A stretch of 63,838 nucleotides of DNA, counting the filler, from an uncultured Methanosarcinales archaeon (GTDB lineage Archaea; Nanobdellota; Nanobdellia; Woesearchaeales; UBA12501), in assembly GCA_964397315.1 (NCBI GenBank). It is 3 parts of 3 records of this genome, joined end to end, with 100 filler letters (N's around TTAATTAATTAA, not from the genome) between each part and the next. Parts side by side here need not be neighbours in the genome. Positions count along the whole stretch, not along the records: positions 27,302 to 58,857 come from CAYNHV010000018.1; 2 more parts are not named here. One strand, given 5' to 3'. How positions within the stretch are numbered: position 1 is the stretch's first letter; each line of letters starts with the position of its first letter. Made by a program: the position numbers and the translations under genes. The notes under the pieces were generated by a model. That model saw nothing but the letters and a program-made list of their open reading frames with translations. It ran no database searches and was not told where the DNA came from. This document shows, one piece after another, positions 1 through 63,838 of the stretch.

Positions 1-1
1 A

Positions 2-2365
2 GACCAGTTTAGATATGTCATGGAAGCGGATGGAGAGGAGTTCTACGAACGCAGAACAATCAGAAGGGAGGTAAGAGCAAGAGAAAGGTTTGACGCGGGA
101 TATTACAACCTAACATGCAATGTAACAGATGAGGAGGGAGCTGAAGGATCAGACAGCCTCATGATAAGGTCTGTGCCAGAGGACAGCACACCTCCTAATG
201 TCACTCTTGTCTCACCTGAGAACGGCTCAGTGATTTACAGCAGCAATGTCACTGCGCAGTACATCGCAACAGACAATGCTGGAGGGGAGCTGAACTGCTC
301 GCTCTACGCAATGTCAGAAAATCTTGAATGGCAGGCAGTGGCAAACCAGATGACGCAGAACAACACTCTGGCATCCTTCAACTTTGAGGACGTGCCTGAT
401 GCTGAATACACCTGGAACATGATGTGCGAGGATGAGGCAGGCAATTCAGCCTATGCACCAGAGAATTACACAGCAATCATAGATGCGGTTCCTGATGATT
501 ATGAGGCTCCTGTTGTTGAGCTCATAAGCCCCTACAACGGAGCAGTGCTCTCTGAGAACAACATAAGCCTTGTGTTCAGCGCATCAGACAACCTTGCAGA
601 AGAGCTTGGATGCACGCTTTACGGGAACGCTGACTGGGCAGAGGAATGGACCGAGCTTGAATCCATGACAGTGGAGAACAGCACCCAGGCATCATTCAAC
701 TTCACAAACGTGCCTGACGGCCAGTACAACTGGAATGTGGAATGCTCTGACAGCGCAGGCAATTCAGCTTATGCAGCAGAAAACTTCACATTTGAGGTAA
801 ACACAAGCCAGCCAGCGCTGCCGCAGTGCTCTGACGGCATTGACAATGATAATGACGGGCTAATAGATTATCCTGAAGATCCTGGATGTGAGAGCCCTGA
901 GGATGACAATGAGACAGATGAAGCAGTTAACCAAGCGCCGGTGTTTGACCCTGTTGATGACATAACAGTGAATGAGACTGAGATGGTATGGTTTGATGTC
1001 AATGCAACAGACCCTGAAGGAGACAATGTTGATCTCACAGCAGAGAACCTTCCTGAGGGAGCTTACTTTTATGACATGGACATGATAGCAGAAACAGTGG
1101 AGCTTTTTGACGGAATGCTCACAGAGGAAGATCTTGAGGGCATGTATGGTGTTTTCCTCTGGATACCCCAGTACGGCCAGGCAGGAAACTACACTGTAAC
1201 ATTCACGGCATCAGACGGCAGCCTTAACAGCACAATGAACGTCAGCATTGAAGTGCTTGAGGTCCCTGAGGATGAGAGGCTCAATGTAACTCTTGAGGCA
1301 GAGCCAGAAGAGGGAGAATCACCCCTTAACGTGAGTTTCACGTGCTCTGTGGAGAATGGCGAAGCGCCTTACTCTTACGCGCTAAACGTGAGAGACGGCA
1401 GAGGAAACGAAAGATTGCAAACTCATGGCTTTGACAGCTCAGGAAGCCACACTTTCAACATGACTCTTGAAGAGGGCAACTGGACAGCATTTTGCAGGAT
1501 AGGAGACAATTCAGGGGCGTACGTTGACTCAAACGAGGTTAATGTCACAGTCACAGAAGCTGCGGAAGAGGAGAACACAGCCCCTGTAATAGAGCTGGAT
1601 TACCCTGAGAACCCGCTTTCAGGAGCCATACAGCTCAACTGGAGCATAACAGACAATGAAGGTGACAACTTTGACTGGACAGCAGAGTTCAGCCTTGACA
1701 GCATGAGCACATGGGAGGTGGCAGAGACCTCAATGCTTGACTCCAGCGGAAGCTACATGCTCAACACAACCGAGATTGAGGATGGAGAGTACTGGGTGAG
1801 GCTTAATGCAACTGACGAGCACGGAGCAGAGGCTTCAGAGCTTTACCTGCTTAACATAAGCAACTCAGGAGACAGTGATGAGGGAGATGACGGAAGTGAT
1901 GATGAGGACAGCGATGAATCAGGAGATGAAGATGATGGGGATGACGATGATGACTCAGGCGATGATGGGGATGACAGCTCAGACAGCGGCTCTGATGATG
2001 ACGATGATGACAGCGGAGGCCACAGCAGCGGAGGGTATGTTTACACCGCAGACACAGGAGATGACGATGACGGCAAGACATCAGGAGAGCTTGAGGAAGG
2101 AGATGAAGGGGATGATAATGAGACAGCTGTGCTCACTTATGACGGCGGCAACACAGGAATGGAGGCCATAAGCGGGAAGATGACAGTGGATGCAGGAGAA
2201 GCTGAAGAAGAGGTCTTCTCAGTGTCAAAGGCAGTGGGAGTCATGCTCTGGATCATAGCGATACTGCTCGGAATGGCAATAGCCTATGAATGGCTGCAGA
2301 AGAGGGCAGCAGAGGACAGCGCCGAGGAGCAGGAGCTCTACAGCGGAGCATACGATTACGTCTAA
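2..2365 (+). CDS. Large acidic cell-surface glycoprotein with Ig-like repeats, 5'-partial
   Basis: The frame is open from position 2. It has repeated Ig/PKD-like beta domains (DSTPPNVTLVSPENG / DYEAPVVELISPYNG), a PQCSDGIDNDNDGLIDYPEDPGC Ca-binding-type motif, many N-x-S/T sequons, an Asp-rich linker and a C-terminal TM anchor. Confidence 0.8.
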   Translation, partial: DQFRYVMEADGEEFYERRTIRREVRARERFDAGYYNLTCNVTDEEGAEGSDSLMIRSVPEDSTPPNVTLVSPENGSVIYSSNVTAQYIATDNAGGELNCSLYAMSENLEWQAVANQMTQNNTLASFNFEDVPDAEYTWNMMCEDEAGNSAYAPENYTAIIDAVPDDYEAPVVELISPYNGAVLSENNISLVFSASDNLAEELGCTLYGNADWAEEWTELESMTVENSTQASFNFTNVPDGQYNWNVECSDSAGNSAYAAENFTFEVNTSQPALPQCSDGIDNDNDGLIDYPEDPGCESPEDDNETDEAVNQAPVFDPVDDITVNETEMVWFDVNATDPEGDNVDLTAENLPEGAYFYDMDMIAETVELFDGMLTEEDLEGMYGVFLWIPQYGQAGNYTVTFTASDGSLNSTMNVSIEVLEVPEDERLNVTLEAEPEEGESPLNVSFTCSVENGEAPYSYALNVRDGRGNERLQTHGFDSSGSHTFNMTLEEGNWTAFCRIGDNSGAYVDSNEVNVTVTEAAEEENTAPVIELDYPENPLSGAIQLNWSITDNEGDNFDWTAEFSLDSMSTWEVAETSMLDSSGSYMLNTTEIEDGEYWVRLNATDEHGAEASELYLLNISNSGDSDEGDDGSDDEDSDESGDEDDGDDDDDSGDDGDDSSDSGSDDDDDDSGGHSSGGYVYTADTGDDDDGKTSGELEEGDEGDDNETAVLTYDGGNTGMEAISGKMTVDAGEAEEEVFSVSKAVGVMLWIIAILLGMAIAYEWLQKRAAEDSAEEQELYSGAYDYV
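1865..2120 (+). repeat. Low-complexity GAT/GAC-rich tract encoding an Asp/Ser/Gly linker
   Basis: SGDSDEGDDGSDDEDSDESGDEDDGDDDDDSG... inside the surface protein. Confidence 0.8.
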
Positions 2366-2473
2366 GATTATTTGTTTCTTCTGTTTTTCTTTTTTATTAT
2401 TCTGCACATGAGCCATGCCCCTAGGCTGTGCAATAAAGCAAAATTTAAATACTTCTCTGGCTGATAAAAGCTC

Positions 2474-2713
2474 ATGGCAGGAATCAACTTAGTTCAGACA
2501 GGCACGGTCATCATAATCATAGGCCTAATAGTCGTGATGGCGGGCCTGTTCATGTCCTCAAAACCAGGCTCAGCAGAGACAAAGTTCGGATTCGGAGGGT
2601 TCATAGGGCCGCTCCCTTTTGGCTTTGCCAATGACAAGACTGTGATGTACATCATAGGCGGTCTCATGGTGCTGACCATAATCGCATGGTTCCTCCTCAT
2701 GCATTATAAATGA
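2474..2713 (+). CDS. DUF131/TIGR00304 family small membrane protein
   Basis: Two TM helices with the GGFIGPLPFGF motif; TATA-like TTTAAATA upstream. Confidence 0.8.
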   Translation: MAGINLVQTGTVIIIIGLIVVMAGLFMSSKPGSAETKFGFGGFIGPLPFGFANDKTVMYIIGGLMVLTIIAWFLLMHYK

Positions 2714-2754
2714 GATGATATAGGAAAATTCTAACAGATGGGCGTGTGAATCTA

Positions 2755-2935
2755 GCTTTAAGCATATCATTGGGCGGGCTTATCTGAGGCAGAAGCGGAA
2801 AGTTGTGCTTTTGCAGAATCAGATAACCTGTGGGGTGATTCTGCAGAAAGGGAGGGTGGAATCCGGAGCTGTAAAAACTAAAATATCAGCCTCCTAAGGG
2901 AGGGAATTACCAGGAACGATAATCATAAGCAAGCC
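2755..2935 (+). repeat. Dispersed degenerate intergenic element, family B, copy 1
   Basis: GCTTTAAGCATATCATTGGGCGGGCTTAT...TGCAGAAAGGGAGGG...ATCATAAGCA aligns by eye with 26660-26960 (-) and 58958-59180 (+). Confidence 0.75.
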
Positions 2936-3031
2936 GACCCCATCATATGTTCCTGCTTAGAATATGCTTCTTGCGCCCCATCCACCATAAGCTTTATAAA
3001 TGCCCTGCTTTTCCTGCTTTTTTAGGGGATT

Positions 3032-3631
3032 ATGGCTGAAATAAAGGTATTCAACCGATGGACTCTTGAAGGAGTTAGTGTAGGCGATGCAGGGCTCAGG
3101 GATTATATCTCCCTTAAGCCCAGGATTGTTCCAAGGACAGGAGGAAGGAACTTCGGAACAAGGTTCGCCAAGTCAAGGACCTTCATAGTTGAGAGGCTCA
3201 TGAACAGGGTCATGGTGCCCGGCCACAAGGGCAAGAAGCACTTCAAGACATCTTCTCACATAACAGGCAAGGCCCAGAATGCTTATGAGATTGTGGAAAA
3301 GGCCTTTGAGAGGATAGAGAGGATATCAAAGAAAAACCCTGTTGAGGTGTTTGTCCAGGCGCTTGAGAATGCAGCTCCAAGGGAGGAGATTGTCACCATA
3401 GAATACGGCGGAGCCAGGTATCCAAAGGCTGTTGAGTGCGCTCCGCAGAGGAGGGTGGACACAGTCCTCAAGCTAATGACTCAGGGATCTTATCACTCAT
3501 GCTTTGACAAGAAGAAGCCAGTCCATGAGGCTCTTGCTGACGAGATTCTTGCCGCCTACAACTCAAGCAGCAACTCCCACGCGATATCAAAGAAGCTGGA
3601 GCTTGAGAGGCAGGCTGATGCTTCAAGATGA
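3032..3631 (+). CDS. rps7: 30S ribosomal protein uS7 (archaeal type)
   Basis: IVERLMN, NPVEVFVQALENAAPREE, GGARY, LADEILAA and ISKKLELERQADASR motifs. Confidence 0.97.
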   Translation: MAEIKVFNRWTLEGVSVGDAGLRDYISLKPRIVPRTGGRNFGTRFAKSRTFIVERLMNRVMVPGHKGKKHFKTSSHITGKAQNAYEIVEKAFERIERISKKNPVEVFVQALENAAPREEIVTIEYGGARYPKAVECAPQRRVDTVLKLMTQGSYHSCFDKKKPVHEALADEILAAYNSSSNSHAISKKLELERQADASR

Positions 3632-3687
3632 TAACGCCGTTCATGAAACAAGAATTCTCTGCTCATTATCCACTACATCTCTCGTGA

Positions 3688-5577
3688 CTACACATCCCTC
3701 TCCTTCTTGCCGAAGATGTACACGTACTGCCAGGCAAAGCCCTGCTTCCTGAAGACATTTACGTAAAACCCGCAATCCCTGAACATCTCAACAATCCTGC
3801 TGTTGCTGTCAAGCCATTCAATGTTCGGTATTATGTCAAAGAACTTGTCATACTCAAGGAAAACAACCTTGTCATTCTTCTTAAGCCTCTTGTTCATCTG
3901 CCTCAGCACTTTTTTCACGTCCTGGATGTAGCTCAGCTTTCCCACAGACACTATTGCATCCACCTTGGGTATAGTGGGGTGCAGCCTGTTAGGCTCTTCG
4001 TCAACTATCATCTCCACATGATTATAGCCTTCTTTTATGATCCTCTTTCTGGCTATCCTTGGGCTGTATATGAGGTCGCTGTGCGCGTACACCTTTCCTC
4101 CAGGCCCAACCTCCCTGGCCAGCCACAGGGTCAGAGTGCCCACGTTGCACCCGTACTCAAGAACTCTCTTTCCCTTTATGTCGCCCAGCATCTCAATCAT
4201 CTTCTTCCTCACAGAATGGGGCAGGTAGATCCTCTCTGTCAGCAGCGCGATGTACGCGAAGGCGTCATTAACCTCCACAATCATCTTTGGGTCATAGTAC
4301 ATCTCAATCAGAAGGTACAGGGGCAGGCCTATGGCTATGAAGGACAGGCCGAGCTTGACAGATGCCATTGCCCCTTCCTCATGCGTGATCCACATGACAA
4401 GGAGGAATATGTTGAATCCCACTGCCAGCAGGGGCCCTGCCTTTCCGAGCGGAGCCCTGTAATACCTTTTTATGTCAGGCCTTCTTATCCTGAGTATTGT
4501 TACTGAGAGGAGCACGCCTGAGTACATCACCAGCACCAGCGGAACGAGAAGCATGAGAAGGGTCTGGTAAGAGCCGAATCCCATTATCACCAGCACAGAT
4601 GTGAGTATTGTCTGGAATATTATTGCCTTGTACGGGGTTGAGTATTTCTTGTGGACTCTTGCGAACTGCTTGAGGAAAAGCCCGTCCTGCGCCAGGGCAA
4701 GCACCAGCCTCGGCGCGGACACAACCCAGCCCGCCACAGAGCCTATTATTGAAAGGTAAACAAGTATGGTGAATATGTCAGCCCCTATGCTTCCGAAGTG
4801 CATTCTTCCGAGGTCAGTCAGGGGCGCTTTTGAGGCTCCAAATTCCTGCCAAGGGATGACTCCAAGGGAGGTGACAACAAAGAGCATGCATATCACGGCT
4901 ATGGTTATAGTGCCGTATATCAGCGCCTTTGGCATGACCTTTCTTCCGTCCTTTGTCTCCTCTGCGAGGAATGTTGCTGTCTCCCATCCGAAGAATGTCT
5001 CTGCTATGAAGAATATCGTAACCAGTATGGCTGACACGGGAAACACGAAAAAGGGGGTGAAGTTTGAGGGATCAAGCCTTATCAGGCCGGGTATGATAAG
5101 GGACACCAGCGTTCCCGCGGTTATGAACGCGAATGTTATGAGCATGAAAGCTGAGGTTCTCATTCCCTTGTAGGCCATGTAGTTGAACACAAGTATGAAG
5201 AAAAGGCATATGCCTATCTTCAGGAACGTGGCAGGAAAGGGTATGAGGTATTGTATCGCTCCCACGACCAGCATGGCTATTGTCACGTTGCCGGCTATGA
5301 GAGTCATCCATCCGAAGAGGAAGCTTGGAAACCTTCCGTAGGCCTGCTTGCAGAACTCATAAACCCCTCCTGCTTTCGGAAACATGGATGTGAGCTCGGC
5401 AAAGCACATTGAGATGTAAACCGCGGCAAGAGAGATTACGGCCCATGCTATTATTGAGGCCGGCCCTGCGTGCTTTGCTCCCACAGCAGGAAGGAAGAAT
5501 ATTCCAGTGCCCATTATTGAGTTTATTGTTATGAGGAGTATGGCCCTAAAGCTCAATACCTTCTTCAGCTCTGCCAT
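3688..5577 (-). CDS. APC-family amino acid permease fused to a C-terminal class I SAM-methyltransferase-like domain
   Basis: N-terminal GTGIFFLP / FAELTSMFPKAGGVY / FFGWE...LAEE with ~12 TMs, then a soluble domain with KRVLEYGCNVGTLT...VGPGGKVYA. Confidence 0.85.
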   Translation of the reverse strand: MAELKKVLSFRAILLITINSIMGTGIFFLPAVGAKHAGPASIIAWAVISLAAVYISMCFAELTSMFPKAGGVYEFCKQAYGRFPSFLFGWMTLIAGNVTIAMLVVGAIQYLIPFPATFLKIGICLFFILVFNYMAYKGMRTSAFMLITFAFITAGTLVSLIIPGLIRLDPSNFTPFFVFPVSAILVTIFFIAETFFGWETATFLAEETKDGRKVMPKALIYGTITIAVICMLFVVTSLGVIPWQEFGASKAPLTDLGRMHFGSIGADIFTILVYLSIIGSVAGWVVSAPRLVLALAQDGLFLKQFARVHKKYSTPYKAIIFQTILTSVLVIMGFGSYQTLLMLLVPLVLVMYSGVLLSVTILRIRRPDIKRYYRAPLGKAGPLLAVGFNIFLLVMWITHEEGAMASVKLGLSFIAIGLPLYLLIEMYYDPKMIVEVNDAFAYIALLTERIYLPHSVRKKMIEMLGDIKGKRVLEYGCNVGTLTLWLAREVGPGGKVYAHSDLIYSPRIARKRIIKEGYNHVEMIVDEEPNRLHPTIPKVDAIVSVGKLSYIQDVKKVLRQMNKRLKKNDKVVFLEYDKFFDIIPNIEWLDSNSRIVEMFRDCGFYVNVFRKQGFAWQYVYIFGKKERDV

Positions 5578-5663
5578 GGTAAAACAGCACTGTATTTGGT
5601 ATATAAAAGATTGGTTTTATCGCCGAGTGGTAAATTCCCGGAGGCGTGGCAGCTGAAACTGAC

Positions 5664-6533
5664 TCAGAACTCCTTAATGAACCTGATGAGCTCCCCGCTT
5701 TTCTCAAACTCCATGAACTCCTCCCTTGTCATTGCGGGTATGTCCCTCTCCCTCGGCCTCTTGTTATGGTATATGACAAGATTCTCAGCATCAATAATCC
5801 TTGACAGTGAGGCAGCATGAGGGTTTGCCCTGTCCCCCACCTCTGTGAGTATGAGCTCGTCATTCTTCCTTGCAATCACGTTAAAAGGCACTTTTCTTGT
5901 CTCTGAAGCCTCAAATCCCAGCTCTGAATACTTCCTTGTTATGGGGCTCTCAAGATTGTGGCGCTCCATGCTCCTCCTGGAGAAAATGTCTATCTTCTCA
6001 AACACATGGTGGCCGAGGATGTCATACATCTTCTGCGCGTTCCCCAAGGTCATGCTTGAGCCCGCCTCATACTTTGCCATCATCCTTCTTGAAACACCAA
6101 TCCTCCTTGATATGTCAGACATTGAGAGGCCCCGCTCTTCAGCAGCAGACTTCAGCCTTTCGCTGTTGATGTTCGCTGCCAGGCCAGCTCTTGAGCTGAA
6201 CACGTAAGGGTGCCTGCTCTCAACAGCATTCCTGAACGTTGCCTGAGTGAGAGTGCAGACTCCGTTCCTGGAGTAAGCCACATTGTCCTTCAGACTCTGG
6301 CCCGCCCTCTCAGCCACAATAACCGGCGAGGCGTTGATATACCTTCCAACATTCTTCATCTGCTCTGCATACTCGTCAGAGACCGCATTTGCGTCAGAAA
6401 GCGTCTTTATCAGAAGTATCCTGCCCCCTTTTCTTGCTATGATGTCAAAACAGCAGCCTGAAATGTTTTTTACTGTAAAACCTCTCTTGAGGAGAATCAT
6501 GCTTGCCCTCTCAGATATTCTGTCGATACCCAT
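5664..6533 (-). CDS. Archaeal HTH transcriptional regulator (COG1395-like)
   Basis: CFDIIARK...LLIK, central Xre HTH (GLSMSDISRRIGVSRRMMAKYE), KVPFNVIAR. Confidence 0.85.
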   Translation of the reverse strand: MGIDRISERASMILLKRGFTVKNISGCCFDIIARKGGRILLIKTLSDANAVSDEYAEQMKNVGRYINASPVIVAERAGQSLKDNVAYSRNGVCTLTQATFRNAVESRHPYVFSSRAGLAANINSERLKSAAEERGLSMSDISRRIGVSRRMMAKYEAGSSMTLGNAQKMYDILGHHVFEKIDIFSRRSMERHNLESPITRKYSELGFEASETRKVPFNVIARKNDELILTEVGDRANPHAASLSRIIDAENLVIYHNKRPRERDIPAMTREEFMEFEKSGELIRFIKEF

Positions 6534-6740
6534 TGGGAAAGTGTAATATTTTGCCTTATTTATATCTTTCTTAACATATCCTGCTCTTTAATAAGGGAGC
6601 ATGAGGAGGTTTAGGGGTGCAAGGTGAGTTGCAGGTGCCCTGCAGAATGCGCTAATATCCCATAAGCATCTGTAGCATCATGCAGAGTTTAGCAATAATT
6701 ATTTATAAATGTTATACTCTACCCCCTCAGGAGGGATTTT

Positions 6741-7022
6741 ATGGGGGAAAAAACAATCAGTGGACTACGAGATAGGATTGACAGCATAGATGCGGAGCTA
6801 TGCAGGATTATCGCGTCTAGAATGAGGATAATCCATGAGGTAGCCGAGTTCAAGAAAAACCATGGCCTTGCCAGAATTCAGCCTGAAAGAGAGAATGAAA
6901 TCCTGGAAAAATCCGTAAACTTAGCCCAGGAACTGAATATAAACCCTCAGACAATCAAAGAGATAATGAAGATACTGATAGATGAAGCTCATTCAACAGA
7001 GAGGAGGATAATGGGGAAATAA
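6741..7022 (+). CDS. aroQ: Chorismate mutase (AroQ, monofunctional)
   Basis: LRDRIDSID...R...VAEFK...PERE motif; first gene of the aro operon. Confidence 0.92.
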   Translation: MGEKTISGLRDRIDSIDAELCRIIASRMRIIHEVAEFKKNHGLARIQPERENEILEKSVNLAQELNINPQTIKEIMKILIDEAHSTERRIMGK

Positions 7023-7027
7023 ATAAG

Positions 7028-8107
7028 GTGAAGAATATGGTCTGCAATACTTTTGGAAGGATATTCAGGGCAACAACGTGGGGTGAGTCTCATGGTCCTG
7101 CTATGGGTGTGGTGGTTGACGGCTGTCCTGCAGGCCTTGAAGTGGAAGATGAGGATGTGCAGATAGAGCTTGATAAGAGGACTCCTGGAAAGAGCGCCGT
7201 CTCAAGCCCAAGAAGAGAGAAAGACAAGGTTGAGATACTTTCGGGAGTTTTTGAGGGCAGGACATTAGGGACTCCTATATCAATTATCATAAGGAATACT
7301 GATGTTGACTCTTCAAAATATGATAACCTAAGTGATGTGTACAGGCCGGGCCATGCGGATTACACCTATGATAAGAAATATGGTCTCAGGGACTACAGAG
7401 GGGGAGGAAGGAGCTCAGGAAGGGAAACATTGTCAAGGGTCGCTGCAGGGGCGATAGCAAAAAAACTGTTGAAAATGGAGGGAATCTCCATATGCTCTTA
7501 TGCCAAGCAAATAGGCAGCATAATAGCGGAAGTAAAAGACCTTGGTGAGGCTGAGAGGAACAGTGTTAAGTCTCCTGACAGAAAAGCGGCCAAATCAATG
7601 GAAGAGGCTGTACTGGAAGCAAAGAGGGAGGGGGACTCTCTAGGGGGTATAGGTGAGATAATTATATCAGGATGCCCTCCTTCACTTGGAGATCCTGTAT
7701 TCGGAAAGCTTGATGCAGAATTGTCAAGAGCAATTATCTCTATAGGCTCAGTTAAGGGTGTTGAGTTTGGAAAAGGTTTTGGAGTGGCGGGCATGAAAGG
7801 CTCAGAAAACAATGATCAAATCAGCGCCGAAAAATTTCTTTCAAATAATGCGGGAGGCATATTGGGAGGAATATCAACAGGACAGGATATCATAATAAGG
7901 TTTGCTGTAAAGCCCACACCTTCCATATCAATAGAGCAAAAAACTATTGATAACAAAGGAAAGAGCAGAAATATATCAGTGGAAGGGAGGCATGATCCCT
8001 GCATAGTTCCAAGAGTGCTTCCTGTTGCTGAAAGCATGGCCGCGCTTGTGTTGGCTGACAAGCTTATGATCCAAAGAATTCAGGGTAGAAGAGATGGCAA
8101 GCAGTAA
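7028..8107 (+). CDS. aroC: Chorismate synthase
   Basis: GESHG, RPGHAD, GGGRSSGRET, NNAGGILGGIS, KPTPSI, GRHDPC. Confidence 0.98.
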   Translation: MKNMVCNTFGRIFRATTWGESHGPAMGVVVDGCPAGLEVEDEDVQIELDKRTPGKSAVSSPRREKDKVEILSGVFEGRTLGTPISIIIRNTDVDSSKYDNLSDVYRPGHADYTYDKKYGLRDYRGGGRSSGRETLSRVAAGAIAKKLLKMEGISICSYAKQIGSIIAEVKDLGEAERNSVKSPDRKAAKSMEEAVLEAKREGDSLGGIGEIIISGCPPSLGDPVFGKLDAELSRAIISIGSVKGVEFGKGFGVAGMKGSENNDQISAEKFLSNNAGGILGGISTGQDIIIRFAVKPTPSISIEQKTIDNKGKSRNISVEGRHDPCIVPRVLPVAESMAALVLADKLMIQRIQGRRDGKQ

Positions 8108-9395
8108 ACTTATCAGGAGTGTTGGAAATCTTGATGCTGAAGTGGAAGCCCCTCCCTCCAAGGCTTACACCCTGAGAGCCCTAATAATAGCGTCAATGGC
8201 CTCCGGCACCACTCTCATAAGAAACGCTCTTCTTGCAGAGGACCAGCAGTACACTATTTCAGCTCTCAGAAAGCTTGGAACAGACATTAGAGTATCAGGA
8301 AATAATGTTGAGATAAGGGGGATGGATGGGCAGTTTGAAGCGCCGGACACTCCTGTTTTCATAGGGAATTCAGGAGTTAATGCCCGCGTGCTGACAGTTT
8401 TATGCAGTCTTTCTAAAGGGGCTGTGATTATTGACGGCTCAGAAAGGATGAGGGTGGGAAGGCCCATACAGGATCTTATTGATGCCCTCAAGCCTCTCGG
8501 CGTAGAAGCCGAATCCATAAACGGGAATGGTTGCCTCCCTGTTCGGGTTAAGGGCGGTAGCTTCAAGGGAGGCGAGACTGTTCTGAAGGGAGACAAAAGC
8601 TCCCAATACTTCACAGCGATACTCATGTGCGCTCCTTATGCGCAAGAGCAGGTGACTGTGAAGGCTGAGGGGAATCTTGCCTCAAAGCCTTATCTTGAGG
8701 TTACAGCGGATGTTATGAAAAGTTTTGGATCAGAAGTTACCAATAACGACTACAGAAAATTCGTTGTTCACAGGAAAAAATACATGGGAAGAGACTATAC
8801 TGTTGAGGGGGACTACAGCTCAGCATCATTTTTCTTTGCAGCAGCAGCCATAACAGGGGGCAGAATCAGGGTGAAGAACCTTAATCCTAACTCAGCTCAG
8901 GGGGACAAAAAGTTTCTTGATTTTCTCACGCAAATGGGATGCAGTATAAAAAAGGGCAAAAATCATGTGGATGTAACAGGAGGAAGGTTGAGCGCCATAC
9001 AATCTGATATGCATGATTATCCAGACATAGTTGTTCCACTGGCGGTTACAGCCGCATTTGCCAAGGGCAAAAGCGAGTTCAGGAACATATCTCACCTGAA
9101 ATACAAGGAATGCGACAGGCTGCAGGGTCCTGCTAAAGAGCTCAGGAAGATGGGCATAAAGGCATATGCCACTGATGACCGCCTGATAATAGATGGGGGC
9201 AGGCCGCACGGTGCTGAGATAGAAACTTACAACGATCACCGCATGGCGATGAGTTTTGCAGTCGCGGGCCTGAGAGTGCCCGGCATGAAAATAAAGAACC
9301 CTTCTGCAGCTAACAAAAGCTTTCCAGGCTTCTTTGAAATACTTAACTCTTTGGATAAGCAGGGCAGAGAAGGGGGGTGGAGAGAGGAACCATGA
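8094..9395 (+). CDS. aroA: EPSP synthase (3-phosphoshikimate 1-carboxyvinyltransferase)
   Basis: PPSK...RA, GNSG, SSQY, EGDYSSA, KECDR, DHRMAMSF, KSFPGFF. Confidence 0.97.
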   Translation: MASSKLIRSVGNLDAEVEAPPSKAYTLRALIIASMASGTTLIRNALLAEDQQYTISALRKLGTDIRVSGNNVEIRGMDGQFEAPDTPVFIGNSGVNARVLTVLCSLSKGAVIIDGSERMRVGRPIQDLIDALKPLGVEAESINGNGCLPVRVKGGSFKGGETVLKGDKSSQYFTAILMCAPYAQEQVTVKAEGNLASKPYLEVTADVMKSFGSEVTNNDYRKFVVHRKKYMGRDYTVEGDYSSASFFFAAAAITGGRIRVKNLNPNSAQGDKKFLDFLTQMGCSIKKGKNHVDVTGGRLSAIQSDMHDYPDIVVPLAVTAAFAKGKSEFRNISHLKYKECDRLQGPAKELRKMGIKAYATDDRLIIDGGRPHGAEIETYNDHRMAMSFAVAGLRVPGMKIKNPSAANKSFPGFFEILNSLDKQGREGGWREEP

Positions 9396-11086
9396 AATTC
9401 TGCATTGTCGGCGGAAGGGGAAGAATGGGAAGGCTTTTTGAAAAGATCTTCACAAGCAAGGGCCACGAGGTCTCAATCATAGGGAGGGGAAATTATGAGG
9501 AGCTGAAAAAGAAAGTCAATGATGCTGACATAACAATAATATCTGTACCTCTCAGCTCTGCCAGTGAGGTGGTAAGGGACATCGCAGGAGTCATAAGCAG
9601 TGAGAAGCTGGCTGTGGACTTCTCCTCTGTGATGAAAGGAAATCTTGATGCAATGAGATCCATGCCCTGTCCCTGCGCTTTTGTTCACCCTCTTTTCGGC
9701 CCGGACATAGACAGCCTAAAAAACCTTAATTTCATCACAGTTCCAGTGAGAAAAGGCGGCCGCCTTGAATGGTTCCTCAATTTTCTCAGAGAGGAGGACT
9801 CAAAAATAATACACTCAACAGTAGAAGAGCACGACAGGATTATGGCCCTGGTGCAGGGGTTAGCGCATTTTACAAGCATACTATTCGCAAAAACCCTCAT
9901 AAATAAATCGCCTGAAGAAGGAAAGGCAGAAGAGTTTTCCACCACATTATTCAGGCTTAAAAAAAATGTTCTTTGGAAGATATTCTCCCAGTCTTCTGAC
10001 ATGATAGCCAACATACAATTCAAGAATGATGAATTCCGGGAACTCCTGAAGAGCCACAGGAAGGATTTTGAAGAGCTTTATGATATAGTGATCCATAAGG
10101 ATAAAGAAGCTTTCGGAAGGATATTCAAGGAGATTGCCGGGAGACTGCAGTCAAAAAGAATGTCGAGAAGAGTAAGAGTCAAGAAACCTGTAAGGAATTG
10201 GGATAAGGAAGCTATAGCTGTGCTGGGGCCTGCAGGAAGCTTTACTGACGCTGCTTACGAGTTTTATCTCCAGAAGGCGGGGGGCAGCAGGAAGAAGGTA
10301 TTTGTAGATACAATACCTGGGATAATCATCGCTGTAAAGGAAGACAGGGTGAAGAAAGGAGTCATCCCCATAGAAAACTCACTGCAGGGAACAATAACAG
10401 AAACACTCGACGGGATAAGCCAGAATAATCTCAAGATAGAAAAAGAGATAATACTCCCTGTACATCACTGCTGCGCCGCATTGTCCAGGAATCCTCCTGT
10501 TGAAAGGCTGTTCTCGCATCCCCAGGCATTCCTGCAGTGCTCAAGGTTCATAAGAGAAAACTATCCTGAGGCAAAGGAAATAAGCACTTTAAGCACTTCA
10601 GAAGCTTTCCAGATCATAAAGGAGAATGAGCTTAATGATTCCCTTGCCATAGGACCTGAGATAGCGGCTGAGAAATACGGCTTAAAGATAGTCAAAAGAG
10701 ATATAGAAGACGAGAAAAACAACAAGACAAAGTTTGTGGCGGTATCCAAAAACAGCTGTAAAGACAGGGGGGCCAGCGGCGGAAATCTTAAGACAAGCAT
10801 AGCAGTGTATCCCTTTCATGAGAGGCAGGGAATCCTCTTCAAACTGCTGAGTTTTTTCAACGATGAGAAAATAAACCTCACTAAAATAGAATCAAGACCC
10901 ATGAAGGATGAGTTGGGAAGATACATATTTTATATTGATCTTGACGGCAGCGTCACAGATGAGGGGGTTAAAAGATCCCTTGCAGGCATTCGGAAAGAGG
11001 TTGGAGAAGTGAAAATGATGGGCTGTTACGGAATGATTGTATGCAGCAGGGATGACCTGCAAAAACAGGCTGAAAGAGGCCATTAA
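9392..11086 (+). CDS. tyrA-pheA: Prephenate dehydrogenase / prephenate dehydratase-ACT fusion (TyrA-PheA)
   Basis: N-terminal GGRGRMG, HPLFGP, EHDRIMALVQGLAH; C-terminal LGPAGSFT, PIENS, SHPQAFLQC, NLTKIESRP. The ATG at 9392 overlaps the aroA stop. Confidence 0.93.
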   Translation: MKFCIVGGRGRMGRLFEKIFTSKGHEVSIIGRGNYEELKKKVNDADITIISVPLSSASEVVRDIAGVISSEKLAVDFSSVMKGNLDAMRSMPCPCAFVHPLFGPDIDSLKNLNFITVPVRKGGRLEWFLNFLREEDSKIIHSTVEEHDRIMALVQGLAHFTSILFAKTLINKSPEEGKAEEFSTTLFRLKKNVLWKIFSQSSDMIANIQFKNDEFRELLKSHRKDFEELYDIVIHKDKEAFGRIFKEIAGRLQSKRMSRRVRVKKPVRNWDKEAIAVLGPAGSFTDAAYEFYLQKAGGSRKKVFVDTIPGIIIAVKEDRVKKGVIPIENSLQGTITETLDGISQNNLKIEKEIILPVHHCCAALSRNPPVERLFSHPQAFLQCSRFIRENYPEAKEISTLSTSEAFQIIKENELNDSLAIGPEIAAEKYGLKIVKRDIEDEKNNKTKFVAVSKNSCKDRGASGGNLKTSIAVYPFHERQGILFKLLSFFNDEKINLTKIESRPMKDELGRYIFYIDLDGSVTDEGVKRSLAGIRKEVGEVKMMGCYGMIVCSRDDLQKQAERGH

Positions 11087-11107
11087 AAAAGCTGAGAAGT
11101 GGTATTC

Positions 11108-12238
11108 ATGACAAGAAGACTGGACAGGATAAAAGAATCAGGGATAAGGAAAATATTTGACAATGCTGCAGGCATGAGCGAGGTTGTCAATCTTAGCATA
11201 GGCCAGCCTGACTTTGAAGTGCCTGAGGATGTTAAGAAAAGCATGAATAAGGCGCTTATTGAAGGGAAGACAAGATACACTCCCTCTGCAGGGATTAAAG
11301 AGCTGAGGAACAAGATACTTGAGAAGTACCGCGGAAGGAGCTTCGCGGAGTCAGCGCTTGTCACTGCAGGAGTCACCTCAGGCATTTTTCTTGCTTACTC
11401 TGCCCTGCTTGAGGAAGGGGATGAGCTTATAATCCTTGAACCATATTTCGTAGTATACCCTGATCTTTGCAGTTTCCTTGGCGCGAAGCCTGTGATAGTG
11501 GAGACCAATGAGGACTTCAGCATTAATCCTGAAATGTTAAGAAAGGCTGTCACCAGCAGGACAAAAGCGATAATGGTGAATACGCCATGTAACCCTTCAG
11601 GCAAGGTATTCTCAAGACAGGAGATGAATCTAATAGCGGAAATAGCAGAAGAACACTCCCTATGGATAATATCGGATGAAGTCTACGAGATATTTGATTA
11701 TGAGGGGAAGTTCACGAGTGCAGGGGATGTTTACGAGAAAGCAATAATCCTCAACGGTTTCTCAAAAAGCCATGCAATGACAGGCTTGAGGTTGGGATAC
11801 GCTGTGGGGCCGAAGCAGGTGATAGATTCAATGGTGAAGCTGCACCAGTACACCTTCGTGTGCGCGCCAAGTATTGCCCAGTATGCTGTTGCAGAGAATT
11901 TTGACGTTTGCATTGATGATGAGATAAAAAAACTCAAGGAAAAAAGAGACTACATATTCAACAGACTCAGAAACCATTTTGAGGTTGGGATGCCTGAAGG
12001 GGCTTTTTATTTATTCATTAAGCTGCCTCATGGCATTGACGGTGATTACTTTGTGCAGGAATGCCTTAACAAAGGCCTGCTTGTGGTCCCCGGCGCATCC
12101 TTCGGAAAAAGCGATTGCGTTAGAGTATCCTATGCAGCAGAAGAAGGGGCTTTAAGGGAAGGAGCAGACATTCTCATAAAGGTGGTTCAGAGAATTAATG
12201 ATAAGAATGAGTCGCCTGAAAGGGAATGGAAAAAATGA
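11108..12238 (+). CDS. Class I/II PLP aminotransferase (probably aromatic/aspartate)
   Basis: GQPDF, NTPCNPSG, SDEVY, GFSKSHAMTGLRLGY; last gene of the aro operon. Confidence 0.93.
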   Translation: MTRRLDRIKESGIRKIFDNAAGMSEVVNLSIGQPDFEVPEDVKKSMNKALIEGKTRYTPSAGIKELRNKILEKYRGRSFAESALVTAGVTSGIFLAYSALLEEGDELIILEPYFVVYPDLCSFLGAKPVIVETNEDFSINPEMLRKAVTSRTKAIMVNTPCNPSGKVFSRQEMNLIAEIAEEHSLWIISDEVYEIFDYEGKFTSAGDVYEKAIILNGFSKSHAMTGLRLGYAVGPKQVIDSMVKLHQYTFVCAPSIAQYAVAENFDVCIDDEIKKLKEKRDYIFNRLRNHFEVGMPEGAFYLFIKLPHGIDGDYFVQECLNKGLLVVPGASFGKSDCVRVSYAAEEGALREGADILIKVVQRINDKNESPEREWKK

Positions 12239-12298
12239 GTTGCAGCGCTGGCTGAGCTGCTGAACTGATTAAAAAGGGGTTTCTTGGTTAGCGGAATG

Positions 12299-12474
12299 TT
12301 ATTGAAAATGGCGCAAAGCCATTTTCCAGTGGGTTCAATACCTCGCACTTTAGTGCGAATGCGCCATTTTCAAGACTAAAAATTTGACCATCTAAAATGC
12401 AATTCCGAGAATACCCCAACCTTTAGGTTGGGGATAGGAATTGCTTATAAGATAATGGTCAAATTTTTATTATT
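12299..12474. mobile_element. Hairpin-rich MITE/PATE-like element, family A, copy 1
   Basis: Inverted repeats TTGAAAATGGCGCA...TGCGCCATTTTCAA (12302-12373), then a nested palindrome AAAAATTTGACCAT..GCAATTCC..CCCCAACC TTTA GGTTGGGG..GGAATTGC..ATGGTCAAATTTTT. Confidence 0.7.
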
Positions 12475-13050
12475 GTGGTGGATAATATGGATGATACTAT
12501 TGCAGGCGTGAAATCAAAACCAGAAGAGAATACCCTATCTCTATCAAAAGAGCTCTTGTCAGAAAACCTGCCCGAATTATATCATTGCGGGAGGTGTGGA
12601 CTTTGCTGCACTACGTTCTATTCAGGGGGTCCCAGCCTGAACAAAGGAGATCTCAGCAGGGTGGTAGGTAAGCTTGCGAAAGAAGGTCTTAATAAAGAAG
12701 CCGAATACGCAAAAAAATATTGGGAGCTCCCGACTCAGGAGGGAAACCCTCTTGAGAGAGCCTGTAGCGCCTATGATTCCCAGGAATCCAGCTGTAGGAT
12801 ACACTCAGCCAAACCTGATGTGTGTTTACTTTCACCGAACCATCTGTTTTTAGGAGATGATAATATCCTACTAGTGGCTCACTTTTATGGTAATAGCTCC
12901 TGCAGGAGAGGTATGAGGGTGAGGGAGCTTAAAGGAGCAGTGGAGAGCCTCAGACCTGTTTTCCTTGATGAACTGGGAATGGATTTCAGCCTTAGAGTAG
13001 TATATCCTGTTGAGAACAGGGCCTGCAGATTCTTTGAGGAGGAGCCCTGA
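12475..13050 (+). CDS. YkgJ-family Zn/Fe-chelating cysteine-cluster protein
   Basis: CGRCGLCC...C...CRIHSAKPDVC. Confidence 0.8.
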   Translation: MVDNMDDTIAGVKSKPEENTLSLSKELLSENLPELYHCGRCGLCCTTFYSGGPSLNKGDLSRVVGKLAKEGLNKEAEYAKKYWELPTQEGNPLERACSAYDSQESSCRIHSAKPDVCLLSPNHLFLGDDNILLVAHFYGNSSCRRGMRVRELKGAVESLRPVFLDELGMDFSLRVVYPVENRACRFFEEEP

Positions 13051-13075
13051 CTAATAATCATCCTTATCCCTGATT

Positions 13076-13356
13076 TTATTGAAAATGGTGCAAAGCCATT
13101 TTCATATGGGTTTAATATCCCGCAAACAGAAAATACTTCGTATTTTCTTAGTTCCAAAACCTTTGGTTTTGAAACCTTTAGTGCGTCTGCACCATGCTCA
13201 AAAATGCCTTGCATTTTTGGCACCCCAGAAATTTTCAATTTCTGAGGGTTTTCAAGACTAAAAATTTGACCATCTAAAATGCAATTCCGAGAATACCCCA
13301 ACCTTTAGGTTGGGGATAGGAATTGCTTATAAGATAATGGTCAAATTTTTATTATT
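13076..13356. mobile_element. Hairpin-rich MITE/PATE-like element, family A, copy 2 (expanded)
   Basis: 13249-13356 is identical by eye to 12367-12474 (108 bp). Same left end, with four extra hairpins inserted. Confidence 0.75.
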
Positions 13357-13483
13357 CCGCCAATAAAAGCCACTTTCCTGTCATTGCTGCAGGAAACTGA
13401 TTTTTACAGCAGCGCAGCTGACTTTACTATTGAAACCAGCCCTCGCCCCATTAAGGTTATAATGATATATCAATGCCTGCCTA

Positions 13484-14152
13484 TCAGCCATGAGTTGATT
13501 CTGGAGATTCCCTCAGGCATCCGCCCAATCTTTTTATTATCTCATATGCCTTCATGACATAATCCTCCTTAACATAAATCAGCAGCTCTGGCGAGGCTGT
13601 CAGTAATTCTGTGATTATCACGTCATTCAGCAGGAGTTCTCTTGTCACAGTAGATAATATGCCTTTCACCAGAGGGGCTTTTTCAGGAAAGGTCAAGCTT
13701 ATTTCTGATATGCTTTCCATTCTCCTCTTAAGCCTGAAATTGTCAAATATCCTCTGCAGCACCCTCTCATTTTCAGTATCTATGAAGACCTTTATTGAGG
13801 ATGACCCCATCACTATCTTCAGAGTGTCCCCCTTATCATAATCAGTATGGGAGATCACCTTCTGAAGCTCATTCAGAAGCCTCTTGTTTTTTTCAAAATC
13901 AAGTATGCTGATGCCATCCCTTATCCTGACTTTAACGCTCTTGAATACATCTTCTGGATCAGGTTCTGACTGGCTGAAAGGGTATCTTCTCAGCATGGCG
14001 ATTACAGCTTCAAGTTGTTCCTTCCCTGCCACTCCCTCTCTTATCAGGTGTCTTGCAAGGCTTCTTCTGTTTATCAGGCCTTTCTGATAGCATTTTTCTA
14101 TCTCAGGGTGCTTTCCCAAAAAATACCTAAAATTTTGTTCTATTTGTGACAT
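13484..14152 (-). CDS. Archaeal amino-acid-biosynthesis regulator-like protein (N-terminal HTH-like, C-terminal ACT-like)
   Basis: HPEIEKCYQKGLINRRSLARHL...EAVIAMLRR and KGILSTVTRELLLNDVIITELLTASPELLIYV; divergent from trpE. Confidence 0.7.
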   Translation of the reverse strand: MSQIEQNFRYFLGKHPEIEKCYQKGLINRRSLARHLIREGVAGKEQLEAVIAMLRRYPFSQSEPDPEDVFKSVKVRIRDGISILDFEKNKRLLNELQKVISHTDYDKGDTLKIVMGSSSIKVFIDTENERVLQRIFDNFRLKRRMESISEISLTFPEKAPLVKGILSTVTRELLLNDVIITELLTASPELLIYVKEDYVMKAYEIIKRLGGCLRESPESTHG

Positions 14153-14342
14153 AAGATAGTGTGATGTGACTTTATTTAATAAATTTTTCTATTTAAGACA
14201 TAATCTTTATATAACCGCGCATTATTATGGGGCAATACCTTAAAGAACCCTAAAGATACCTTAAACCATGGTAAACTAAAAGAGTGAAGCAAAATGGCTC
14301 AACCCTCAAAAAGCTTAAACAACATGACAGGTAATGTGAGAT

Positions 14343-16004
14343 ATGGCAAAGGGATGTGTGCGTGGCAAAAGCAGCATCCAGAATCGCAGCAGTTATAAAA
14401 CCGGCTCAGCAACAAAAGGAAATGAACAAAGTTGTGGGGGGAACACCCATACTAATCATCACTGCCTCAGCTATAATGCCAGCTGCAGTAAAAAGGGGAA
14501 TTATAAGGTTGAATCTTTCAAAGACAGGAAACAAGAATTCTTGAAAATAAATGAGAAAAGAAAAAAGATAACCTATCAGGATCCCTTTGACCTTTATCTG
14601 AGGCTTACCTCAGGAGGAAACAACATAAGCCTCCTCATGGAGTCAAGAATAATAAGTCTTAACTATGGGAAGCAGAGCATAATAGTTCCTGATCCTGCTG
14701 TGATGATAAGAGGAAAAGGAAATCTATTCACCATAAAAGCACTCAACAAAGGGGGAAAACGCATTCTAGCTTCATTTGACAGGAAGGATTTTGATTATAC
14801 AGGGGATTATTCCCAAAAACCGTCTCTCATAGAGGGGAGGGTAAAAAAAGAGAGAATAAGGGACGCAACACCCGAACAGAGGATGAGACAGAAGAACCTG
14901 TCCAGTGTGATAAGGACTGTGCTGGGAAAGTTCAGTTCAGGGAGCCCCTATGCGGGGTTATACGGCGCTCTCTCTTATGATTTTGCACGCAACTTTTACA
15001 GCATTAAGGAAATGCATGGGAATGAAGATGATGATTTCGTGTTGTTCATTCCCTCCAGGGTCGTGGTTTTAGATGATATAAAGCATGAGGCTGAGATTAT
15101 TGAGTTTTGTATCGGTGATAATAACATCCAGTCAACTCCAGTGACAGGATTCAGCCTTAAGCAACCATTCAAGCAAGCCGCTGAACCATCTTCTGTTGCT
15201 TATGATATGAGCGAATCAGAATTTGAATCAAGAGTTTCTGACATAATAAGAGAGATAAAGGCTGGAAGGGCAATTCAGTGTGTCTTCTCAAGAAAAGAAG
15301 AGGTACCCCTCAAAAAACACCCTGCTGAATCATACAGTAAACTCCGGGAGAGAACGCCCTCCCCCTACTCATTCTATTATAACCTGGGTGGAGGAGAGAT
15401 CCTTTATGGGGCTTCTCCTGAGATGCATATCACAGTCAGCGGCAGAACCATAGAAATCAGGCCGATAGCAGGAACTGTCAAGAGATCAGACAATCCCCTT
15501 GAGGACGCAAGAGCAAGAATCAGCCTGCAGACCGACGAGAAAGAGCTCAGGGAGCACACAATGTTGGTTGATCTGGCAAGGCATGAGCTTTACACTCTCT
15601 CAGAGCCCACAAGTCTAAAGATAAATGATCTTTTCAGCGTAGAAGAATATCCAAACCTTTATCATCTTGTTTCTGGAATACAGGCACAACTCAGGGATGG
15701 AGTCAGTGCAGTGGATGCGCTGTTAGTGACGCTTCCCGCAGGCACGCTTTGCGGAGCTCCCAAGATGGAAGCAATGCGTATGATAGATGAGTATGAAGCC
15801 TCATCAAGAGGATTCTATGGGGGTGCTGTTGGATTGTTGAGCTTTAATGGAGATTGCAATACTGGAATAACCATAAGATCTGTTCATGTCAAAGGTCAAA
15901 GGTCCATAGTCAGAGCGGGGGCTGGAATAATAAGCCTTTCAGATCCATCTTCAGAGCTTCAGGAGACAAAGCTAAAGATGGAGAAAACGCTGGAGGTACT
16001 ATAA
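14343..16004 (+). CDS. trpE: Anthranilate synthase component I (true start probably downstream, e.g. TTG 14541)
   Basis: LLMES, GALSYD, TPSPYSFY, GASPE, PIAGT, KELREHTMLVDLAR, PAGTLCGAPK, YGGAVG, AGAGI. Confidence 0.93.
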   Translation: MAKGCVRGKSSIQNRSSYKTGSATKGNEQSCGGNTHTNHHCLSYNASCSKKGNYKVESFKDRKQEFLKINEKRKKITYQDPFDLYLRLTSGGNNISLLMESRIISLNYGKQSIIVPDPAVMIRGKGNLFTIKALNKGGKRILASFDRKDFDYTGDYSQKPSLIEGRVKKERIRDATPEQRMRQKNLSSVIRTVLGKFSSGSPYAGLYGALSYDFARNFYSIKEMHGNEDDDFVLFIPSRVVVLDDIKHEAEIIEFCIGDNNIQSTPVTGFSLKQPFKQAAEPSSVAYDMSESEFESRVSDIIREIKAGRAIQCVFSRKEEVPLKKHPAESYSKLRERTPSPYSFYYNLGGGEILYGASPEMHITVSGRTIEIRPIAGTVKRSDNPLEDARARISLQTDEKELREHTMLVDLARHELYTLSEPTSLKINDLFSVEEYPNLYHLVSGIQAQLRDGVSAVDALLVTLPAGTLCGAPKMEAMRMIDEYEASSRGFYGGAVGLLSFNGDCNTGITIRSVHVKGQRSIVRAGAGIISLSDPSSELQETKLKMEKTLEVL

Positions 16005-16630
16005 TGAAAGGATTTAACCAACCAGGGAGGGTTGAAAACAAAAAGGGCCATGAATATCACAGAAAGGTTGTATATGTGGATCACTATGATTCATTCGCTA
16101 ATACGATTGCTGCCTATTTCACAAGAGAAGGTGCTGAGGTGGTTATGTACGGAAGCGACTGCTCACTAAATGCGATTGAGGGTGAATCCCCCTCTCTGAT
16201 TGTTCTGGGTCCTGGTCCAAATGGACCTGCGGAGGCAGGCAATTATCTGAGGGTGATAAGAAGGTTTAACCGAAAAGTGCCTATTTTCGGCATCTGCCTG
16301 GGGTTCCAGGCTCTGATGGAATCCTTTGGGGGTAGCGTACGGCCGTTGGACAATGTACTGCATGGCGCTACAAGCAAAATAAGGCATGATAAAAAGGGAA
16401 TATTCAGTGATATAAGCCAGGACGCAGAGTTTGCCAGATATCATTCCCTGGGGGTGAGAAAAGTGCCCTCATGCTTTGAAATATCAGCCGCATCCGATGG
16501 TGTTGTGATGGCCGCCAGACATAAGAGTCTTCCCCTTGAAGGGGTGCAGTTCCATCCTGAATCAATACTTTCAATGCAGGACAATTCGGGATTGAAACTG
16601 ATAAGCAATGTTGTGAGATGTATGTTGTGA
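16004..16630 (+). CDS. trpG: Anthranilate synthase component II (glutamine amidotransferase)
   Basis: DHYDSF, GPGP, GICLG, RYHSL, GVQFHPES. The ATG overlaps the trpE stop. Confidence 0.95.
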   Translation: MKGFNQPGRVENKKGHEYHRKVVYVDHYDSFANTIAAYFTREGAEVVMYGSDCSLNAIEGESPSLIVLGPGPNGPAEAGNYLRVIRRFNRKVPIFGICLGFQALMESFGGSVRPLDNVLHGATSKIRHDKKGIFSDISQDAEFARYHSLGVRKVPSCFEISAASDGVVMAARHKSLPLEGVQFHPESILSMQDNSGLKLISNVVRCML

Positions 16631-16642
16631 GGTGTTTGAATC

Positions 16643-17647
16643 ATGGAATACAACAGCATGATAAGGAAATTGATAAGAGGGATGCCCCTCAACGAAAAGG
16701 ATATTAAATGCATAGTGGACTCAATAGACAAGAGGGATTTTGATGAGGTGCAGCTTTCGGCCTTGCTCTGCTCCATGGAATCCAAGGGGCACACTTCTGA
16801 GGAAGTTTGTTATTTTACTAGACAGCTCTTCAGAAAGGCGGTCACTGTTGATCTTGGAGAAGGATGCGTTGATGTATGCGGAACAGGCGGCGATCATAAA
16901 GGAACATTTAACATCTCAACAGCGTCAGTTTTTGTCATAGCAGGGGCAGGAGCCAGGGTAGCTAAACATGGTAACAAGGCAGTATCATCAGCAAGCGGGA
17001 GCTTTGATGCGCTTGCATCTCTGGGTATAGACATAGGAGCGGATCCTGACAAGTCTGTCAAATGCTTTAGAGAGACAGGAATAGCCTTCCTATATGCCCC
17101 TTACCATCATCCTGTTTTCAGGAACATAGCTCCTTTAAGGAAAAGGCTGGGTATCAGGACAATATTCAACATCACAGGTCCGCTCTTGAATCCGGCGGGC
17201 GTAAAAAATCAGCTGATTGGAGTTTTTGATCCCTCCCTCACCGATGTCGTGGCAGGGGCCATGAAAATGATGGGTGTAAACCGGGGAATGGTTGTTAATG
17301 GTGGAGGGCTTGACGAGATAACAATCACAGGCAGGACAAAGGCGACTGAGATAAGGGAGGGCAGGATAGTATCTCGCGGAATCCATCCTCAGGATTACGG
17401 CATGAAAATTGGCAGACTCTCAGACCTGAGAGTGCGGACAGGAGAGGAAAGCGCGGCAGTTATTGAGAGAGTGCTTAAGGGGGAGGCCTCGCCCAGGAGG
17501 GACATAGTCGTCCTCAACTCAGCAGCAGGAATATTGGTCAGCGGCTTGGCTGAGGACTTTGACAGTGCTGTCATGATGGCCAGAGATTCAATAGACTCAG
17601 GGAAAGCATTAGCTAAGCTGGAGAAGACAAGGGAGGTAATGAAATGA
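16643..17647 (+). CDS. trpD: Anthranilate phosphoribosyltransferase
   Basis: DVCGTGGD, FNIST, AKHGN, RTIFN..GPLLNP, GLDE. Confidence 0.97.
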   Translation: MEYNSMIRKLIRGMPLNEKDIKCIVDSIDKRDFDEVQLSALLCSMESKGHTSEEVCYFTRQLFRKAVTVDLGEGCVDVCGTGGDHKGTFNISTASVFVIAGAGARVAKHGNKAVSSASGSFDALASLGIDIGADPDKSVKCFRETGIAFLYAPYHHPVFRNIAPLRKRLGIRTIFNITGPLLNPAGVKNQLIGVFDPSLTDVVAGAMKMMGVNRGMVVNGGGLDEITITGRTKATEIREGRIVSRGIHPQDYGMKIGRLSDLRVRTGEESAAVIERVLKGEASPRRDIVVLNSAAGILVSGLAEDFDSAVMMARDSIDSGKALAKLEKTREVMK

Positions 17648-19095
17648 AAAAAGCAGCACTCAAAGATATAATTGAGAACAAGCGCAGAGAGGTGGCTCAT
17701 TCCAGAAGGAAACTCCCTCTGAAGAAAATGATGGCATCCCTAAACGGAAGCTGCTGCAGGAGAGACTTCCTTAAGGCGATTAAGGGAAGGCACAACATAA
17801 TCGCTGAGATAAAATTTAGATCACCCTCCCAATGCACTCTCCAAAGAAATACCCCTGAAAACATTAAGAAAATAATCTCCGCTTATGACACATACGCAAG
17901 CGCTCTGTCAATTGTTACAGACAAGAAATTCTTTGGAGGAAACCCTAAGCTCATAACAAAAGTGAAAAAGATGACTAGGACACCTGTTTTAAGGAAGGAT
18001 TTCATTATAGACCCTTACCAGATATATGAATCAGCATATTATGGCGCTGACGCGATTCTACTCATTGCGTCTCTGCTTTCTGAGAAAACCTTGAAAAGCA
18101 TGATTAGAACAGCAGGAAAGCTTGGCATGCACTGCATTGTTGAAACAAGCGCAGAGAAGGATGTAAGAAAGGCCATGAAGGCTGGAGCAAGGATAATAGG
18201 CATAAACAACAGGGATTTAAAGACAATGAAAGTGGATCTTAGGAGGACGCTAGAGCTTAAAGGAATTATTCCTCATGACAGGGTTGTTGTGTCAGAATCA
18301 GGGATACGAAACATGAATGACATACTGCTGCTGGATACCAACGCCGTCTTGGTGGGAACTTCTCTCCTGAAGGCGGGGAGTGTCCTCAAAAAAATAAGAT
18401 CTCTCCACAGGTGCAAGACAAAAATCTGCGGGATAAGGACATCAAAGGAAGCAGTGCATGCTGTTGAGGCAGGGGCTGATATCCTCGGATTTAACTTCTA
18501 TCCTGGAAGTCCCAGGTATGTGTCTCCCCGCACTGCCTCAAGAATCATATCCAAACTGCCCCCCACTGTTCAGGCAGCAGGAATATTTGTAAACAGCTCA
18601 GCAGAAGATATCATCTCTATAACAACCAAGACAGGAATAGACTTGGTTCAGCTGCACGGCAGAGAGAGCGAGAAAATGGGGGATAAGATGGAATCCCGCT
18701 TAATAAGGGTATGCAGGATAAGCAACAGGCATGATTTAGGGCAAAACCCATCCGCTCATTCAGAGAATCTATTTTGTAAAGGGCAAAGCACTAAATGTTA
18801 CGCGCTGCTGCTTGATACATACTCTCCCTCTCTATATGGTGGGACAGGAAACAGAATAAATCCCCAGCTTCTAAGAGACTTCTTTAGGGGAACATTTGGA
18901 GAGAGCAGCAATGATAGTGAATATTTATGCGCAGGCAGGAAAGTCATAATTGCAGGAGGACTCAATCCCTCTAATGTTAGGGAAGTTCTCTCATTCAGGC
19001 CTTTCTGTGTGGATGCCTGCTCAGGGGTTGAGTCCATCCCCGGCAGGAAAGATCCTCTCAAGGTGTCCAAATTCATCTCAGTGGTGAGATCATGA
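17644..19095 (+). CDS. trpCF: Bifunctional indole-3-glycerol-phosphate synthase / PRA isomerase
   Basis: IAEIKFRSPS, LRKDFI, GINNRDL, SESGI, followed by KICGI, SPRYV, VQLHG, GGTG, AGGLNP, DACSGVE. Confidence 0.95.
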   Translation: MKKAALKDIIENKRREVAHSRRKLPLKKMMASLNGSCCRRDFLKAIKGRHNIIAEIKFRSPSQCTLQRNTPENIKKIISAYDTYASALSIVTDKKFFGGNPKLITKVKKMTRTPVLRKDFIIDPYQIYESAYYGADAILLIASLLSEKTLKSMIRTAGKLGMHCIVETSAEKDVRKAMKAGARIIGINNRDLKTMKVDLRRTLELKGIIPHDRVVVSESGIRNMNDILLLDTNAVLVGTSLLKAGSVLKKIRSLHRCKTKICGIRTSKEAVHAVEAGADILGFNFYPGSPRYVSPRTASRIISKLPPTVQAAGIFVNSSAEDIISITTKTGIDLVQLHGRESEKMGDKMESRLIRVCRISNRHDLGQNPSAHSENLFCKGQSTKCYALLLDTYSPSLYGGTGNRINPQLLRDFFRGTFGESSNDSEYLCAGRKVIIAGGLNPSNVREVLSFRPFCVDACSGVESIPGRKDPLKVSKFISVVRS

Positions 19096-20273
19096 GAATG
19101 GAAACAAAGTATGGAAGATTTGGCGGCGTCTATGTGCCTGAGATGATGGTGTCTGCAATGGAGGAGCTGGAATCAGCTTTTATCACTCACACCAAGAAGG
19201 AAGATTTTAGGGAGCATCTCCAAAGTCTTCTAAAGAACTTTGGGGGCAGGCCGACCCCCCTCTACTTTGCTGAGAGAATGTCCCTGGAGATGGGTTTCAA
19301 AGTCTATATCAAAAGGGAGGATCTACTGCATACAGGGGCCCATAAGATAAACAACACTATTGGGCAGGGGCTGCTCGCTAGATATATGGGCAAGAAGGAG
19401 ATAATAGCAGAGACAGGAGCTGGGCAGCATGGTGTTGCCACTGCTGTGGCGGGGGCCTTACTGGATGTTCCTGTAAAGATATTCATGGGAAAAAAGGATA
19501 TCCAGAGGCAAAATCTGAATGTTTACAGGATGAAGCTTTTCGGAGCAGAGGTGGTGCCTGTGAGTGGAGGATCAAGAACACTAAAGGATGCTGTTAATGA
19601 AGCGCTTAGGTACTTTCTTGCTAATGTGGAAACTTCCTACTATCTTTTGGGCAGTATAGTGGGCCCTCATCCTTATCCTTCCATAGTCAGGAGCTTCCAG
19701 CAAATAATAGGCAAGGAAGCGAGAAAGCAGATTATGGAGGCAGAGGGTAAGCTTCCTTCTGCAGTAGTGGCCTGTGTTGGAGGTGGTTCAAATGCGTTGG
19801 GCATATTTGATGGATTTGCAGAATCTGCTGTGAGGCTTATTGGTGTGGAAGCGGGAGGCTCAGGAGGAAAGCATTGTCGCACACTCAGCAAAGGTACTGT
19901 GGGTATTTTCCAGGGCAGCAAGTCATATTTAATACAGGATAAGGATGGTCAAGTGGGAGATGTTCACAGCATAGCAGCGGGCCTGGACTATCCTGGAGTG
20001 GGGCCGCTCCACAGCTTTATGAAAGAGTCAAAAAGAGCTGAATACAGCCATGTCTCTGATAAGGAAGCTCTGGAAGCAGCAAGTTACCTCTGCAGGAAAG
20101 AGGGGATACTTCCTGCGCTTGAGTCAGCTCATGCAGTAGCTTATGTGTTGAAGAACAAGTCACGATTTAGGGATGATGATATTGTAATAATAAACCTCTC
20201 AGGCAGGGGAGATAAGGATGTGAGCCAGATGATGGACACTGACAATTTGGAAGGAAGTGGCAATAATGACTGA
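19092..20273 (+). CDS. trpB: Tryptophan synthase beta chain (TrpB1)
   Basis: REDLLHTGAHKINN, ETGAGQHG, GGGSNA, AGLDYPGVGP, NLSGRGDKD. Confidence 0.98.
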   Translation: MRMETKYGRFGGVYVPEMMVSAMEELESAFITHTKKEDFREHLQSLLKNFGGRPTPLYFAERMSLEMGFKVYIKREDLLHTGAHKINNTIGQGLLARYMGKKEIIAETGAGQHGVATAVAGALLDVPVKIFMGKKDIQRQNLNVYRMKLFGAEVVPVSGGSRTLKDAVNEALRYFLANVETSYYLLGSIVGPHPYPSIVRSFQQIIGKEARKQIMEAEGKLPSAVVACVGGGSNALGIFDGFAESAVRLIGVEAGGSGGKHCRTLSKGTVGIFQGSKSYLIQDKDGQVGDVHSIAAGLDYPGVGPLHSFMKESKRAEYSHVSDKEALEAASYLCRKEGILPALESAHAVAYVLKNKSRFRDDDIVIINLSGRGDKDVSQMMDTDNLEGSGNND

Positions 20274-21063
20274 AAAAAACACTTCTAAAAATGTCTTCAA
20301 GAAGGGCATATTCATGCCTTTCATTGTTTTGGGAGATCCTAATTATGAGAGCAGCCTTGAAATTGCTAAAACATTGATAAATAACAATGCACATGGGCTT
20401 GAATTAGGATTCGCTTTCAGCGATCCTGTTGCAGACGGCCCCTCTGTTCAGAAAGCCAATAGAAGGGCTCTTAAAAGCGGAATCACTACAGAGAAGGCAT
20501 TTTCACTCATTGAAAGGATAAAAAAATTATCCTCAATCCCAATAAGCATAATGGTAAGCTTTAACATTGTGTTCAATTATGGTGTTGATGAATTCTACAG
20601 GAGATGTAAAATTAGCGGAGTTGATGCAGTTCTTTGCCCTGAACTCCCCCTTGAGGAGGCTGAAGAGGTGATAAGATTCGCTGATAAGCATGCTATAAAC
20701 CAGGTTTTCATAGTTTCTCCCACCACAAGCGAGGCCAGGATAAGGAAGATTGATCGGCTGTGCGGGGGTTACATTTATCTTGTGTCCCTCTCAGGCACAA
20801 CAGGAGCCAGGGAGCATCTCAACTCTAATCTTTCGTCGCTTATCAATCGCGTAAAAAGGAACACAAACAAGCCTGTCTATGTTGGTTTTGGCGTATCAAT
20901 GCCTGAACATGTATCAGGAATTTTAAGGGCTGGGGCTGATGGGGCAATATGCGGTTCCAGATTCTGTGAAATTCTTGAGGAAGGCACAGGATTAAAAGAA
21001 AAAAAAGAAAAGATAGCTGCCTTATGCAGCAGGATGGCCGGAGCATTACCAAAAAATATATAA
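20266..21063 (+). CDS. trpA: Tryptophan synthase alpha chain
   Basis: GDP, LELGFAFSDPVADGPSVQ, SLSGTTG, VGFGVS, GADGAICGS. Confidence 0.97.
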   Translation: MTEKNTSKNVFKKGIFMPFIVLGDPNYESSLEIAKTLINNNAHGLELGFAFSDPVADGPSVQKANRRALKSGITTEKAFSLIERIKKLSSIPISIMVSFNIVFNYGVDEFYRRCKISGVDAVLCPELPLEEAEEVIRFADKHAINQVFIVSPTTSEARIRKIDRLCGGYIYLVSLSGTTGAREHLNSNLSSLINRVKRNTNKPVYVGFGVSMPEHVSGILRAGADGAICGSRFCEILEEGTGLKEKKEKIAALCSRMAGALPKNI

Positions 21064-21086
21064 TCCTTTCTTATTTATTAGGGGAG

Positions 21087-21626
21087 ATGATAATAACAAT
21101 CTCTGGAAAGCCGGGCTCCGGCAAGACAAGCGTTGCAAAGAGGGTTGCTGATAAGCTGGGCATGAGGCACCTCTCAACAGGGGACATGAGGGGCCAGCTT
21201 GCACAGGAGCACGGCATGACCATAGACGAGCTCAATGACGTCGGCAGGAGAGAGTTCTGGACAGACAGGATAATAGATGAGAGGACAAAAAAGGTGGGTA
21301 AGGAGGAAGACAATATTGTGATTGACTCATGGCTTGCATGGAATTTTATACCTCATGCTGTGAAAGTATTCCTTGATGTTGACCCTGACGAGGCAGCCAG
21401 GCGCGTGTTCAGGGACCAGCGGCCTGACGAGTCTGCAAAGGAAACTCAGGAGGAGGTAAAGCTCATGCTGAAGAAGAGGTGGGATGAGACTGCAGAGAGG
21501 TACCTGAAGTATTACAGCGTTGATCTTAATGACCTGTCAAATTTTGACCATGTTATTGACACAACAGGGATGAGCATTGAGGAGGTTGCAGACAGGATAG
21601 CCGGCATAGCGCGTAAGCACGGATGA
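21087..21626 (+). CDS. cmk: Cytidylate kinase (archaeal type)
   Basis: MIITISGKPGSGKTSVAK P-loop; RY..YY..D...D..IDT; GGGGAG RBS before the ATG at 21087. Confidence 0.9.
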   Translation: MIITISGKPGSGKTSVAKRVADKLGMRHLSTGDMRGQLAQEHGMTIDELNDVGRREFWTDRIIDERTKKVGKEEDNIVIDSWLAWNFIPHAVKVFLDVDPDEAARRVFRDQRPDESAKETQEEVKLMLKKRWDETAERYLKYYSVDLNDLSNFDHVIDTTGMSIEEVADRIAGIARKHG

Positions 21627-21829
21627 CAGATTCTTCCGTAACCTTTAAATAGGGGCTTGAAATCCTGATATTCATCCTTCTTAGTGCTTGCATTGGGGCT
21701 TAGGAGGCAGTGGGTGTGCAGTATATGAGGTCTGCGAAACAGCTGCAGCAGGTGTGAAGGATAAGACAAGCATACATTGATGCAACCAACACAAGACAGT
21801 CAGCAGGAAAACGCATCAGAGGAGTTTTC

Positions 21830-22570
21830 ATGGCGATAAAGAAGGGAGATTTCGTGGAGCTGGAATACACAGGCAGCCTTAAGGACGGCACTGTCTTTGA
21901 CACTACAGACGAGTCTGCGGCAAGGGAAGCAGGCATGCACAATCCTGATGCAAGGTACGGGCCTGTAACCATCTGCGTTGGAGAGAATCATGTTGTGGAG
22001 GGCCTTGACAGGCAGCTTGAGGGCAAGGAGCCGGGCAATGATTACACAATAGAGGTGCCTCCTGAAGAGGGCTTCGGGAAGAAGGACGCAAAGCAGATAC
22101 AGCTGATATCCACAAGCAAGTTCAGAAAGGAAAACATAAACCCCATGCCCGGCCTGCAGGTAAATGTTGATGGTGCAGTGGGAGTCATAAAGAGCGTCAG
22201 CGGAGGAAGGACTCTGGTGGACTTCAACCATCCCCTCTCAGGCCAGAAGCTCGTCTACAAGGCCAGCATAAAAAAAGTTGTGGATGATGACAGGGAGAAA
22301 TTAAAGTCGCTCATCAACGTAAGGCTGGGACTTGAGAAATTTGATGTTGAGATAAAAGACGGCAGGGCGGTAATCACAACTGAAAAGGAGACCGGCATGC
22401 CCCATGATATAGAGAAGAGGATTTCAGAAGAGATAAAAAGGCTTGTGCCTTCTGTGGAAAGCGCTGAATTCAGTGTAAAAGAAAAGAAAGAAGAGAAAAG
22501 CCAGGCTGGTGATTCAGAGAGAGGACAGGCTAAAGACAAGCAGGAAGAGGGCTCTGAGAGGCAAAAATGA
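21830..22570 (+). CDS. slyD: Long-type FKBP peptidyl-prolyl isomerase (SlyD-like)
   Basis: GDFVELEYTG, VFDTT, PPEEGFG, VDFNHPLSG. Confidence 0.93.
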   Translation: MAIKKGDFVELEYTGSLKDGTVFDTTDESAAREAGMHNPDARYGPVTICVGENHVVEGLDRQLEGKEPGNDYTIEVPPEEGFGKKDAKQIQLISTSKFRKENINPMPGLQVNVDGAVGVIKSVSGGRTLVDFNHPLSGQKLVYKASIKKVVDDDREKLKSLINVRLGLEKFDVEIKDGRAVITTEKETGMPHDIEKRISEEIKRLVPSVESAEFSVKEKKEEKSQAGDSERGQAKDKQEEGSERQK

Positions 22571-22657
22571 CAAAAGATTTATATATAAGTGTGATATCAT
22601 TTATCACCAAAGTAACTACTTTTAAACAATCACTTCTTTGGGGTGAGGTGGAGAGAA

Positions 22658-23815
22658 ATGGAGCTTGAAAACAATGAAAATGCTGAGTCCAACGATGAGC
22701 TTATAGACACGCAGCCGCAGCAGGAAGAGAAAACTTCTTCTGCGCCTATGGTTGAGGAAGGAAAGCCGGACATGGTTGATGCTGAGCTTGAGAGTTATCT
22801 TTCAAAACAGAAAGCCAGCATAAAAGTCATCGGAGCCGGCGGCGGAGGAAACAACACCATCAACAGGATAACAGAGGTGGGTGTCAAGGGGGCAGAGACA
22901 ATAGCTGTGAATACCGACGCCCAGGATCTTCTTTACACTAATGCTGACAAGAAGATACTTCTCGGAAAGGAGTCCACCAAAGGGCTTGGAGCGGGATCCA
23001 TACCCAAGGTGGGTGAGGAGGCTGCAAGAGAGAGCGAGTCAGAGCTGAAGGGCTCAATAAAAGGCTCTGACATGGTGTTTGTCACATGCGGCCTCGGCGG
23101 AGGAACAGGAACAGGATCAGCCCCTGTCATAGCAGAAGTCTCCAAGAAGGTGGGATCCCTCACAGTGGGAATTGTCACAATGCCTTTTGCAATGGAAGGG
23201 CAGAGGAGATACGAGAACGCGGTCATAGGACTTGAAAAGCTGGAGAACATCGTGGACACTCTTATAGTCATACCAAACGACAAGCTTCTTGAGATTGCTC
23301 CGGATCTTCCGCTTCACACGGCATTCAAGGTGGCTGATGAGATACTCACAAATGCAGTCAAGGGTGTTGCAGAGCTTGTCACAAAAGCGGGCCTTATAAA
23401 CCTTGACTTTGCTGACATAAGGACTGTCATGGGCAACGGAGGGGTGGCCCTCATAGGAGTCGGGGAGTCTGACACAGAGAACAGGGCGACAGAGTCTGTT
23501 GAAAAAGCAGTCAACAATCCTCTTCTTGACGTGGACATAGGAGGAGCCAGCGGAGCTCTCATAAACATAACAGGAGGCCCCGACATGACGCTTGACGAGG
23601 CAAGAAAGGTTGTTGAGATTGTCTCTGAAAAGCTGGACGAGGACGCGAGAGTCATATGGGGCGCCCAGATAAGCGAGGACCTGAAGAGCACTGTAAGGAC
23701 GCTTCTGATAATCACTGGAGTGCAGTCATCACAGATATTCGGGCCTGAGAGAAAGGTGTCCACAAAAAGAAAGAAGGAGATAGAAAACGAGCTCGGCATA
23801 GAATTCATTGACTGA
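22658..23815 (+). CDS. ftsZ: Cell division protein FtsZ
   Basis: [23 protein letters not shown]. Confidence 0.98.
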
Positions 23816-23819
23816 AAAA

Positions 23820-24005
23820 ATGGAATTTGCTTCTTTGTTCACAAGGCTGAGATTATTTGCAGGAGAATGCTCTAGAGTCCTCAAGGTGACAAAGAAGCCT
23901 GACGCGTTTGAGTTCAAGACAATAGTGAAGGTATCCGCTCTTGGCATGGCCATCATAGGTGTCATAGGGTTTATACTCTTCATGCTCAAGGAACTGCTCT
24001 TATAG
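23820..24005 (+). CDS. secE: Protein translocase SecE / Sec61-gamma
   Basis: RVLKVTKKP..EF plus one TM; conserved ftsZ-secE-nusG position. Confidence 0.95.
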   Translation: MEFASLFTRLRLFAGECSRVLKVTKKPDAFEFKTIVKVSALGMAIIGVIGFILFMLKELLL

Positions 24006-24012
24006 GGATTTT

Positions 24013-24930
24013 ATGACAGGAGATATGAACAAAATGGAAGAAGAGAAGACAGGGGAAAAAGCAGAACAGGAAGAGAAAAAGGAAGCTCAGGAGACTGAAG
24101 GCTCTGGGGAAGAGGTTGCGGAAGTCCCTTCAGATGAGGCTGGAGAAAGTGCAGGAGAGGCATCAGATACAGGGGCTGGAAAGCAGGAGCCTTTGGATCA
24201 GGCGCCGGAAGAAAGCCCTGAAGAGCCTGCCAGCGTGAATGAATCTCCTGTTCCTGAAGGCCTTGCAGATGACCAGCCTGAAAAAGCAGAAAAAGAGGAA
24301 GTGAAGCCGCCTTTTGAGGACATGGAAGTGGCAAGAGGAAGCAGTGAGGAAGACAGCAGCCCGGAAGGGCCTGAAGAGAAAAAAGAAGAAGATTCAGAGC
24401 GGGACTCAAGCTCCGAAAGCCAGGCAGGTGAGGCAGGCCCAGGCGAAAAGGAGGAATCATCATCAAGCATATTCGCGCTGAGAACAACAGCGAACAGGGA
24501 AGACCAGGTGATGGACTTCATCACCAGCAACATTGAGAAGAAAAAAGAGCTTAATGTTTACTCAGTCATAAGGCCCCATGGAATGAGGGGCTACATATTC
24601 ATTGAGGCTGCAACAAAAGCTGATGCAGAGCAGGCCGCCCATAACATACCCTATGCAAGAGGCCTGCTGCCGAATCCGGTTGACTATTCTGAAATGGAGC
24701 ATATGCTTGAGCAGGTAAAGCATGAGGTTGACATAAGGAAGAATGACATTGCAGAGATAATAGCAGGGCCTTTCAAGAGGGAGAATGCCAAGGTCACGAG
24801 GGTGGACAAGACAAAGGAGGAGGTTGTTGTGGAGCTGCTTGAGGCAGCTGTTCCAATCCCCATAACTGTCAAGATGGATGCGATAAAGGTCATCAGGAGA
24901 GAGGGTGAGGAGGAAGGCAGCGAAGTCTAG
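24013..24930 (+). CDS. spt5: Transcription elongation factor Spt5/NusG with a long acidic N-terminal extension
   Basis: NGN (IFALRTTANRE, RGYIFIEA) plus KOW (IIAGPFKRENAKVTRVD) after ~150 Glu/Ser/Pro-rich residues. Confidence 0.95.
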   Translation: MTGDMNKMEEEKTGEKAEQEEKKEAQETEGSGEEVAEVPSDEAGESAGEASDTGAGKQEPLDQAPEESPEEPASVNESPVPEGLADDQPEKAEKEEVKPPFEDMEVARGSSEEDSSPEGPEEKKEEDSERDSSSESQAGEAGPGEKEESSSSIFALRTTANREDQVMDFITSNIEKKKELNVYSVIRPHGMRGYIFIEAATKADAEQAAHNIPYARGLLPNPVDYSEMEHMLEQVKHEVDIRKNDIAEIIAGPFKRENAKVTRVDKTKEEVVVELLEAAVPIPITVKMDAIKVIRREGEEEGSEV

Positions 24931-25057
24931 GCCTTTTTTTTCTTCCTGAAGCCATATGTGTTCTCATCAGGCATTATAAATTCATAAGACCTGCACAGAG
25001 GTCACTCAGCGCAGGCCATCAAAATCTTTATAAATAAGCTCAAAAACAGGCTATAAC

Positions 25058-25843
25058 ATGGCAGAACAGACAATAGAGGCTCTTGTAAGTGGTGGAGAGG
25101 CAACTGCAGCTCCTCCTCTGGGACCTGCGCTCGGCCCCCTGGGGGTCAACATAGGCGAGGTCGTGGCAGAGATAAACAAGAAGACAGAGAACTTCAAGGG
25201 AATGCAGGTTCCTGTAAAGGTTAATGTTGACCCTGACACCAAGGAGTTCAGCATTAGTGTCGGAACGCCTCCTGCTTCTGCGCTTGTGAAGAAAGAGGCC
25301 AAGCTTGGTAAAGGATCATCAAACCCGCTTTCGGACAAGGTGGCTGACCTGAAGATAGAGCAGATAATCAAGATAGCAAAGATGAAAGAGGAATCTCTCC
25401 TGGGAAAATCCCTGAAAGAGAAGGTAAAAGAGATAATAGGCACGTGCAACTCAATAGGGGTTCTGGTTGAGGGGGTGCCGGCCAATGATGCAATAAAGAT
25501 TGTCAATGACGGCAAGTTTGACGAGGAGATAAGAACAGAGAAGACAGAGCTTTCAGCTGAAGAGCTTAAGGAGCTGGAAGAGGAAAGGAAGAGGCTTGAA
25601 GAGGAGATGAAAGAGAGAAGGGCTGAGTTTGAGGCAAAGGCCAAGCAGATAATAGAGGAGATGAAGGGCAAGCCGCGCGGAGAGATAAAGTCCAGGCTTG
25701 TTGAGGAAAAGATACCTGCTTCTCTTATAGAGGAACTGCTTCCTGCTGAAGCAGCAGGCGAAGCAGGAGAGGAGGGAAAGCCTGCTGAGGGAGGAGAAGC
25801 CCCTAAGGAGGAGGCCCCAAAGGAAGACGCGGGCAAAGCCTGA
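25058..25843 (+). CDS. rpl11: 50S ribosomal protein uL11 with a C-terminal extension
   Basis: ATAAPPLGPALGPLGVN, VGTPPASALVKKE, GTCNSIGV. Confidence 0.96.
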   Translation: MAEQTIEALVSGGEATAAPPLGPALGPLGVNIGEVVAEINKKTENFKGMQVPVKVNVDPDTKEFSISVGTPPASALVKKEAKLGKGSSNPLSDKVADLKIEQIIKIAKMKEESLLGKSLKEKVKEIIGTCNSIGVLVEGVPANDAIKIVNDGKFDEEIRTEKTELSAEELKELEEERKRLEEEMKERRAEFEAKAKQIIEEMKGKPRGEIKSRLVEEKIPASLIEELLPAEAAGEAGEEGKPAEGGEAPKEEAPKEDAGKA

Positions 25844-25959
25844 ACCTCAGTTATTTCTTGCAGAACACAGCTGCTGAATCAGATGATGCCAAATCATATG
25901 ATGTCAGCCAACACAATAAACACTAAAGCTTGCCATCTGGTCTTGTCCCAATAACTGCT

Positions 25960-26577
25960 TTAGCTGCAGAATTTCAGCATGATCTTCTCGTTCTTTGCAG
26001 CATCCTCTGCCAGGAAATCATAGGTTGAATTCAGGTACTTCACCCAGAACCTTGTTATGTTTATCCTCTCTGCCTTGTCAGGATACTCCTCAGCAAGTGT
26101 CTCCAAGCTCTCAACAGCCTCCCTGCCGTGCTCCACGCTCATGTTAAGGTTATGGGTGGCTGCTGTTATGAATATCTTGTGGCCGCACTTGAATCCGTCT
26201 GAAGTGAGGCCTTTCTTTGTCTTTGTCCCCAGCTTGTAGAACTTCTCTGAGAGAAGAAGCTCCTCTCTCGCGTCCACAAGCAACATGCTGGGAGAGCCTT
26301 TTTCAAGGCCTTTCTCAATCTTTTCAAACTCCTCCAACACATTGTCAATCTCCCCTGCATTAAGCGCGTCAGGAAACCTTGGATTAAACTCAAAATGGCT
26401 CACCCCATATCCATAATCATGCAGGGAAAGCCCGTGCCTGCTGTCAATCCCCTCTATTTTTGCCAGGGTATCCTCAAAAACAGCGCTGCCTGTTATGTCG
26501 CACCCTCCTATAACTATGATAAAGAGCGCAAAGAGCGCTATGAGCATGGCATAAGCTGTAATGCCTTTGTATTCCAT
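25960..26577 (-). CDS. Hypothetical secreted protein/lipoprotein
   Basis: Hydrophobic N-terminus ending IGGC, then ITG; 205-aa ORF. Confidence 0.7.
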   Translation of the reverse strand: MEYKGITAYAMLIALFALFIIVIGGCDITGSAVFEDTLAKIEGIDSRHGLSLHDYGYGVSHFEFNPRFPDALNAGEIDNVLEEFEKIEKGLEKGSPSMLLVDAREELLLSEKFYKLGTKTKKGLTSDGFKCGHKIFITAATHNLNMSVEHGREAVESLETLAEEYPDKAERINITRFWVKYLNSTYDFLAEDAAKNEKIMLKFCS

Positions 26578-26659
26578 GGTCCTGGCGGTTATGCACTCCC
26601 TGAATTTAAATCTTACTGTTTTTGGGCTCTTCCAGCAGAGGGGGTTTTGAGGGATATGC

Positions 26660-26960
26660 TTGTGCTTATAATCATAATTCCTGATGCTTCCCGCCCTTGG
26701 GAAGATGATATTCCAGTTTTTACAGCTCTAGATTCCACCCTCCTTAGAGTGGTTTGTTTATGATAATAACTCCTGGTAATTCCTAGGGGATAATAAGTTT
26801 GTGCTGGCCCTTCCTGGTACTTCCCTCCCTTACTGCAGAACCACTTAGCAGGCTTACACCTTCTGGAAAAGCACAACTTACTCCTTCTTCCACCAATAAG
26901 CCCACCCAGTAATATGCTCAAAGTGCTCTGTTGGAGTTGGTGCGCTCAAGCTGTTGAAGG
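26660..26960 (-). repeat. Dispersed degenerate intergenic element, family B, copy 2
   Basis: Its reverse complement starts CCTTCAACAGCTTGAGCGCACCAACTCCA, as at 58958, and shares modules with 2755-2935. Confidence 0.8.
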
Positions 26961-26970
26961 GGGCGGGAGA

Positions 26971-27201
26971 TTGCCAAACGAAGTTTGGCAATTCTAATAC
27001 TGCAAAACAAAGTTTTGCAGGCCTGAAAATACTTTGTATTTTCAGTAATCCCAGACGAGCTTGCGAGTCGGGATTATTTTTAGGCAGGAAAAATCAGTTT
27101 GTAACCGCGACTGGGGTGGTGGCAATATATGGGGGAGTTACAAATTTTATTGAAAATGGCGCAAAGCCATTTTCCAGTGGGTTTAAAGAAAATCCCGACT
27201 C
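26971..27201. repeat. Cluster of mini-hairpins plus the family A left end, running into the gap
   Basis: TTGCCAAAC-GAA-GTTTGGCAA; CTGCAAAAC-AAA-GTTTTGCAG; CTGAAAATAC-TTT-GTATTTTCAG; TTATTGAAAATGGCGCAAAGCCATTTTCCAGTGGGTT at 27147, identical to 12299. Confidence 0.8.
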
Positions 27202-27301
27202 NNNNNNNNNNNNNNNNNNNNNNNNNNNNNNNNNNNNNNNNNNNNTTAATTAATTAANNNNNNNNNNNNNNNNNNNNNNNNNNNNNNNNNNNNNNNNNNN
27301 N
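27202..27301. other. Assembly gap / artificial contig linker
   Basis: N-run containing TTAATTAATTAA (stops in all frames). Confidence 0.97.
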
Positions 27302-27319
27302 TCTAAAGAAATGGGAAAC

Positions 27320-28459
27320 TTATGGTTTTTTATATAGGGGGTTTCTGGGGAGCCGGACATACTGGTCGCTGCTGATGCCAAGCCTTATTCCGAAGTTTGA
27401 GTAAAGGTTGTCTGATGCTTTCTCCAGCACATCAGTGTAGAATGACTCGCTTCTGCTGGCCCTGCTGTCAATGAACACCCTTATGGGCACTGTGGGGTCA
27501 CCTTCTTTTTCAGGGCGCCCCCATATCACGGCTTTTTTGCCCAGCAGCTCTGATGGTGTGGGTGCGTCTCGCTTCTCAGGCCCACTGTATTTTATGTAAA
27601 CCTCTCCGAGCTTTGCGCCTGATTCCCTTTCAGTTACTATTATTGACCATGTGCCGTCAGGATTCCTGTACTTCCTTATTAGCTCTGAGTATCTTATGAT
27701 ATGGCCCTTGTCATCATGCGATTCAGAGCCGCTGTCATATCCCTTGAAGTTTACTGTAACATTCTCGCCCCCATTTGTCAGGTCCAGATCTCCCTTGTTG
27801 TGGAATGCTTTCAATATCCCTGGTATTTCCAGCCATTGATCTCCAATCCTGAGTGTCTGGCCCTTTTCCAGTTCCAGGATTTCTCCATTCCCAAGCCTGG
27901 CCACTTCTCCAAGTTTTCCTTCTCTAGCCAGTGAGATGTACGTTTCCCGTTCAGGGATTCCTTCAAACGCTGCGTCTATCCGCAACGAAATGTAACTGAG
28001 CTCAGGACGGATCGTCTCTGTTGATGTGATAGAGCCGTCCTTTACAGTGTGGTAATAGCAGTTAAAGTCGTCGCATGTGAGAATCTTTTTCCCTTCAAGC
28101 TTATTCTCAAGCTCTGAGGGCTGCTGTTCTCTTTCTATTATCCGGGGGCTGCTGTTGTGGGTCTCTTCTACCATTCCATTGATGCGCATGTCATTGTTGT
28201 CACCCTCTACCCGCACTGTATGTGCTATGCCCTGCAGGTATATCCTGCTGTTATCGCTGTACACATTAACCTTCCCATATGACCCAGGGAGCTTCACAAC
28301 TCCGTTATCAGCATGGATGTTTGCTGTTGAATGGACATTTGAGCCGCGGTTTATTACTCTGGCTCCTCCTGCCTCTGACACCGCAGGCCTTGCTGAGTAT
28401 ATCATGCCTGCCATTGCTGTTCCGCACAAAACTGATATTACCTTCTTTGCCAGCCCCAT
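27320..28459 (-). CDS. Hypothetical secreted protein
   Basis: 379-aa ORF with a signal-peptide-like N-terminus and beta-helix-like repeats near the N-terminus. Confidence 0.7.
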   Translation of the reverse strand: MGLAKKVISVLCGTAMAGMIYSARPAVSEAGGARVINRGSNVHSTANIHADNGVVKLPGSYGKVNVYSDNSRIYLQGIAHTVRVEGDNNDMRINGMVEETHNSSPRIIEREQQPSELENKLEGKKILTCDDFNCYYHTVKDGSITSTETIRPELSYISLRIDAAFEGIPERETYISLAREGKLGEVARLGNGEILELEKGQTLRIGDQWLEIPGILKAFHNKGDLDLTNGGENVTVNFKGYDSGSESHDDKGHIIRYSELIRKYRNPDGTWSIIVTERESGAKLGEVYIKYSGPEKRDAPTPSELLGKKAVIWGRPEKEGDPTVPIRVFIDSRASRSESFYTDVLEKASDNLYSNFGIRLGISSDQYVRLPRNPLYKKP

Positions 28460-28950
28460 CCTGATTCCCCCCTGTTTCCTTTTTTGCCCGGACTAATGCC
28501 TGCTGTCAAAGGCTCGCTCAGGAACTCCTCCCTCTTGATGTCCTCAAGCACGTAGTAGCATTCCTTTGCCCTTATCCTGAACCTCTCAAGCTCTTCCATG
28601 AAATCATCAACCTCTTTCATGTTCCTGAAGAGTGCATCAACCATGAAATCATAGCCGTTGTTTATCCTGTAGAGCGAGTTTACCTGACCTTTCTTTTCAA
28701 GGAAATTCTGGAGCTGCTGCCTGTCCTGCTTGTGCACCCTCAGCACTATGTTGGCCCTCATGTCATATCCCAGCTCTGAGAAGTCAACCAGGGCAGTGTG
28801 CTTCCTTATCAGCGAGCCGCTGTATTTTCTCATCCTGTCAAATATCGTTGAGACAGGTATACCTGTGTGCTTGCTTATTCTTGTGAGATTCTGCCTCGCG
28901 TCCTTTCTCAGGTGGGAGAGTATGAGGATGTCGCTCTGCTCCATGGCCAT
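28438..28950 (-). CDS. Lrp/AsnC family transcriptional regulator
   Basis: ILSHLRKDARQNLTRISKHTGIPVSTIFDR HTH; LYRINNGYDFMV RAM domain. Confidence 0.9.
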   Translation of the reverse strand: MAMEQSDILILSHLRKDARQNLTRISKHTGIPVSTIFDRMRKYSGSLIRKHTALVDFSELGYDMRANIVLRVHKQDRQQLQNFLEKKGQVNSLYRINNGYDFMVDALFRNMKEVDDFMEELERFRIRAKECYYVLEDIKREEFLSEPLTAGISPGKKGNRGESGWGWQRR

Positions 28951-29079
28951 TATTCCGCCTCCGTCGCAATACATACAATCATTCCGGAAATATATACTTT
29001 TTGCACACAATGTGTATATTAGTGGTTACATGGTTATTTTACAGAAAAATATATATAATAGGAGAGCATCCTGCCTCTC

Positions 29080-30042
29080 ATGAAAAGAAAGGTTGTAAGG
29101 CACGGAACAAGCACTCTCACGGTCTCCCTGCCCTCAAAATGGGCCAGAAAGCTCGGAATAAAGCACGGAGACGAGATTGATGTTGAGGAGGAAGGGAGAA
29201 AGCTTGAGGTCAGCACAGAAAAAGACAAAGACAGGGCAAAAAAAGCCTTTCTGGACCTTAAGGACCTGAACCGGATGCTTCTGGACAGGTTCCTGAGTGA
29301 ATTCTACAGGGAGGGAGTTGAAGAGATAGTGATAAATTTTGAAAGCCCCCTCATTTATGATGACAAGAATGAGAAAGAGATTGATGCGAGGAAATACCTT
29401 AAAAGGATGATTGAAAGGTTCATAGGCATGGAGGTTATTTCAGCTTCCGAGAAGAGGGTTGTCCTGCAGAGTTTCCTGAAAGGAGAGGAAAGCCGCGAGG
29501 CTTCCAGGGTGCTGAAAAGGGTTTATTACCTCCTAAAGGAGTTTACTGATGAATTCATGGGGGCGATGGACCGCGATTTCGCTGAATTTCACAAGGCATC
29601 ATATGATTATCATGACAATGTTGTAAAGTTCATATCCTACTATCTCAGGCTTCTCTATCTATCGGACATGGAAGAGCCCAAAAAGATGAGGCTTACAGGA
29701 ATGATGACAGTTGTAGACAAGTCAGTTGACATCATAAGGCACTGCAGCGAGAGAATCGCTGAAATAAAGAAGCCGTCTCCTGCCATAAAGAAGAGGATGG
29801 GAGAAGTCTTTGAGACATTCCTCCAGATGTTTGATATTGTCATAAAAGAGAAGGCATCCCTTGAGGATCTCAGGAGGCTAACCCGCAGGAGATACATCCT
29901 CATTAAAGCAATACGCAGCGGAAACCTTCATGAAAAAGAGAGGCACGCCCTTCTGGAAGCAAAACCCCTCCTTGATGCCATAACAGAATTCTTTGAGGAT
30001 TACATTGCATTAAACATGAACAATTATGTCAGGGAGTTCTAG
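29080..30042 (+). CDS. AbrB/MazE-domain, PhoU-like archaeal regulator
   Basis: MKRKVVRHGTSTLTVSLPSKWARKLGIKHGDEI; FIGMEVI; helical C-terminus. Confidence 0.85.
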   Translation: MKRKVVRHGTSTLTVSLPSKWARKLGIKHGDEIDVEEEGRKLEVSTEKDKDRAKKAFLDLKDLNRMLLDRFLSEFYREGVEEIVINFESPLIYDDKNEKEIDARKYLKRMIERFIGMEVISASEKRVVLQSFLKGEESREASRVLKRVYYLLKEFTDEFMGAMDRDFAEFHKASYDYHDNVVKFISYYLRLLYLSDMEEPKKMRLTGMMTVVDKSVDIIRHCSERIAEIKKPSPAIKKRMGEVFETFLQMFDIVIKEKASLEDLRRLTRRRYILIKAIRSGNLHEKERHALLEAKPLLDAITEFFEDYIALNMNNYVREF

Positions 30043-32038
30043 GCTCAGAATGTTTCTCAAATTTATCCTTAACATAACTCATGACGTGCCTGCTTAACTG
30101 GGGCAAGCCTGCAGCCTCGCTCATCTTAAGAGCAGCTGTTATGTAATTCTGTGCTCCCTTGACATCTCCGTGAAACATGCTGCTTCCGCCATAGCCTATT
30201 GAATAGAAGATAAGATGAGGGGTGAAAGATTTCCTGAAGTCATCATATGATAGTGTCCTGCCTGAAGCATCCACCAGCCTGTTGAAATAAAGCTCAAAAA
30301 GATTCTTCCTGTTGATATCAAATGAGGGGTTTATCATGACTGAGGCTGTGTCAACAACAGGGTCTCCCATACAGCACCTTTCGTAGTCTATTATGGCACC
30401 GCCCTGCAGGCAGTTGACATCAGAGAAATCGCCGTGAAGGAAGAATTCCTCTCCAGTCCTGTTTTTTTCAATGATGTCCAGCATCATCTCAGTCAGCTCC
30501 TCGGAGATTTTGTTGTGGCCGAACCTGTTGAATATTCTCTTGTCCAGCTCTCCCCTGTAATCAAACCTTTCCAGGCTTACCCTGTAAAGCTCTCCCCCCT
30601 GCTCCACCTCAAAGCTGTTTTTTCCTTCTAATGCTCTTGTAACTGTTCCCTGCATGTCAGCAAGGCTTTCCATAACAATGCCGAATTCCTTCTCAAGCTG
30701 AGGATTATCATATCCAAGAGAAGCTGCAAGCTCTCTCATGTTCCTCTTCCCCTCTGCTTTTGTGATGAGATAGATGTTTGCGTCCTGATGCGTGAAGAAC
30801 GCCATCGGAGCTTCAATCCTTGATTTCGGATTGTCCTCCTTAAGAGTGTCTGAGACAAACTGTTTTGTGGCGAACTCCTTCCTGAGCCTCTCAAGCTCTT
30901 CCTCCCTGTTTTTCTCATTGTCATTGCATTTGATGTAGAACATCTTCTCTGCAATCGGGCTTGAGATGTCCACTCTCACAGGATTGGATGAGCTTCCATA
31001 TGGTCTGAGGGTCTCCACGAAGTCAGGGTTGCTCTTCATGAGGTCTATGATTCTTGAGTAATGCTCCTCAGAGGTATCATCTCCAACAAAATCAAAAAGA
31101 AGGGCGAGGATATGGTTCATCTCTGTGAAATCAGGGTTCTGGTTGAGGAAAGTTTCCAGTTCCCTTCTTATTTCATTTATATCACCAATGCTGTTGAAAG
31201 TTTCTTTCATGCCCCTACATATTGTGGCTATTTCCCTTTCAGATTCATTTTGGCTTTGGAAACCATGTAGTGGGGTGTGGAGGCTCAACAATCCCTCAAG
31301 AGAAGGTAATCGTCCCACACTGCTTGTTTTATCAGAGTGCATGAAGGAATGTAGGGACAAGGACTTTAGATAGTTATCAAGCGCAAGAGGTTTAAGGCCT
31401 TGAGCCTGATAGAGATCCCCTAATTCACAATAAGGGAGAAAGTAGTCAGGGCATAGCTCAAGGCTATGTAATAAATTCTCTTCAGCTTCTTCATAATCAC
31501 CTTTAATACGAAAAACAGAGCCTATATAGCAATATGAAAAAAAGTTTGAAGGATTGTTCTCAACATCCTTTTTAAATTCTTCCATGGCTTCGTCAGTTCT
31601 TTTCAGGACATAGAGTGACAGCCCCTTGTTAAAGTGACCTGTCTTTGTTTCAGGAGAAAACTTTATTACTTTGTCAAAAAACTTAAGGGAATCCCCATAA
31701 TAACCGAGTAGCGACAGTAAACTTCCATACTCATTATAAATATTATGCAATCCCTTTATATCTAACTCTTTATATTGTTTTCCTGACTCTGCATAAGACT
31801 CTTCTACACGCTCAGCATATGACACCATAATTTCAAAATAAGGGATGGCTTCCTTATACTTCCCCTCATCCTTAAGCTGGAAGCCTTCATTTATAATCTC
31901 CTTGATATCATGATCTAAAAAGTCAAGGTTTGAAGAGGAAGGATTTAGGAATTTAGGGATTCCCGTATTTGTAGCAAAACTATTACAGATATTCTCATTC
32001 CATGTACTGCTGGAATTATCATTCTCAACCATAATCAA
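30029..32038 (-). CDS. TPR-repeat protein with a C-terminal APH/choline-kinase-like phosphotransferase domain
   Basis: TPR helices (GHFNKGLSLYVLKRTDEAMEEF; YCYIGSVFRIKGDYEEA); LHGDFSDVN and IIDYE motifs. Confidence 0.8.
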   Translation of the reverse strand: MIMVENDNSSSTWNENICNSFATNTGIPKFLNPSSSNLDFLDHDIKEIINEGFQLKDEGKYKEAIPYFEIMVSYAERVEESYAESGKQYKELDIKGLHNIYNEYGSLLSLLGYYGDSLKFFDKVIKFSPETKTGHFNKGLSLYVLKRTDEAMEEFKKDVENNPSNFFSYCYIGSVFRIKGDYEEAEENLLHSLELCPDYFLPYCELGDLYQAQGLKPLALDNYLKSLSLHSFMHSDKTSSVGRLPSLEGLLSLHTPLHGFQSQNESEREIATICRGMKETFNSIGDINEIRRELETFLNQNPDFTEMNHILALLFDFVGDDTSEEHYSRIIDLMKSNPDFVETLRPYGSSSNPVRVDISSPIAEKMFYIKCNDNEKNREEELERLRKEFATKQFVSDTLKEDNPKSRIEAPMAFFTHQDANIYLITKAEGKRNMRELAASLGYDNPQLEKEFGIVMESLADMQGTVTRALEGKNSFEVEQGGELYRVSLERFDYRGELDKRIFNRFGHNKISEELTEMMLDIIEKNRTGEEFFLHGDFSDVNCLQGGAIIDYERCCMGDPVVDTASVMINPSFDINRKNLFELYFNRLVDASGRTLSYDDFRKSFTPHLIFYSIGYGGSSMFHGDVKGAQNYITAALKMSEAAGLPQLSRHVMSYVKDKFEKHSEPRTP

Positions 32039-32106
32039 CCCTCATACCCCCACATAGTAGTAAATCATATATAAATCTTTCTCTCTCCTGCGCAAAAGAA
32101 ATATAA

Positions 32107-33207
32107 ATGATGGGAGATAATGCAGCTCTCATGGCCTCAGTCTTCGGATACAACCTCTCAGAGCTGAACAATTATGCCTTTGCAGGCAACACCCTGCAGG
32201 AATACATAATAGCAGTGCTTGTCCTTGCAGGCATAATAATATTTCTCAGGCTCTTCCAGGCTGTTGTGTTAAGAAAGCTCAGGAAACTCTCCCTAAAGAC
32301 AAAAACAAACATTGACGACCTCTTCATAGGCATGCTGCAAAGCCTGGGATGGCCGCTCTACTTCGTAGCAGCGCTTTACATAGTTCTGCAGTTCATGAGC
32401 GCCCCTCCAGGGCTGGACACCTTCATGCTTTACGCCCTGATGGTGATAGCTGTCTTCTACACGGCAAGGATTGCGAACAGCATAATAAAATACAGCGCGG
32501 ACAGGATTGCAGAGAAGAGGGCTAAGGAGGAGAAAGACACTGACAGGTCTGTGATAGACATTCTCACAAGGATAGCAAAAGGCATTGTCTGGGCAGTAGC
32601 CCTGCTGGTGTTGATGCAGAATTTCGGGTTTGACATAACAGCCCTTGTGGCAGGCCTCGGAGTGGGAGGAATCGCAATAGCCTTTGCCCTCCAGAACATA
32701 CTGGGAGACATATTCTCCTCATTCTCCATATTCTTTGACAAGCCCTTCAAGGCGGGTGATTTCATAATAATAGGCAATGACATGGGGACTGTCAAGAAGA
32801 TAGGCATAAAGTCAACAAGGATTGACACGCTTCAGGGGCAGGAGCTTGTTGTCTCCAACAGAGAGCTCACAGAGACAAGAGTGCATAATTATGGGAAGAT
32901 GCAGAAAAGAAGGGTCCTGTTTACCTTCGGCATCACGTATGATACTCCTGTGAGCAAGATGAAGAAGATACCGAAAATAGTTGAGAATGCTGTAAAAAGC
33001 CAGAAGGATGCTGAGTTTGACAGGGCCCACTTCAAGGAATTCGGCGAGTCAGGCCTCAATTATGAGGCTGTTTATTACATCCTCTCAGCAGATTATAACA
33101 GGTATATGGACATCCACCAGGAGATAAACCTGGGAATCAAGGAGAAGCTTGAGAAGGAGAAGATAGAGATGGCCTTCCCCACAAGGACAGTCTACCTAAA
33201 GAAATAG
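32107..33207 (+). CDS. mscS: Small-conductance mechanosensitive channel
   Basis: AGLGVGGIAIAFALQNILGD, DKPFKAGDFI, IGIKST, AFPTRTV. Confidence 0.95.
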   Translation: MMGDNAALMASVFGYNLSELNNYAFAGNTLQEYIIAVLVLAGIIIFLRLFQAVVLRKLRKLSLKTKTNIDDLFIGMLQSLGWPLYFVAALYIVLQFMSAPPGLDTFMLYALMVIAVFYTARIANSIIKYSADRIAEKRAKEEKDTDRSVIDILTRIAKGIVWAVALLVLMQNFGFDITALVAGLGVGGIAIAFALQNILGDIFSSFSIFFDKPFKAGDFIIIGNDMGTVKKIGIKSTRIDTLQGQELVVSNRELTETRVHNYGKMQKRRVLFTFGITYDTPVSKMKKIPKIVENAVKSQKDAEFDRAHFKEFGESGLNYEAVYYILSADYNRYMDIHQEINLGIKEKLEKEKIEMAFPTRTVYLKK

Positions 33208-33237
33208 ACAGGGTAACAAGGCGGAAAAAAGAGTGAA

Positions 33238-33978
33238 TTGATGGAGATCACAGTGATAGCGTCAGGCAGCAACGGCAACTGCTGCCTTGTTGAAGAGAAA
33301 GACCTTTCTATTCTGATTGATGCCGGCAAGTCAGGCAGAGAGATAGAGTCAAGGCTGAACTCAGTCGGAAAGAGCATGGAGAACATAGACTGTATGCTCA
33401 TAACCCACTCCCACAACGACCATGTTGGAGGGGCCGGAGTCCTGTCAAGAAGGTTCAGTATCCCCATGTACATCACAAAGCAGGCCATGAGCGAGGCAGC
33501 CGGGAGGATAGGCAGGGCTGACACAAAGCATTACACTGCCGCGAGATTCAGGATAAAAGGTGTTGAGGTAACGCCTGTTGCAACATCCCACAGCGTAAGC
33601 TCATGCGGCTTCATCATAGGAAAATTCGGCATCTTCACAGACACAGGCTGCGTGACAAGCCGGATCAGAGCTGCAATGCCAAAGCTGAAAACAGCCCTGA
33701 TTGAGTCAAACCATGACATCGGGATGGTGGAAACGGGCCCATACCCCTATTTCCTGAAGAAGTGGATACTCTCTGACAGCGGCCACCTGAGCAATGAGGC
33801 TGCAGCAGGGCTTGTGAAGGAGCGGGGCAATAACCTTTCGCAGGTGCTTCTGGGCCACCTGTCAGGCAACAACAACACTCCGGAGAAGGCAAGAGAGGCG
33901 TTTGAAACATCTGCCAGAAGAAAGATTGACGTTCAGGTCTGCTCCAGGGAGAAGTGCAGCGGAGTTTGGAGCGTGTGA
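33238..33978 (+). CDS. MBL-fold metallo-hydrolase (YycJ/WalJ-like)
   Basis: ASGSNGN, THSHNDH, TDTG, ESNHD, GHLSN, GHLS..NN. Confidence 0.9.
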   Translation: MMEITVIASGSNGNCCLVEEKDLSILIDAGKSGREIESRLNSVGKSMENIDCMLITHSHNDHVGGAGVLSRRFSIPMYITKQAMSEAAGRIGRADTKHYTAARFRIKGVEVTPVATSHSVSSCGFIIGKFGIFTDTGCVTSRIRAAMPKLKTALIESNHDIGMVETGPYPYFLKKWILSDSGHLSNEAAAGLVKERGNNLSQVLLGHLSGNNNTPEKAREAFETSARRKIDVQVCSREKCSGVWSV

Positions 33979-33994
33979 GCAGAAGCTACGCTCT

Positions 33995-34726
33995 TTATCT
34001 GCTTGCAACCCATACCATCTGCTGCTTTGAGGATCTGAGCTTCTGTTTTCTGAATCCGCCGTAGACTTTCCATCTGCTGAATCCAGCCTTGCTCAGAAGC
34101 AGCTCGAATTCCTTCTTGTATATGAGGGATATGGTGAATGTGTCCTTCCATATTTTCCTGCCGCCTTTCTTCAGCATAACCATTGTCTCCACTATCTGCT
34201 CAGGCTCGTCAGCAAAACAGGATTTTTTCACGAGAGTGTAAGTGGCTCCGTCTTTTCTTATGCTCTCCCTGAGCTCCTTTCCATACTTGTTCGCTATAAT
34301 GTCCGGTGAGGGGAGGAAGAAGTCCATCACCAGCCTTCCGCCGGGAGCGAGGTGCCTCCTGATGTTCTTCAACGCCCTCAACTGCTCCGCTGTGGTGAGA
34401 TTATGGAGGAATGAGTTGAAGGGGACTATTATTAGCGAGAACTTCTGGCCCAGCCTGAAGCTCTTCATGTCAGCCTTCCTAAGGTTGGGCTTGAGACCTT
34501 TTTTCCTGGCTTTCTTCCTCAGGGCCCTGAGCATCCCGCCTGAGATGTCAATCCCGTAAGCGTCAATGCCCTTCTCCAGCATCTTCAGGTAGATCCTGCC
34601 AGTGCCGCAGGCCAGCTCAAGAACTTTCCCTTTCGCCTTCCCGGCCTCCTTAACATAGAATGGTATGTCCCTCTTGTAGCTGCCGTAGATTATGTCATAG
34701 ACTTCCGCCCATCTGTCGTAATTCAT
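33995..34726 (-). CDS. Class I SAM-dependent methyltransferase
   Basis: VLELACGTGRI, GIDIS, ADM, HLAPGGRLVMD. Confidence 0.92.
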   Translation of the reverse strand: MNYDRWAEVYDIIYGSYKRDIPFYVKEAGKAKGKVLELACGTGRIYLKMLEKGIDAYGIDISGGMLRALRKKARKKGLKPNLRKADMKSFRLGQKFSLIIVPFNSFLHNLTTAEQLRALKNIRRHLAPGGRLVMDFFLPSPDIIANKYGKELRESIRKDGATYTLVKKSCFADEPEQIVETMVMLKKGGRKIWKDTFTISLIYKKEFELLLSKAGFSRWKVYGGFRKQKLRSSKQQMVWVASR

Positions 34727-34793
34727 GATGTTACAGAACCGCGCCTTCTTTTTAAATATTCTGGTGAACACAGCATCCCTGCCAGCAATGGCG

Positions 34794-35984
34794 CTACCGG
34801 GGCAATGGGCGGCCTTCCTTCCTCAGGAACATGAATATCACAGGCACAACAAGCATCATTGCAGCGCTTATCATGAAAGCTGTGTTTATTGTATAAAGCT
34901 CAGCCAGGTAACCAACAAACGGAGTGAATATCGCCATGCCAAGCTGTCCGAGAAAGCTGTTCATTGAGACTATTGTGGCCCTGTTCCTTGAGCTTACCTC
35001 AGCATTAAGAAGGTGGTCTATTATTGGGTTCCTCAGGCCGAAAAAAAAGGAGGCGATGACAAAAGGGACTATGGCTGCAAGACCGGCCAGGGTTGTGGAG
35101 ATCATGAGCAGTATCGGCGAGGCAATGACTGCGATAACCAGTGTCCTCTTGTTGCCCATGCTTTCTGAGATGCTGTCAGCTGTGTAATGGCCTAATGATG
35201 AGAGCAGGTGTATAAAAGCGGTTATCCAGCCGAACCATACTATAGGGATGAGTTTGAACCTGAAGTAGAGGGGGCCAAGATGGTGTATTGCTTCTCCGAA
35301 GGCCATGAGCACAAAGCCTCCCGCTAACAGGAGTATCAGCTGCTTGTTGCGGATTATAATCCCTGACGAGAGATGCATGTGTTTCAGGATGTTACTGTGT
35401 TCCTCTTTCTCATATTCAGGCTCCTTCAGCATTAGCGTAAGGACGAATGCAGCTGCAAGAGGGATAAGGCTCAGCCCCACAGGGAATGATAATGAGACCT
35501 CAGCAAGATATCCCCCTGCTATAGAGCCTATTGCAGCGCCCAGAGGCCACAGGGCGTAGAATGTGCCTATCACCTTCTTGTAATGCCCCTCCTTATTCTC
35601 TTCCTTCAGTGAGTCATACAGGAATGCATTGTACGTTCCGCTTGCCAGGGCTCTTGCAAGCGAGTTCAGTATCGCGTAAATGGAGAACATGAGCATGCTG
35701 CCGCCTATGTAAAGGAATAATACAGCAAAGAGTACCACAAGGTTTGCCAGAACAAGCGTTCTTTTCCTGCCGAACAGGTCTGCTATGGCTCCTGTGGGAA
35801 CCTCAAAAAGCACAAGCGCGACAGCTTCAATAGAGAATATCAAAGCGACATTCGTTGCAGTGAAAAGGGACTGCTCATAATACAGCGCCAGGATGGGCAG
35901 GAAGAACAGCATGCCGCCTGTTATAACCGAGGCGTAAACCAGCATTACGTTCCTTGACCTGAGGCCCAGCTTGTTGAGATTCAT
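34794..35984 (-). CDS. MFS transporter
   Basis: FEVPTGAIADLFGRKRTL motif A; ~12 TMs. Confidence 0.92.
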   Translation of the reverse strand: MNLNKLGLRSRNVMLVYASVITGGMLFFLPILALYYEQSLFTATNVALIFSIEAVALVLFEVPTGAIADLFGRKRTLVLANLVVLFAVLFLYIGGSMLMFSIYAILNSLARALASGTYNAFLYDSLKEENKEGHYKKVIGTFYALWPLGAAIGSIAGGYLAEVSLSFPVGLSLIPLAAAFVLTLMLKEPEYEKEEHSNILKHMHLSSGIIIRNKQLILLLAGGFVLMAFGEAIHHLGPLYFRFKLIPIVWFGWITAFIHLLSSLGHYTADSISESMGNKRTLVIAVIASPILLMISTTLAGLAAIVPFVIASFFFGLRNPIIDHLLNAEVSSRNRATIVSMNSFLGQLGMAIFTPFVGYLAELYTINTAFMISAAMMLVVPVIFMFLRKEGRPLPR

Positions 35985-36039
35985 TGCAGGCCGAAGAAAT
36001 TAGATGGGTTTTTAAATCTGTTGAAAAATACATGGAGCT

Positions 36040-37749
36040 TCATTCACCCAGAAATCTCTTCAGTTTTGAAAGAGTATAAGTGTTTATCACATCCTTCTTC
36101 TCAAGCCATGCCCTTCTTGCCTGGCCCAGCCCGTACCTCATGTTCTCCATGCCTGATGCTGAGTGCGCGTCTGTTCCAATGCTGAACTTCAGCTTGTATT
36201 CTTTCGCCCTCATTATCATCGCGTCATTGAGGTCAAGCCTTTCAGGATCAGAGTTTATCTCCATGACAATGCCATTGTCTTTTGCTGACTGGAAAAGCTT
36301 TTCTGTGTTCACGTTGTATCCTTTTCTCTTTCCGAGCATCCTGCCTGTGGGGTGGGCGAATATGCTGATGCTGCTGTTCTCAAATGCTTTTGTTACCCTC
36401 TCTGTCATCTCTTTTTCTGGGGCCTTGAATCCTGAATGGACTGCACCCAGCACAATGTCAAGCTGCCTGAGTATGCTGTCAGGGTAGTCAAGGCTTCCGT
36501 CCTTGAGAATGTCAACCTCTGCGCCTTTCAGGATTCTTATTCTTGTTTTCTTCTGCGCCTTCTCAACATTCTGCCACTGCTCTTTGAGCTTTTTCACGCT
36601 CATGCCGTTGGCTATCCTCTGGGATTTTGAATGGTCTGTTATGGCGATGTAATCATAACCGAGCTTCTCAGCCTTTTCTGCCATTTCCAGGAGGGTGTTG
36701 TCTCCGTCAGAGTATGTGGAGTGCATCTGGAGGTCTCCCCTGATGTCTTTCATTGCGAGCAGTCCTGGCAGCCTGTTTTTCTTTGCAGCCTCAATCTCGC
36801 CCCTGTTCTCCCTCAGCTCAGGAGGTATCCAGCTCATGCCGAGCTTCTTATAGATTCCCTCTTCTGTTTTTCCTGCGAGCTTTTTGTTTGTGCTGCTGTA
36901 GAGCCCGTATTCCGAGAGCTTGTACCCCTTGCTGATGGCTGTCTTCCTGAGAGCTATGTTGTGGTCTTTTGAGCCTGTGAAGTACTGCATTGCAGCCCCG
37001 TAGCTGTCTCTGGACAGAACCCTCAGGTCAACATGGACTCCCCCTTTCAGGATGACTGTGCTTTTTGTGCTGCCCTTCAGCAGAACGCGGTCAATGTCAG
37101 GCATTTTGGTGAAGGCCTTCATCATACTTTCAGGATTTTTTGCAACAGCGAGTATGTCAATATCCCCTATGGTCTCCTTCCATCTCCTGAGGGAGCCGGC
37201 GTAGTCAATCCTGTCAGCTTGTTTTCTTATCCTTGAGATTATCTCCTCTGCAGTCTCCATGGCCCGCCCGATGAGCATTCTTTTCTTGCTCTGCTCGTGC
37301 TGCTCTATTGACTCAAGAATGTTCTCCTCTGTTTTCTTCCCAAAGCCTTCAAGGTCTCTCAGCTTGTGCTGCTTTACAGCTCTCTTGAGGTCTTTGACAC
37401 TGCTTATGCCCAGCTTGTCATGCAGCTCCTTCACCTTTTTCGGGCCCATGCCCTCAATGTCAACAAGCTCGTGAGTTCCTTTCGGAGCCTGCTTCCTCAG
37501 CTTTTCCCATTTCTTCACCCTGCCTGTCCTTAAGTATTCCTCTATGTGCTCTGCAATGCTCTTTCCCACTCCAGGAATATCCTCAAGGCCCTTCTTTCCC
37601 CTCTTTTTGTGGATGTCCTCAACACTCCCGCTCAGGCCCTCAATACCTCTTGCCGCCTTCCTGTAGGCCTGAGGCTTCCACTCCACCTCCTGGAACTCAA
37701 GAATGTCAGCAACCTCATACAAAAGCCCTGCTATTTCGCGGTTTAGCAT
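36040..37749 (-). CDS. polX: DNA polymerase X / PHP 3'-5' exonuclease
   Basis: AYRKAA, HhH repeats, AGSLRR..ETIGDIDIL, VDLR, YFTGSK, PPELRE; PHP motifs ITDHS, AHPTGR, TDAH. Confidence 0.96.
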   Translation of the reverse strand: MLNREIAGLLYEVADILEFQEVEWKPQAYRKAARGIEGLSGSVEDIHKKRGKKGLEDIPGVGKSIAEHIEEYLRTGRVKKWEKLRKQAPKGTHELVDIEGMGPKKVKELHDKLGISSVKDLKRAVKQHKLRDLEGFGKKTEENILESIEQHEQSKKRMLIGRAMETAEEIISRIRKQADRIDYAGSLRRWKETIGDIDILAVAKNPESMMKAFTKMPDIDRVLLKGSTKSTVILKGGVHVDLRVLSRDSYGAAMQYFTGSKDHNIALRKTAISKGYKLSEYGLYSSTNKKLAGKTEEGIYKKLGMSWIPPELRENRGEIEAAKKNRLPGLLAMKDIRGDLQMHSTYSDGDNTLLEMAEKAEKLGYDYIAITDHSKSQRIANGMSVKKLKEQWQNVEKAQKKTRIRILKGAEVDILKDGSLDYPDSILRQLDIVLGAVHSGFKAPEKEMTERVTKAFENSSISIFAHPTGRMLGKRKGYNVNTEKLFQSAKDNGIVMEINSDPERLDLNDAMIMRAKEYKLKFSIGTDAHSASGMENMRYGLGQARRAWLEKKDVINTYTLSKLKRFLGE

Positions 37750-37789
37750 AGGGGGATGAGTGTTCTGGTTGTTTTTAAAGGTTTGGTGG

Positions 37790-38128
37790 TCATGTCTTTG
37801 CAGAGAGCATCCTGACATCTATATTGCCTTCAACATAAGGGACCTTGTTTGCCTCCCTCCTTTTGAGCTTTACAATGCTGAATCCCTCAAGATACTTCAG
37901 GTCGCGGTGCACTGCCTCAAATCTCCTTCCCAGCTTTCTTGCAAGATCGCTTATGCTCTCCACCCTGTTATGGCTGATATACTCAAGAAGCCTTATCCTC
38001 TCGGGAGTGAAGACTCTGCAGAATATGTCATGGGTCATGAAAATCACATGCCTGCGCCTGTCCCTGGCCATCTTTTCCTGAGTGACATTGACCTTGTTTA
38101 TATCCTTAACAATCTCAATATTAACCAT
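37790..38128 (-). CDS. HTH antitoxin-like protein (HVO_A0114-like)
   Basis: FTPERIRLLEYI...SISDLARKLGR.FEAVHRDLKYLE; overlaps the upstream toxin-like gene. Confidence 0.8.
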   Translation of the reverse strand: MVNIEIVKDINKVNVTQEKMARDRRRHVIFMTHDIFCRVFTPERIRLLEYISHNRVESISDLARKLGRRFEAVHRDLKYLEGFSIVKLKRREANKVPYVEGNIDVRMLSAKT

Positions 38129-38390
38129 TCTTGATTTCCTCCATTATCCTGTTTCCTATGTTTATGACAGTTGTTTCAGCTTCCTTGAAAGTTAATTCCT
38201 TGAACTCAACCCTTTTGTCATCATGCCTGTGGATATGCGAGCCCTGCTTTCCTTTATGAGGGTAATTGTCTATTCTTGCCATGCATTCCCATCTGCCTGT
38301 GTAAAAGATGTATGATACAGACCATTTAAGTGCGTCGAGCTTGAATACAAGCCTGGTGTCCTGGTCAAGTATCTTTTCCCAGGTTCTCAT
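38121..38390 (-). CDS. DUF6516/TumE-like toxin
   Basis: RIDNYPH...HIH motif, paired with the HTH gene; ATG at 38390 after a TATA box. Confidence 0.65.
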   Translation of the reverse strand: MRTWEKILDQDTRLVFKLDALKWSVSYIFYTGRWECMARIDNYPHKGKQGSHIHRHDDKRVEFKELTFKEAETTVINIGNRIMEEIKNG

Positions 38391-38481
38391 TCTATAACGC
38401 CAAAGGTTATAGATATAATCTTTTAGGTTATACCTATTATATAAATATTTTGTTTTTTGTTGTTTAAATACACCACGCCGC

Positions 38482-38527
38482 AATGTCCAGTGGCTTGTGA
38501 GAAGTTTCCGGATAGGGCGGAGAAGCA
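38482..38527 (-). repeat. Intergenic repeat family C, copy 1 (attC-like)
   Basis: CTCCGCCCTATCCGGAAACTTCTCACAAGCCACTGGACATT, similar to 40463-40510. Confidence 0.6.
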
Positions 38528-38857
38528 TCAGTGATATTTTCTTTTGTATTCTGAATACAACTCAAACAATTCATTTTCCATCTGTTTATTAAGTTCTTTT
38601 GCATTCTTTATATCTCTCTTAGCATTGGGCAATGTTTTAACCCAGAAAGGCACGAGGATTATAATAAAAATTACCCCTGCTATCACAGAATAGTTATTAA
38701 AGCCTGTAATGCTGTAAATAAGCGAGTATACAGCAACCATAAATGCAGTTATAGATAAAAGTGTTGTGAGTAAGAATTTAGAGTTATTAATCAGAAACTC
38801 TCTGCTAGACTGGTCAAACTGTATCATAAATTGCCTATCTTGTTTTGTTCTTTTCAT
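38528..38857 (-). CDS. Small two-TM membrane protein
   Basis: 109-aa AT-rich ORF with two hydrophobic segments. Confidence 0.7.
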   Translation of the reverse strand: MKRTKQDRQFMIQFDQSSREFLINNSKFLLTTLLSITAFMVAVYSLIYSITGFNNYSVIAGVIFIIILVPFWVKTLPNAKRDIKNAKELNKQMENELFELYSEYKRKYH

Positions 38858-38864
38858 TCTTTTT

Positions 38865-39000
38865 AGGCAAGGAAACTTTGGGCTTTTAGCCCAAAGAGGA
38901 ATTGCCTTGCTTTCCCCCGTTAGTTTTTTCTACCATTTTTGATTACATCTGCAACCAAGATGCAACGGGAAACTGAAACCTTTAGGTTTCGGAGGAGGCC
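38865..39000. mobile_element. IS200/IS605-end-like hairpin remnants (PATE-like)
   Basis: AGGCAA..CTTTGGGCT TTT AGCCCAAAG AGGAATTGCCT and CTGAAACC TTTA GGTTTCGG AGGAGG; shares the GGAATTGC and CCTTTAGG core with family A. Confidence 0.55.
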
Positions 39001-39013
39001 ATATTTATTATAA

Positions 39014-39460
39014 TCAAGACTGGTTCTGTATCCTTTTAAGGCGCTTTTTTAACAATTCAATACCTTTGTCATTCTTGAAGTCCTCACATCTTTTTATTTG
39101 GTTATAAGGCATAAATCTTTGATTTGATTTCCTCTTTATCCTTCCTTTTTCGTGGAATATCTTAGATGGAATAATCCAAAATTCATTATTCTCTATGTTA
39201 TGACAACAAATAAAAAAGTCTTTTTTCGGCTTAAACTCTTTTAATATAAACTGCTCTTGCCTATTTTTTATTGTTCTGCTTTTTACTTGAATCTCAATAT
39301 ATGTTCCTTGTTTATTTTTTACGATTAGGTCAATCCCTTCAGAATCAACGACAGGGATATAAACATCAAAATCATTCTTTAAGAGTTCAGAGATTATATA
39401 ATATTCAACACTCTTCCCTTTTTTCATTCCACTTTCGGTAGAGGCTTGTGCTTCTTTCAC
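39014..39460 (-). CDS. PD-(D/E)XK-family nuclease-like protein
   Basis: E...ELLK..FDVYIPVVDSEGIDLIV...YIEIQVKS. Confidence 0.75.
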   Translation of the reverse strand: MKEAQASTESGMKKGKSVEYYIISELLKNDFDVYIPVVDSEGIDLIVKNKQGTYIEIQVKSRTIKNRQEQFILKEFKPKKDFFICCHNIENNEFWIIPSKIFHEKGRIKRKSNQRFMPYNQIKRCEDFKNDKGIELLKKRLKRIQNQS

Positions 39461-39564
39461 TTTAAGCTCTCCTCAACCACCTTAATCTCATCTTTTGTAA
39501 GGCCGTAAATCTTATAGGTCTCCTGATCTGTCTGGTCATCAAGCTCTTTGATTTGTTCCTGCAT
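39457..39564 (-). CDS. 35-aa mini-ORF equal to a copy of the Type IIG RM C-terminal tail (RM-tail copy 3)
   Basis: Manual translation MQEQIKELDDQTDQETYKIYGLTKDEIKVVEESLK*. The ATG is 1 nt after the Bro-N stop and the stop overlaps the GTG of 39014..39460. Confidence 0.7.
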   Translation of the reverse strand: MQEQIKELDDQTDQETYKIYGLTKDEIKVVEESLK

Positions 39565-39565
39565 T

Positions 39566-40414
39566 TTATTTCTTACGCAGCTGTTTTTTCTTTTTTTCTG
39601 GATCAAAAAGATAGTTCTCTTTTGAAGCTATCCGTCTGCCCAACTCTGTTTCTGTCTCTTTTCTCGCATTCCCCGCCACTCTTCCGCCCTTTTTGGCCGC
39701 ATCTTCAACCTCTTTATAGCCTTGCGCATCATCTTTTCTTGTTATCTCTGTGGAGACTCTTTCCCCCAGCATGTTGAATATAAGTTCAAGGTCATTCATA
39801 TGGTCCCTGAGATTCTCCCTTTTTAGTCCCTTGAGTCTCTTATACTCTCCTGTTGTCATCCCAAAAGTGGCTTTGCTTATCTCATCTGTAAGAATTGCAT
39901 AATCCCTCTCTTCCCCGACTCCTCTCATGCCCCATTCGTCTGTAAGCTCCTGCCTTATTGCTATGCCCCTCACTCTCTTCTCAATCCAGTCATCAGAATA
40001 CCCCTTTGCCTTGTATATTTCTTTCATGCGCTTCTGGGCCAGCTCAGGATCCTCTATCTCCCGCACCCTCTCATAACCCACTTTTGCAAGCCACTGCTTA
40101 AAGGGTTCTGCTTTTGGCGAGGGAATTGACTGAACAATCCTGAACATGTTCCGAGTATTGGCGCAGTTTGTAAGCCTTAATTTGCCGTCTTCTGCAGGCA
40201 GTTTCAACTGGTGACAATCTGTCACCACTTCGCTTCCCTCCTCTCTGAGCCTTTGGCTAAGCTTGTTCCAGTACTTTCTTGCCTTGTGGGAATCTGCCTG
40301 TTCAGTCAAGACAGCGACAACATCCACAACAGAGAAGAACCACTCATCATTATGCCATACTCTTCTTATCTTCCTGTCCTGGAACACAACCAGGGAATTG
40401 CCCTTGTTTTCCAT
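39566..40414 (-). CDS. Bro-N domain protein (phage antirepressor-like)
   Basis: IRRVWHNDEWFFSVVDVV, YWNKL, IPSPKAEPFKQWLA, NLRDHMNDLELIF. Confidence 0.9.
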   Translation of the reverse strand: MENKGNSLVVFQDRKIRRVWHNDEWFFSVVDVVAVLTEQADSHKARKYWNKLSQRLREEGSEVVTDCHQLKLPAEDGKLRLTNCANTRNMFRIVQSIPSPKAEPFKQWLAKVGYERVREIEDPELAQKRMKEIYKAKGYSDDWIEKRVRGIAIRQELTDEWGMRGVGEERDYAILTDEISKATFGMTTGEYKRLKGLKRENLRDHMNDLELIFNMLGERVSTEITRKDDAQGYKEVEDAAKKGGRVAGNARKETETELGRRIASKENYLFDPEKKKKQLRKK

Positions 40415-40462
40415 TTTATATCTTGTCCATTATTTATGTCTTATTTATGCATTTCGCCCCTT

Positions 40463-40510
40463 AATGTCCAGTGTCCGGTGATAACTTCCGGAAAGAGCGG
40501 AAAATACTGA
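40463..40510 (-). repeat. Intergenic repeat family C, copy 2 (attC-like)
   Basis: TTCCGCTCTTTCCGGAAGTTATCACCGGACACTGGACATT. Confidence 0.6.
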
Positions 40511-40549
40511 TTCGACTCTTCTTTCTGTTTCTGTCATTTCAGGCTCTCC

Positions 40550-41053
40550 TTATATATATTTGTTTTTGTTGAAATCATCTGGAACCCTATACTTTTTTTC
40601 AGTGATTTTTGCTGATGTTATCCTGCTGGTTCTGAATTTTCTTACAGCTTTTCTTAAATGGCAGTATGCCAAAACATATTTCCTAGATTTATAGTAAACA
40701 TCAATTAATCTTGGTATAGACTCAGCGGATTCCATATTAAAATAGCCTATTTCCAGCGTATTTCTGCCATCAAAGGCCTTCTCAACTTTCCTATAAACCG
40801 GCTCGCTGATCTCATTATTGAATGTGTCATATCTTCTCCTTAATAGGGCTTTTTTTGATTCTTTGGCGTCTTCTGCAGGCAGAAGAGACTCAATTTTTCT
40901 TAAAATCTGCTTCAGCCCCTTTTTGCCGGCAATTGACTCCTCGCAATAATCTTTTTCCCAGCTTTCAATAGGATTTACTATTAGATTTTCATCATACGCC
41001 TTCAAAATAGAATGTATTTTGGTTAGTTCTTGTATGGTAAAAGGCTTATTCAA
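40550..41053 (-). CDS. WYL-domain protein
   Basis: LEIGY...R.IDVY...YVLAYCHLRKAVRKFRTSRI. Confidence 0.8.
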   Translation of the reverse strand: MNKPFTIQELTKIHSILKAYDENLIVNPIESWEKDYCEESIAGKKGLKQILRKIESLLPAEDAKESKKALLRRRYDTFNNEISEPVYRKVEKAFDGRNTLEIGYFNMESAESIPRLIDVYYKSRKYVLAYCHLRKAVRKFRTSRITSAKITEKKYRVPDDFNKNKYI

Positions 41054-41083
41054 TTTTCTCTCCCCTCTTCTTTCCCATATTCA

Positions 41084-42022
41084 TCACTTGGGGCTCCAAC
41101 CACTGTAATACTGCAGAGGCTTTTCTTTCCTTTTCTCAAACCCTATTTTCTTCCTAGGCTTTTTCCTTTCTTCATCCATCAGTTTTTTTAATCTTCTTTG
41201 CAGTGGATTAATTGGCTTTTCATTTGTCTCTTTCATCCTGGATTTTCCTTGATGATGCTCATCAAAGCACTCATCACATAGCCCTGTATGCCAATCTTTA
41301 TTGTGGGATGATATCCTTGCATTGCATTTCCTGCAATTGTGATTCATGTTTTCATCATGCTTTTTATGAAACGTTTTCAGCTTCTCTTTTGTCTCATGCG
41401 GATCAAGAGTTTCTGTGAAGGAGTCTTCTGACCATAAATCGCTGACTCTCGCTGGCCCCCCTGTTTCTTTGATGTCCTTTTCAAGGCAGCATTCCTTGTA
41501 TTTTTTTCCAGAGCCGCAATGACAGGGCTCATTTCTGCCAATTTTTCTCGGTTTCCTCTCCTGAAACTTTATGTTACTGCCTATTTCAGACACTTTTCTG
41601 GGCTGATGATAATCAATACTATTCTCATCAAGAACGCGGGCAAAATTTATGACACAATCCTTTTTTCCCGAGAAAAATATTATATTCCCCATTATTTCAG
41701 CAAAATAAACTTCGCACAAGAACCCATAAGTAGTTGCAAGCCAATCATCAGAATCATCATAAAAGATTCCCTTTTTATCAGCTAAAAGACCGAGATTATT
41801 TTTAATCTCGCTTAAATGCATGTCCTTCATCTCCTGGATAACCCCATCATATAACCTGACCACTTTCAGCTCTCTGTCTTTATTGAATTGCACAAAAGAG
41901 CTGATCAGTTTTTTGCTATCCACTTTTTTTCCCAGTAAAAAATCATGTTTTGTTTCAAGGTAATAATCAAAATTGTGCTGTTTTTCAAGCTCTTCACGAC
42001 GTTTCCCGATTAAACTGCTCAT
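41084..42022 (-). CDS. SEC-C motif protein with an additional Zn finger
   Basis: GRNEPCHCGSGKKYKECC and CRKC...CDEC. Confidence 0.8.
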   Translation of the reverse strand: MSSLIGKRREELEKQHNFDYYLETKHDFLLGKKVDSKKLISSFVQFNKDRELKVVRLYDGVIQEMKDMHLSEIKNNLGLLADKKGIFYDDSDDWLATTYGFLCEVYFAEIMGNIIFFSGKKDCVINFARVLDENSIDYHQPRKVSEIGSNIKFQERKPRKIGRNEPCHCGSGKKYKECCLEKDIKETGGPARVSDLWSEDSFTETLDPHETKEKLKTFHKKHDENMNHNCRKCNARISSHNKDWHTGLCDECFDEHHQGKSRMKETNEKPINPLQRRLKKLMDEERKKPRKKIGFEKRKEKPLQYYSGWSPK

Positions 42023-42119
42023 TTTAAACTCCCCTCAACAATCCTGATCTCGTCCTTGGTGAGGCCGTAAATCTTATAGGCCTCCTGATCTGTCCGGTCA
42101 TCAAGCTCTTTGATTTGTT
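42019..42119 (-). repeat. Type IIG RM 3'-tail repeat, copy 2
   Basis: Encodes QIKELDDRTDQEAYKIYGLTKDEIRIVEGSLK*, nearly identical to the end of 42766..45573. Confidence 0.9.
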
Positions 42120-42378
42120 TACACCAACAGCCGAAACAAAAGAGCCTGTTTTTAGCTGCTCTGCCATAGCATAATTTCCTTATGCATTTTGACGACCACA
42201 AAATTGTATTATCTTCACCTTTCTGAATAATCAGCTTAATGCTCCCTTTTTTGGTTTTTCCCTTTTTGATTAGCTTCCCTTTAACTCTGATGCGGCTTTT
42301 AAATTCTTTTACCTTTCTTTCTTTTCTGGCTAATTCTGAAAGCGTGTTAATCAGTGTCCTGTCTATCTGATTTTTCAT
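42019..42378 (-). pseudogene. Apparently frameshifted basic protein gene fused to RM-tail copy 2
   Basis: After ...IQKGED, alternative frames read YNFVVVKMHKE and YAMAEQLKTGSFVSAVGV, then the sequence switches abruptly to the RM tail. Confidence 0.5.
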
Positions 42379-42769
42379 CTTGCATCTTATCCAAATGCTT
42401 CATAGTATAAATCATTTGCTGGATGCCTATATAAGCCCCTGCTCCAAACATCTCTTCGGCCAAATCCCTCTTTGACATGGTTTTAAGCTCTTCCTTTCGT
42501 TCTTTCCAAACCTCAGGAAAGGCATCTTCAACCAAAGCATTTGTCATGTTTTCAGGAATAAGCTCGTCCATCTTGCCCATGGGAATATCTACATGGACTT
42601 CTCCCAAGTCTTCCCCTTTTGCCAATTCTCCTGCATTTTGGAAGCATTCATAGCACATATGCTTTTTTGACCTTTCAAGCATATCTTCAGGGCATTCAAT
42701 CTCCTTGCCGCAAAAAGAGCAGCTCACTTTTACTGACTTCTTGTTTTCAATATCTTTAAACTCATTCAT
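42347..42769 (-). CDS. Zn-ribbon hypothetical protein
   Basis: CSFCG...C...CYEC; ATGA overlap with the RM stop. Confidence 0.75.
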   Translation of the reverse strand: MNEFKDIENKKSVKVSCSFCGKEIECPEDMLERSKKHMCYECFQNAGELAKGEDLGEVHVDIPMGKMDELIPENMTNALVEDAFPEVWKERKEELKTMSKRDLAEEMFGAGAYIGIQQMIYTMKHLDKMQDEKSDRQDTD

Positions 42770-45573
42770 TTTAAACTCCCCTCAACAATCCTGATCTCAT
42801 CTTTTGTCAGGCCATACAGCTTATAGACTTCCTGGTCTATCTGGTCATCAAGCTCTTCGATTTCTCTCTCAAGACGGGCTTTTGAGTCGGTTTGCTTGTC
42901 ATGAACTTTCCTTAACTCTTTAGATAAATCAATACGCCTTTCCACTAAATTATTAAGTTTTGTTTTAAAGGATTGAGGCATATTTTTTTTAATAGGAATA
43001 TTCTTAACATAAGAAGCTATATAACGATAAAAACCTCCCCTAATCATTGTAGAAATTTGTTTAAAGTAATATTCTATAACCTTTGAGTTGAGTATACCCA
43101 CAAGATATTTTTCCTTAAAAGGCACAATGTAAGCTGTATTACCACAAAAATGCTTTTCCACATCATAAGAAAACCTATTCTCAGAAGCAATATCCGGAAA
43201 GATTATTTTATCACACTCAAATTCTGAGTAATATTTACATCCTCTCAGTTCATACCAAGGATGTTTTTTGTGTTTTACTTCCCAAACCTTATCTAACTTA
43301 CTTTTAAACTTCATAAGATGTTCTCTTACTGCAGGATATTTGGTGATGTTGATCCCAGTGTAAGCGAATATCAAATAATTATCATCAAACTCAACGCTAT
43401 ACCTCTTGATATTCTTTCCAAAAATAAACTTTTTGATTATCTCTTCTGATTTCTTATCTTTTTTTATTAAACTGTTTTTTGTTTTTTCATCTATAATAAA
43501 AGCTTCATTACATCCGGTAGTAATGCCTCTGAAAAGTTTTCCTTTCACAAAAGAATATAAATCCACTGTATTTTTCTCAATCTTAGTTTTAAGTTTATTG
43601 TCCGCTTTTTCTTTAAAAACCCACCCTTCAGAACTAATCTCGCTCTGTTTGATAATATTCTGGTTAGATTGCACTTCGTCTTGCAAATTCTTAAAATTAA
43701 GAGATTTAACTTTTGAAAAAATAATTTTATTTGACTTTCTCGTCTTAGCGTTACCTGTTTTCTTTAAGATAATTATACATGGATAAGTGGTGGCATCTTG
43801 AAAAACAGGGAGTTCTCCAAAGTCAATAAATTGAAGAATTTGAGTATTATCTAGAATAAAGTCTCTTAATTTTCTTCCATATTTAGTTCTTGTAAATTTA
43901 CTTGAAACAATAAAAGCGAAGTAACCTCCTTCTTTAAGTAAGTTTATAGCTCTTTCAAAGAAATAGGTGTATATATCACTAGTACCATCATAAATCTTAT
44001 ACTTTTCAAATCCTTTCTTATACTTATCTAATTGTTCCTGCCTAACATAAGGCGGATTTCCTATAACCACATCAAAGCCTCCTTCGGCCATTATGTCTTT
44101 GAACTCTTTCTCCCAATTGAAGGTCTTGTCTCCTGCAACCTCAGAATCGTCAATAAGGCTGTTGCCCACTTTAAGGTTCTCCTGTAGTGTGGGCAGCCTG
44201 TGCTTCTTCTCAGCAGCCTTCAGGAGAAGGTTCAGCTGCGCTATCTCCACTGCCTTGGGGTCCAGATCCACCCCAAATATGTTGTTCTTAAGTATCTCAA
44301 GCTTTCTGCCGTAAGTCACAGACTCTCCTGTAAAGTCCAGCTTTGTCTGGTCAATATCACCATTCTTTTTCTTGTCCAGCGCCACAAGATAATCAAAAGC
44401 CTTCATCAAGAAGCTTCCGGAACCGCAGGCAGGATCAAGAACCTTTATCTTTGAAAGGTCAGCCTTCTTGTCCTTGGCCAGCTCGCCAATGGTATTCTTC
44501 ACAATATAATCCACAACATAGGTGGGCGTGTAATAGATTCCCTGCTCTTTCCTGTGGGCCTTGCCGGAAGTAAGCTTTGCCCTTTTAGGGGTCTTCTTGA
44601 GTATGTGGCCCAGGTACTGCTCATACATATTTCCCAGGACATCAGCGTCTATAAGGCTGAAATCATACCTCACAGTCCCGTCCTGAGTCTGAAACAACCC
44701 CTTTATGATTCTTTCAAGAACATCATCACTTATTACAAGCTGGTCACAAAGGTGCTCCTCAAAGAGCTTGCTGTTATACGTTTCGTTGAATCTAGCGAAT
44801 GATTCCCCCAGCTTCTTGTAAATCCTCTTGTGGGTGTCCTCCCTCACCAGAGGGATCAGGCTTTGAGGCTCTAATTCCCTGGACTCACAGGTCCTTATGA
44901 ATATCAGCCTGTCAAGTATCCTCTGAACAGACTCGTCAAGCTCATCCTCAGAATCAAACTTGCCGGCATTATGGCTCATCAGGTCCTTGGAAAGAGACTC
45001 CCTGAACATCGTGAGGTCGCTCAAGAGCTGCTTGTCCACAGGAATCTTCTTCAGCTTCTTCAATCTCTTTTCTGCCTCATTATGGATCAGGCCTTTCTCA
45101 AAGCTCTCCTTGGAAAGCAGCCATAAGTCATCAAACCTGTCCAAATACTGCGTGTAGTTGAGAAAGTACAGGCCGCTCTGCACGTAATTAGTGGTCTTCA
45201 CCTCAGCATTAAAAACCTTTATCCCCTCAAAATCACATAACACAGCCCAGATAACATTCTTATGCCAAGCATAATCAATAGCCTGCTTCGCCCATCTCTC
45301 CTCATCTAGATCCACAGAAAGCTTTTTGGCCTCAAGAAAGAACTTAGGGATATCACCCATCTTAAAAGCATAATCAACCCTTCCCTTGGAAGCCTTGTCC
45401 TCAGGATGAACATCCTTCTCAAAATCCCATCCAAGAGCCTCAAACAAGGGCCTGATAAACCATTGTTTCGTCTTCTCCTCATTAAAGCCCTTTATATCAG
45501 ACTGAGAAAGAGATTCATATTTTTTAACCAGTTCAGCAACTCTCTTTTTAGCTTCTTCCTTGGAAACCACCAT
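42766..45573 (-). CDS. Type IIG restriction-modification enzyme (HsdR_N-like nuclease + N6-adenine MTase, Eco57I/TaqI-like + TRD)
   Basis: EEKTK..FI.PLFEALGWD, RVDY..FFLEAK; GIYYTP, LDPACGSGSFL, GFDVVIGNPPY; TaqI_C-like KIIFPDI, ILNSK. Confidence 0.95.
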   Translation of the reverse strand: MVVSKEEAKKRVAELVKKYESLSQSDIKGFNEEKTKQWFIRPLFEALGWDFEKDVHPEDKASKGRVDYAFKMGDIPKFFLEAKKLSVDLDEERWAKQAIDYAWHKNVIWAVLCDFEGIKVFNAEVKTTNYVQSGLYFLNYTQYLDRFDDLWLLSKESFEKGLIHNEAEKRLKKLKKIPVDKQLLSDLTMFRESLSKDLMSHNAGKFDSEDELDESVQRILDRLIFIRTCESRELEPQSLIPLVREDTHKRIYKKLGESFARFNETYNSKLFEEHLCDQLVISDDVLERIIKGLFQTQDGTVRYDFSLIDADVLGNMYEQYLGHILKKTPKRAKLTSGKAHRKEQGIYYTPTYVVDYIVKNTIGELAKDKKADLSKIKVLDPACGSGSFLMKAFDYLVALDKKKNGDIDQTKLDFTGESVTYGRKLEILKNNIFGVDLDPKAVEIAQLNLLLKAAEKKHRLPTLQENLKVGNSLIDDSEVAGDKTFNWEKEFKDIMAEGGFDVVIGNPPYVRQEQLDKYKKGFEKYKIYDGTSDIYTYFFERAINLLKEGGYFAFIVSSKFTRTKYGRKLRDFILDNTQILQFIDFGELPVFQDATTYPCIIILKKTGNAKTRKSNKIIFSKVKSLNFKNLQDEVQSNQNIIKQSEISSEGWVFKEKADNKLKTKIEKNTVDLYSFVKGKLFRGITTGCNEAFIIDEKTKNSLIKKDKKSEEIIKKFIFGKNIKRYSVEFDDNYLIFAYTGINITKYPAVREHLMKFKSKLDKVWEVKHKKHPWYELRGCKYYSEFECDKIIFPDIASENRFSYDVEKHFCGNTAYIVPFKEKYLVGILNSKVIEYYFKQISTMIRGGFYRYIASYVKNIPIKKNMPQSFKTKLNNLVERRIDLSKELRKVHDKQTDSKARLEREIEELDDQIDQEVYKLYGLTKDEIRIVEGSLK

Positions 45574-45616
45574 ACAACCCCCATTATGTAACTCATTTAT
45601 AAATATTGCTTTGAGC

Positions 45617-47317
45617 TTATGTACCCTTCATCCTCCTTATCTCCTCAACTGTTGTTGCCTGTTCCGGGCCTTTGTCATCCCTCACCCTAAGGAATCTTGG
45701 AAACCTCAGCGCATACCCCTTCTTTGCCCTTCCCCTTCCTGCTGTGTGGCTCGGGCTGGTTGTTATCTCGCCTGCAAGCACCTCAACAACAACATCCGGC
45801 CTTATGTGCGTGTCAGGCTTCATTCTCTCGTCCACTACAACATCCTTCGGCTTTTGCTTTGCTTCGTGCAGCATCTTTTTTATCTCACTGAACTGCCTGT
45901 CTGTGAATCCTGTTCCGACCTTTGTGAGAGTCTCAAACCTGCCCTCTCTCCTGTTGTATGCAGCGCAAAGCAGAGCTCCGAAACTTCCTTTTCTCCTGCC
46001 CCTGCCGCGGAACGAGCCCACCACAACAAGGTCAAACGTCTCTCTCATGCCCTCTGCATATTCCTTCTTCCACTTTACCCAGAGGAAGCCCCTCCTGCCG
46101 GGCTGGTATGAGGATTCCTTTGCTGTTGACTTGACTATTATGCCCTCAAGCCCTTTTTTGACAGAGTTTCTGAAGAAATCCTGCACCTTGCTGAAGTCTG
46201 AAGTGACCAGCCTCTTTGAAAGCTTTACCCTGCCTGACTCCTTGATTCCTGATTCAAGCTTCTCCCTTCTCTCCGGGTATGGCTTGTTAAGCAGCGACCT
46301 GCCTTTGAGATACATGATATCAAAGAGATAGACTATTGCAGGCACTTTTTTAGCGTACTCCTTCACATCGTATTTCCTCCTCCTGTGCATGAGCTTCTGG
46401 AAGGGAAGTATCTTTCCGTTCTCATAAGCCACTATCTCTCCGTCAAGCACTGCCTTTTTTGCCTTTACATTCTTTTTCAGCGCCTCTGCAATGTCAGGGA
46501 ATTGGGGTGTTATGTCCTCAAGCCTCCTGGAGAACAAGGTTATTCTTCCATTGCCAATGTGCGCCTGCACCCTCTCGCCGTCATACTTCTCCTCTGCAGC
46601 CATCTCTGCAGGGAACCTTTCATTGAGCTCATTTATGGTGTCAACCCTTTTTGCGAGCATTGAATTAACAGGCCTGCCCAGCCTTATTGAGAACCTGCTG
46701 AGGGAGCTTTTTCCCTTTCTTTTCAGCGACTCTGCAATCTCCCCCATGTCAGGGCACATGTTATAGGCGTTTTCAATCGCTGAATGGCCGACAGAGCATG
46801 CCTTTGCAAGAGCCTCAATAAGGAACTGCTCTCCAAAGCCGAGCCTTAGTTTTCCCAAGGCAATCCTCATTATGTACTTTGCCTCAATTGCAGAGGCATC
46901 AGATAACAGCTCTGCAAGAAGGCTGATCTTCTTTTCCTGGCTTCCTTTTCCTGCTGCCTTTCTAACCTCCACAAGCCTCTCAAACACTTCATTGATTGTC
47001 AGGCTGCTCTTTTTCCTGCTGTCAAGCTCATAAGCAGCATCGCCCAGATCCCCTTTCCTGTTGTAGAGCTTCTTCACCCTTTCCTCAGAAGCATTGTAGG
47101 ACTTTGCAAGAGCCCTCACGCCGAACTTTCCCGCGAGCCCCATGTCAGTGCCCTCATATTTTGGGCCTGTTGTTCCCAAAGCAAGGTATGCTGCTGTTCC
47201 TGCCTCTGATGCAGTTAGGCCTTTGAAGAATCCCGCCAGCTTCGCGACTATCTTCTTGTGGGATGATGTTCTTTCAAGCTCTGAGTACAGGCTTGCGAGT
47301 TTGCTGAAGCCGGCCAT
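45617..47317 (-). CDS. lig: ATP-dependent DNA ligase
   Basis: EEKYDGERVQAH, LDGE, FDIMY, EGIIVK, WVKWK, DLVVVG, ALRFPRF.RVRDDK. Confidence 0.96.
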   Translation of the reverse strand: MAGFSKLASLYSELERTSSHKKIVAKLAGFFKGLTASEAGTAAYLALGTTGPKYEGTDMGLAGKFGVRALAKSYNASEERVKKLYNRKGDLGDAAYELDSRKKSSLTINEVFERLVEVRKAAGKGSQEKKISLLAELLSDASAIEAKYIMRIALGKLRLGFGEQFLIEALAKACSVGHSAIENAYNMCPDMGEIAESLKRKGKSSLSRFSIRLGRPVNSMLAKRVDTINELNERFPAEMAAEEKYDGERVQAHIGNGRITLFSRRLEDITPQFPDIAEALKKNVKAKKAVLDGEIVAYENGKILPFQKLMHRRRKYDVKEYAKKVPAIVYLFDIMYLKGRSLLNKPYPERREKLESGIKESGRVKLSKRLVTSDFSKVQDFFRNSVKKGLEGIIVKSTAKESSYQPGRRGFLWVKWKKEYAEGMRETFDLVVVGSFRGRGRRKGSFGALLCAAYNRREGRFETLTKVGTGFTDRQFSEIKKMLHEAKQKPKDVVVDERMKPDTHIRPDVVVEVLAGEITTSPSHTAGRGRAKKGYALRFPRFLRVRDDKGPEQATTVEEIRRMKGT

Positions 47318-47408
47318 ATACAGGAGGATATTGTTTTATTAGATATTTAAATGTTGTTTTCAGCAGCAGCTGCCGGAAGTGAAGTGATGCCGCAAGAGGG
47401 GCTGTCAA

Positions 47409-48182
47409 TTATTTCTGATGTTTCGGACAGTAATACCCTGATCTTCCGCCTATTGTCTTTTTTCTTATCCTTCCCCTGCACTTTCCGCACTTTGCGCCGC
47501 TCTTCCTTCTTCCTGTCAGGTAGCTTGCAGGGAAATCATCAGGCTGCGCCTTGTGCCTTACTGCTGTCTTAACAACCCTTTTCATTGCATTGTATATCCT
47601 GTCAATCTCCTTGTCCTTTAGCTTTGACGCCTTTCTCTCAGGGTGTATCCCTGCCTGGTAGAGTATCTCGTCGCTGTATATGTTGCCTATTCCAGCTATA
47701 GATGATTGGTCCATGAGGGCTGTCTTTATGATGCCTCCTGAACTCTTTATTATGCCCATGAACCGCTTTTTTGTGAGTGACATTGCATCAGGACCGAGAT
47801 CATGCTCCTCAATGAAGCTCTTTCTGCTTCCTGCAAGCCACACCCTTCCCAGCTTTCTGATGTTTATGTAGGCCAGGCTGCGGCTGCCTGCGAAGTCAAG
47901 AACAAGCTGGCTGTGCTCTGGCTCCTTTTCAGATGAATCATAATACTCCATGTGTCCTGTCATGCCGAAGTGCAGGACAAGAACACTGCTGCCAGTATCA
48001 ATAAAAAGATATTTGCCGTGCCTTGAGGCCTTTTTTATCCTTTTCCCTTCAAGCTTGCTGAGGCTCTTTTTTGATGCCTTCACAACCCGGCCTCTCTTTG
48101 AGCTCACTTTCTTTATCCTCTTTCCTTTTGATATCCTGCTGGCGTATCTTTTAAAGGATTCAACATCAGGAAGCTCAGGCAT
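47409..48182 (-). CDS. mutM: Fpg/Nei DNA glycosylase/AP lyase
   Basis: N-terminal MPELPDVE, RHGKYL, HFGMTG, H2TH MDQS.IAGIGNIYSDE, C-terminal Zn finger. Confidence 0.93.
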   Translation of the reverse strand: MPELPDVESFKRYASRISKGKRIKKVSSKRGRVVKASKKSLSKLEGKRIKKASRHGKYLFIDTGSSVLVLHFGMTGHMEYYDSSEKEPEHSQLVLDFAGSRSLAYINIRKLGRVWLAGSRKSFIEEHDLGPDAMSLTKKRFMGIIKSSGGIIKTALMDQSSIAGIGNIYSDEILYQAGIHPERKASKLKDKEIDRIYNAMKRVVKTAVRHKAQPDDFPASYLTGRRKSGAKCGKCRGRIRKKTIGGRSGYYCPKHQK

Positions 48183-48287
48183 TCTGCATCACCTCTTTAA
48201 GCTTAAGATCATTCATGGCAGCATAGGCGTTCTCGTCATTGTTGAAATAGGCATACACTCTCCTGCATGAGCCTCCTGCCTGACTTG

Positions 48288-49526
48288 TTATTTTGTTATC
48301 ATCCTCTTTATTATGGCTGACCAGTCCATCCTGGAAAGCTCCCTGACATTCCTCAGGTTGTCATAAGACTCCCTCGTGGGCTTCAGCCTGCTGAACTCCT
48401 TCAGCACTTTATCAGCCATTCTTTCTGCAGAGAACTTTTCCGCGGTCCTTCTGGCATTGGCCCCCAGCCTTCTGAGCCTCTTACTGTCATTTAGAAGCTT
48501 TAATGCCTTTCCTGAGAACTCCCTGACATTCTCCCTGACTGTGTAGCCGTTCCTGCCATTGCTTATGAACTCATCCATGACAGGGCATTTAACAGCAATA
48601 ACAGGTGTTCCTGCTGCCATGGCCTCAAGTATGACAAGACCCTGAGTCTCTGACTTTGAGGAGAAGAGGAACAGGTCTGCTTCATTGTAGAACTCCACAA
48701 GCCTGTCCCTGTCTGCTGGGCCTGTGAATATTATCTTGTGCTCCATGTTGGCCTTTCTCACAATCTCCCTCAGCCTCCCCTCATAATCATCATCCTCTGC
48801 TGATTTTCCGACAAGAAAGCATACTGCCCCGGGCTTCTCCCTTATGATGCCTGCCATGCATCTTATGAGAAACTCAAGGTTCTTCTCTTTTGTGAGCCTG
48901 CCTGTGTACAGCAGGATTCTTGTGCCTGCAGGCAGGTGGTATTCCTTCCTTATGTTCGCCTTCCTGCGCCTTTTCCTGTAAGGCTCAAGGTTTATCCCTG
49001 TGGGGATTGTCCTTATGCGGGTTTTCACCCCCCTCTTCTTCAGCATGCCCTTCACATAATCGGACGGCGCTATTATGAGATCGCACTGGTTGCAGAATGA
49101 TGTCACTGTTTTTCTCAGCGCTGGGCCGGCGATCTTGTCAGAGACAGGAAGGTAATGGGTGTACTTCTCATAGAGGGTGTGGTAGGTGAAAGCAACAGGA
49201 ATCCCCTTCTTTCTCGCCACTCTAAGGCCTGTCTCTCCGAGAAGAAACGGATGGTGGACGTGCACAATGTCAGCATCAATCCTGCCTGTCTTTCCGTTAA
49301 GCTCTGCTGAGAATGGCATGGGAAGGTAGAATCCCGCGTAGCTGAGGGCCTGCACAGACATCAGCCTTGTGACATGAGGGTCGTTCTCCCTGTATCCTGG
49401 ATAGGATGGAGCGAATACCTGCACATTGTGGCCTTTCCTCTCTGCAGAGTCCCTGAATGTCTTGATGGCTACGGGAACCCCTCCTGAAAAGGGAATGTAA
49501 TTGTTGGTGAATATTGCTATGTTCAT
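48288..49526 (-). CDS. GT4 glycosyltransferase
   Basis: FTNNYIP..GGV, HVHHPF, YHTLY, GRLTKEKN, ETQGLVILEAMAAG. Confidence 0.92.
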   Translation of the reverse strand: MNIAIFTNNYIPFSGGVPVAIKTFRDSAERKGHNVQVFAPSYPGYRENDPHVTRLMSVQALSYAGFYLPMPFSAELNGKTGRIDADIVHVHHPFLLGETGLRVARKKGIPVAFTYHTLYEKYTHYLPVSDKIAGPALRKTVTSFCNQCDLIIAPSDYVKGMLKKRGVKTRIRTIPTGINLEPYRKRRRKANIRKEYHLPAGTRILLYTGRLTKEKNLEFLIRCMAGIIREKPGAVCFLVGKSAEDDDYEGRLREIVRKANMEHKIIFTGPADRDRLVEFYNEADLFLFSSKSETQGLVILEAMAAGTPVIAVKCPVMDEFISNGRNGYTVRENVREFSGKALKLLNDSKRLRRLGANARRTAEKFSAERMADKVLKEFSRLKPTRESYDNLRNVRELSRMDWSAIIKRMITK

Positions 49527-49614
49527 GGCGAGTCACCTTATCCCTGCCCCAGAATACTCTCCAGGCTGCACATTCATACTGCTTTAAGAAAGGCGCCTTT
49601 ATACTTAAATCTTT

Positions 49615-51087
49615 TCATAGCCCAACAGGCTGCACATCCGCGACAACAGATGTCTGGTCCTGAATGGCAGTCTCATAATCAAGCTCTGCATCAATACCCG
49701 CGCTTTCCAGCCTGTGAAGAAGCCAGAGGGCGTCTTTCTCAATGCCTCTGGATGAGGAGTACTGCCTTATAACATCAGGCTTATCATGCATCCTTGCGAG
49801 AGGTGTGCCTGCAAGAGGGGTATACCTTGATATAAGCACTTTGTCGGGCTTTCTTGAATCCACCCCTCTCATGACGCTTTCTGCCCATTCTGCTGTATTG
49901 GCAAGAGCGGTCCTGCTGCTTCTGAATAATCTCCTGTTGCGGTCCTTGCTCAAATGGTAAAATCCCTCGCCGGTCATGCCCACCTGAACTATTGCTTTCA
50001 CCTTAAAACCCGCGTCCTGCAGCTTCTCTATTGCTTCTTTCTTCTGTTCAGGTGTTTCTCTCTTTCCCAGGAAATCAGAAGTCACGCGGTCAGCAGACTC
50101 AATCCCCACCAGCATCCTGTTAATTCCTTCAGCATTATTGAAAAGCTCCTTCAGATACTCAGGGCTTGATGCATTGATTGTCGGCACCCCTGCAAAAGAG
50201 TATGTCTTTTCCACATGAGGAAAATATTCATGGAACGCGTCAACTATCTCCAGAGGATCCGCCAATTTTCTTCCTGAGACGCCTGATACAAGGGCATCAA
50301 GACTGTCAGAATTTCCTTTGTTATCCCCCACTCTTATTCTCTGCAGCAGATTGTGCATAAAAGGATTGTCTTTCTCAAGCCCTTGCCTCCATGATGCATC
50401 ATTCGCATACATATGCGCGAGATGGAACCAGAGTATATCCGAAGTGTTGAGGAATCCCTCGTCCAGCAAGTCAATGAATTTTCCATGGTATTTCTCATGA
50501 AGCTTTTTTGACATCTCCATGTTATGCCTTATTGTCTCTTCATCGTAAAGGAGCATGCCCCTTCTGTCAGGCTCCGGACAGTAGGTGCAGCTTCTGGGGC
50601 AGTTTTCAGATATTTTTGACACAATCATTGTGTCGTTATATTCCGGCACGATATCCTCGTCGCCGTAAAGCTCTTTCATCTCTCCAAACCTTGCTATGAC
50701 CTGCTGGGCCCTCCACCTGAACAGCTCTCTCTTCTCATTGTCCCTGAAGTGAAGGCCATCTATGGCCTCGTAAACATCGTTAAGCACGCCCTCAACAGAA
50801 CGCCCCTCCTTTACCCTGAAGTTGCCATAGCCATTGCTTCTTTTCAGGAGATAATCTTTCTTTCCTTTACTGCCTGCATAGAAAACCGACTGAACAATGC
50901 CTGTCATGCCAAGAACAGCCACTTTCAGGTCTTTGCCCTCATGCTGCAGAAGCCAGTATTGAGGGTCCTGGCCTATGTCCCTGCCCCAGACATAGCACAA
51001 CTCCTTACCTGGCCCCTCTGCATACAAGGTATTTATCGCATCCTGCCCATCCACCTTTCTTACAATATCTGCTGAAGCGCTGGCCAT
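49615..51087 (-). CDS. Divergent radical SAM protein
   Basis: CPRSCTYC motif; GIESA; YTPLAGTPL. Confidence 0.75.
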   Translation of the reverse strand: MASASADIVRKVDGQDAINTLYAEGPGKELCYVWGRDIGQDPQYWLLQHEGKDLKVAVLGMTGIVQSVFYAGSKGKKDYLLKRSNGYGNFRVKEGRSVEGVLNDVYEAIDGLHFRDNEKRELFRWRAQQVIARFGEMKELYGDEDIVPEYNDTMIVSKISENCPRSCTYCPEPDRRGMLLYDEETIRHNMEMSKKLHEKYHGKFIDLLDEGFLNTSDILWFHLAHMYANDASWRQGLEKDNPFMHNLLQRIRVGDNKGNSDSLDALVSGVSGRKLADPLEIVDAFHEYFPHVEKTYSFAGVPTINASSPEYLKELFNNAEGINRMLVGIESADRVTSDFLGKRETPEQKKEAIEKLQDAGFKVKAIVQVGMTGEGFYHLSKDRNRRLFRSSRTALANTAEWAESVMRGVDSRKPDKVLISRYTPLAGTPLARMHDKPDVIRQYSSSRGIEKDALWLLHRLESAGIDAELDYETAIQDQTSVVADVQPVGL

Positions 51088-51385
51088 TCTCCGGAATCCC
51101 TGCAGGATATTTTTAAAACTTCCTGACTGTTTTATTCTTATCAGAATAAAAACACATTGTTTTAAGAATAAGGTTTTCAGGAATTTCTGATAAAAATGTT
51201 CTGAAAGGTAAGTCTTGGTTTATTAATCATGGCCAGAATGGCCTTACAGCCTTTCTTAAGGCAGTTTAGAAATTGTACCCTTTTTTGTACAAGATTTTGT
51301 AACAATTTGTTGGAAAAGGGTTTTATAAGCGTACTGATCATTAGGAGACTAAAGATGATCTGAAAAAATTGTTTTTAACAAAAAA

Positions 51386-52498
51386 TCAAATAAAACCAAA
51401 AACCAGTCCTGCAATTGTTGAATAAACTATAACCAATCCAACATATACAGCAGTCTTTTTATTGCCTAAAACTCCTCTGACTACAAGCATATTGGGCAGG
51501 CTCAGGGATGGCCCAGCCAATAAGAGTGCCAGAGCAGGCCCTTGGTGCATCCCTTTTGAGATCAAAGCCTGCAGGATGGGTATCTCTGTCAATGTTGAAA
51601 AGTACATGAATGCCCCGAATATTGATCCTATGAAATTTCCTATTAGGGTATTGCTTCCAACCAGCTGGGTGATGAGGCTTTCCGGAAGCAGGGGCATGAT
51701 GAATCCTGCAATGAAGACTCCAATAAACAATAATGGGAGTATCAGCTTTGAGAAGTTCCAGGTCTCATTCAGCCATTTATGCACGATATGATCCCTGAAT
51801 TTCCACCATACCAGGCCGACAACACTTAGAGTGAATGCTGCCATCAGGGAATATTTCAGGATACTGCTGATCTGCAGCCCATTGACAACAAGCACCCCAA
51901 TCATGAGCCCGAAAAAGGCTATCATGACCTTGTTAGACAGCCTTGATTCTTCAGTCTCCTGAATCATCAGTTTCTCTTTCTCCACTTTCTCCCTGAAAAT
52001 TGCGTGCATTGTGAGACCCACCAATATGGAAAGCAAAACTGCTGAAGTGACTCTTGCCAGCCCTATCTTTAAACCAAGCACGCTCATAGTCAGGAATATG
52101 GCAGCAATGTTGATTGCAGGGCCTGAGAACAGGAATGTTATTGCAGGGCCCAATCCTGCGCCCCTTTTCCTTATGCCTGCAAACAAGGGGAGGATAGTGC
52201 ATGAACAGACTGCCAGTATAGCCCCTGAGACTGAGGCAACGCCATAAGAGACATACTTCTTGGCTTCATGGCCAAGATACTTCATGACTTTCTCTTTTTT
52301 TACGAATACAGCAATTGCACCTGCTATAAACAAGGCAGGAATCAAACACGTCAGGACATGCTGTCTTGAGTACTCATGCAGCAGGTCAAAAGCAGAGAGT
52401 ATTGAAGTCCGGAACCATTCCGCATTAGAAGGCACAAAATACAATAATGCAAATATTATCGCTATCCCTGCCAGCATATTCCAGTCTTTTCTTTCCAT
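51386..52498 (-). CDS. arsP: ArsP/DUF318 family permease
   Basis: CLIPALFIAGAI, AVCSCTILPLF, SGPAIN, MYFSTLTE, GPSLSLP. Confidence 0.85.
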   Translation of the reverse strand: MERKDWNMLAGIAIIFALLYFVPSNAEWFRTSILSAFDLLHEYSRQHVLTCLIPALFIAGAIAVFVKKEKVMKYLGHEAKKYVSYGVASVSGAILAVCSCTILPLFAGIRKRGAGLGPAITFLFSGPAINIAAIFLTMSVLGLKIGLARVTSAVLLSILVGLTMHAIFREKVEKEKLMIQETEESRLSNKVMIAFFGLMIGVLVVNGLQISSILKYSLMAAFTLSVVGLVWWKFRDHIVHKWLNETWNFSKLILPLLFIGVFIAGFIMPLLPESLITQLVGSNTLIGNFIGSIFGAFMYFSTLTEIPILQALISKGMHQGPALALLLAGPSLSLPNMLVVRGVLGNKKTAVYVGLVIVYSTIAGLVFGFI

Positions 52499-52499
52499 A

Positions 52500-53210
52500 T
52501 CATATCACCATTATTCCTGTATAGTATGCTCCTGCGATTATGAAGATTCCTGCGACAATCTTTCTCATCCATAATTCAGATGTCTGGACCTTGTTCATGA
52601 CTCTGCCTAGTCTTGAAACGCCTTTTACTAATATAATCGAGAAGATTATGACCGGAAGCCCTGTCGCAAGAGCAAACACCGAAGGGATGACCAGTCCGTC
52701 TCCGGCTTTTAAGGCAATCGGGATGAGCATCCCGAAGAACAGCACTGCGCTGAATGGGCAGAACGCCAGCGCAAAGATAACTCCCAACAGAAAGCTTCCT
52801 AAAAATCCCTTCTCTGCAAGCCTCTGCTTCAGCCTGTTCATCTTACCGCTTGACCTGAGAAAGCTGAACTTAAAAATGTCAAGCATGACAACACCAATGA
52901 CCAGCAGCAAAGGCCCAAGGATCTTCTCGCCATAATTCTGAAGGAATAATGCTATTGCCTGAGTATTGACCCCCACCCAGACTATCATGGATGCCAAAAG
53001 AACATAAGTGAACATCCTCCCCAATGTATAAAGGAGCCCCACCAGCAAGGTGTGCCTGCTGTTGTCAATCTTTTTGCTCGCATAAGCTATGGCAGTGATG
53101 TTTGTTGCTAATGGGCACGGGCTTATTGCTGTCATCAGCCCTATAAAGAATGCAGCAAGTATTCCTATCTCGCTTGTCCCCATCGCCTCCATGAATGCCA
53201 TCAATCCCAT
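52500..53210 (-). CDS. arsG: ArsG-family (CcdA-like) membrane protein
   Basis: AISPCPLATNITAI and LAFCPFSAVLFFG. Confidence 0.8.
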   Translation of the reverse strand: MGLMAFMEAMGTSEIGILAAFFIGLMTAISPCPLATNITAIAYASKKIDNSRHTLLVGLLYTLGRMFTYVLLASMIVWVGVNTQAIALFLQNYGEKILGPLLLVIGVVMLDIFKFSFLRSSGKMNRLKQRLAEKGFLGSFLLGVIFALAFCPFSAVLFFGMLIPIALKAGDGLVIPSVFALATGLPVIIFSIILVKGVSRLGRVMNKVQTSELWMRKIVAGIFIIAGAYYTGIMVI

Positions 53211-53212
53211 TT

Positions 53213-53713
53213 TTAATTGCCTGCAAGTTTCTGTTCAATGACCCCTTTAAGGTAGTTCATGAAATCCTGCTTGTTCCTTAACTTATACCATACTTGGATA
53301 TTTTGCTCCGGAGTAAAATCACCTCCCCTGTATGTTCCAAGCCATAGCGATGATCCTGTTGCCCCATATTTCATGACCAGATCCCTGTTTTCTGGAAGTT
53401 CGCCATTGATGTGATCAAAGACAATCTTGCCTGATTTTAATTCATCTGCAAAGTAGGTCTTTACTGTCTCTTCAGCATAATCACCCATGGTTACACATGA
53501 ATAACATTGATTATTTCCATGAAAATGATAAATCTCAAGCTTGTCTATATTAATCTCCATCTCATTAAGATAAGCAGACTGCTGCATTTGATTGGCTGCG
53601 CTGTTCCCTGTCGGGATGTTGTCTGGATTGCTGCTGCATCCCGCCAGCATAAGCATGGCAATCACTGAAATCACTAAAAGAACATGCCTGTTGTCCATCT
53701 TATTTCCCTCCAC
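53213..53713 (-). CDS. arsF: ArsF-family thioredoxin-like lipoprotein
   Basis: Lipobox LAGC; YHFHGNNQCYSC; adjacent to arsG. Confidence 0.75.
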   Translation of the reverse strand: MEGNKMDNRHVLLVISVIAMLMLAGCSSNPDNIPTGNSAANQMQQSAYLNEMEINIDKLEIYHFHGNNQCYSCVTMGDYAEETVKTYFADELKSGKIVFDHINGELPENRDLVMKYGATGSSLWLGTYRGGDFTPEQNIQVWYKLRNKQDFMNYLKGVIEQKLAGN

Positions 53714-53999
53714 TCTGTTTTAAGCCAGCTATTTTCTGATCTAATTCACCGATAGAAGGCAGTTTTTTAGTAAAGACTACCTTATCATCTATGAGAACTG
53801 CCGGCAGGTCACTCTTATCGATTTTTATCTTCGACTCTTGAAGAAATCTGCTATAATCGATTGACCTCAAGTCAAACATATCTTTATCAAAAGATTCTTC
53901 AAGCTTCTTCACCAGACTTATCACTTTCTTTGTGAGCCCGCTCAGCTTTCTGCCTGTAGTGACAGGCTCATAGATGAACCACAACTTTATCTTTACCAT
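53700..53999 (-). CDS. ArsD-like thioredoxin-fold protein lacking cysteines
   Basis: IYEP...LPAVLIDDKVV..KLPS resembles ArsD; no Cys in 99 aa. Confidence 0.5.
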   Translation of the reverse strand: MVKIKLWFIYEPVTTGRKLSGLTKKVISLVKKLEESFDKDMFDLRSIDYSRFLQESKIKIDKSDLPAVLIDDKVVFTKKLPSIGELDQKIAGLKQSGGK

Positions 54000-54000
54000 C

Positions 54001-54231
54001 TTATCCCAGCCACTTCTTTATCTCTTCAACATCAGCCACTTTGCCGTAGCTCTTGACTTCCCCATCAACAACTATTGCAGGAGTGGACATGACACCATAC
54101 TCAACAATCCTGCTGACATCAGTGACTTTCACTATCTCTGCCTTCTTCTTTGCCTCTCCCACTGCCTTCTTTGCATTCGCTTCAAGCTGTTTGCATTTTG
54201 GGCATCCTGTGCCCAGTATCTCAATCTTCAT
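54001..54231 (-). CDS. arsE: MTH895/ArsE-family small redox-active disulfide protein
   Basis: MKIEILGTGCPKC...YGVMSTPAIVVDG. Confidence 0.88.
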   Translation of the reverse strand: MKIEILGTGCPKCKQLEANAKKAVGEAKKKAEIVKVTDVSRIVEYGVMSTPAIVVDGEVKSYGKVADVEEIKKWLG

Positions 54232-54562
54232 TTTGAACCCCTCCTTTGCCTCTGTCCTGTATGCCTAAGATGACTAAGTCTTCATCCGCTTTTATGCCCC
54301 TGACCTCTCCTTTCTTGATGTGGATGCTCTGGTTTCTTGTCAAGGTATGCTCTCCTCCAATGTCTGTGAAGATTCCTTTGCCATCAAGAACAGTCAGCAA
54401 TACTCCATAATCCTCAGGATGCGCAGGAATCTCAACTCCTTTCTTTAGGCATATCAGCGCTGCGTGAAATCCTTTAGCGTTCAGGAAATGCCTCTTTACA
54501 GGCTTTTCATCTTGAAAGATTACCTTTTCATTCAAGTCGTATGTTTTCATGCTTGGCCCCAC
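54221..54562 (-). CDS. Cupin-domain protein
   Basis: LKKGVEIPAH...VLDGKGIF. Confidence 0.75.
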   Translation of the reverse strand: MGPSMKTYDLNEKVIFQDEKPVKRHFLNAKGFHAALICLKKGVEIPAHPEDYGVLLTVLDGKGIFTDIGGEHTLTRNQSIHIKKGEVRGIKADEDLVILGIQDRGKGGVQNED

Positions 54563-54575
54563 ATATTATAACCTA

Positions 54576-54917
54576 TTACCCTGAGCAGCTGCACTGCTTA
54601 GTATTGAGCTTCTCCTCAAGCTCTTTCTTTGCCACTTCCAGAAGCCCATTCTCTTTTATCAAATCCTTGACATACTGCCTGTCTGGAAAGCTTATTGCAT
54701 CAAAAATACACCATGTCTCGCATGAAGTGCAGCCCACCATGCAGTTATAGGGCCTTGCGACAACTGATTTGTTCTTTTCTCTGTCAAAATCAAACACGTT
54801 CCTGCCGCAGCTTGTGACGCACATTCCGCATCCAGTGCATTTTGATTCATCAATTGTCGGATGCCAGTCTATCTTTGTCCGGTCAACACCTTTCCACTTT
54901 GAGAATTTTTCATCCAT
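54576..54917 (-). CDS. 2x[4Fe-4S] ferredoxin family protein
   Basis: CTGCGMCVTSC and CMVGCTSCETWC. Confidence 0.9.
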   Translation of the reverse strand: MDEKFSKWKGVDRTKIDWHPTIDESKCTGCGMCVTSCGRNVFDFDREKNKSVVARPYNCMVGCTSCETWCIFDAISFPDRQYVKDLIKENGLLEVAKKELEEKLNTKQCSCSG

Positions 54918-54919
54918 AT

Positions 54920-55174
54920 TTACACCTCCAATAACCTAAACAACTTTTTTATCCTTGGATCTTTGATTGAATACATTATTTTTTTTCCGTCTCTTCTTGT
55001 CTTGACTATGCCCTCTTCTCTGAGTTTCTTCAGGTGCATTGATGTATTTGATTGTGTCCTTCCTATATGCGAGGGGATTTCACAAGCACATCTCTCTCCA
55101 GTAAGCAAAAAACGGATTATATTGTACTTTGTCTCTTCACCCAATGCCTTAAGGAGTCTGAAAGCATCACTCAT
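54920..55174 (-). CDS. arsR: ArsR/SmtB transcriptional repressor
   Basis: LKALG...ERCACEI...QSNTSMHLKKL..GIV..RRDG...YS. Confidence 0.93.
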   Translation of the reverse strand: MSDAFRLLKALGEETKYNIIRFLLTGERCACEIPSHIGRTQSNTSMHLKKLREEGIVKTRRDGKKIMYSIKDPRIKKLFRLLEV

Positions 55175-55204
55175 ATCAATCTGGATTGATATGTTATATA
55201 TAAA
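55172..55204 (-). promoter_or_regulatory. TATA box plus perfect palindromic ArsR operator overlapping the arsR start codon
   Basis: CATATCAATC-TG-GATTGATATG (55172-55193) next to TTTATATATAA on the - strand (55194-55204). Confidence 0.75.
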
Positions 55205-55213
55205 TGTTTCGGT

Positions 55214-55831
55214 CTACTCCGCATATAGGTTTTCAGTGTATTCTCTATCATAAGAATAGATTACGGGGATTCTGAACCTCTCAATCTTATTTCCTTTATC
55301 ATCAACAGGTATGACCAGCCCAAGGCTGTCTGCATAATCATCCCAATCAATCAATACAACATCATCCATCCCTTCTCTGATTGCTGACTCTGCTGATTCA
55401 TGGAATATGATATTTTCTGGGTTAGGAAGGTATTCATTGGCAAGCTTTTCATCTACTGCTGTGTGGATCCTGCGGTCTTTCAGTTGGGAGATGTGTATCA
55501 ATCTCTTTTCTCTGCCTACCAGAGTCAAGCCCTGCCTTAGCCTTTCTTCAAAAGCATTATCTAGTTCATTCTTTTCAGCAAGCCTTCCCACAAGAACCAT
55601 ATCTACATCGCCCTCATTAAGGGCCTGAAGCGCATCTGCTGTATAGTCAAATGGCTGCAATGAGATATGGCTGTTTTTTGATGCTATCTCCTCAGCCAGA
55701 TCAGACATTGTGGGGCAGTAGCCAAGGGTTGCTGGCTCTTTTGCAGCAGCCATTCCTGCAGCATTACATCCTGCCATCAGCATTAATGCCATGATCGCAG
55801 GAATACCTAAAGGGAAGACTATCTTTCTCAT
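55214..55831 (-). CDS. Hypothetical lipoprotein (solute-binding-like fold)
   Basis: MAGC lipobox; GYCPTM; ALQALNEGDVDMVL. Confidence 0.65.
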   Translation of the reverse strand: MRKIVFPLGIPAIMALMLMAGCNAAGMAAAKEPATLGYCPTMSDLAEEIASKNSHISLQPFDYTADALQALNEGDVDMVLVGRLAEKNELDNAFEERLRQGLTLVGREKRLIHISQLKDRRIHTAVDEKLANEYLPNPENIIFHESAESAIREGMDDVVLIDWDDYADSLGLVIPVDDKGNKIERFRIPVIYSYDREYTENLYAE

Positions 55832-56115
55832 TTTTGGCTCTTCCTTAATGCTTCAGTCAAATCTGATGCATCAAAACCGATAAGTTGAACATTGTTTTCC
55901 TCAATGAACTTGTTCACTGTATCATTCACATCATCTATGCTTTTTCCAGCAAGCAATTCTTCTATCTGGATGATTGCTGTTTCTGGGTGTACAAAAAAAT
56001 CACCTGAAATCTTTATGGATATTATTGTGCTCTCCTCAATATCAGCTTCCAGCCTTAGCAATTTTCCGTTAGGAACTTTGTAATCAATATCCTGCTTCAT
56101 CTTAATTCTCTCCAT
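55828..56115 (-). CDS. lplB: Lipoate-protein ligase C-terminal subunit (LplB)
   Basis: KVPNGKLL...ISGDFFVHPE. Confidence 0.85.
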   Translation of the reverse strand: MERIKMKQDIDYKVPNGKLLRLEADIEESTIISIKISGDFFVHPETAIIQIEELLAGKSIDDVNDTVNKFIEENNVQLIGFDASDLTEALRKSQK

Positions 56116-56852
56116 TCAGATGTAGAATATTTTTCCTTGCATAACTTCTCTGCTAATGCGGCTTCATCTTTGGTTAATCCGGATTCTTCAAACCTGATAT
56201 TAAATGCACTCTCAAAACCCTTTATCAAACAATCTCTTAATTCATCTATAGAAATCTCTTTCTTAAGTTCTTTATTCAGAGAGGTTACTCTTTCTTCAAC
56301 AGCTTTAATCATCTTGTCTTTTATCTTCTCATCCGGCACTTTTAGAAGGGAAAACATCTTCTTGATATCCACATCAATAAGAATGGTTCCGTGCTGCAGG
56401 ACAAAACCTTCTTTTCTTGTCTGGGCATTTCCTGAGATCTTTTTTCCATTGGCAATTATATCATTTATCTGCTTAAACTCCGGGTTGATATGCAACAGCT
56501 CCAGGCCTTTTATTATAGCAGAGCATATCCTCTGGTATGATGCAATAATATCCTGAGGGACATCTTCCTCAGAGATTGCTAAGGAATAGGTCAGTTCATT
56601 ATCATGAAAAACCGCCCCTCCGCCGGTATATCTGCGTACAATATCCACTCCCTGTTTTTCTGCATTTTTAGCATCAGCCTCTTTTTTAAGTGACTGGAAA
56701 TAGCCTATTGTCAGGCATGGAGGATTCCATGTAAAAAATCTTAGCGTGTTTGGAACTTTATTCTTGATTCTAAAAGCCAGTATGGCTTCATCTATTGCCA
56801 TCTGCATAGCGCCATTTGTCTCTATTGTTTTAATAAGCCTCCATGTTTCCAT
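56097..56852 (-). CDS. lplA: Lipoate-protein ligase / octanoyltransferase catalytic subunit
   Basis: MAIDEA, RRYTGGGAVFHD, KKISGNAQ, LQHGT. Confidence 0.93.
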   Translation of the reverse strand: METWRLIKTIETNGAMQMAIDEAILAFRIKNKVPNTLRFFTWNPPCLTIGYFQSLKKEADAKNAEKQGVDIVRRYTGGGAVFHDNELTYSLAISEEDVPQDIIASYQRICSAIIKGLELLHINPEFKQINDIIANGKKISGNAQTRKEGFVLQHGTILIDVDIKKMFSLLKVPDEKIKDKMIKAVEERVTSLNKELKKEISIDELRDCLIKGFESAFNIRFEESGLTKDEAALAEKLCKEKYSTSEWRELR

Positions 56853-56853
56853 C

Positions 56854-57291
56854 TTAACTACCCACCAATTCTATTATAGTGCCTGAAGATGCCAGTACAT
56901 CCTCTCCTGCGGTCAACTCAATATCAACAGAGTAAGGCCCTGGATAAACTCCGCCGCAGCCTGAAGTGCAATAAGGGGTTTTTGCCCTGAATATGATCTC
57001 ATTCTCGCCGCTATTGATATCGATAACTTTTGATTCATCAATATAAGCGTGATTATATGGCTTAATCCCTGTTAATCTTGCATTGATATCCTGCATTTGT
57101 ATGGGGCTTTTTACAACTGCTGTTACTTTTATCTCCTCATAAGACCCATAAGTCTTTTTGTCTGTCTCAAAGCTTAATATGTTGACATCAGGAATATTCT
57201 GTTGTTGCATGCACCCTGCAAGTATAAATGAAATAAATACAAAAACCAGCATTTGCATAATTTTTATCTTATTTTTTATTATCACGTCCAT
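56854..57291 (-). CDS. Hypothetical lipoprotein (Ig-like)
   Basis: ILAGC lipobox; TPYCTSGCGGVYPG. Confidence 0.65.
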   Translation of the reverse strand: MDVIIKNKIKIMQMLVFVFISFILAGCMQQQNIPDVNILSFETDKKTYGSYEEIKVTAVVKSPIQMQDINARLTGIKPYNHAYIDESKVIDINSGENEIIFRAKTPYCTSGCGGVYPGPYSVDIELTAGEDVLASSGTIIELVGS

Positions 57292-58145
57292 CCCCCATCT
57301 GATATAAAACTGCTTGCCCTATACGAGCTTCTTACCAAAGGCCCTGCAATAACCTTATTTATCCCTGTCTGTCTTGCATTCTCCTCTATGTTCCTGAACT
57401 CTTCAGGAGTGTAATATTTTTTCACTTTAAAATGTTTCCTGCCCGGCTGAAGATACTGGCCGATTGTTATGATATCACAGCCAGAGTCCTTCAAATCCTT
57501 GATTGTCTGCATGATCTGCTCTTCACTCTCTCCAAAACCCAGCATGAATCCTGATTTTGTTTTTATTCCGGGGTTGAATTCCTTTGCCTTTTTCAGCAGC
57601 TGCAGGGAGCAGTCATAACTGCCATCCGGCCTTAGTGTATGGAATAAGCCTTTTACAACCTCTATATTGTGGTTCAATACATCCGGCCTGGAATCAATTA
57701 TCTTTTTTAGCGCTTCCCAATTGCCTTTCAAGTCAGATATCAAGAGCTCCACCCTGCAGTTTGGACTGGTCTTTCTGATCTCATCAACTGTCTTTACAAA
57801 TTGTTCAGCGCCGCCATCTTCTAGATCATCTCTTGTGACGCATGTTATGACAGCATAACTCAGACCAAGTTTTTTAACTGTTTCTGCTATCCTTTTTGGT
57901 TCATTATCATCAACTTCTTTAGGCGCTCCTTTGTTTATGCTGCAATAAAGGCAGTTCCTTGTGCAGGTATCCCCCAGAATCATGAATGTTGCTGTGCCTT
58001 TGGAAAAGCATTCATACCTGTTGGGGCAGTTTGCTTCCACGCATACAGTAACAAGATTATTATCATCAATCAGGTTTTTTGTTTTCAGGTATTCTTTCTT
58101 ATCATAAGGTTCTGTTTCAATCCAGGAGGGGATGTCTTTTATCAT
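57282..58145 (-). CDS. lipA: Lipoyl synthase
   Basis: CVEANCPNRYEC (CX4CX5C), CTRNCLYC, TRDDL, GQYLQP, VRSSY. Confidence 0.97.
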   Translation of the reverse strand: MIKDIPSWIETEPYDKKEYLKTKNLIDDNNLVTVCVEANCPNRYECFSKGTATFMILGDTCTRNCLYCSINKGAPKEVDDNEPKRIAETVKKLGLSYAVITCVTRDDLEDGGAEQFVKTVDEIRKTSPNCRVELLISDLKGNWEALKKIIDSRPDVLNHNIEVVKGLFHTLRPDGSYDCSLQLLKKAKEFNPGIKTKSGFMLGFGESEEQIMQTIKDLKDSGCDIITIGQYLQPGRKHFKVKKYYTPEEFRNIEENARQTGINKVIAGPLVRSSYRASSFISDGGWT

Positions 58146-58420
58146 GAAAATACCTTATTTGTTTCTATCAGGTCAACAAAGCCCCCATAGTCAACTAGTT
58201 TCACTTTTGCATTATTTTTTATACCCCTTAGCTCCAGATCCTCTTTTAAAGCAAGAATCTCGGCATTTTTTTCCTTAATCTCTTCAATAGCTTTTGATGT
58301 TTTATTGTTCAGTATAAGAACCCCGTCTTGTATAAAGAGCACTTTATCATCTTGCTTGATATATTTCATTACATTTGTGTTTTTGTTTGATAATGATTCT
58401 TTTATTATGAACAGCACCAT
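58142..58420 (-). CDS. dsrH: DsrH/TusB sulfur-relay subunit
   Basis: FIQDGV, LKEDLELRGI, VDYGGFVDL. Confidence 0.88.
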   Translation of the reverse strand: MVLFIIKESLSNKNTNVMKYIKQDDKVLFIQDGVLILNNKTSKAIEEIKEKNAEILALKEDLELRGIKNNAKVKLVDYGGFVDLIETNKVFS

Positions 58421-58430
58421 TTAATTCACC

Positions 58431-58781
58431 TCAAAAATTGATTATTGTCTCAGCCTCATCGATAAAGCCGCGCAACTCTTTGTTTGTTATATGGTCTGCT
58501 TTAATGCAGTCAGATTCTGCGAGATTTCGCTCTGTCATTGACTCTTCACTGGCAAATATCTTCAGCCCGAACTCTTCAGCATTGCTGAATCCTTCTGTCA
58601 AACTAGTCATTTCAGCAATTTCTGGTTTCTGGTTTTTTATAAGGCAAAACACACCATCATTTGCAAAGACCAGCTTTGTCTCTAAGTCCATGCCTGCAAA
58701 TGCTATGCCTGCTCTCAATGCTTCTGCTGCAAACACGCTTCCAAAAGGCGCGTTATTGACGATTAGCAATACTTTATTCAT
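58431..58781 (-). CDS. dsrF: DsrF/TusC-like sulfur-relay subunit
   Basis: APFGS..AAEALR, FANDGVFCL.K.Q; lacks the DsrE active-site Cys. Confidence 0.8.
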   Translation of the reverse strand: MNKVLLIVNNAPFGSVFAAEALRAGIAFAGMDLETKLVFANDGVFCLIKNQKPEIAEMTSLTEGFSNAEEFGLKIFASEESMTERNLAESDCIKADHITNKELRGFIDEAETIINF

Positions 58782-58790
58782 TTTTTCACC

Positions 58791-58857
58791 TCATAAGCTT
58801 ACGAACTTGTCGCAATCCTTTATCATATCTGCAAGCCCTGGAAGGCCTTCAAGCTCT
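58791..58857 (-). CDS. C-terminal fragment of a DsrE/TusD-like subunit, cut by the gap
   Basis: Manual translation ...ELEGLPGLADMIKDCDKFVSL*; lies upstream of dsrF. Confidence 0.6.
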
Positions 58858-58957
58858 NNNNNNNNNNNNNNNNNNNNNNNNNNNNNNNNNNNNNNNNNNN
58901 NTTAATTAATTAANNNNNNNNNNNNNNNNNNNNNNNNNNNNNNNNNNNNNNNNNNNN
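58858..58957. other. Assembly gap / artificial contig linker
   Basis: N-run with TTAATTAATTAA. Confidence 0.97.
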
Positions 58958-59180
58958 CCTTCAACAGCTTGAGCGCACCAACTCCACAGAGCGCTTTAAG
59001 CATATTACTGGGCGGGATTATTGGAATCAGGAGAAGGAAGTGGTGCGATTTAAGAAGCAGTAAGCCTGCTGGGTGGTTGTGCAGAAAGGGTGGGAAGTAC
59101 CAGGACTTACAAACTTAAATATGATCCCGCCAGGTTAGCGGGAAGAACCGGGAATAATAATAAGCAAAAAACAACTCTAA
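58958..59180 (+). repeat. Dispersed degenerate intergenic element, family B, copy 3
   Basis: Starts with the same 29 nt as the reverse complement of 26932-26960, then stays colinear with divergence. Confidence 0.8.
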
Positions 59181-59252
59181 GTGCGGAAACTGCTGTTAAA
59201 GTCCAATAAATTTATATACCAGAGTACGCATACCACATAATGAGGTGGTTAG

Positions 59253-59717
59253 ATGAGAAAACGCATGCTGTTTCTGGGAGCTGTAATCATCCTGCTGATT
59301 GCTGCAAGCGGGTGCCAAAGCAGGCTCGCTGCTGAGGAGCTGTCAGAGCCCGCCTCCGAGAACAGCAGCATGGCTGAAAAAGAGCCGGATGACGGCTCTT
59401 GCAACTGCACTGATGATTATGAGCCTGTCTGCGCCAACAACCAGCTGTACCAGAACGCCTGCACTGCAGAATGCCTAGGCATAAAGGATTACAAGAAAGG
59501 GGAATGCCATGACCCAACAGGAAAACAGATGTTCCCCTGCGCCCCCACAAGCGGAGGGCTCAGCGCCCAGCAGAATCCTGTGTGCGCAAAGGTGCATGAT
59601 CTTGAGAATGATGAGTATTACTGGAAGACATTCATCAACTCCCAGACAGCCTGCAGGGCAGCAAGGCCAAACGATGTTGACATTGAAGGTTTCACAAGAG
59701 GAGAGTGCGGGATTTGA
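59253..59717 (+). CDS. Kazal-type domain lipoprotein
   Basis: ASGC lipobox; CTDDYEPVC..NQLYQNACTAEC...GEC and a second PVC...C...GEC. Confidence 0.85.
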   Translation: MRKRMLFLGAVIILLIAASGCQSRLAAEELSEPASENSSMAEKEPDDGSCNCTDDYEPVCANNQLYQNACTAECLGIKDYKKGECHDPTGKQMFPCAPTSGGLSAQQNPVCAKVHDLENDEYYWKTFINSQTACRAARPNDVDIEGFTRGECGI

Positions 59718-59811
59718 GTTTATATAAGGCATACACCAGTAGTATATTATTGTTACTGTTTAGTGGTTAAAAAACGAAACATTTATATATTAGTAATACT
59801 TCTGCGTTTGT

Positions 59812-60591
59812 ATGACAAAAAGAAAGGCTCTCATTATAGGAAGGCACGGAAAAGCCCCTCAGAAGCCTGAGGGAGGCAGTTATGATGTTCTTACTGAAAG
59901 CTCCTTTGATGAGCTTTATTTAAAAGGCCTGAAACTCGGAGAATATGTTCTTGGCCATGGCTATACTCCAGAGAGATCTTTTCTTGTGCATACCCCAAAA
60001 GAGAGGACAAAGCATACCGGCCAGGCGATTCTTGTCGGAGCCTATGACATGAGACCTGAGGAGGGGAACCATCCTCCAAAGTCTGCTGAAGACCTTGAGA
60101 ATTACAACGCCCTGTCCCTCATTGACACCCATAAGGATTCCAGACTGTTGTATGGTTATCCATTTGATGACGGCCGTGACGACGGAAACCTGGAATTATA
60201 CAAGAGGTTTGGAGCCGCGCCGGTAGTAAACTTCTGGTTATCCAATCCTGAAGCTGAAGAGCACATCGGAGAGAAGATAGTGCCAGGAGCAACAGCTTTA
60301 TCAGACTGCTATAACTCAGCAGCAGAAAACATAGAAAGAATACTAAAAGGAGGCAAAGACTTTGGAGTGATGATCGCCCATGCAGCGAGGGTTGAGGGCC
60401 TTTTGATCCCCCTAATAAACTCTGCCAGAGCCTCGCCCATAAAAGAAGTTGATGATATAGGGGGAGTCTGTGAGATGGGAGAGCACGGAGAACTTTTTAT
60501 TGATGTGAATAATGGAGAATTTGCTGAAGCTCATCTGAATTACAAAGGCGAGGATTACAAAGTTGATATAACTGAATTTATGAACAAATAA
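59812..60591 (+). CDS. Histidine-phosphatase-superfamily-like protein
   Basis: N-terminal IGRHG, HTPKERTKHT, distal IAH. Confidence 0.6.
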   Translation: MTKRKALIIGRHGKAPQKPEGGSYDVLTESSFDELYLKGLKLGEYVLGHGYTPERSFLVHTPKERTKHTGQAILVGAYDMRPEEGNHPPKSAEDLENYNALSLIDTHKDSRLLYGYPFDDGRDDGNLELYKRFGAAPVVNFWLSNPEAEEHIGEKIVPGATALSDCYNSAAENIERILKGGKDFGVMIAHAARVEGLLIPLINSARASPIKEVDDIGGVCEMGEHGELFIDVNNGEFAEAHLNYKGEDYKVDITEFMNK

Positions 60592-60609
60592 GACTGAACT
60601 CCTTTTTCT

Positions 60610-61524
60610 TCAGCCCTTTCCCCTGCTGCCAAACACTTTCATCCTGTGCTCAACAACCTCCTGTATGAGATCCCTTGCAGGAGAGAGTATGTGCCTTGGG
60701 TCAAAGTCTTTTGGATGCCTCTTCAAGTACTTCCTTATTGCAGCGTCAAACGCTATCCTCAGGTCAGTGTCAGTGTTTATCTTGTTGATGCCCAGCTTAA
60801 CTGCCTTTCTTATTGAAGTGTCGTCAACGCCATGCGGGTGGCCCAGCTTTACGCCCCATCTTCTTGCAAGGCTCATTATGTCTTTTGGCAGGCCTGACGC
60901 TCCGTGCAGCACAAGAGGCATGCCTGTCCTCTTTTTTATGTCCCTGAGTATGTCAAAGTTAAGCTTTGCCTTTCCCGCGAACTTGTTGGGCCCGTGGCTT
61001 GTGCCTATGGCAACAGCAAGGCTGTCAATGCCTGTCTTTTCAGCAAACTCTTCTGCTTTTTCAGGCTCAGTGTAGATTATCCTTCTTGAGCTGACCTGCT
61101 CTTCCTTCCCCCCTATTGTTCCCAGCTCCGCCTCCACAGAGATGTTCTTCCTGTGCGCCATTGAAACGACTTTTTTTGTGAGCCTTATGTTTTCCTCAAG
61201 CTTCTTGTGGGACGCGTCAATCATCACTGATGTCCAGCCTGTCCTTATGCACTTCTTTATGGTCTCCATTGTCGTGCCGTGGTCAAGATGAAGGCACACA
61301 GGCACTCTTGAATTCTCGGCAGCAGTGTGTGCCATTGCCTTGAGGTATTTCATCCCGGCGTATTTTATGGCGCCTTCAGAAGTCGCTATCATGACAGGGC
61401 TTTTCTGCTTTTCAGCAGCAGCGATTATTGCCTGCAGGAACTCAAGGTTGTTGATGTTGAAAGCTCCGACTGCATACCCTCCCCTGTTCGCCTTCCTTAA
61501 TATCGCTTTTCCGCTTGTAAGCAA
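60610..61524 (-). CDS. fba: Class II fructose-1,6-bisphosphate aldolase
   Basis: YAVGAFN, HLDHG, SVMID.S, EAELG, GTSHG, VLHGAS, KINTDTD, FDPR. Confidence 0.96.
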   Translation of the reverse strand: MLTSGKAILRKANRGGYAVGAFNINNLEFLQAIIAAAEKQKSPVMIATSEGAIKYAGMKYLKAMAHTAAENSRVPVCLHLDHGTTMETIKKCIRTGWTSVMIDASHKKLEENIRLTKKVVSMAHRKNISVEAELGTIGGKEEQVSSRRIIYTEPEKAEEFAEKTGIDSLAVAIGTSHGPNKFAGKAKLNFDILRDIKKRTGMPLVLHGASGLPKDIMSLARRWGVKLGHPHGVDDTSIRKAVKLGINKINTDTDLRIAFDAAIRKYLKRHPKDFDPRHILSPARDLIQEVVEHRMKVFGSRGKG

Positions 61525-61547
61525 TCCAGCACCTCCCTAAGAGGCTG

Positions 61548-61772
61548 TCAGCCCCTGCCGGTGAGTGATTTTATGAACCAGTAAAGGCCGAATACAATGA
61601 AAAGGACAGGCCATATTGATATCTTGATTGGTATCCATTCAAGATCCTTTGCAAGCCAGAAAAGCCCGACTACAAACACAAGAAGCCCCAGCCCGCTCAC
61701 ATGCGACCTGCTGAATTTCCTTTTCAACCCTTCAACCCTTTTTTTAGCCATCCAGCCACCTCTTGCAGGCAT
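61548..61772 (-). CDS. Small membrane protein (LiaF-TM/DUF5668-like)
   Basis: GLLVFVVGLFWL...IWPVLFIVFGL. Confidence 0.65.
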   Translation of the reverse strand: MPARGGWMAKKRVEGLKRKFSRSHVSGLGLLVFVVGLFWLAKDLEWIPIKISIWPVLFIVFGLYWFIKSLTGRG

Positions 61773-61822
61773 GGTTGGCCTGTGATTATATAAATTTTCT
61801 GATTGGCAGGTTTAAAAAAAAG

Positions 61823-62398
61823 CTAAAACACAAGCCTGAGCAGGAGAAGCACTGCTGCTGTGATCACCCCCACCACAATGGTCTTTATAACATAAGAGAA
61901 GGCGTTCTCCTTTGCGGTCCTTGCCATGAAAACCCCCAGGAAAACAAGGCATAAGAGAACCAGAAAGAACGAGATAAAATACATGTGTTGTATGCTAAGC
62001 TGGACAATCCCCTTGAGGATGAAAGGGAGGAGTATGAACAGGGAAAAGATAAAGGGGGAAAGGCCGTGGGCTGATGCGCTGACAAGAGGGGCTATCTTTG
62101 AGGCCCTGCTGATTCTTGACTTTCCAAGGTCCGCGAGCATGGCCCTCTCAAGCTCTCTCAGCTCTTTCATCTTCTCAGCCCTCTCGCTCAGGTAGGCTCC
62201 TGAGATTCCTGATATGGCCATGGCAATCGCGGCTCCGAGGCAGGCGGCAAGCACAATGTCAGTGTTTTCTGTTCCCACGTAATAGCTTCCAAGAAGAATC
62301 CCAAGGATGGTTATGACTCCGTCAAAGCCGTTGATTACAATGTATCTTCTTGTTATCCGCGAGTTCCTGACAAGTCCCAGGCTTTTGAGCATGCCCAT
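61823..62398 (-). CDS. VIT1/CCC1 family membrane protein
   Basis: RRYIVINGFDG, AMAISGISGAYLSERAE. Confidence 0.88.
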   Translation of the reverse strand: MGMLKSLGLVRNSRITRRYIVINGFDGVITILGILLGSYYVGTENTDIVLAACLGAAIAMAISGISGAYLSERAEKMKELRELERAMLADLGKSRISRASKIAPLVSASAHGLSPFIFSLFILLPFILKGIVQLSIQHMYFISFFLVLLCLVFLGVFMARTAKENAFSYVIKTIVVGVITAAVLLLLRLVF

Positions 62399-62407
62399 TT
62401 TCCCTCA

Positions 62408-62698
62408 TTACCTTGGAAGCATGGCGTAATCCTTTGAGTTTATGAGCTCAGGCCCCACGCTCACCTCATCAACACTGTGGATGCTGGCGCCCATTGACTC
62501 TAATGCCTGCCTGACCTTGTCAATGTCAATATCCTTTCCTTTTATGATGACCTGCAGGGTCTCTGTCTTCTCGTCCTTCTCTGATATGCGGAGGTTGACA
62601 GACACTCTGGCTGACTTTTCAATCTCCCTGCCCATCTCTATTATGTCGGGCTTGTGGGGCTTCAGAACATCCAGGACTGCAAGGCGTATTTTTGACAT
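62408..62698 (-). CDS. DUF211 family protein
   Basis: IRLAVLDVLKPH...GASIHSVDEV. Confidence 0.92.
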   Translation of the reverse strand: MSKIRLAVLDVLKPHKPDIIEMGREIEKSARVSVNLRISEKDEKTETLQVIIKGKDIDIDKVRQALESMGASIHSVDEVSVGPELINSKDYAMLPR

Positions 62699-62746
62699 TG
62701 GATCACCTCTTTATGCTTTGGGGTTTCATAACAAAGGTGTGGGGAG

Positions 62747-63292
62747 CTACTTATTATAAACTTTTCGCAACAGGTCAGATTTCGTGACTATGCCTTTCAG
62801 TTTTCCCTTCTCCCCTATGAGCACGAGAGGGTAATACCTGAGAAGGTCTGATATGACACTAACCGAGGAGTCCCTGGAAAGCAGGGGCGGCGAGTCCTGC
62901 ATTACAGCCCTTATCTCTTCTGACTTGCTGTTGAGCAGTGCGTCAAGAAGTATTGCCTCTGATATCAGCCCCACCGGCCTCTCGTCCTCAAGGACGGGCA
63001 TCTGTGATATCTCGTATTTCTTCATCTTCCTTATTGCGTCTTTTGCAGAATCATCAGGCTTAACATGAACAAGCCTGGGTGTCATTATGTCCTCTGCAGA
63101 CATCTCCTTCTTCCTGCTGAAGGATTCAAGCGCATTGAAGAGTTTTTTTGCATTTGAATAGGTGGGATCAAGGGTGCCTGCCTCCACTTTTGCGACAAGG
63201 GACTGGGAGACTCCCGCAAGCCTGGCGAACTCTGACTGGGTGAGGCCCAGCTTCTTTCTCAAAGGCTTTATCTCGCTTATATCAAAAGGCAT
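62747..63292 (-). CDS. Xre-HTH + CBS-pair regulator (COG3620)
   Basis: LRKKLGLTQSEFARLAGVSQSLVAKVE..DP.YS; ISQMPV; GIVTKSDLL. Confidence 0.93.
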   Translation of the reverse strand: MPFDISEIKPLRKKLGLTQSEFARLAGVSQSLVAKVEAGTLDPTYSNAKKLFNALESFSRKKEMSAEDIMTPRLVHVKPDDSAKDAIRKMKKYEISQMPVLEDERPVGLISEAILLDALLNSKSEEIRAVMQDSPPLLSRDSSVSVISDLLRYYPLVLIGEKGKLKGIVTKSDLLRKVYNK

Positions 63293-63364
63293 GGCTGAGA
63301 ATAATGACAAGTGGTATATATTATTTTTGGAATAAGCCTCTCTTAACGCCTGCTGATGCAGCCC

Positions 63365-63817
63365 TCACTCATAAACAATTATCCTGTCCAGCTCTCCTGA
63401 CTCCAGCTTCTGCCTTATCTGGCTCCTGCTCCCTTTGCTCCATGTGAGATTGCAGTTGCTGGAGGAGTTCATGATAAATCCTTCTTTAGGGTAATGGTAT
63501 TCGTCTCCCGGATTATTGTACTCCAGGCTGAAGATATGGCCGAGCTCATGAAGGGTTGTGCTTGCAGCGCATTTGGCACTCACATCAGAGTCAACTACCA
63601 TCCTTTTGCTGCCTATGCCCGCTTTCCCACAGAAACCGTCACTATCCTCCCCCCTGAAAAACAGGACATAGACTGCCTTGCTGTTCCCGAAGTGAGGTAT
63701 ATAATAATCATTGGATTCCAGACTGTCAGTGAAATGTTCAAATGCAGAGATGGTATCATCCCTCCACTTTGTCTTGTGGACATACGGCTTTACAGAAACC
63801 CTCTGACATAAGCTTTT
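63365..63817 (-). CDS. Zinc metalloprotease-like protein (start unclear, possibly disrupted)
   Basis: TLHELGH motif with a downstream H and GFIM Met-turn. The frame is open to 63817 but has no start codon above the ATG at 63601. Confidence 0.55.
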   Translation of the reverse strand, partial: KSLCQRVSVKPYVHKTKWRDDTISAFEHFTDSLESNDYYIPHFGNSKAVYVLFFRGEDSDGFCGKAGIGSKRMVVDSDVSAKCAASTTLHELGHIFSLEYNNPGDEYHYPKEGFIMNSSSNCNLTWSKGSRSQIRQKLESGELDRIIVYE

Positions 63818-63838
63818 TTAATAAGCTATATATCCTCT

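Follow-up and report, generated by a model that had tools for sequence, protein, structure and literature searches.

Repeated 3′ tails of a Type IIG restriction-modification gene mark a probable recombination hotspot that collects accessory genes in a DPANN-type archaeal chromosome

Within a 64-kb window (the whole stretch of DNA analysed, 63,838 nt including filler), the 3′ end of a predicted Type IIG restriction-modification (RM) gene occurs three times, with different genes behind each copy. The locus is best described as a recombination hotspot of the kind termed 'insertion with long target duplication', and not a dedicated cassette machine. In our judgement it is probable that foreign DNA carrying a related tail entered the resident RM tail by homologous recombination, and that the orphan tails are the leftovers of this process.

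Results

The gene at 42766-45573 (−) encodes a predicted Eco57I-like Type IIG RM enzyme of 935 aa with a TaqI_C specificity domain. Pfam matches to Eco57I (1e-49), N6_Mtase (3e-25) and TaqI_C (5e-23, residues 715-861) are followed by a C-terminal helical tail. The catalytic NPPY motif is invariant in a 20-sequence alignment, as expected of an N6-adenine methyltransferase, and the specificity domain (target recognition domain, TRD) lies in the same polypeptide as the methyltransferase. For an N-terminal endonuclease domain in the same polypeptide, residues 30-130 gave only HSDR_N and HSDR_N_2 matches with E values of 0.004-0.008, below the curated cut-off; PF04313 is present in many homologues. 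The protein has 524 homologues, and its nearest solved structures are the CamA, BseCI and BrxX methyltransferases. GC content drops from 0.45-0.47 in the 5′ half of the gene to 0.28-0.31 in the TRD part, a break that suggests a TRD swap. Pairs of homologous loci such as L047 and L066 are alike over ~1650 nt at the 5′ end of the gene and over its final 150 nt, but not in the TRD between them, and 34 locus pairs show nucleotide homology only in the last 60-240 nt, never beyond +4 after the stop. Judged from these alignments, family members evidently exchange the TRD regions that separate the methylase part from the tail, and the tail appears as an island of nucleotide conservation in a family whose specificity domains are constantly exchanged.

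The tail comprises the last ~33 codons of the RM gene and encodes a C-terminal helix with the near-universal motif IDxxVYxLYGLTxEEIxIVE, which forms the C-terminus of nearly all among the 120 homologues listed. A sequence-only reading of this DNA had noted that the gene end recurs in the same orientation at 42019 and 39457, and a repeat search bore this out, returning a single repeat family of three direct, same-strand copies of 101 nt, with 87% and 81% identity to the reference copy. Copy 1 (42766-42866, −) is the working end of the Eco57I/TaqI_C gene; copy 2 (42019-42119, −) and copy 3 (39457-39557, −) are orphans. When the three are aligned, similarity begins ~101 nt 5′ of the stop and ends at the stop codon. 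Between-copy matches in blastn and tblastn searches of the whole window had E values of 1e-12 to 1e-24, and the same searches returned no fourth copy in the window (next best E ≥ 0.08). The purine-rich, Shine-Dalgarno-like stretch described ahead of the stop was found in all three copies.

The differences among copies are distributed in blocks. Copies 1 and 2 differ at 15 positions, none of them beyond nt 69 of the 102-nt alignment (p = 0.003), copies 3 and 2 differ at 14, of which 11 fall in the last 43 nt (p = 0.006), and copies 1 and 3 agree wherever both are of what we call the resident type. On this alignment the three copies are evidently reciprocal chimeras of two tail types, resident and donor: copy 1 joins a resident-type 5′ two thirds to a donor-type last 33 nt, copy 3 joins a donor-type 5′ ~59 nt to a resident-type 3′ part, and copy 2 is of donor type throughout, with its frame intact. 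Substitutions common to copies 2 and 3 and absent from the gene copy, as originally described, are therefore confined to the 5′ half; over its last 33 nt copy 2 matches the gene copy exactly and departs from copy 3. Such reciprocal chimeras are expected if tail-bearing foreign DNA integrates into a resident tail by homologous recombination, and gene conversion from one copy to another could leave comparable mosaics. At two conserved hydrophobic positions the donor-type tails have unusual residues. Substitutions between copies are of all types and lie mostly at third codon positions, with pN/pS of 0.20-0.34 and a synonymous bias (Fisher p 0.002-0.009); the low ratio indicates that the tails diverged in the translated ends of working genes and not through decay after local duplication. 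A diversity-generating retroelement, which would have a reverse transcriptase nearby and mismatches only at adenines of the template copy, was rejected on this spread of mismatches and on the ORF scan of the window, which contained no reverse transcriptase family.

The genes behind the three tails are mutually unrelated by Pfam scan, as first proposed, and the inserts between the 101-nt tails measure 646 and 2461 nt. The first gene of the shorter insert, cargo A, encodes a full-length Zn-ribbon protein (42347-42769, −; 140 aa) of a conserved DPANN family, with 97 homologues, at most 84% identical, in Woese-, Nano- and Pacearchaeota. The second (42114-42378, −) is a disrupted member of a conserved DPANN family of ~115 aa, with two −1 frameshifts (frames 42378-42211, 42208-42176 and 42176-42114) and the last ~27 codons missing. 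This family has 62 homologues beyond the window's own ORF (63 proteins listed), most of them 80-88% identical over the N-terminal 56 aa, and the two families are usual neighbours, found on the same contigs with adjacent locus tags. Cargo A is not recognisable as a defence gene. Its truncated gene meets tail copy 2 at 42113-42119 (−), where 6-7 nt can be assigned to both partners. The ~115-aa family retains N-K-F at the point of truncation, and the parent of the truncated gene would have used the same codons at this microhomology. A truncated neighbour joined in this way marks cargo A as captured DNA, not a tidy cassette, and implies that homologous recombination did not account for every step, at least one having been illegitimate.

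Cargo B, the longer insert, comprises genes for a 312-aa SEC-C-motif protein (41084-42022, −; Pfam SEC-C 3e-9), a 167-aa WYL-domain protein (40550-41053, −; WYL 5e-10) and a 282-aa Bro-N domain protein (39566-40414, −; Bro-N 3e-11). The Bro-N gene stops 9 nt before copy 3, and its homologues adjoin RM homologues at two other loci (L047 and L054). Beyond copy 3 lies a PD-(D/E)XK nuclease gene (39014-39460, −; PDDEXK_5, 3e-9), probably the original neighbour of the RM gene.

The ATGA overlaps of stop and start reported at 42769 (RM stop and Zn-ribbon start) and 42022 (copy 2 stop and SEC-C start) are present and are native starts: both N-termini match their families, with SEC-C homologues aligning from residue 1-2. 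The GTGA at 39460 also exists, but its coupling is doubtful: the PDDEXK_5 match runs from residue 13 and an ATG lies 11 codons in, so that the third coupling may be an artefact of ORF extension, the true start likely being the ATG near 39427. The suggestion that the tail serves as a portable translation start is thus plausible for the two cargo genes that begin exactly on a tail stop, and questionable for the third. Across the family, 21 of 58 homologous loci have the start of the next same-strand ORF no more than 15 nt from the RM stop.

Orphan tails also occur in other genomes, as the sequence-only reading had anticipated. We examined 80 of at least 571 confirmed related loci, among which the best RM match was 53-54% identical at the protein level and no close relative was included; 58 had at least 300 nt of downstream sequence. 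Six of these 58 carry orphan tails, strong in L020, L055 (two), L060 and L066 and weak in L022 and L072, and all seven lie downstream on the same strand (p = 6e-5). No matches were obtained upstream or on the opposite strand in the 58 loci, and tblastn with 20 RM proteins returned no longer RM fragments downstream. Orphans elsewhere usually bound whole genes. The cargo of related loci includes an AbiU2 HEPN protein, HicAB, a HipA-like kinase and DUF2971. The orphans range from ~50 to ~180 nt (5′ limits at ~-50 to ~-180); some are frameshifted, and those of L022, L066 and L072 are decaying. In L066 the tail and 100 nt of downstream sequence are duplicated without a cargo gene. In L055, a 4.2-Mb record, only a 24-codon remnant of a gene remains behind the first orphan, and translational coupling is therefore not general. 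The pattern occurs in bacteria and archaea of several phyla.

Discussion

The preferred reading can be set out as a series of steps. Tail-bearing foreign DNA would pair with the resident tail and recombine, either through one crossover involving a circle or through 'ends-in' repair. An intact RM frame would be rebuilt, the foreign genes would come to lie directly behind its stop codon, and a second tail copy would be moved out to the distal side of the insert. One or two events would suffice to bring a block with donor-type tails (Zn-ribbon gene, truncated neighbour gene, tail, SEC-C, WYL, Bro-N) into the resident tail. The first gene behind each tail would gain a ribosome-binding context from the purine-rich last codons and the overlap of stop and start, and no dedicated enzyme would be required. 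Orphan tails would be footprints, reusable as homology for further gain, loss or transfer, and cassette swapping or deletion may likewise take place at them. We infer the donor, the translational coupling and the crossover mechanism, the last from three short sequences, because neither an empty site nor a donor array was found among the 80 loci examined. The microhomology joint at copy 2, the differing 5′ limits of orphans, the cargo-free duplication in L066, the gene remnant in L055 and the unusual residues of donor-type tails weigh against this reading.

Insertion with long target duplication at RM loci involves repeats that greatly exceed the target duplications of transposons in length (Furuta, Abe and Kobayashi 2010, PMC2853133). 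The pertinent part of that paper defines it by direct repeats of >30 bp around an insert of <20 kb that lacks mobility genes and contains R and M genes, with an empty site bearing a single repeat copy in a related genome. The present locus is similar to the cases described there in its long direct repeats of variable length, the absence of mobility genes, the linkage to RM genes and the location of some repeats over a gene's 3′ end, and its 101-nt repeats and inserts of 646 and 2461 nt lie within the stated limits; the inserts, however, hold Zn-ribbon, SEC-C, WYL and Bro-N genes in place of R and M genes. Whereas in those cases the RM system is what was inserted, here the RM gene is the target, other genes are the insert and the events are stacked. 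A further difference is that the repeats here combine two alleles in reciprocal chimeras, a pattern that points to insertion by homology and not by a staggered cut. Furuta and colleagues cite an earlier paper, Nobusato 2000. Recombination through conserved sequence is also the basis of TRD exchange and movement in Type I S and Type IIG genes (PMC2853133, PMC3077401). There, as far as those two sources describe it, the conserved flanks of a variable TRD supply the homology, and the tail is the 3′ flank; such exchange swaps sequence within a gene and leaves no duplicate, whereas here the anchor captured whole genes outside the frame.

The main alternative, which we regard as unlikely, is that the inserts arose by illegitimate recombination or template switching at microhomologies, duplicating the resident tail in place, and that the mosaic was imposed later by TRD replacement and gene conversion. 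This would account for the microhomology junction at copy 2 and the GC break inside the RM gene, and it fits copy 2 of L055, which is 96.7% identical to the gene tail across 121 nt and extends 8 nt past the stop. It also fits the target duplications documented around RM genes in the relevant part of PMC2853133, which are long, variable and free of mobility genes and in some cases run over the 3′ end of a gene. Yet duplication in place predicts identical copies followed by neutral drift, not synonymous bias and reciprocal blocks, and the joints of the two inner cargo genes coincide with their native start codons, as random joints seldom do.

Integron arrays carry same-oriented cassettes behind one expressed position, separated by a repeated element of ~60-140 nt, and depend on the IntI integrase, folded attC sites and attI. 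An analogous dedicated system would use the tail as the recognition site of a site-specific recombinase whose gene lies elsewhere, and promoterless cassettes would be inserted or excised there. It seems to us quite improbable, although the cargo is compact and same-oriented between repeats of similar size and the pattern recurs in several phyla. The 60 ORFs scanned in the window include no integrase, transposase or recombinase family, IntI tyrosine recombinase among them, confirming that no integrase is visible. Folded attC and attI are absent; single-strand folds of the three copies on both strands gave no attC-like hairpin relative to shuffles (z −1.64 to +0.14), and the repeat is the coding sequence of a neighbouring gene, with variable limits and no conserved secondary structure. 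One cassette would consist of three genes and another includes a truncated one, orphans are decaying at three loci, and bacterial and archaeal hosts would all need one enzyme family. Thus, of the initial proposal that the tail anchors recombination in a cassette system, the anchor survives, on the reciprocal mosaics, the 34 locus pairs, the TRD swaps and the recurrence elsewhere; the dedicated system does not, given that neither recombinase nor structured site was found, that one cargo is truncated and joined at microhomology, and that orphan lengths vary.

Integrative elements at tRNA genes and certain protein genes bring with them a replacement for the 3′ end of their target. As at such sites, the target gene here is intact, the insert has a displaced or duplicated 3′ end beside it and the repeats at the junctions are hybrid; unlike them, the locus lacks an integrase, and its inserts of 0.65 and 2.5 kb carry no element functions. 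A search of the window found no tRNA gene. Phase-variable loci of the tvr type combine inverted repeats, spare TRDs and a recombinase. The repeats here are direct, neither a TRD copy nor a recombinase was found and the tails are the only RM fragments, although partial copies of an RM specificity end do adjoin the expressed gene, much as silent partial specificity genes do in the portion of PMC6265443 on the pneumococcal tvr locus. Integrative elements that target gene 3′ ends are also mentioned in the relevant section of PMC2853133. Accessory genes are found in other RM loci, as with PrrC within the Type IC EcoprrI locus (in the part of PMC12707154 that deals with it); the cargo of related loci similarly comprises non-RM, defence-type genes inside or right behind the RM operon, unlike cargo A.

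That the orphans are the last remains of complete tandem RM genes, mostly deleted, is very improbable: tandem Type IIG genes exist (L053) and the coding-type divergence shows that the tails were once part of working genes, but none of the 58 loci has a fragment exceeding ~180 nt, copy 2 lies directly against an unrelated truncated gene, copy 3 abuts the stop of a complete gene, and the reciprocal chimeras are left unexplained. We give slightly less credence still to expression of the orphans as small peptides that mimic and modulate the enzyme's C-terminal helix, a role compatible with the other explanations. Both orphans keep an open frame and a stop codon, copy 3 has its own ATG straight after the Bro-N stop, opening a 35-codon ORF across the copy, and pN/pS is low; the ratio is, however, accounted for by a past inside working genes, orphans elsewhere are frameshifted or decayed, and conserved positions hold non-consensus residues. 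Least probable is an assembly artefact in which a metagenome assembler joined strain variants through the common tail, for although copies 1 and 2 have an exact 33-nt stretch plus ATGA in common and the source is probably a metagenome-assembled genome, the copies are just 81-87% identical, each orphan is preceded by non-RM sequence that a simple mis-join would not create, and the same architecture appears in independent assemblies, including the 4.2-Mb record.

Beyond this locus, it is possible, and we suggest it only tentatively, that the Type IIG tail is a recombinase-free analogue of an integron site, offering portable homology with a built-in ribosome-binding and start context. Accessory blocks, each closed by its own tail copy, might then be acquired, deleted from tail to tail, released in circular form and transferred from the RM genes of one lineage to those of another, in bacteria and DPANN archaea alike, so that defence islands would start and grow from RM genes.

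Defence islands grow even where no mobility enzyme is obvious, and how they do so is an open question, for which this locus and six similar ones give a concrete, testable route. In the proposed route, foreign genes land on the most conserved short segment of a gene family that is otherwise highly exchangeable, and orphan tails record each event. 'Long target duplication' has so far been described for bacteria; these findings extend it to the chromosome of a DPANN-type archaeon, and the reciprocal hybrid repeats provide a sequence-level clue to its previously unexplained mechanism. If the route is general, counts of orphan tails would date and order defence-island acquisitions and would also predict which genes are co-expressed with the RM enzyme.

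Repeated RM gene tails on an archaeal chromosome

The region is archaeal chromosome, with genes for ribosomal proteins S7 and L11, Spt5, FtsZ, the trp operon, PolX and an ATP-dependent ligase among its neighbours, and every relevant gene lies on the minus strand. The gene at its centre (42766-45573, 935 aa) encodes Eco57I, N6_Mtase and TaqI_C domains and is therefore a Type IIG restriction-modification (RM) gene. Repeat searching identified its tail as one repeat family with three direct 101-nt copies, at 42766-42866 (copy 1, the end of the RM gene itself), 42019-42119 (copy 2) and 39457-39557 (copy 3), with 87% and 81% identity to the reference. Alignment of the three placed the onset of similarity ~101 nt 5′ of the stop and its end at the stop codon. 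Copy-to-copy matches ranged from E 1e-12 to 1e-24, the next best match had E of at least 0.08, and neither blastn nor tblastn found a fourth copy in the whole 63.8-kb window. This confirms the same-orientation copies noted in an earlier, sequence-only reading.

The RM gene with copy 1 is followed by genes for a Zn-ribbon protein (140 aa), a 119-aa ORF ending inside copy 2, a SEC-C-motif protein (312 aa), a WYL protein (167 aa) and a Bro-N protein (282 aa), then by copy 3, a PDDEXK_5 nuclease (148 aa), a small membrane ORF and two final ORFs, one TumE-like (a sub-threshold Pfam match) and one of the HVO_A0114 family. These last two (37790-38528) overlap by 8 nt at the edge of a low-GC island and may constitute a toxin-antitoxin pair. 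The Bro-N (40181-40201) and WYL (40862-40882) genes share a 21-nt stretch, identical at 20 of 21 positions and encoding nearly the same seven residues, a match that a rough estimate makes unlikely by chance. Homologues of the Bro-N protein (50-60% identical) adjoin RM homologues in two bacterial loci, L047 (733-1521 and 4986-5570) and L054 (2574-3359), so that this family seems to recur beside RM genes.

GC content is 0.28-0.40 from ~38100 to 44100 and 0.48-0.50 outside. Within the RM gene (42900-45573), the 5′ methylase half has 0.45-0.47 and the half with the target recognition domain (TRD) 0.28-0.31, a fall suggesting that foreign DNA has taken the place of the TRD part. No integrase, as noted previously, and no transposase or reverse transcriptase family was detected in the 60 window ORFs scanned, and no tRNA gene was found in the window. 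A DGR with the tail as its variable repeat was rejected, as no RT was detected and the substitutions are not specific to adenines.

Two cargo genes are joined to tails at their start codons

The sequence-only reading had each tail's stop overlapping the start of the next gene, and inspection of the sequence showed the ATGA overlaps at 42769 and 42022 to be real. The Zn-ribbon protein belongs at full length to a DPANN family (97 matches), whose N-termini its first residues match, and the alignment of the SEC-C protein with its relatives begins at residue 1-2; two unrelated genes thus meet a tail precisely at the start codons native to them. The third overlap, GTGA at 39460, is doubtful as a coupling: residue 13 is where the PDDEXK_5 Pfam match begins, and there is an ATG 11 codons into the ORF. 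Judged from sequence, the cargo would be expressed and translationally coupled to the tail. Among RM-homologue loci on other genomes' contigs, the next same-strand ORF starts at most 15 nt from the RM stop in 21 of 58, several of them DPANN relatives with an ATGA overlap (L001, L003, L017 and L026). Of 61 RM genes, 30 match a loose SD-like pattern within their final 33 nt, a bare count on which we base no claim. In one further locus, L050 (9995-13855), the RM frame has no stop after the tail and continues for ~275 residues, the downstream gene being translationally fused to it; the fused domain carries an HPFxxxNGR motif that we take to be Fic-like.

The DNA between copies 1 and 2 is captured and broken, and the 119-aa ORF does not represent an independent gene. 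Over its first 56 residues it shares 80-88% identity with most proteins of a conserved ~115-aa family found in Nanoarchaeota and relatives (62 homologues apart from the window's own ORF). In the window, the gene of this family spans three frames (42378-42211, 42208-42176 and 42176-42114) and so contains two -1 shifts in A-runs. Both shifts (at 42176 and 42208-42211) are one-base contractions of those runs, and could be either real decay or homopolymer sequencing errors. Family likeness is lost ~27 codons before the normal gene end, precisely at the start of copy 2, and 6-7 nt at the joint (42113-42119) can be assigned to either the truncated gene or the tail. This is a microhomology-type illegitimate junction, at which the parent gene probably used the same codons. 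Elsewhere, the ~115-aa and Zn-ribbon families occur on common contigs, with adjacent locus tags in one case. The two (42114-42378 and 42347-42769 in the window) form a conserved adjacent pair in Woese-, Nano- and Pacearchaeota (listed proteins P0122-P0280); neither belongs to a Pfam family, and short contigs carry most copies.

The copies are reciprocal mosaics of two tail types

Copies 1 and 2 differ at 15 sites, all within the first 69 of 102 aligned nt, and their last 33 nt are identical; copies 3 and 2 differ at 14 sites over 102 aligned nt, with 11 in the last 43 nt, and in between copies 1 and 3 match each other. Clustering as strong as this would arise by chance with a probability of 0.003 for the first pair and 0.006 for the second. 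On the simplest reading, there were two parental tails, ~79% identical to each other: copy 1 combines a resident 5′ part with a donor 3′ part, copy 3 a donor 5′ part with a resident 3′ part, and copy 2 is donor throughout. A reciprocal mosaic of this kind is what remains when DNA with a homologous segment integrates into the resident one, whether through one reciprocal exchange or through ends-in repair; gene conversion may also have shaped it. Because the copies are reciprocal mosaics, the earlier remark that copies 2 and 3 share substitutions absent from the gene copy holds for the 5′ half and fails in the 3′ part, where copy 2 ends exactly as copy 1 does.

Between copies, pN/pS is 0.24, 0.34 and 0.20, a synonymous excess (Fisher p 0.004, 0.009 and 0.002) showing that the tail types diverged while still translated at the ends of working RM genes. 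Such divergence is not what neutral decay after a local duplication would yield. The window tails had no nucleotide match at E 1e-6 to the tails of 80 related loci, so no donor was identified, and the 80 included no close relative.

Orphan tails recur behind RM genes in other genomes

The motif IDxxVYxLYGLTxEEIxIVE is present in the last residues of nearly all 120 homologues listed. In 34 pairs of related loci, nucleotide homology is confined to the last 60-240 nt of the gene and never extends past +4 after the stop. Several pairs, such as L047/L066, L059/L078 and L058/L073, have homologous sequence in the 5′ ~1650 nt and in the tail, with a TRD in between that is not shared; the tail thus serves TRD exchange as its homology anchor on the 3′ side. 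An earlier study (PMC2853133) describes how TRDs vary between alleles of Type IIG genes.

Genome contigs were scanned with a 20-sequence RM alignment, and 80 loci of at least 571 confirmed were examined in all six frames with a tail profile built from the 120 listed homologues, the window's own RM protein included. The profile recovered the RM gene's own tail in 63 of the 80. Seven additional, orphan tails emerged in six of the 58 loci whose downstream sequence is 300 nt or longer, two of the six on weak matches. Every one of the seven is on the same strand as the RM gene and downstream of it, with none elsewhere (p=6e-5). L055 has two orphans (96.7% identity over 121 nt and 89.6% over 77 nt), the first insert encoding a DUF2971 protein and the second being a block of four genes that include those for a HipA-like kinase and a Zn-ribbon protein. 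Single orphans follow an AbiU2 HEPN protein in L020, where the contig end cuts the tail, and a HicB/HicA pair (8238-9449) in L060, where the orphan is ~180 nt long, 72-79% identical and followed by an IS200-like gene. L066 has one frameshifted orphan and no cargo, and L022 and L072 have weaker, decayed orphans with unknown proteins. Extra tails thus exist in other genomes and mostly carry cargo, the exception being L066. Hosts range from Patescibacteria and Bacteroidales to Nitrospirae, with a DPANN-type archaeon in the window. A 40-aa tail from L072 gave only two weak single tblastn matches in a plasmid collection.

Separately, the start of the IS200-like (Y1_Tnp) gene in L060 overlaps the orphan end. 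In L066, an ~80-nt element whose start lies 12 nt ahead of the RM stop is present in four copies within 750 nt (7773-8517), and the duplicated tail with 100 nt of downstream sequence lies among its copies. An apparent C-terminal IS200-like fusion to the tail in proteins P0035, P0096 and P0102 was dropped, as these end with a normal tail.

Origin of the tail arrays

Of what has been described, "insertion with long target duplication" at RM loci comes closest; the study (PMC2853133) reports it for bacteria only, no archaeal case having passed the paper's screen, and leaves its mechanism open. There the RM genes are the insert, whereas in the window they are represented by the target, and the array shows stacked events and hybrid repeats. 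We consider an in-place duplication of this type unlikely here. A 2025 review describes PrrC embedded in a Type IC locus (PMC12707154); in open-access literature, supplements aside, we found no description of tail arrays.

A dedicated, integron-like system has little in its favour: the window ORFs scanned encode no recombinase, the tail is not a structured site, folding no better than shuffled sequence on either strand (which rejects an attC-like hairpin), tail limits vary, one cargo is a broken gene and decay is seen in some orphans. Nor do the orphans fit as remnants of tandem RM genes, since tblastn with 20 RM proteins found no longer RM fragment or pseudogene behind RM genes in the 80 loci or the window; the only other matches were frameshifted main-gene pieces (L007 and L063) and, in L053 (4302-7445), a complete second Type IIG gene that differs from the first and stands in tandem behind it. 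Misassembly does not fit copies that have diverged from each other and a pattern repeated in independent assemblies.

We regard the tail as probably a hotspot of homologous recombination. Foreign DNA bearing a tail would integrate at the resident tail, rebuilding the RM frame, placing cargo directly behind its stop and leaving a tail copy at the far side; the window could have received either one ready-made two-unit array or two successive imports. As the microhomology junction shows, the cargo-plus-tail unit arose first through an illegitimate event, and would thereafter be movable by homology.
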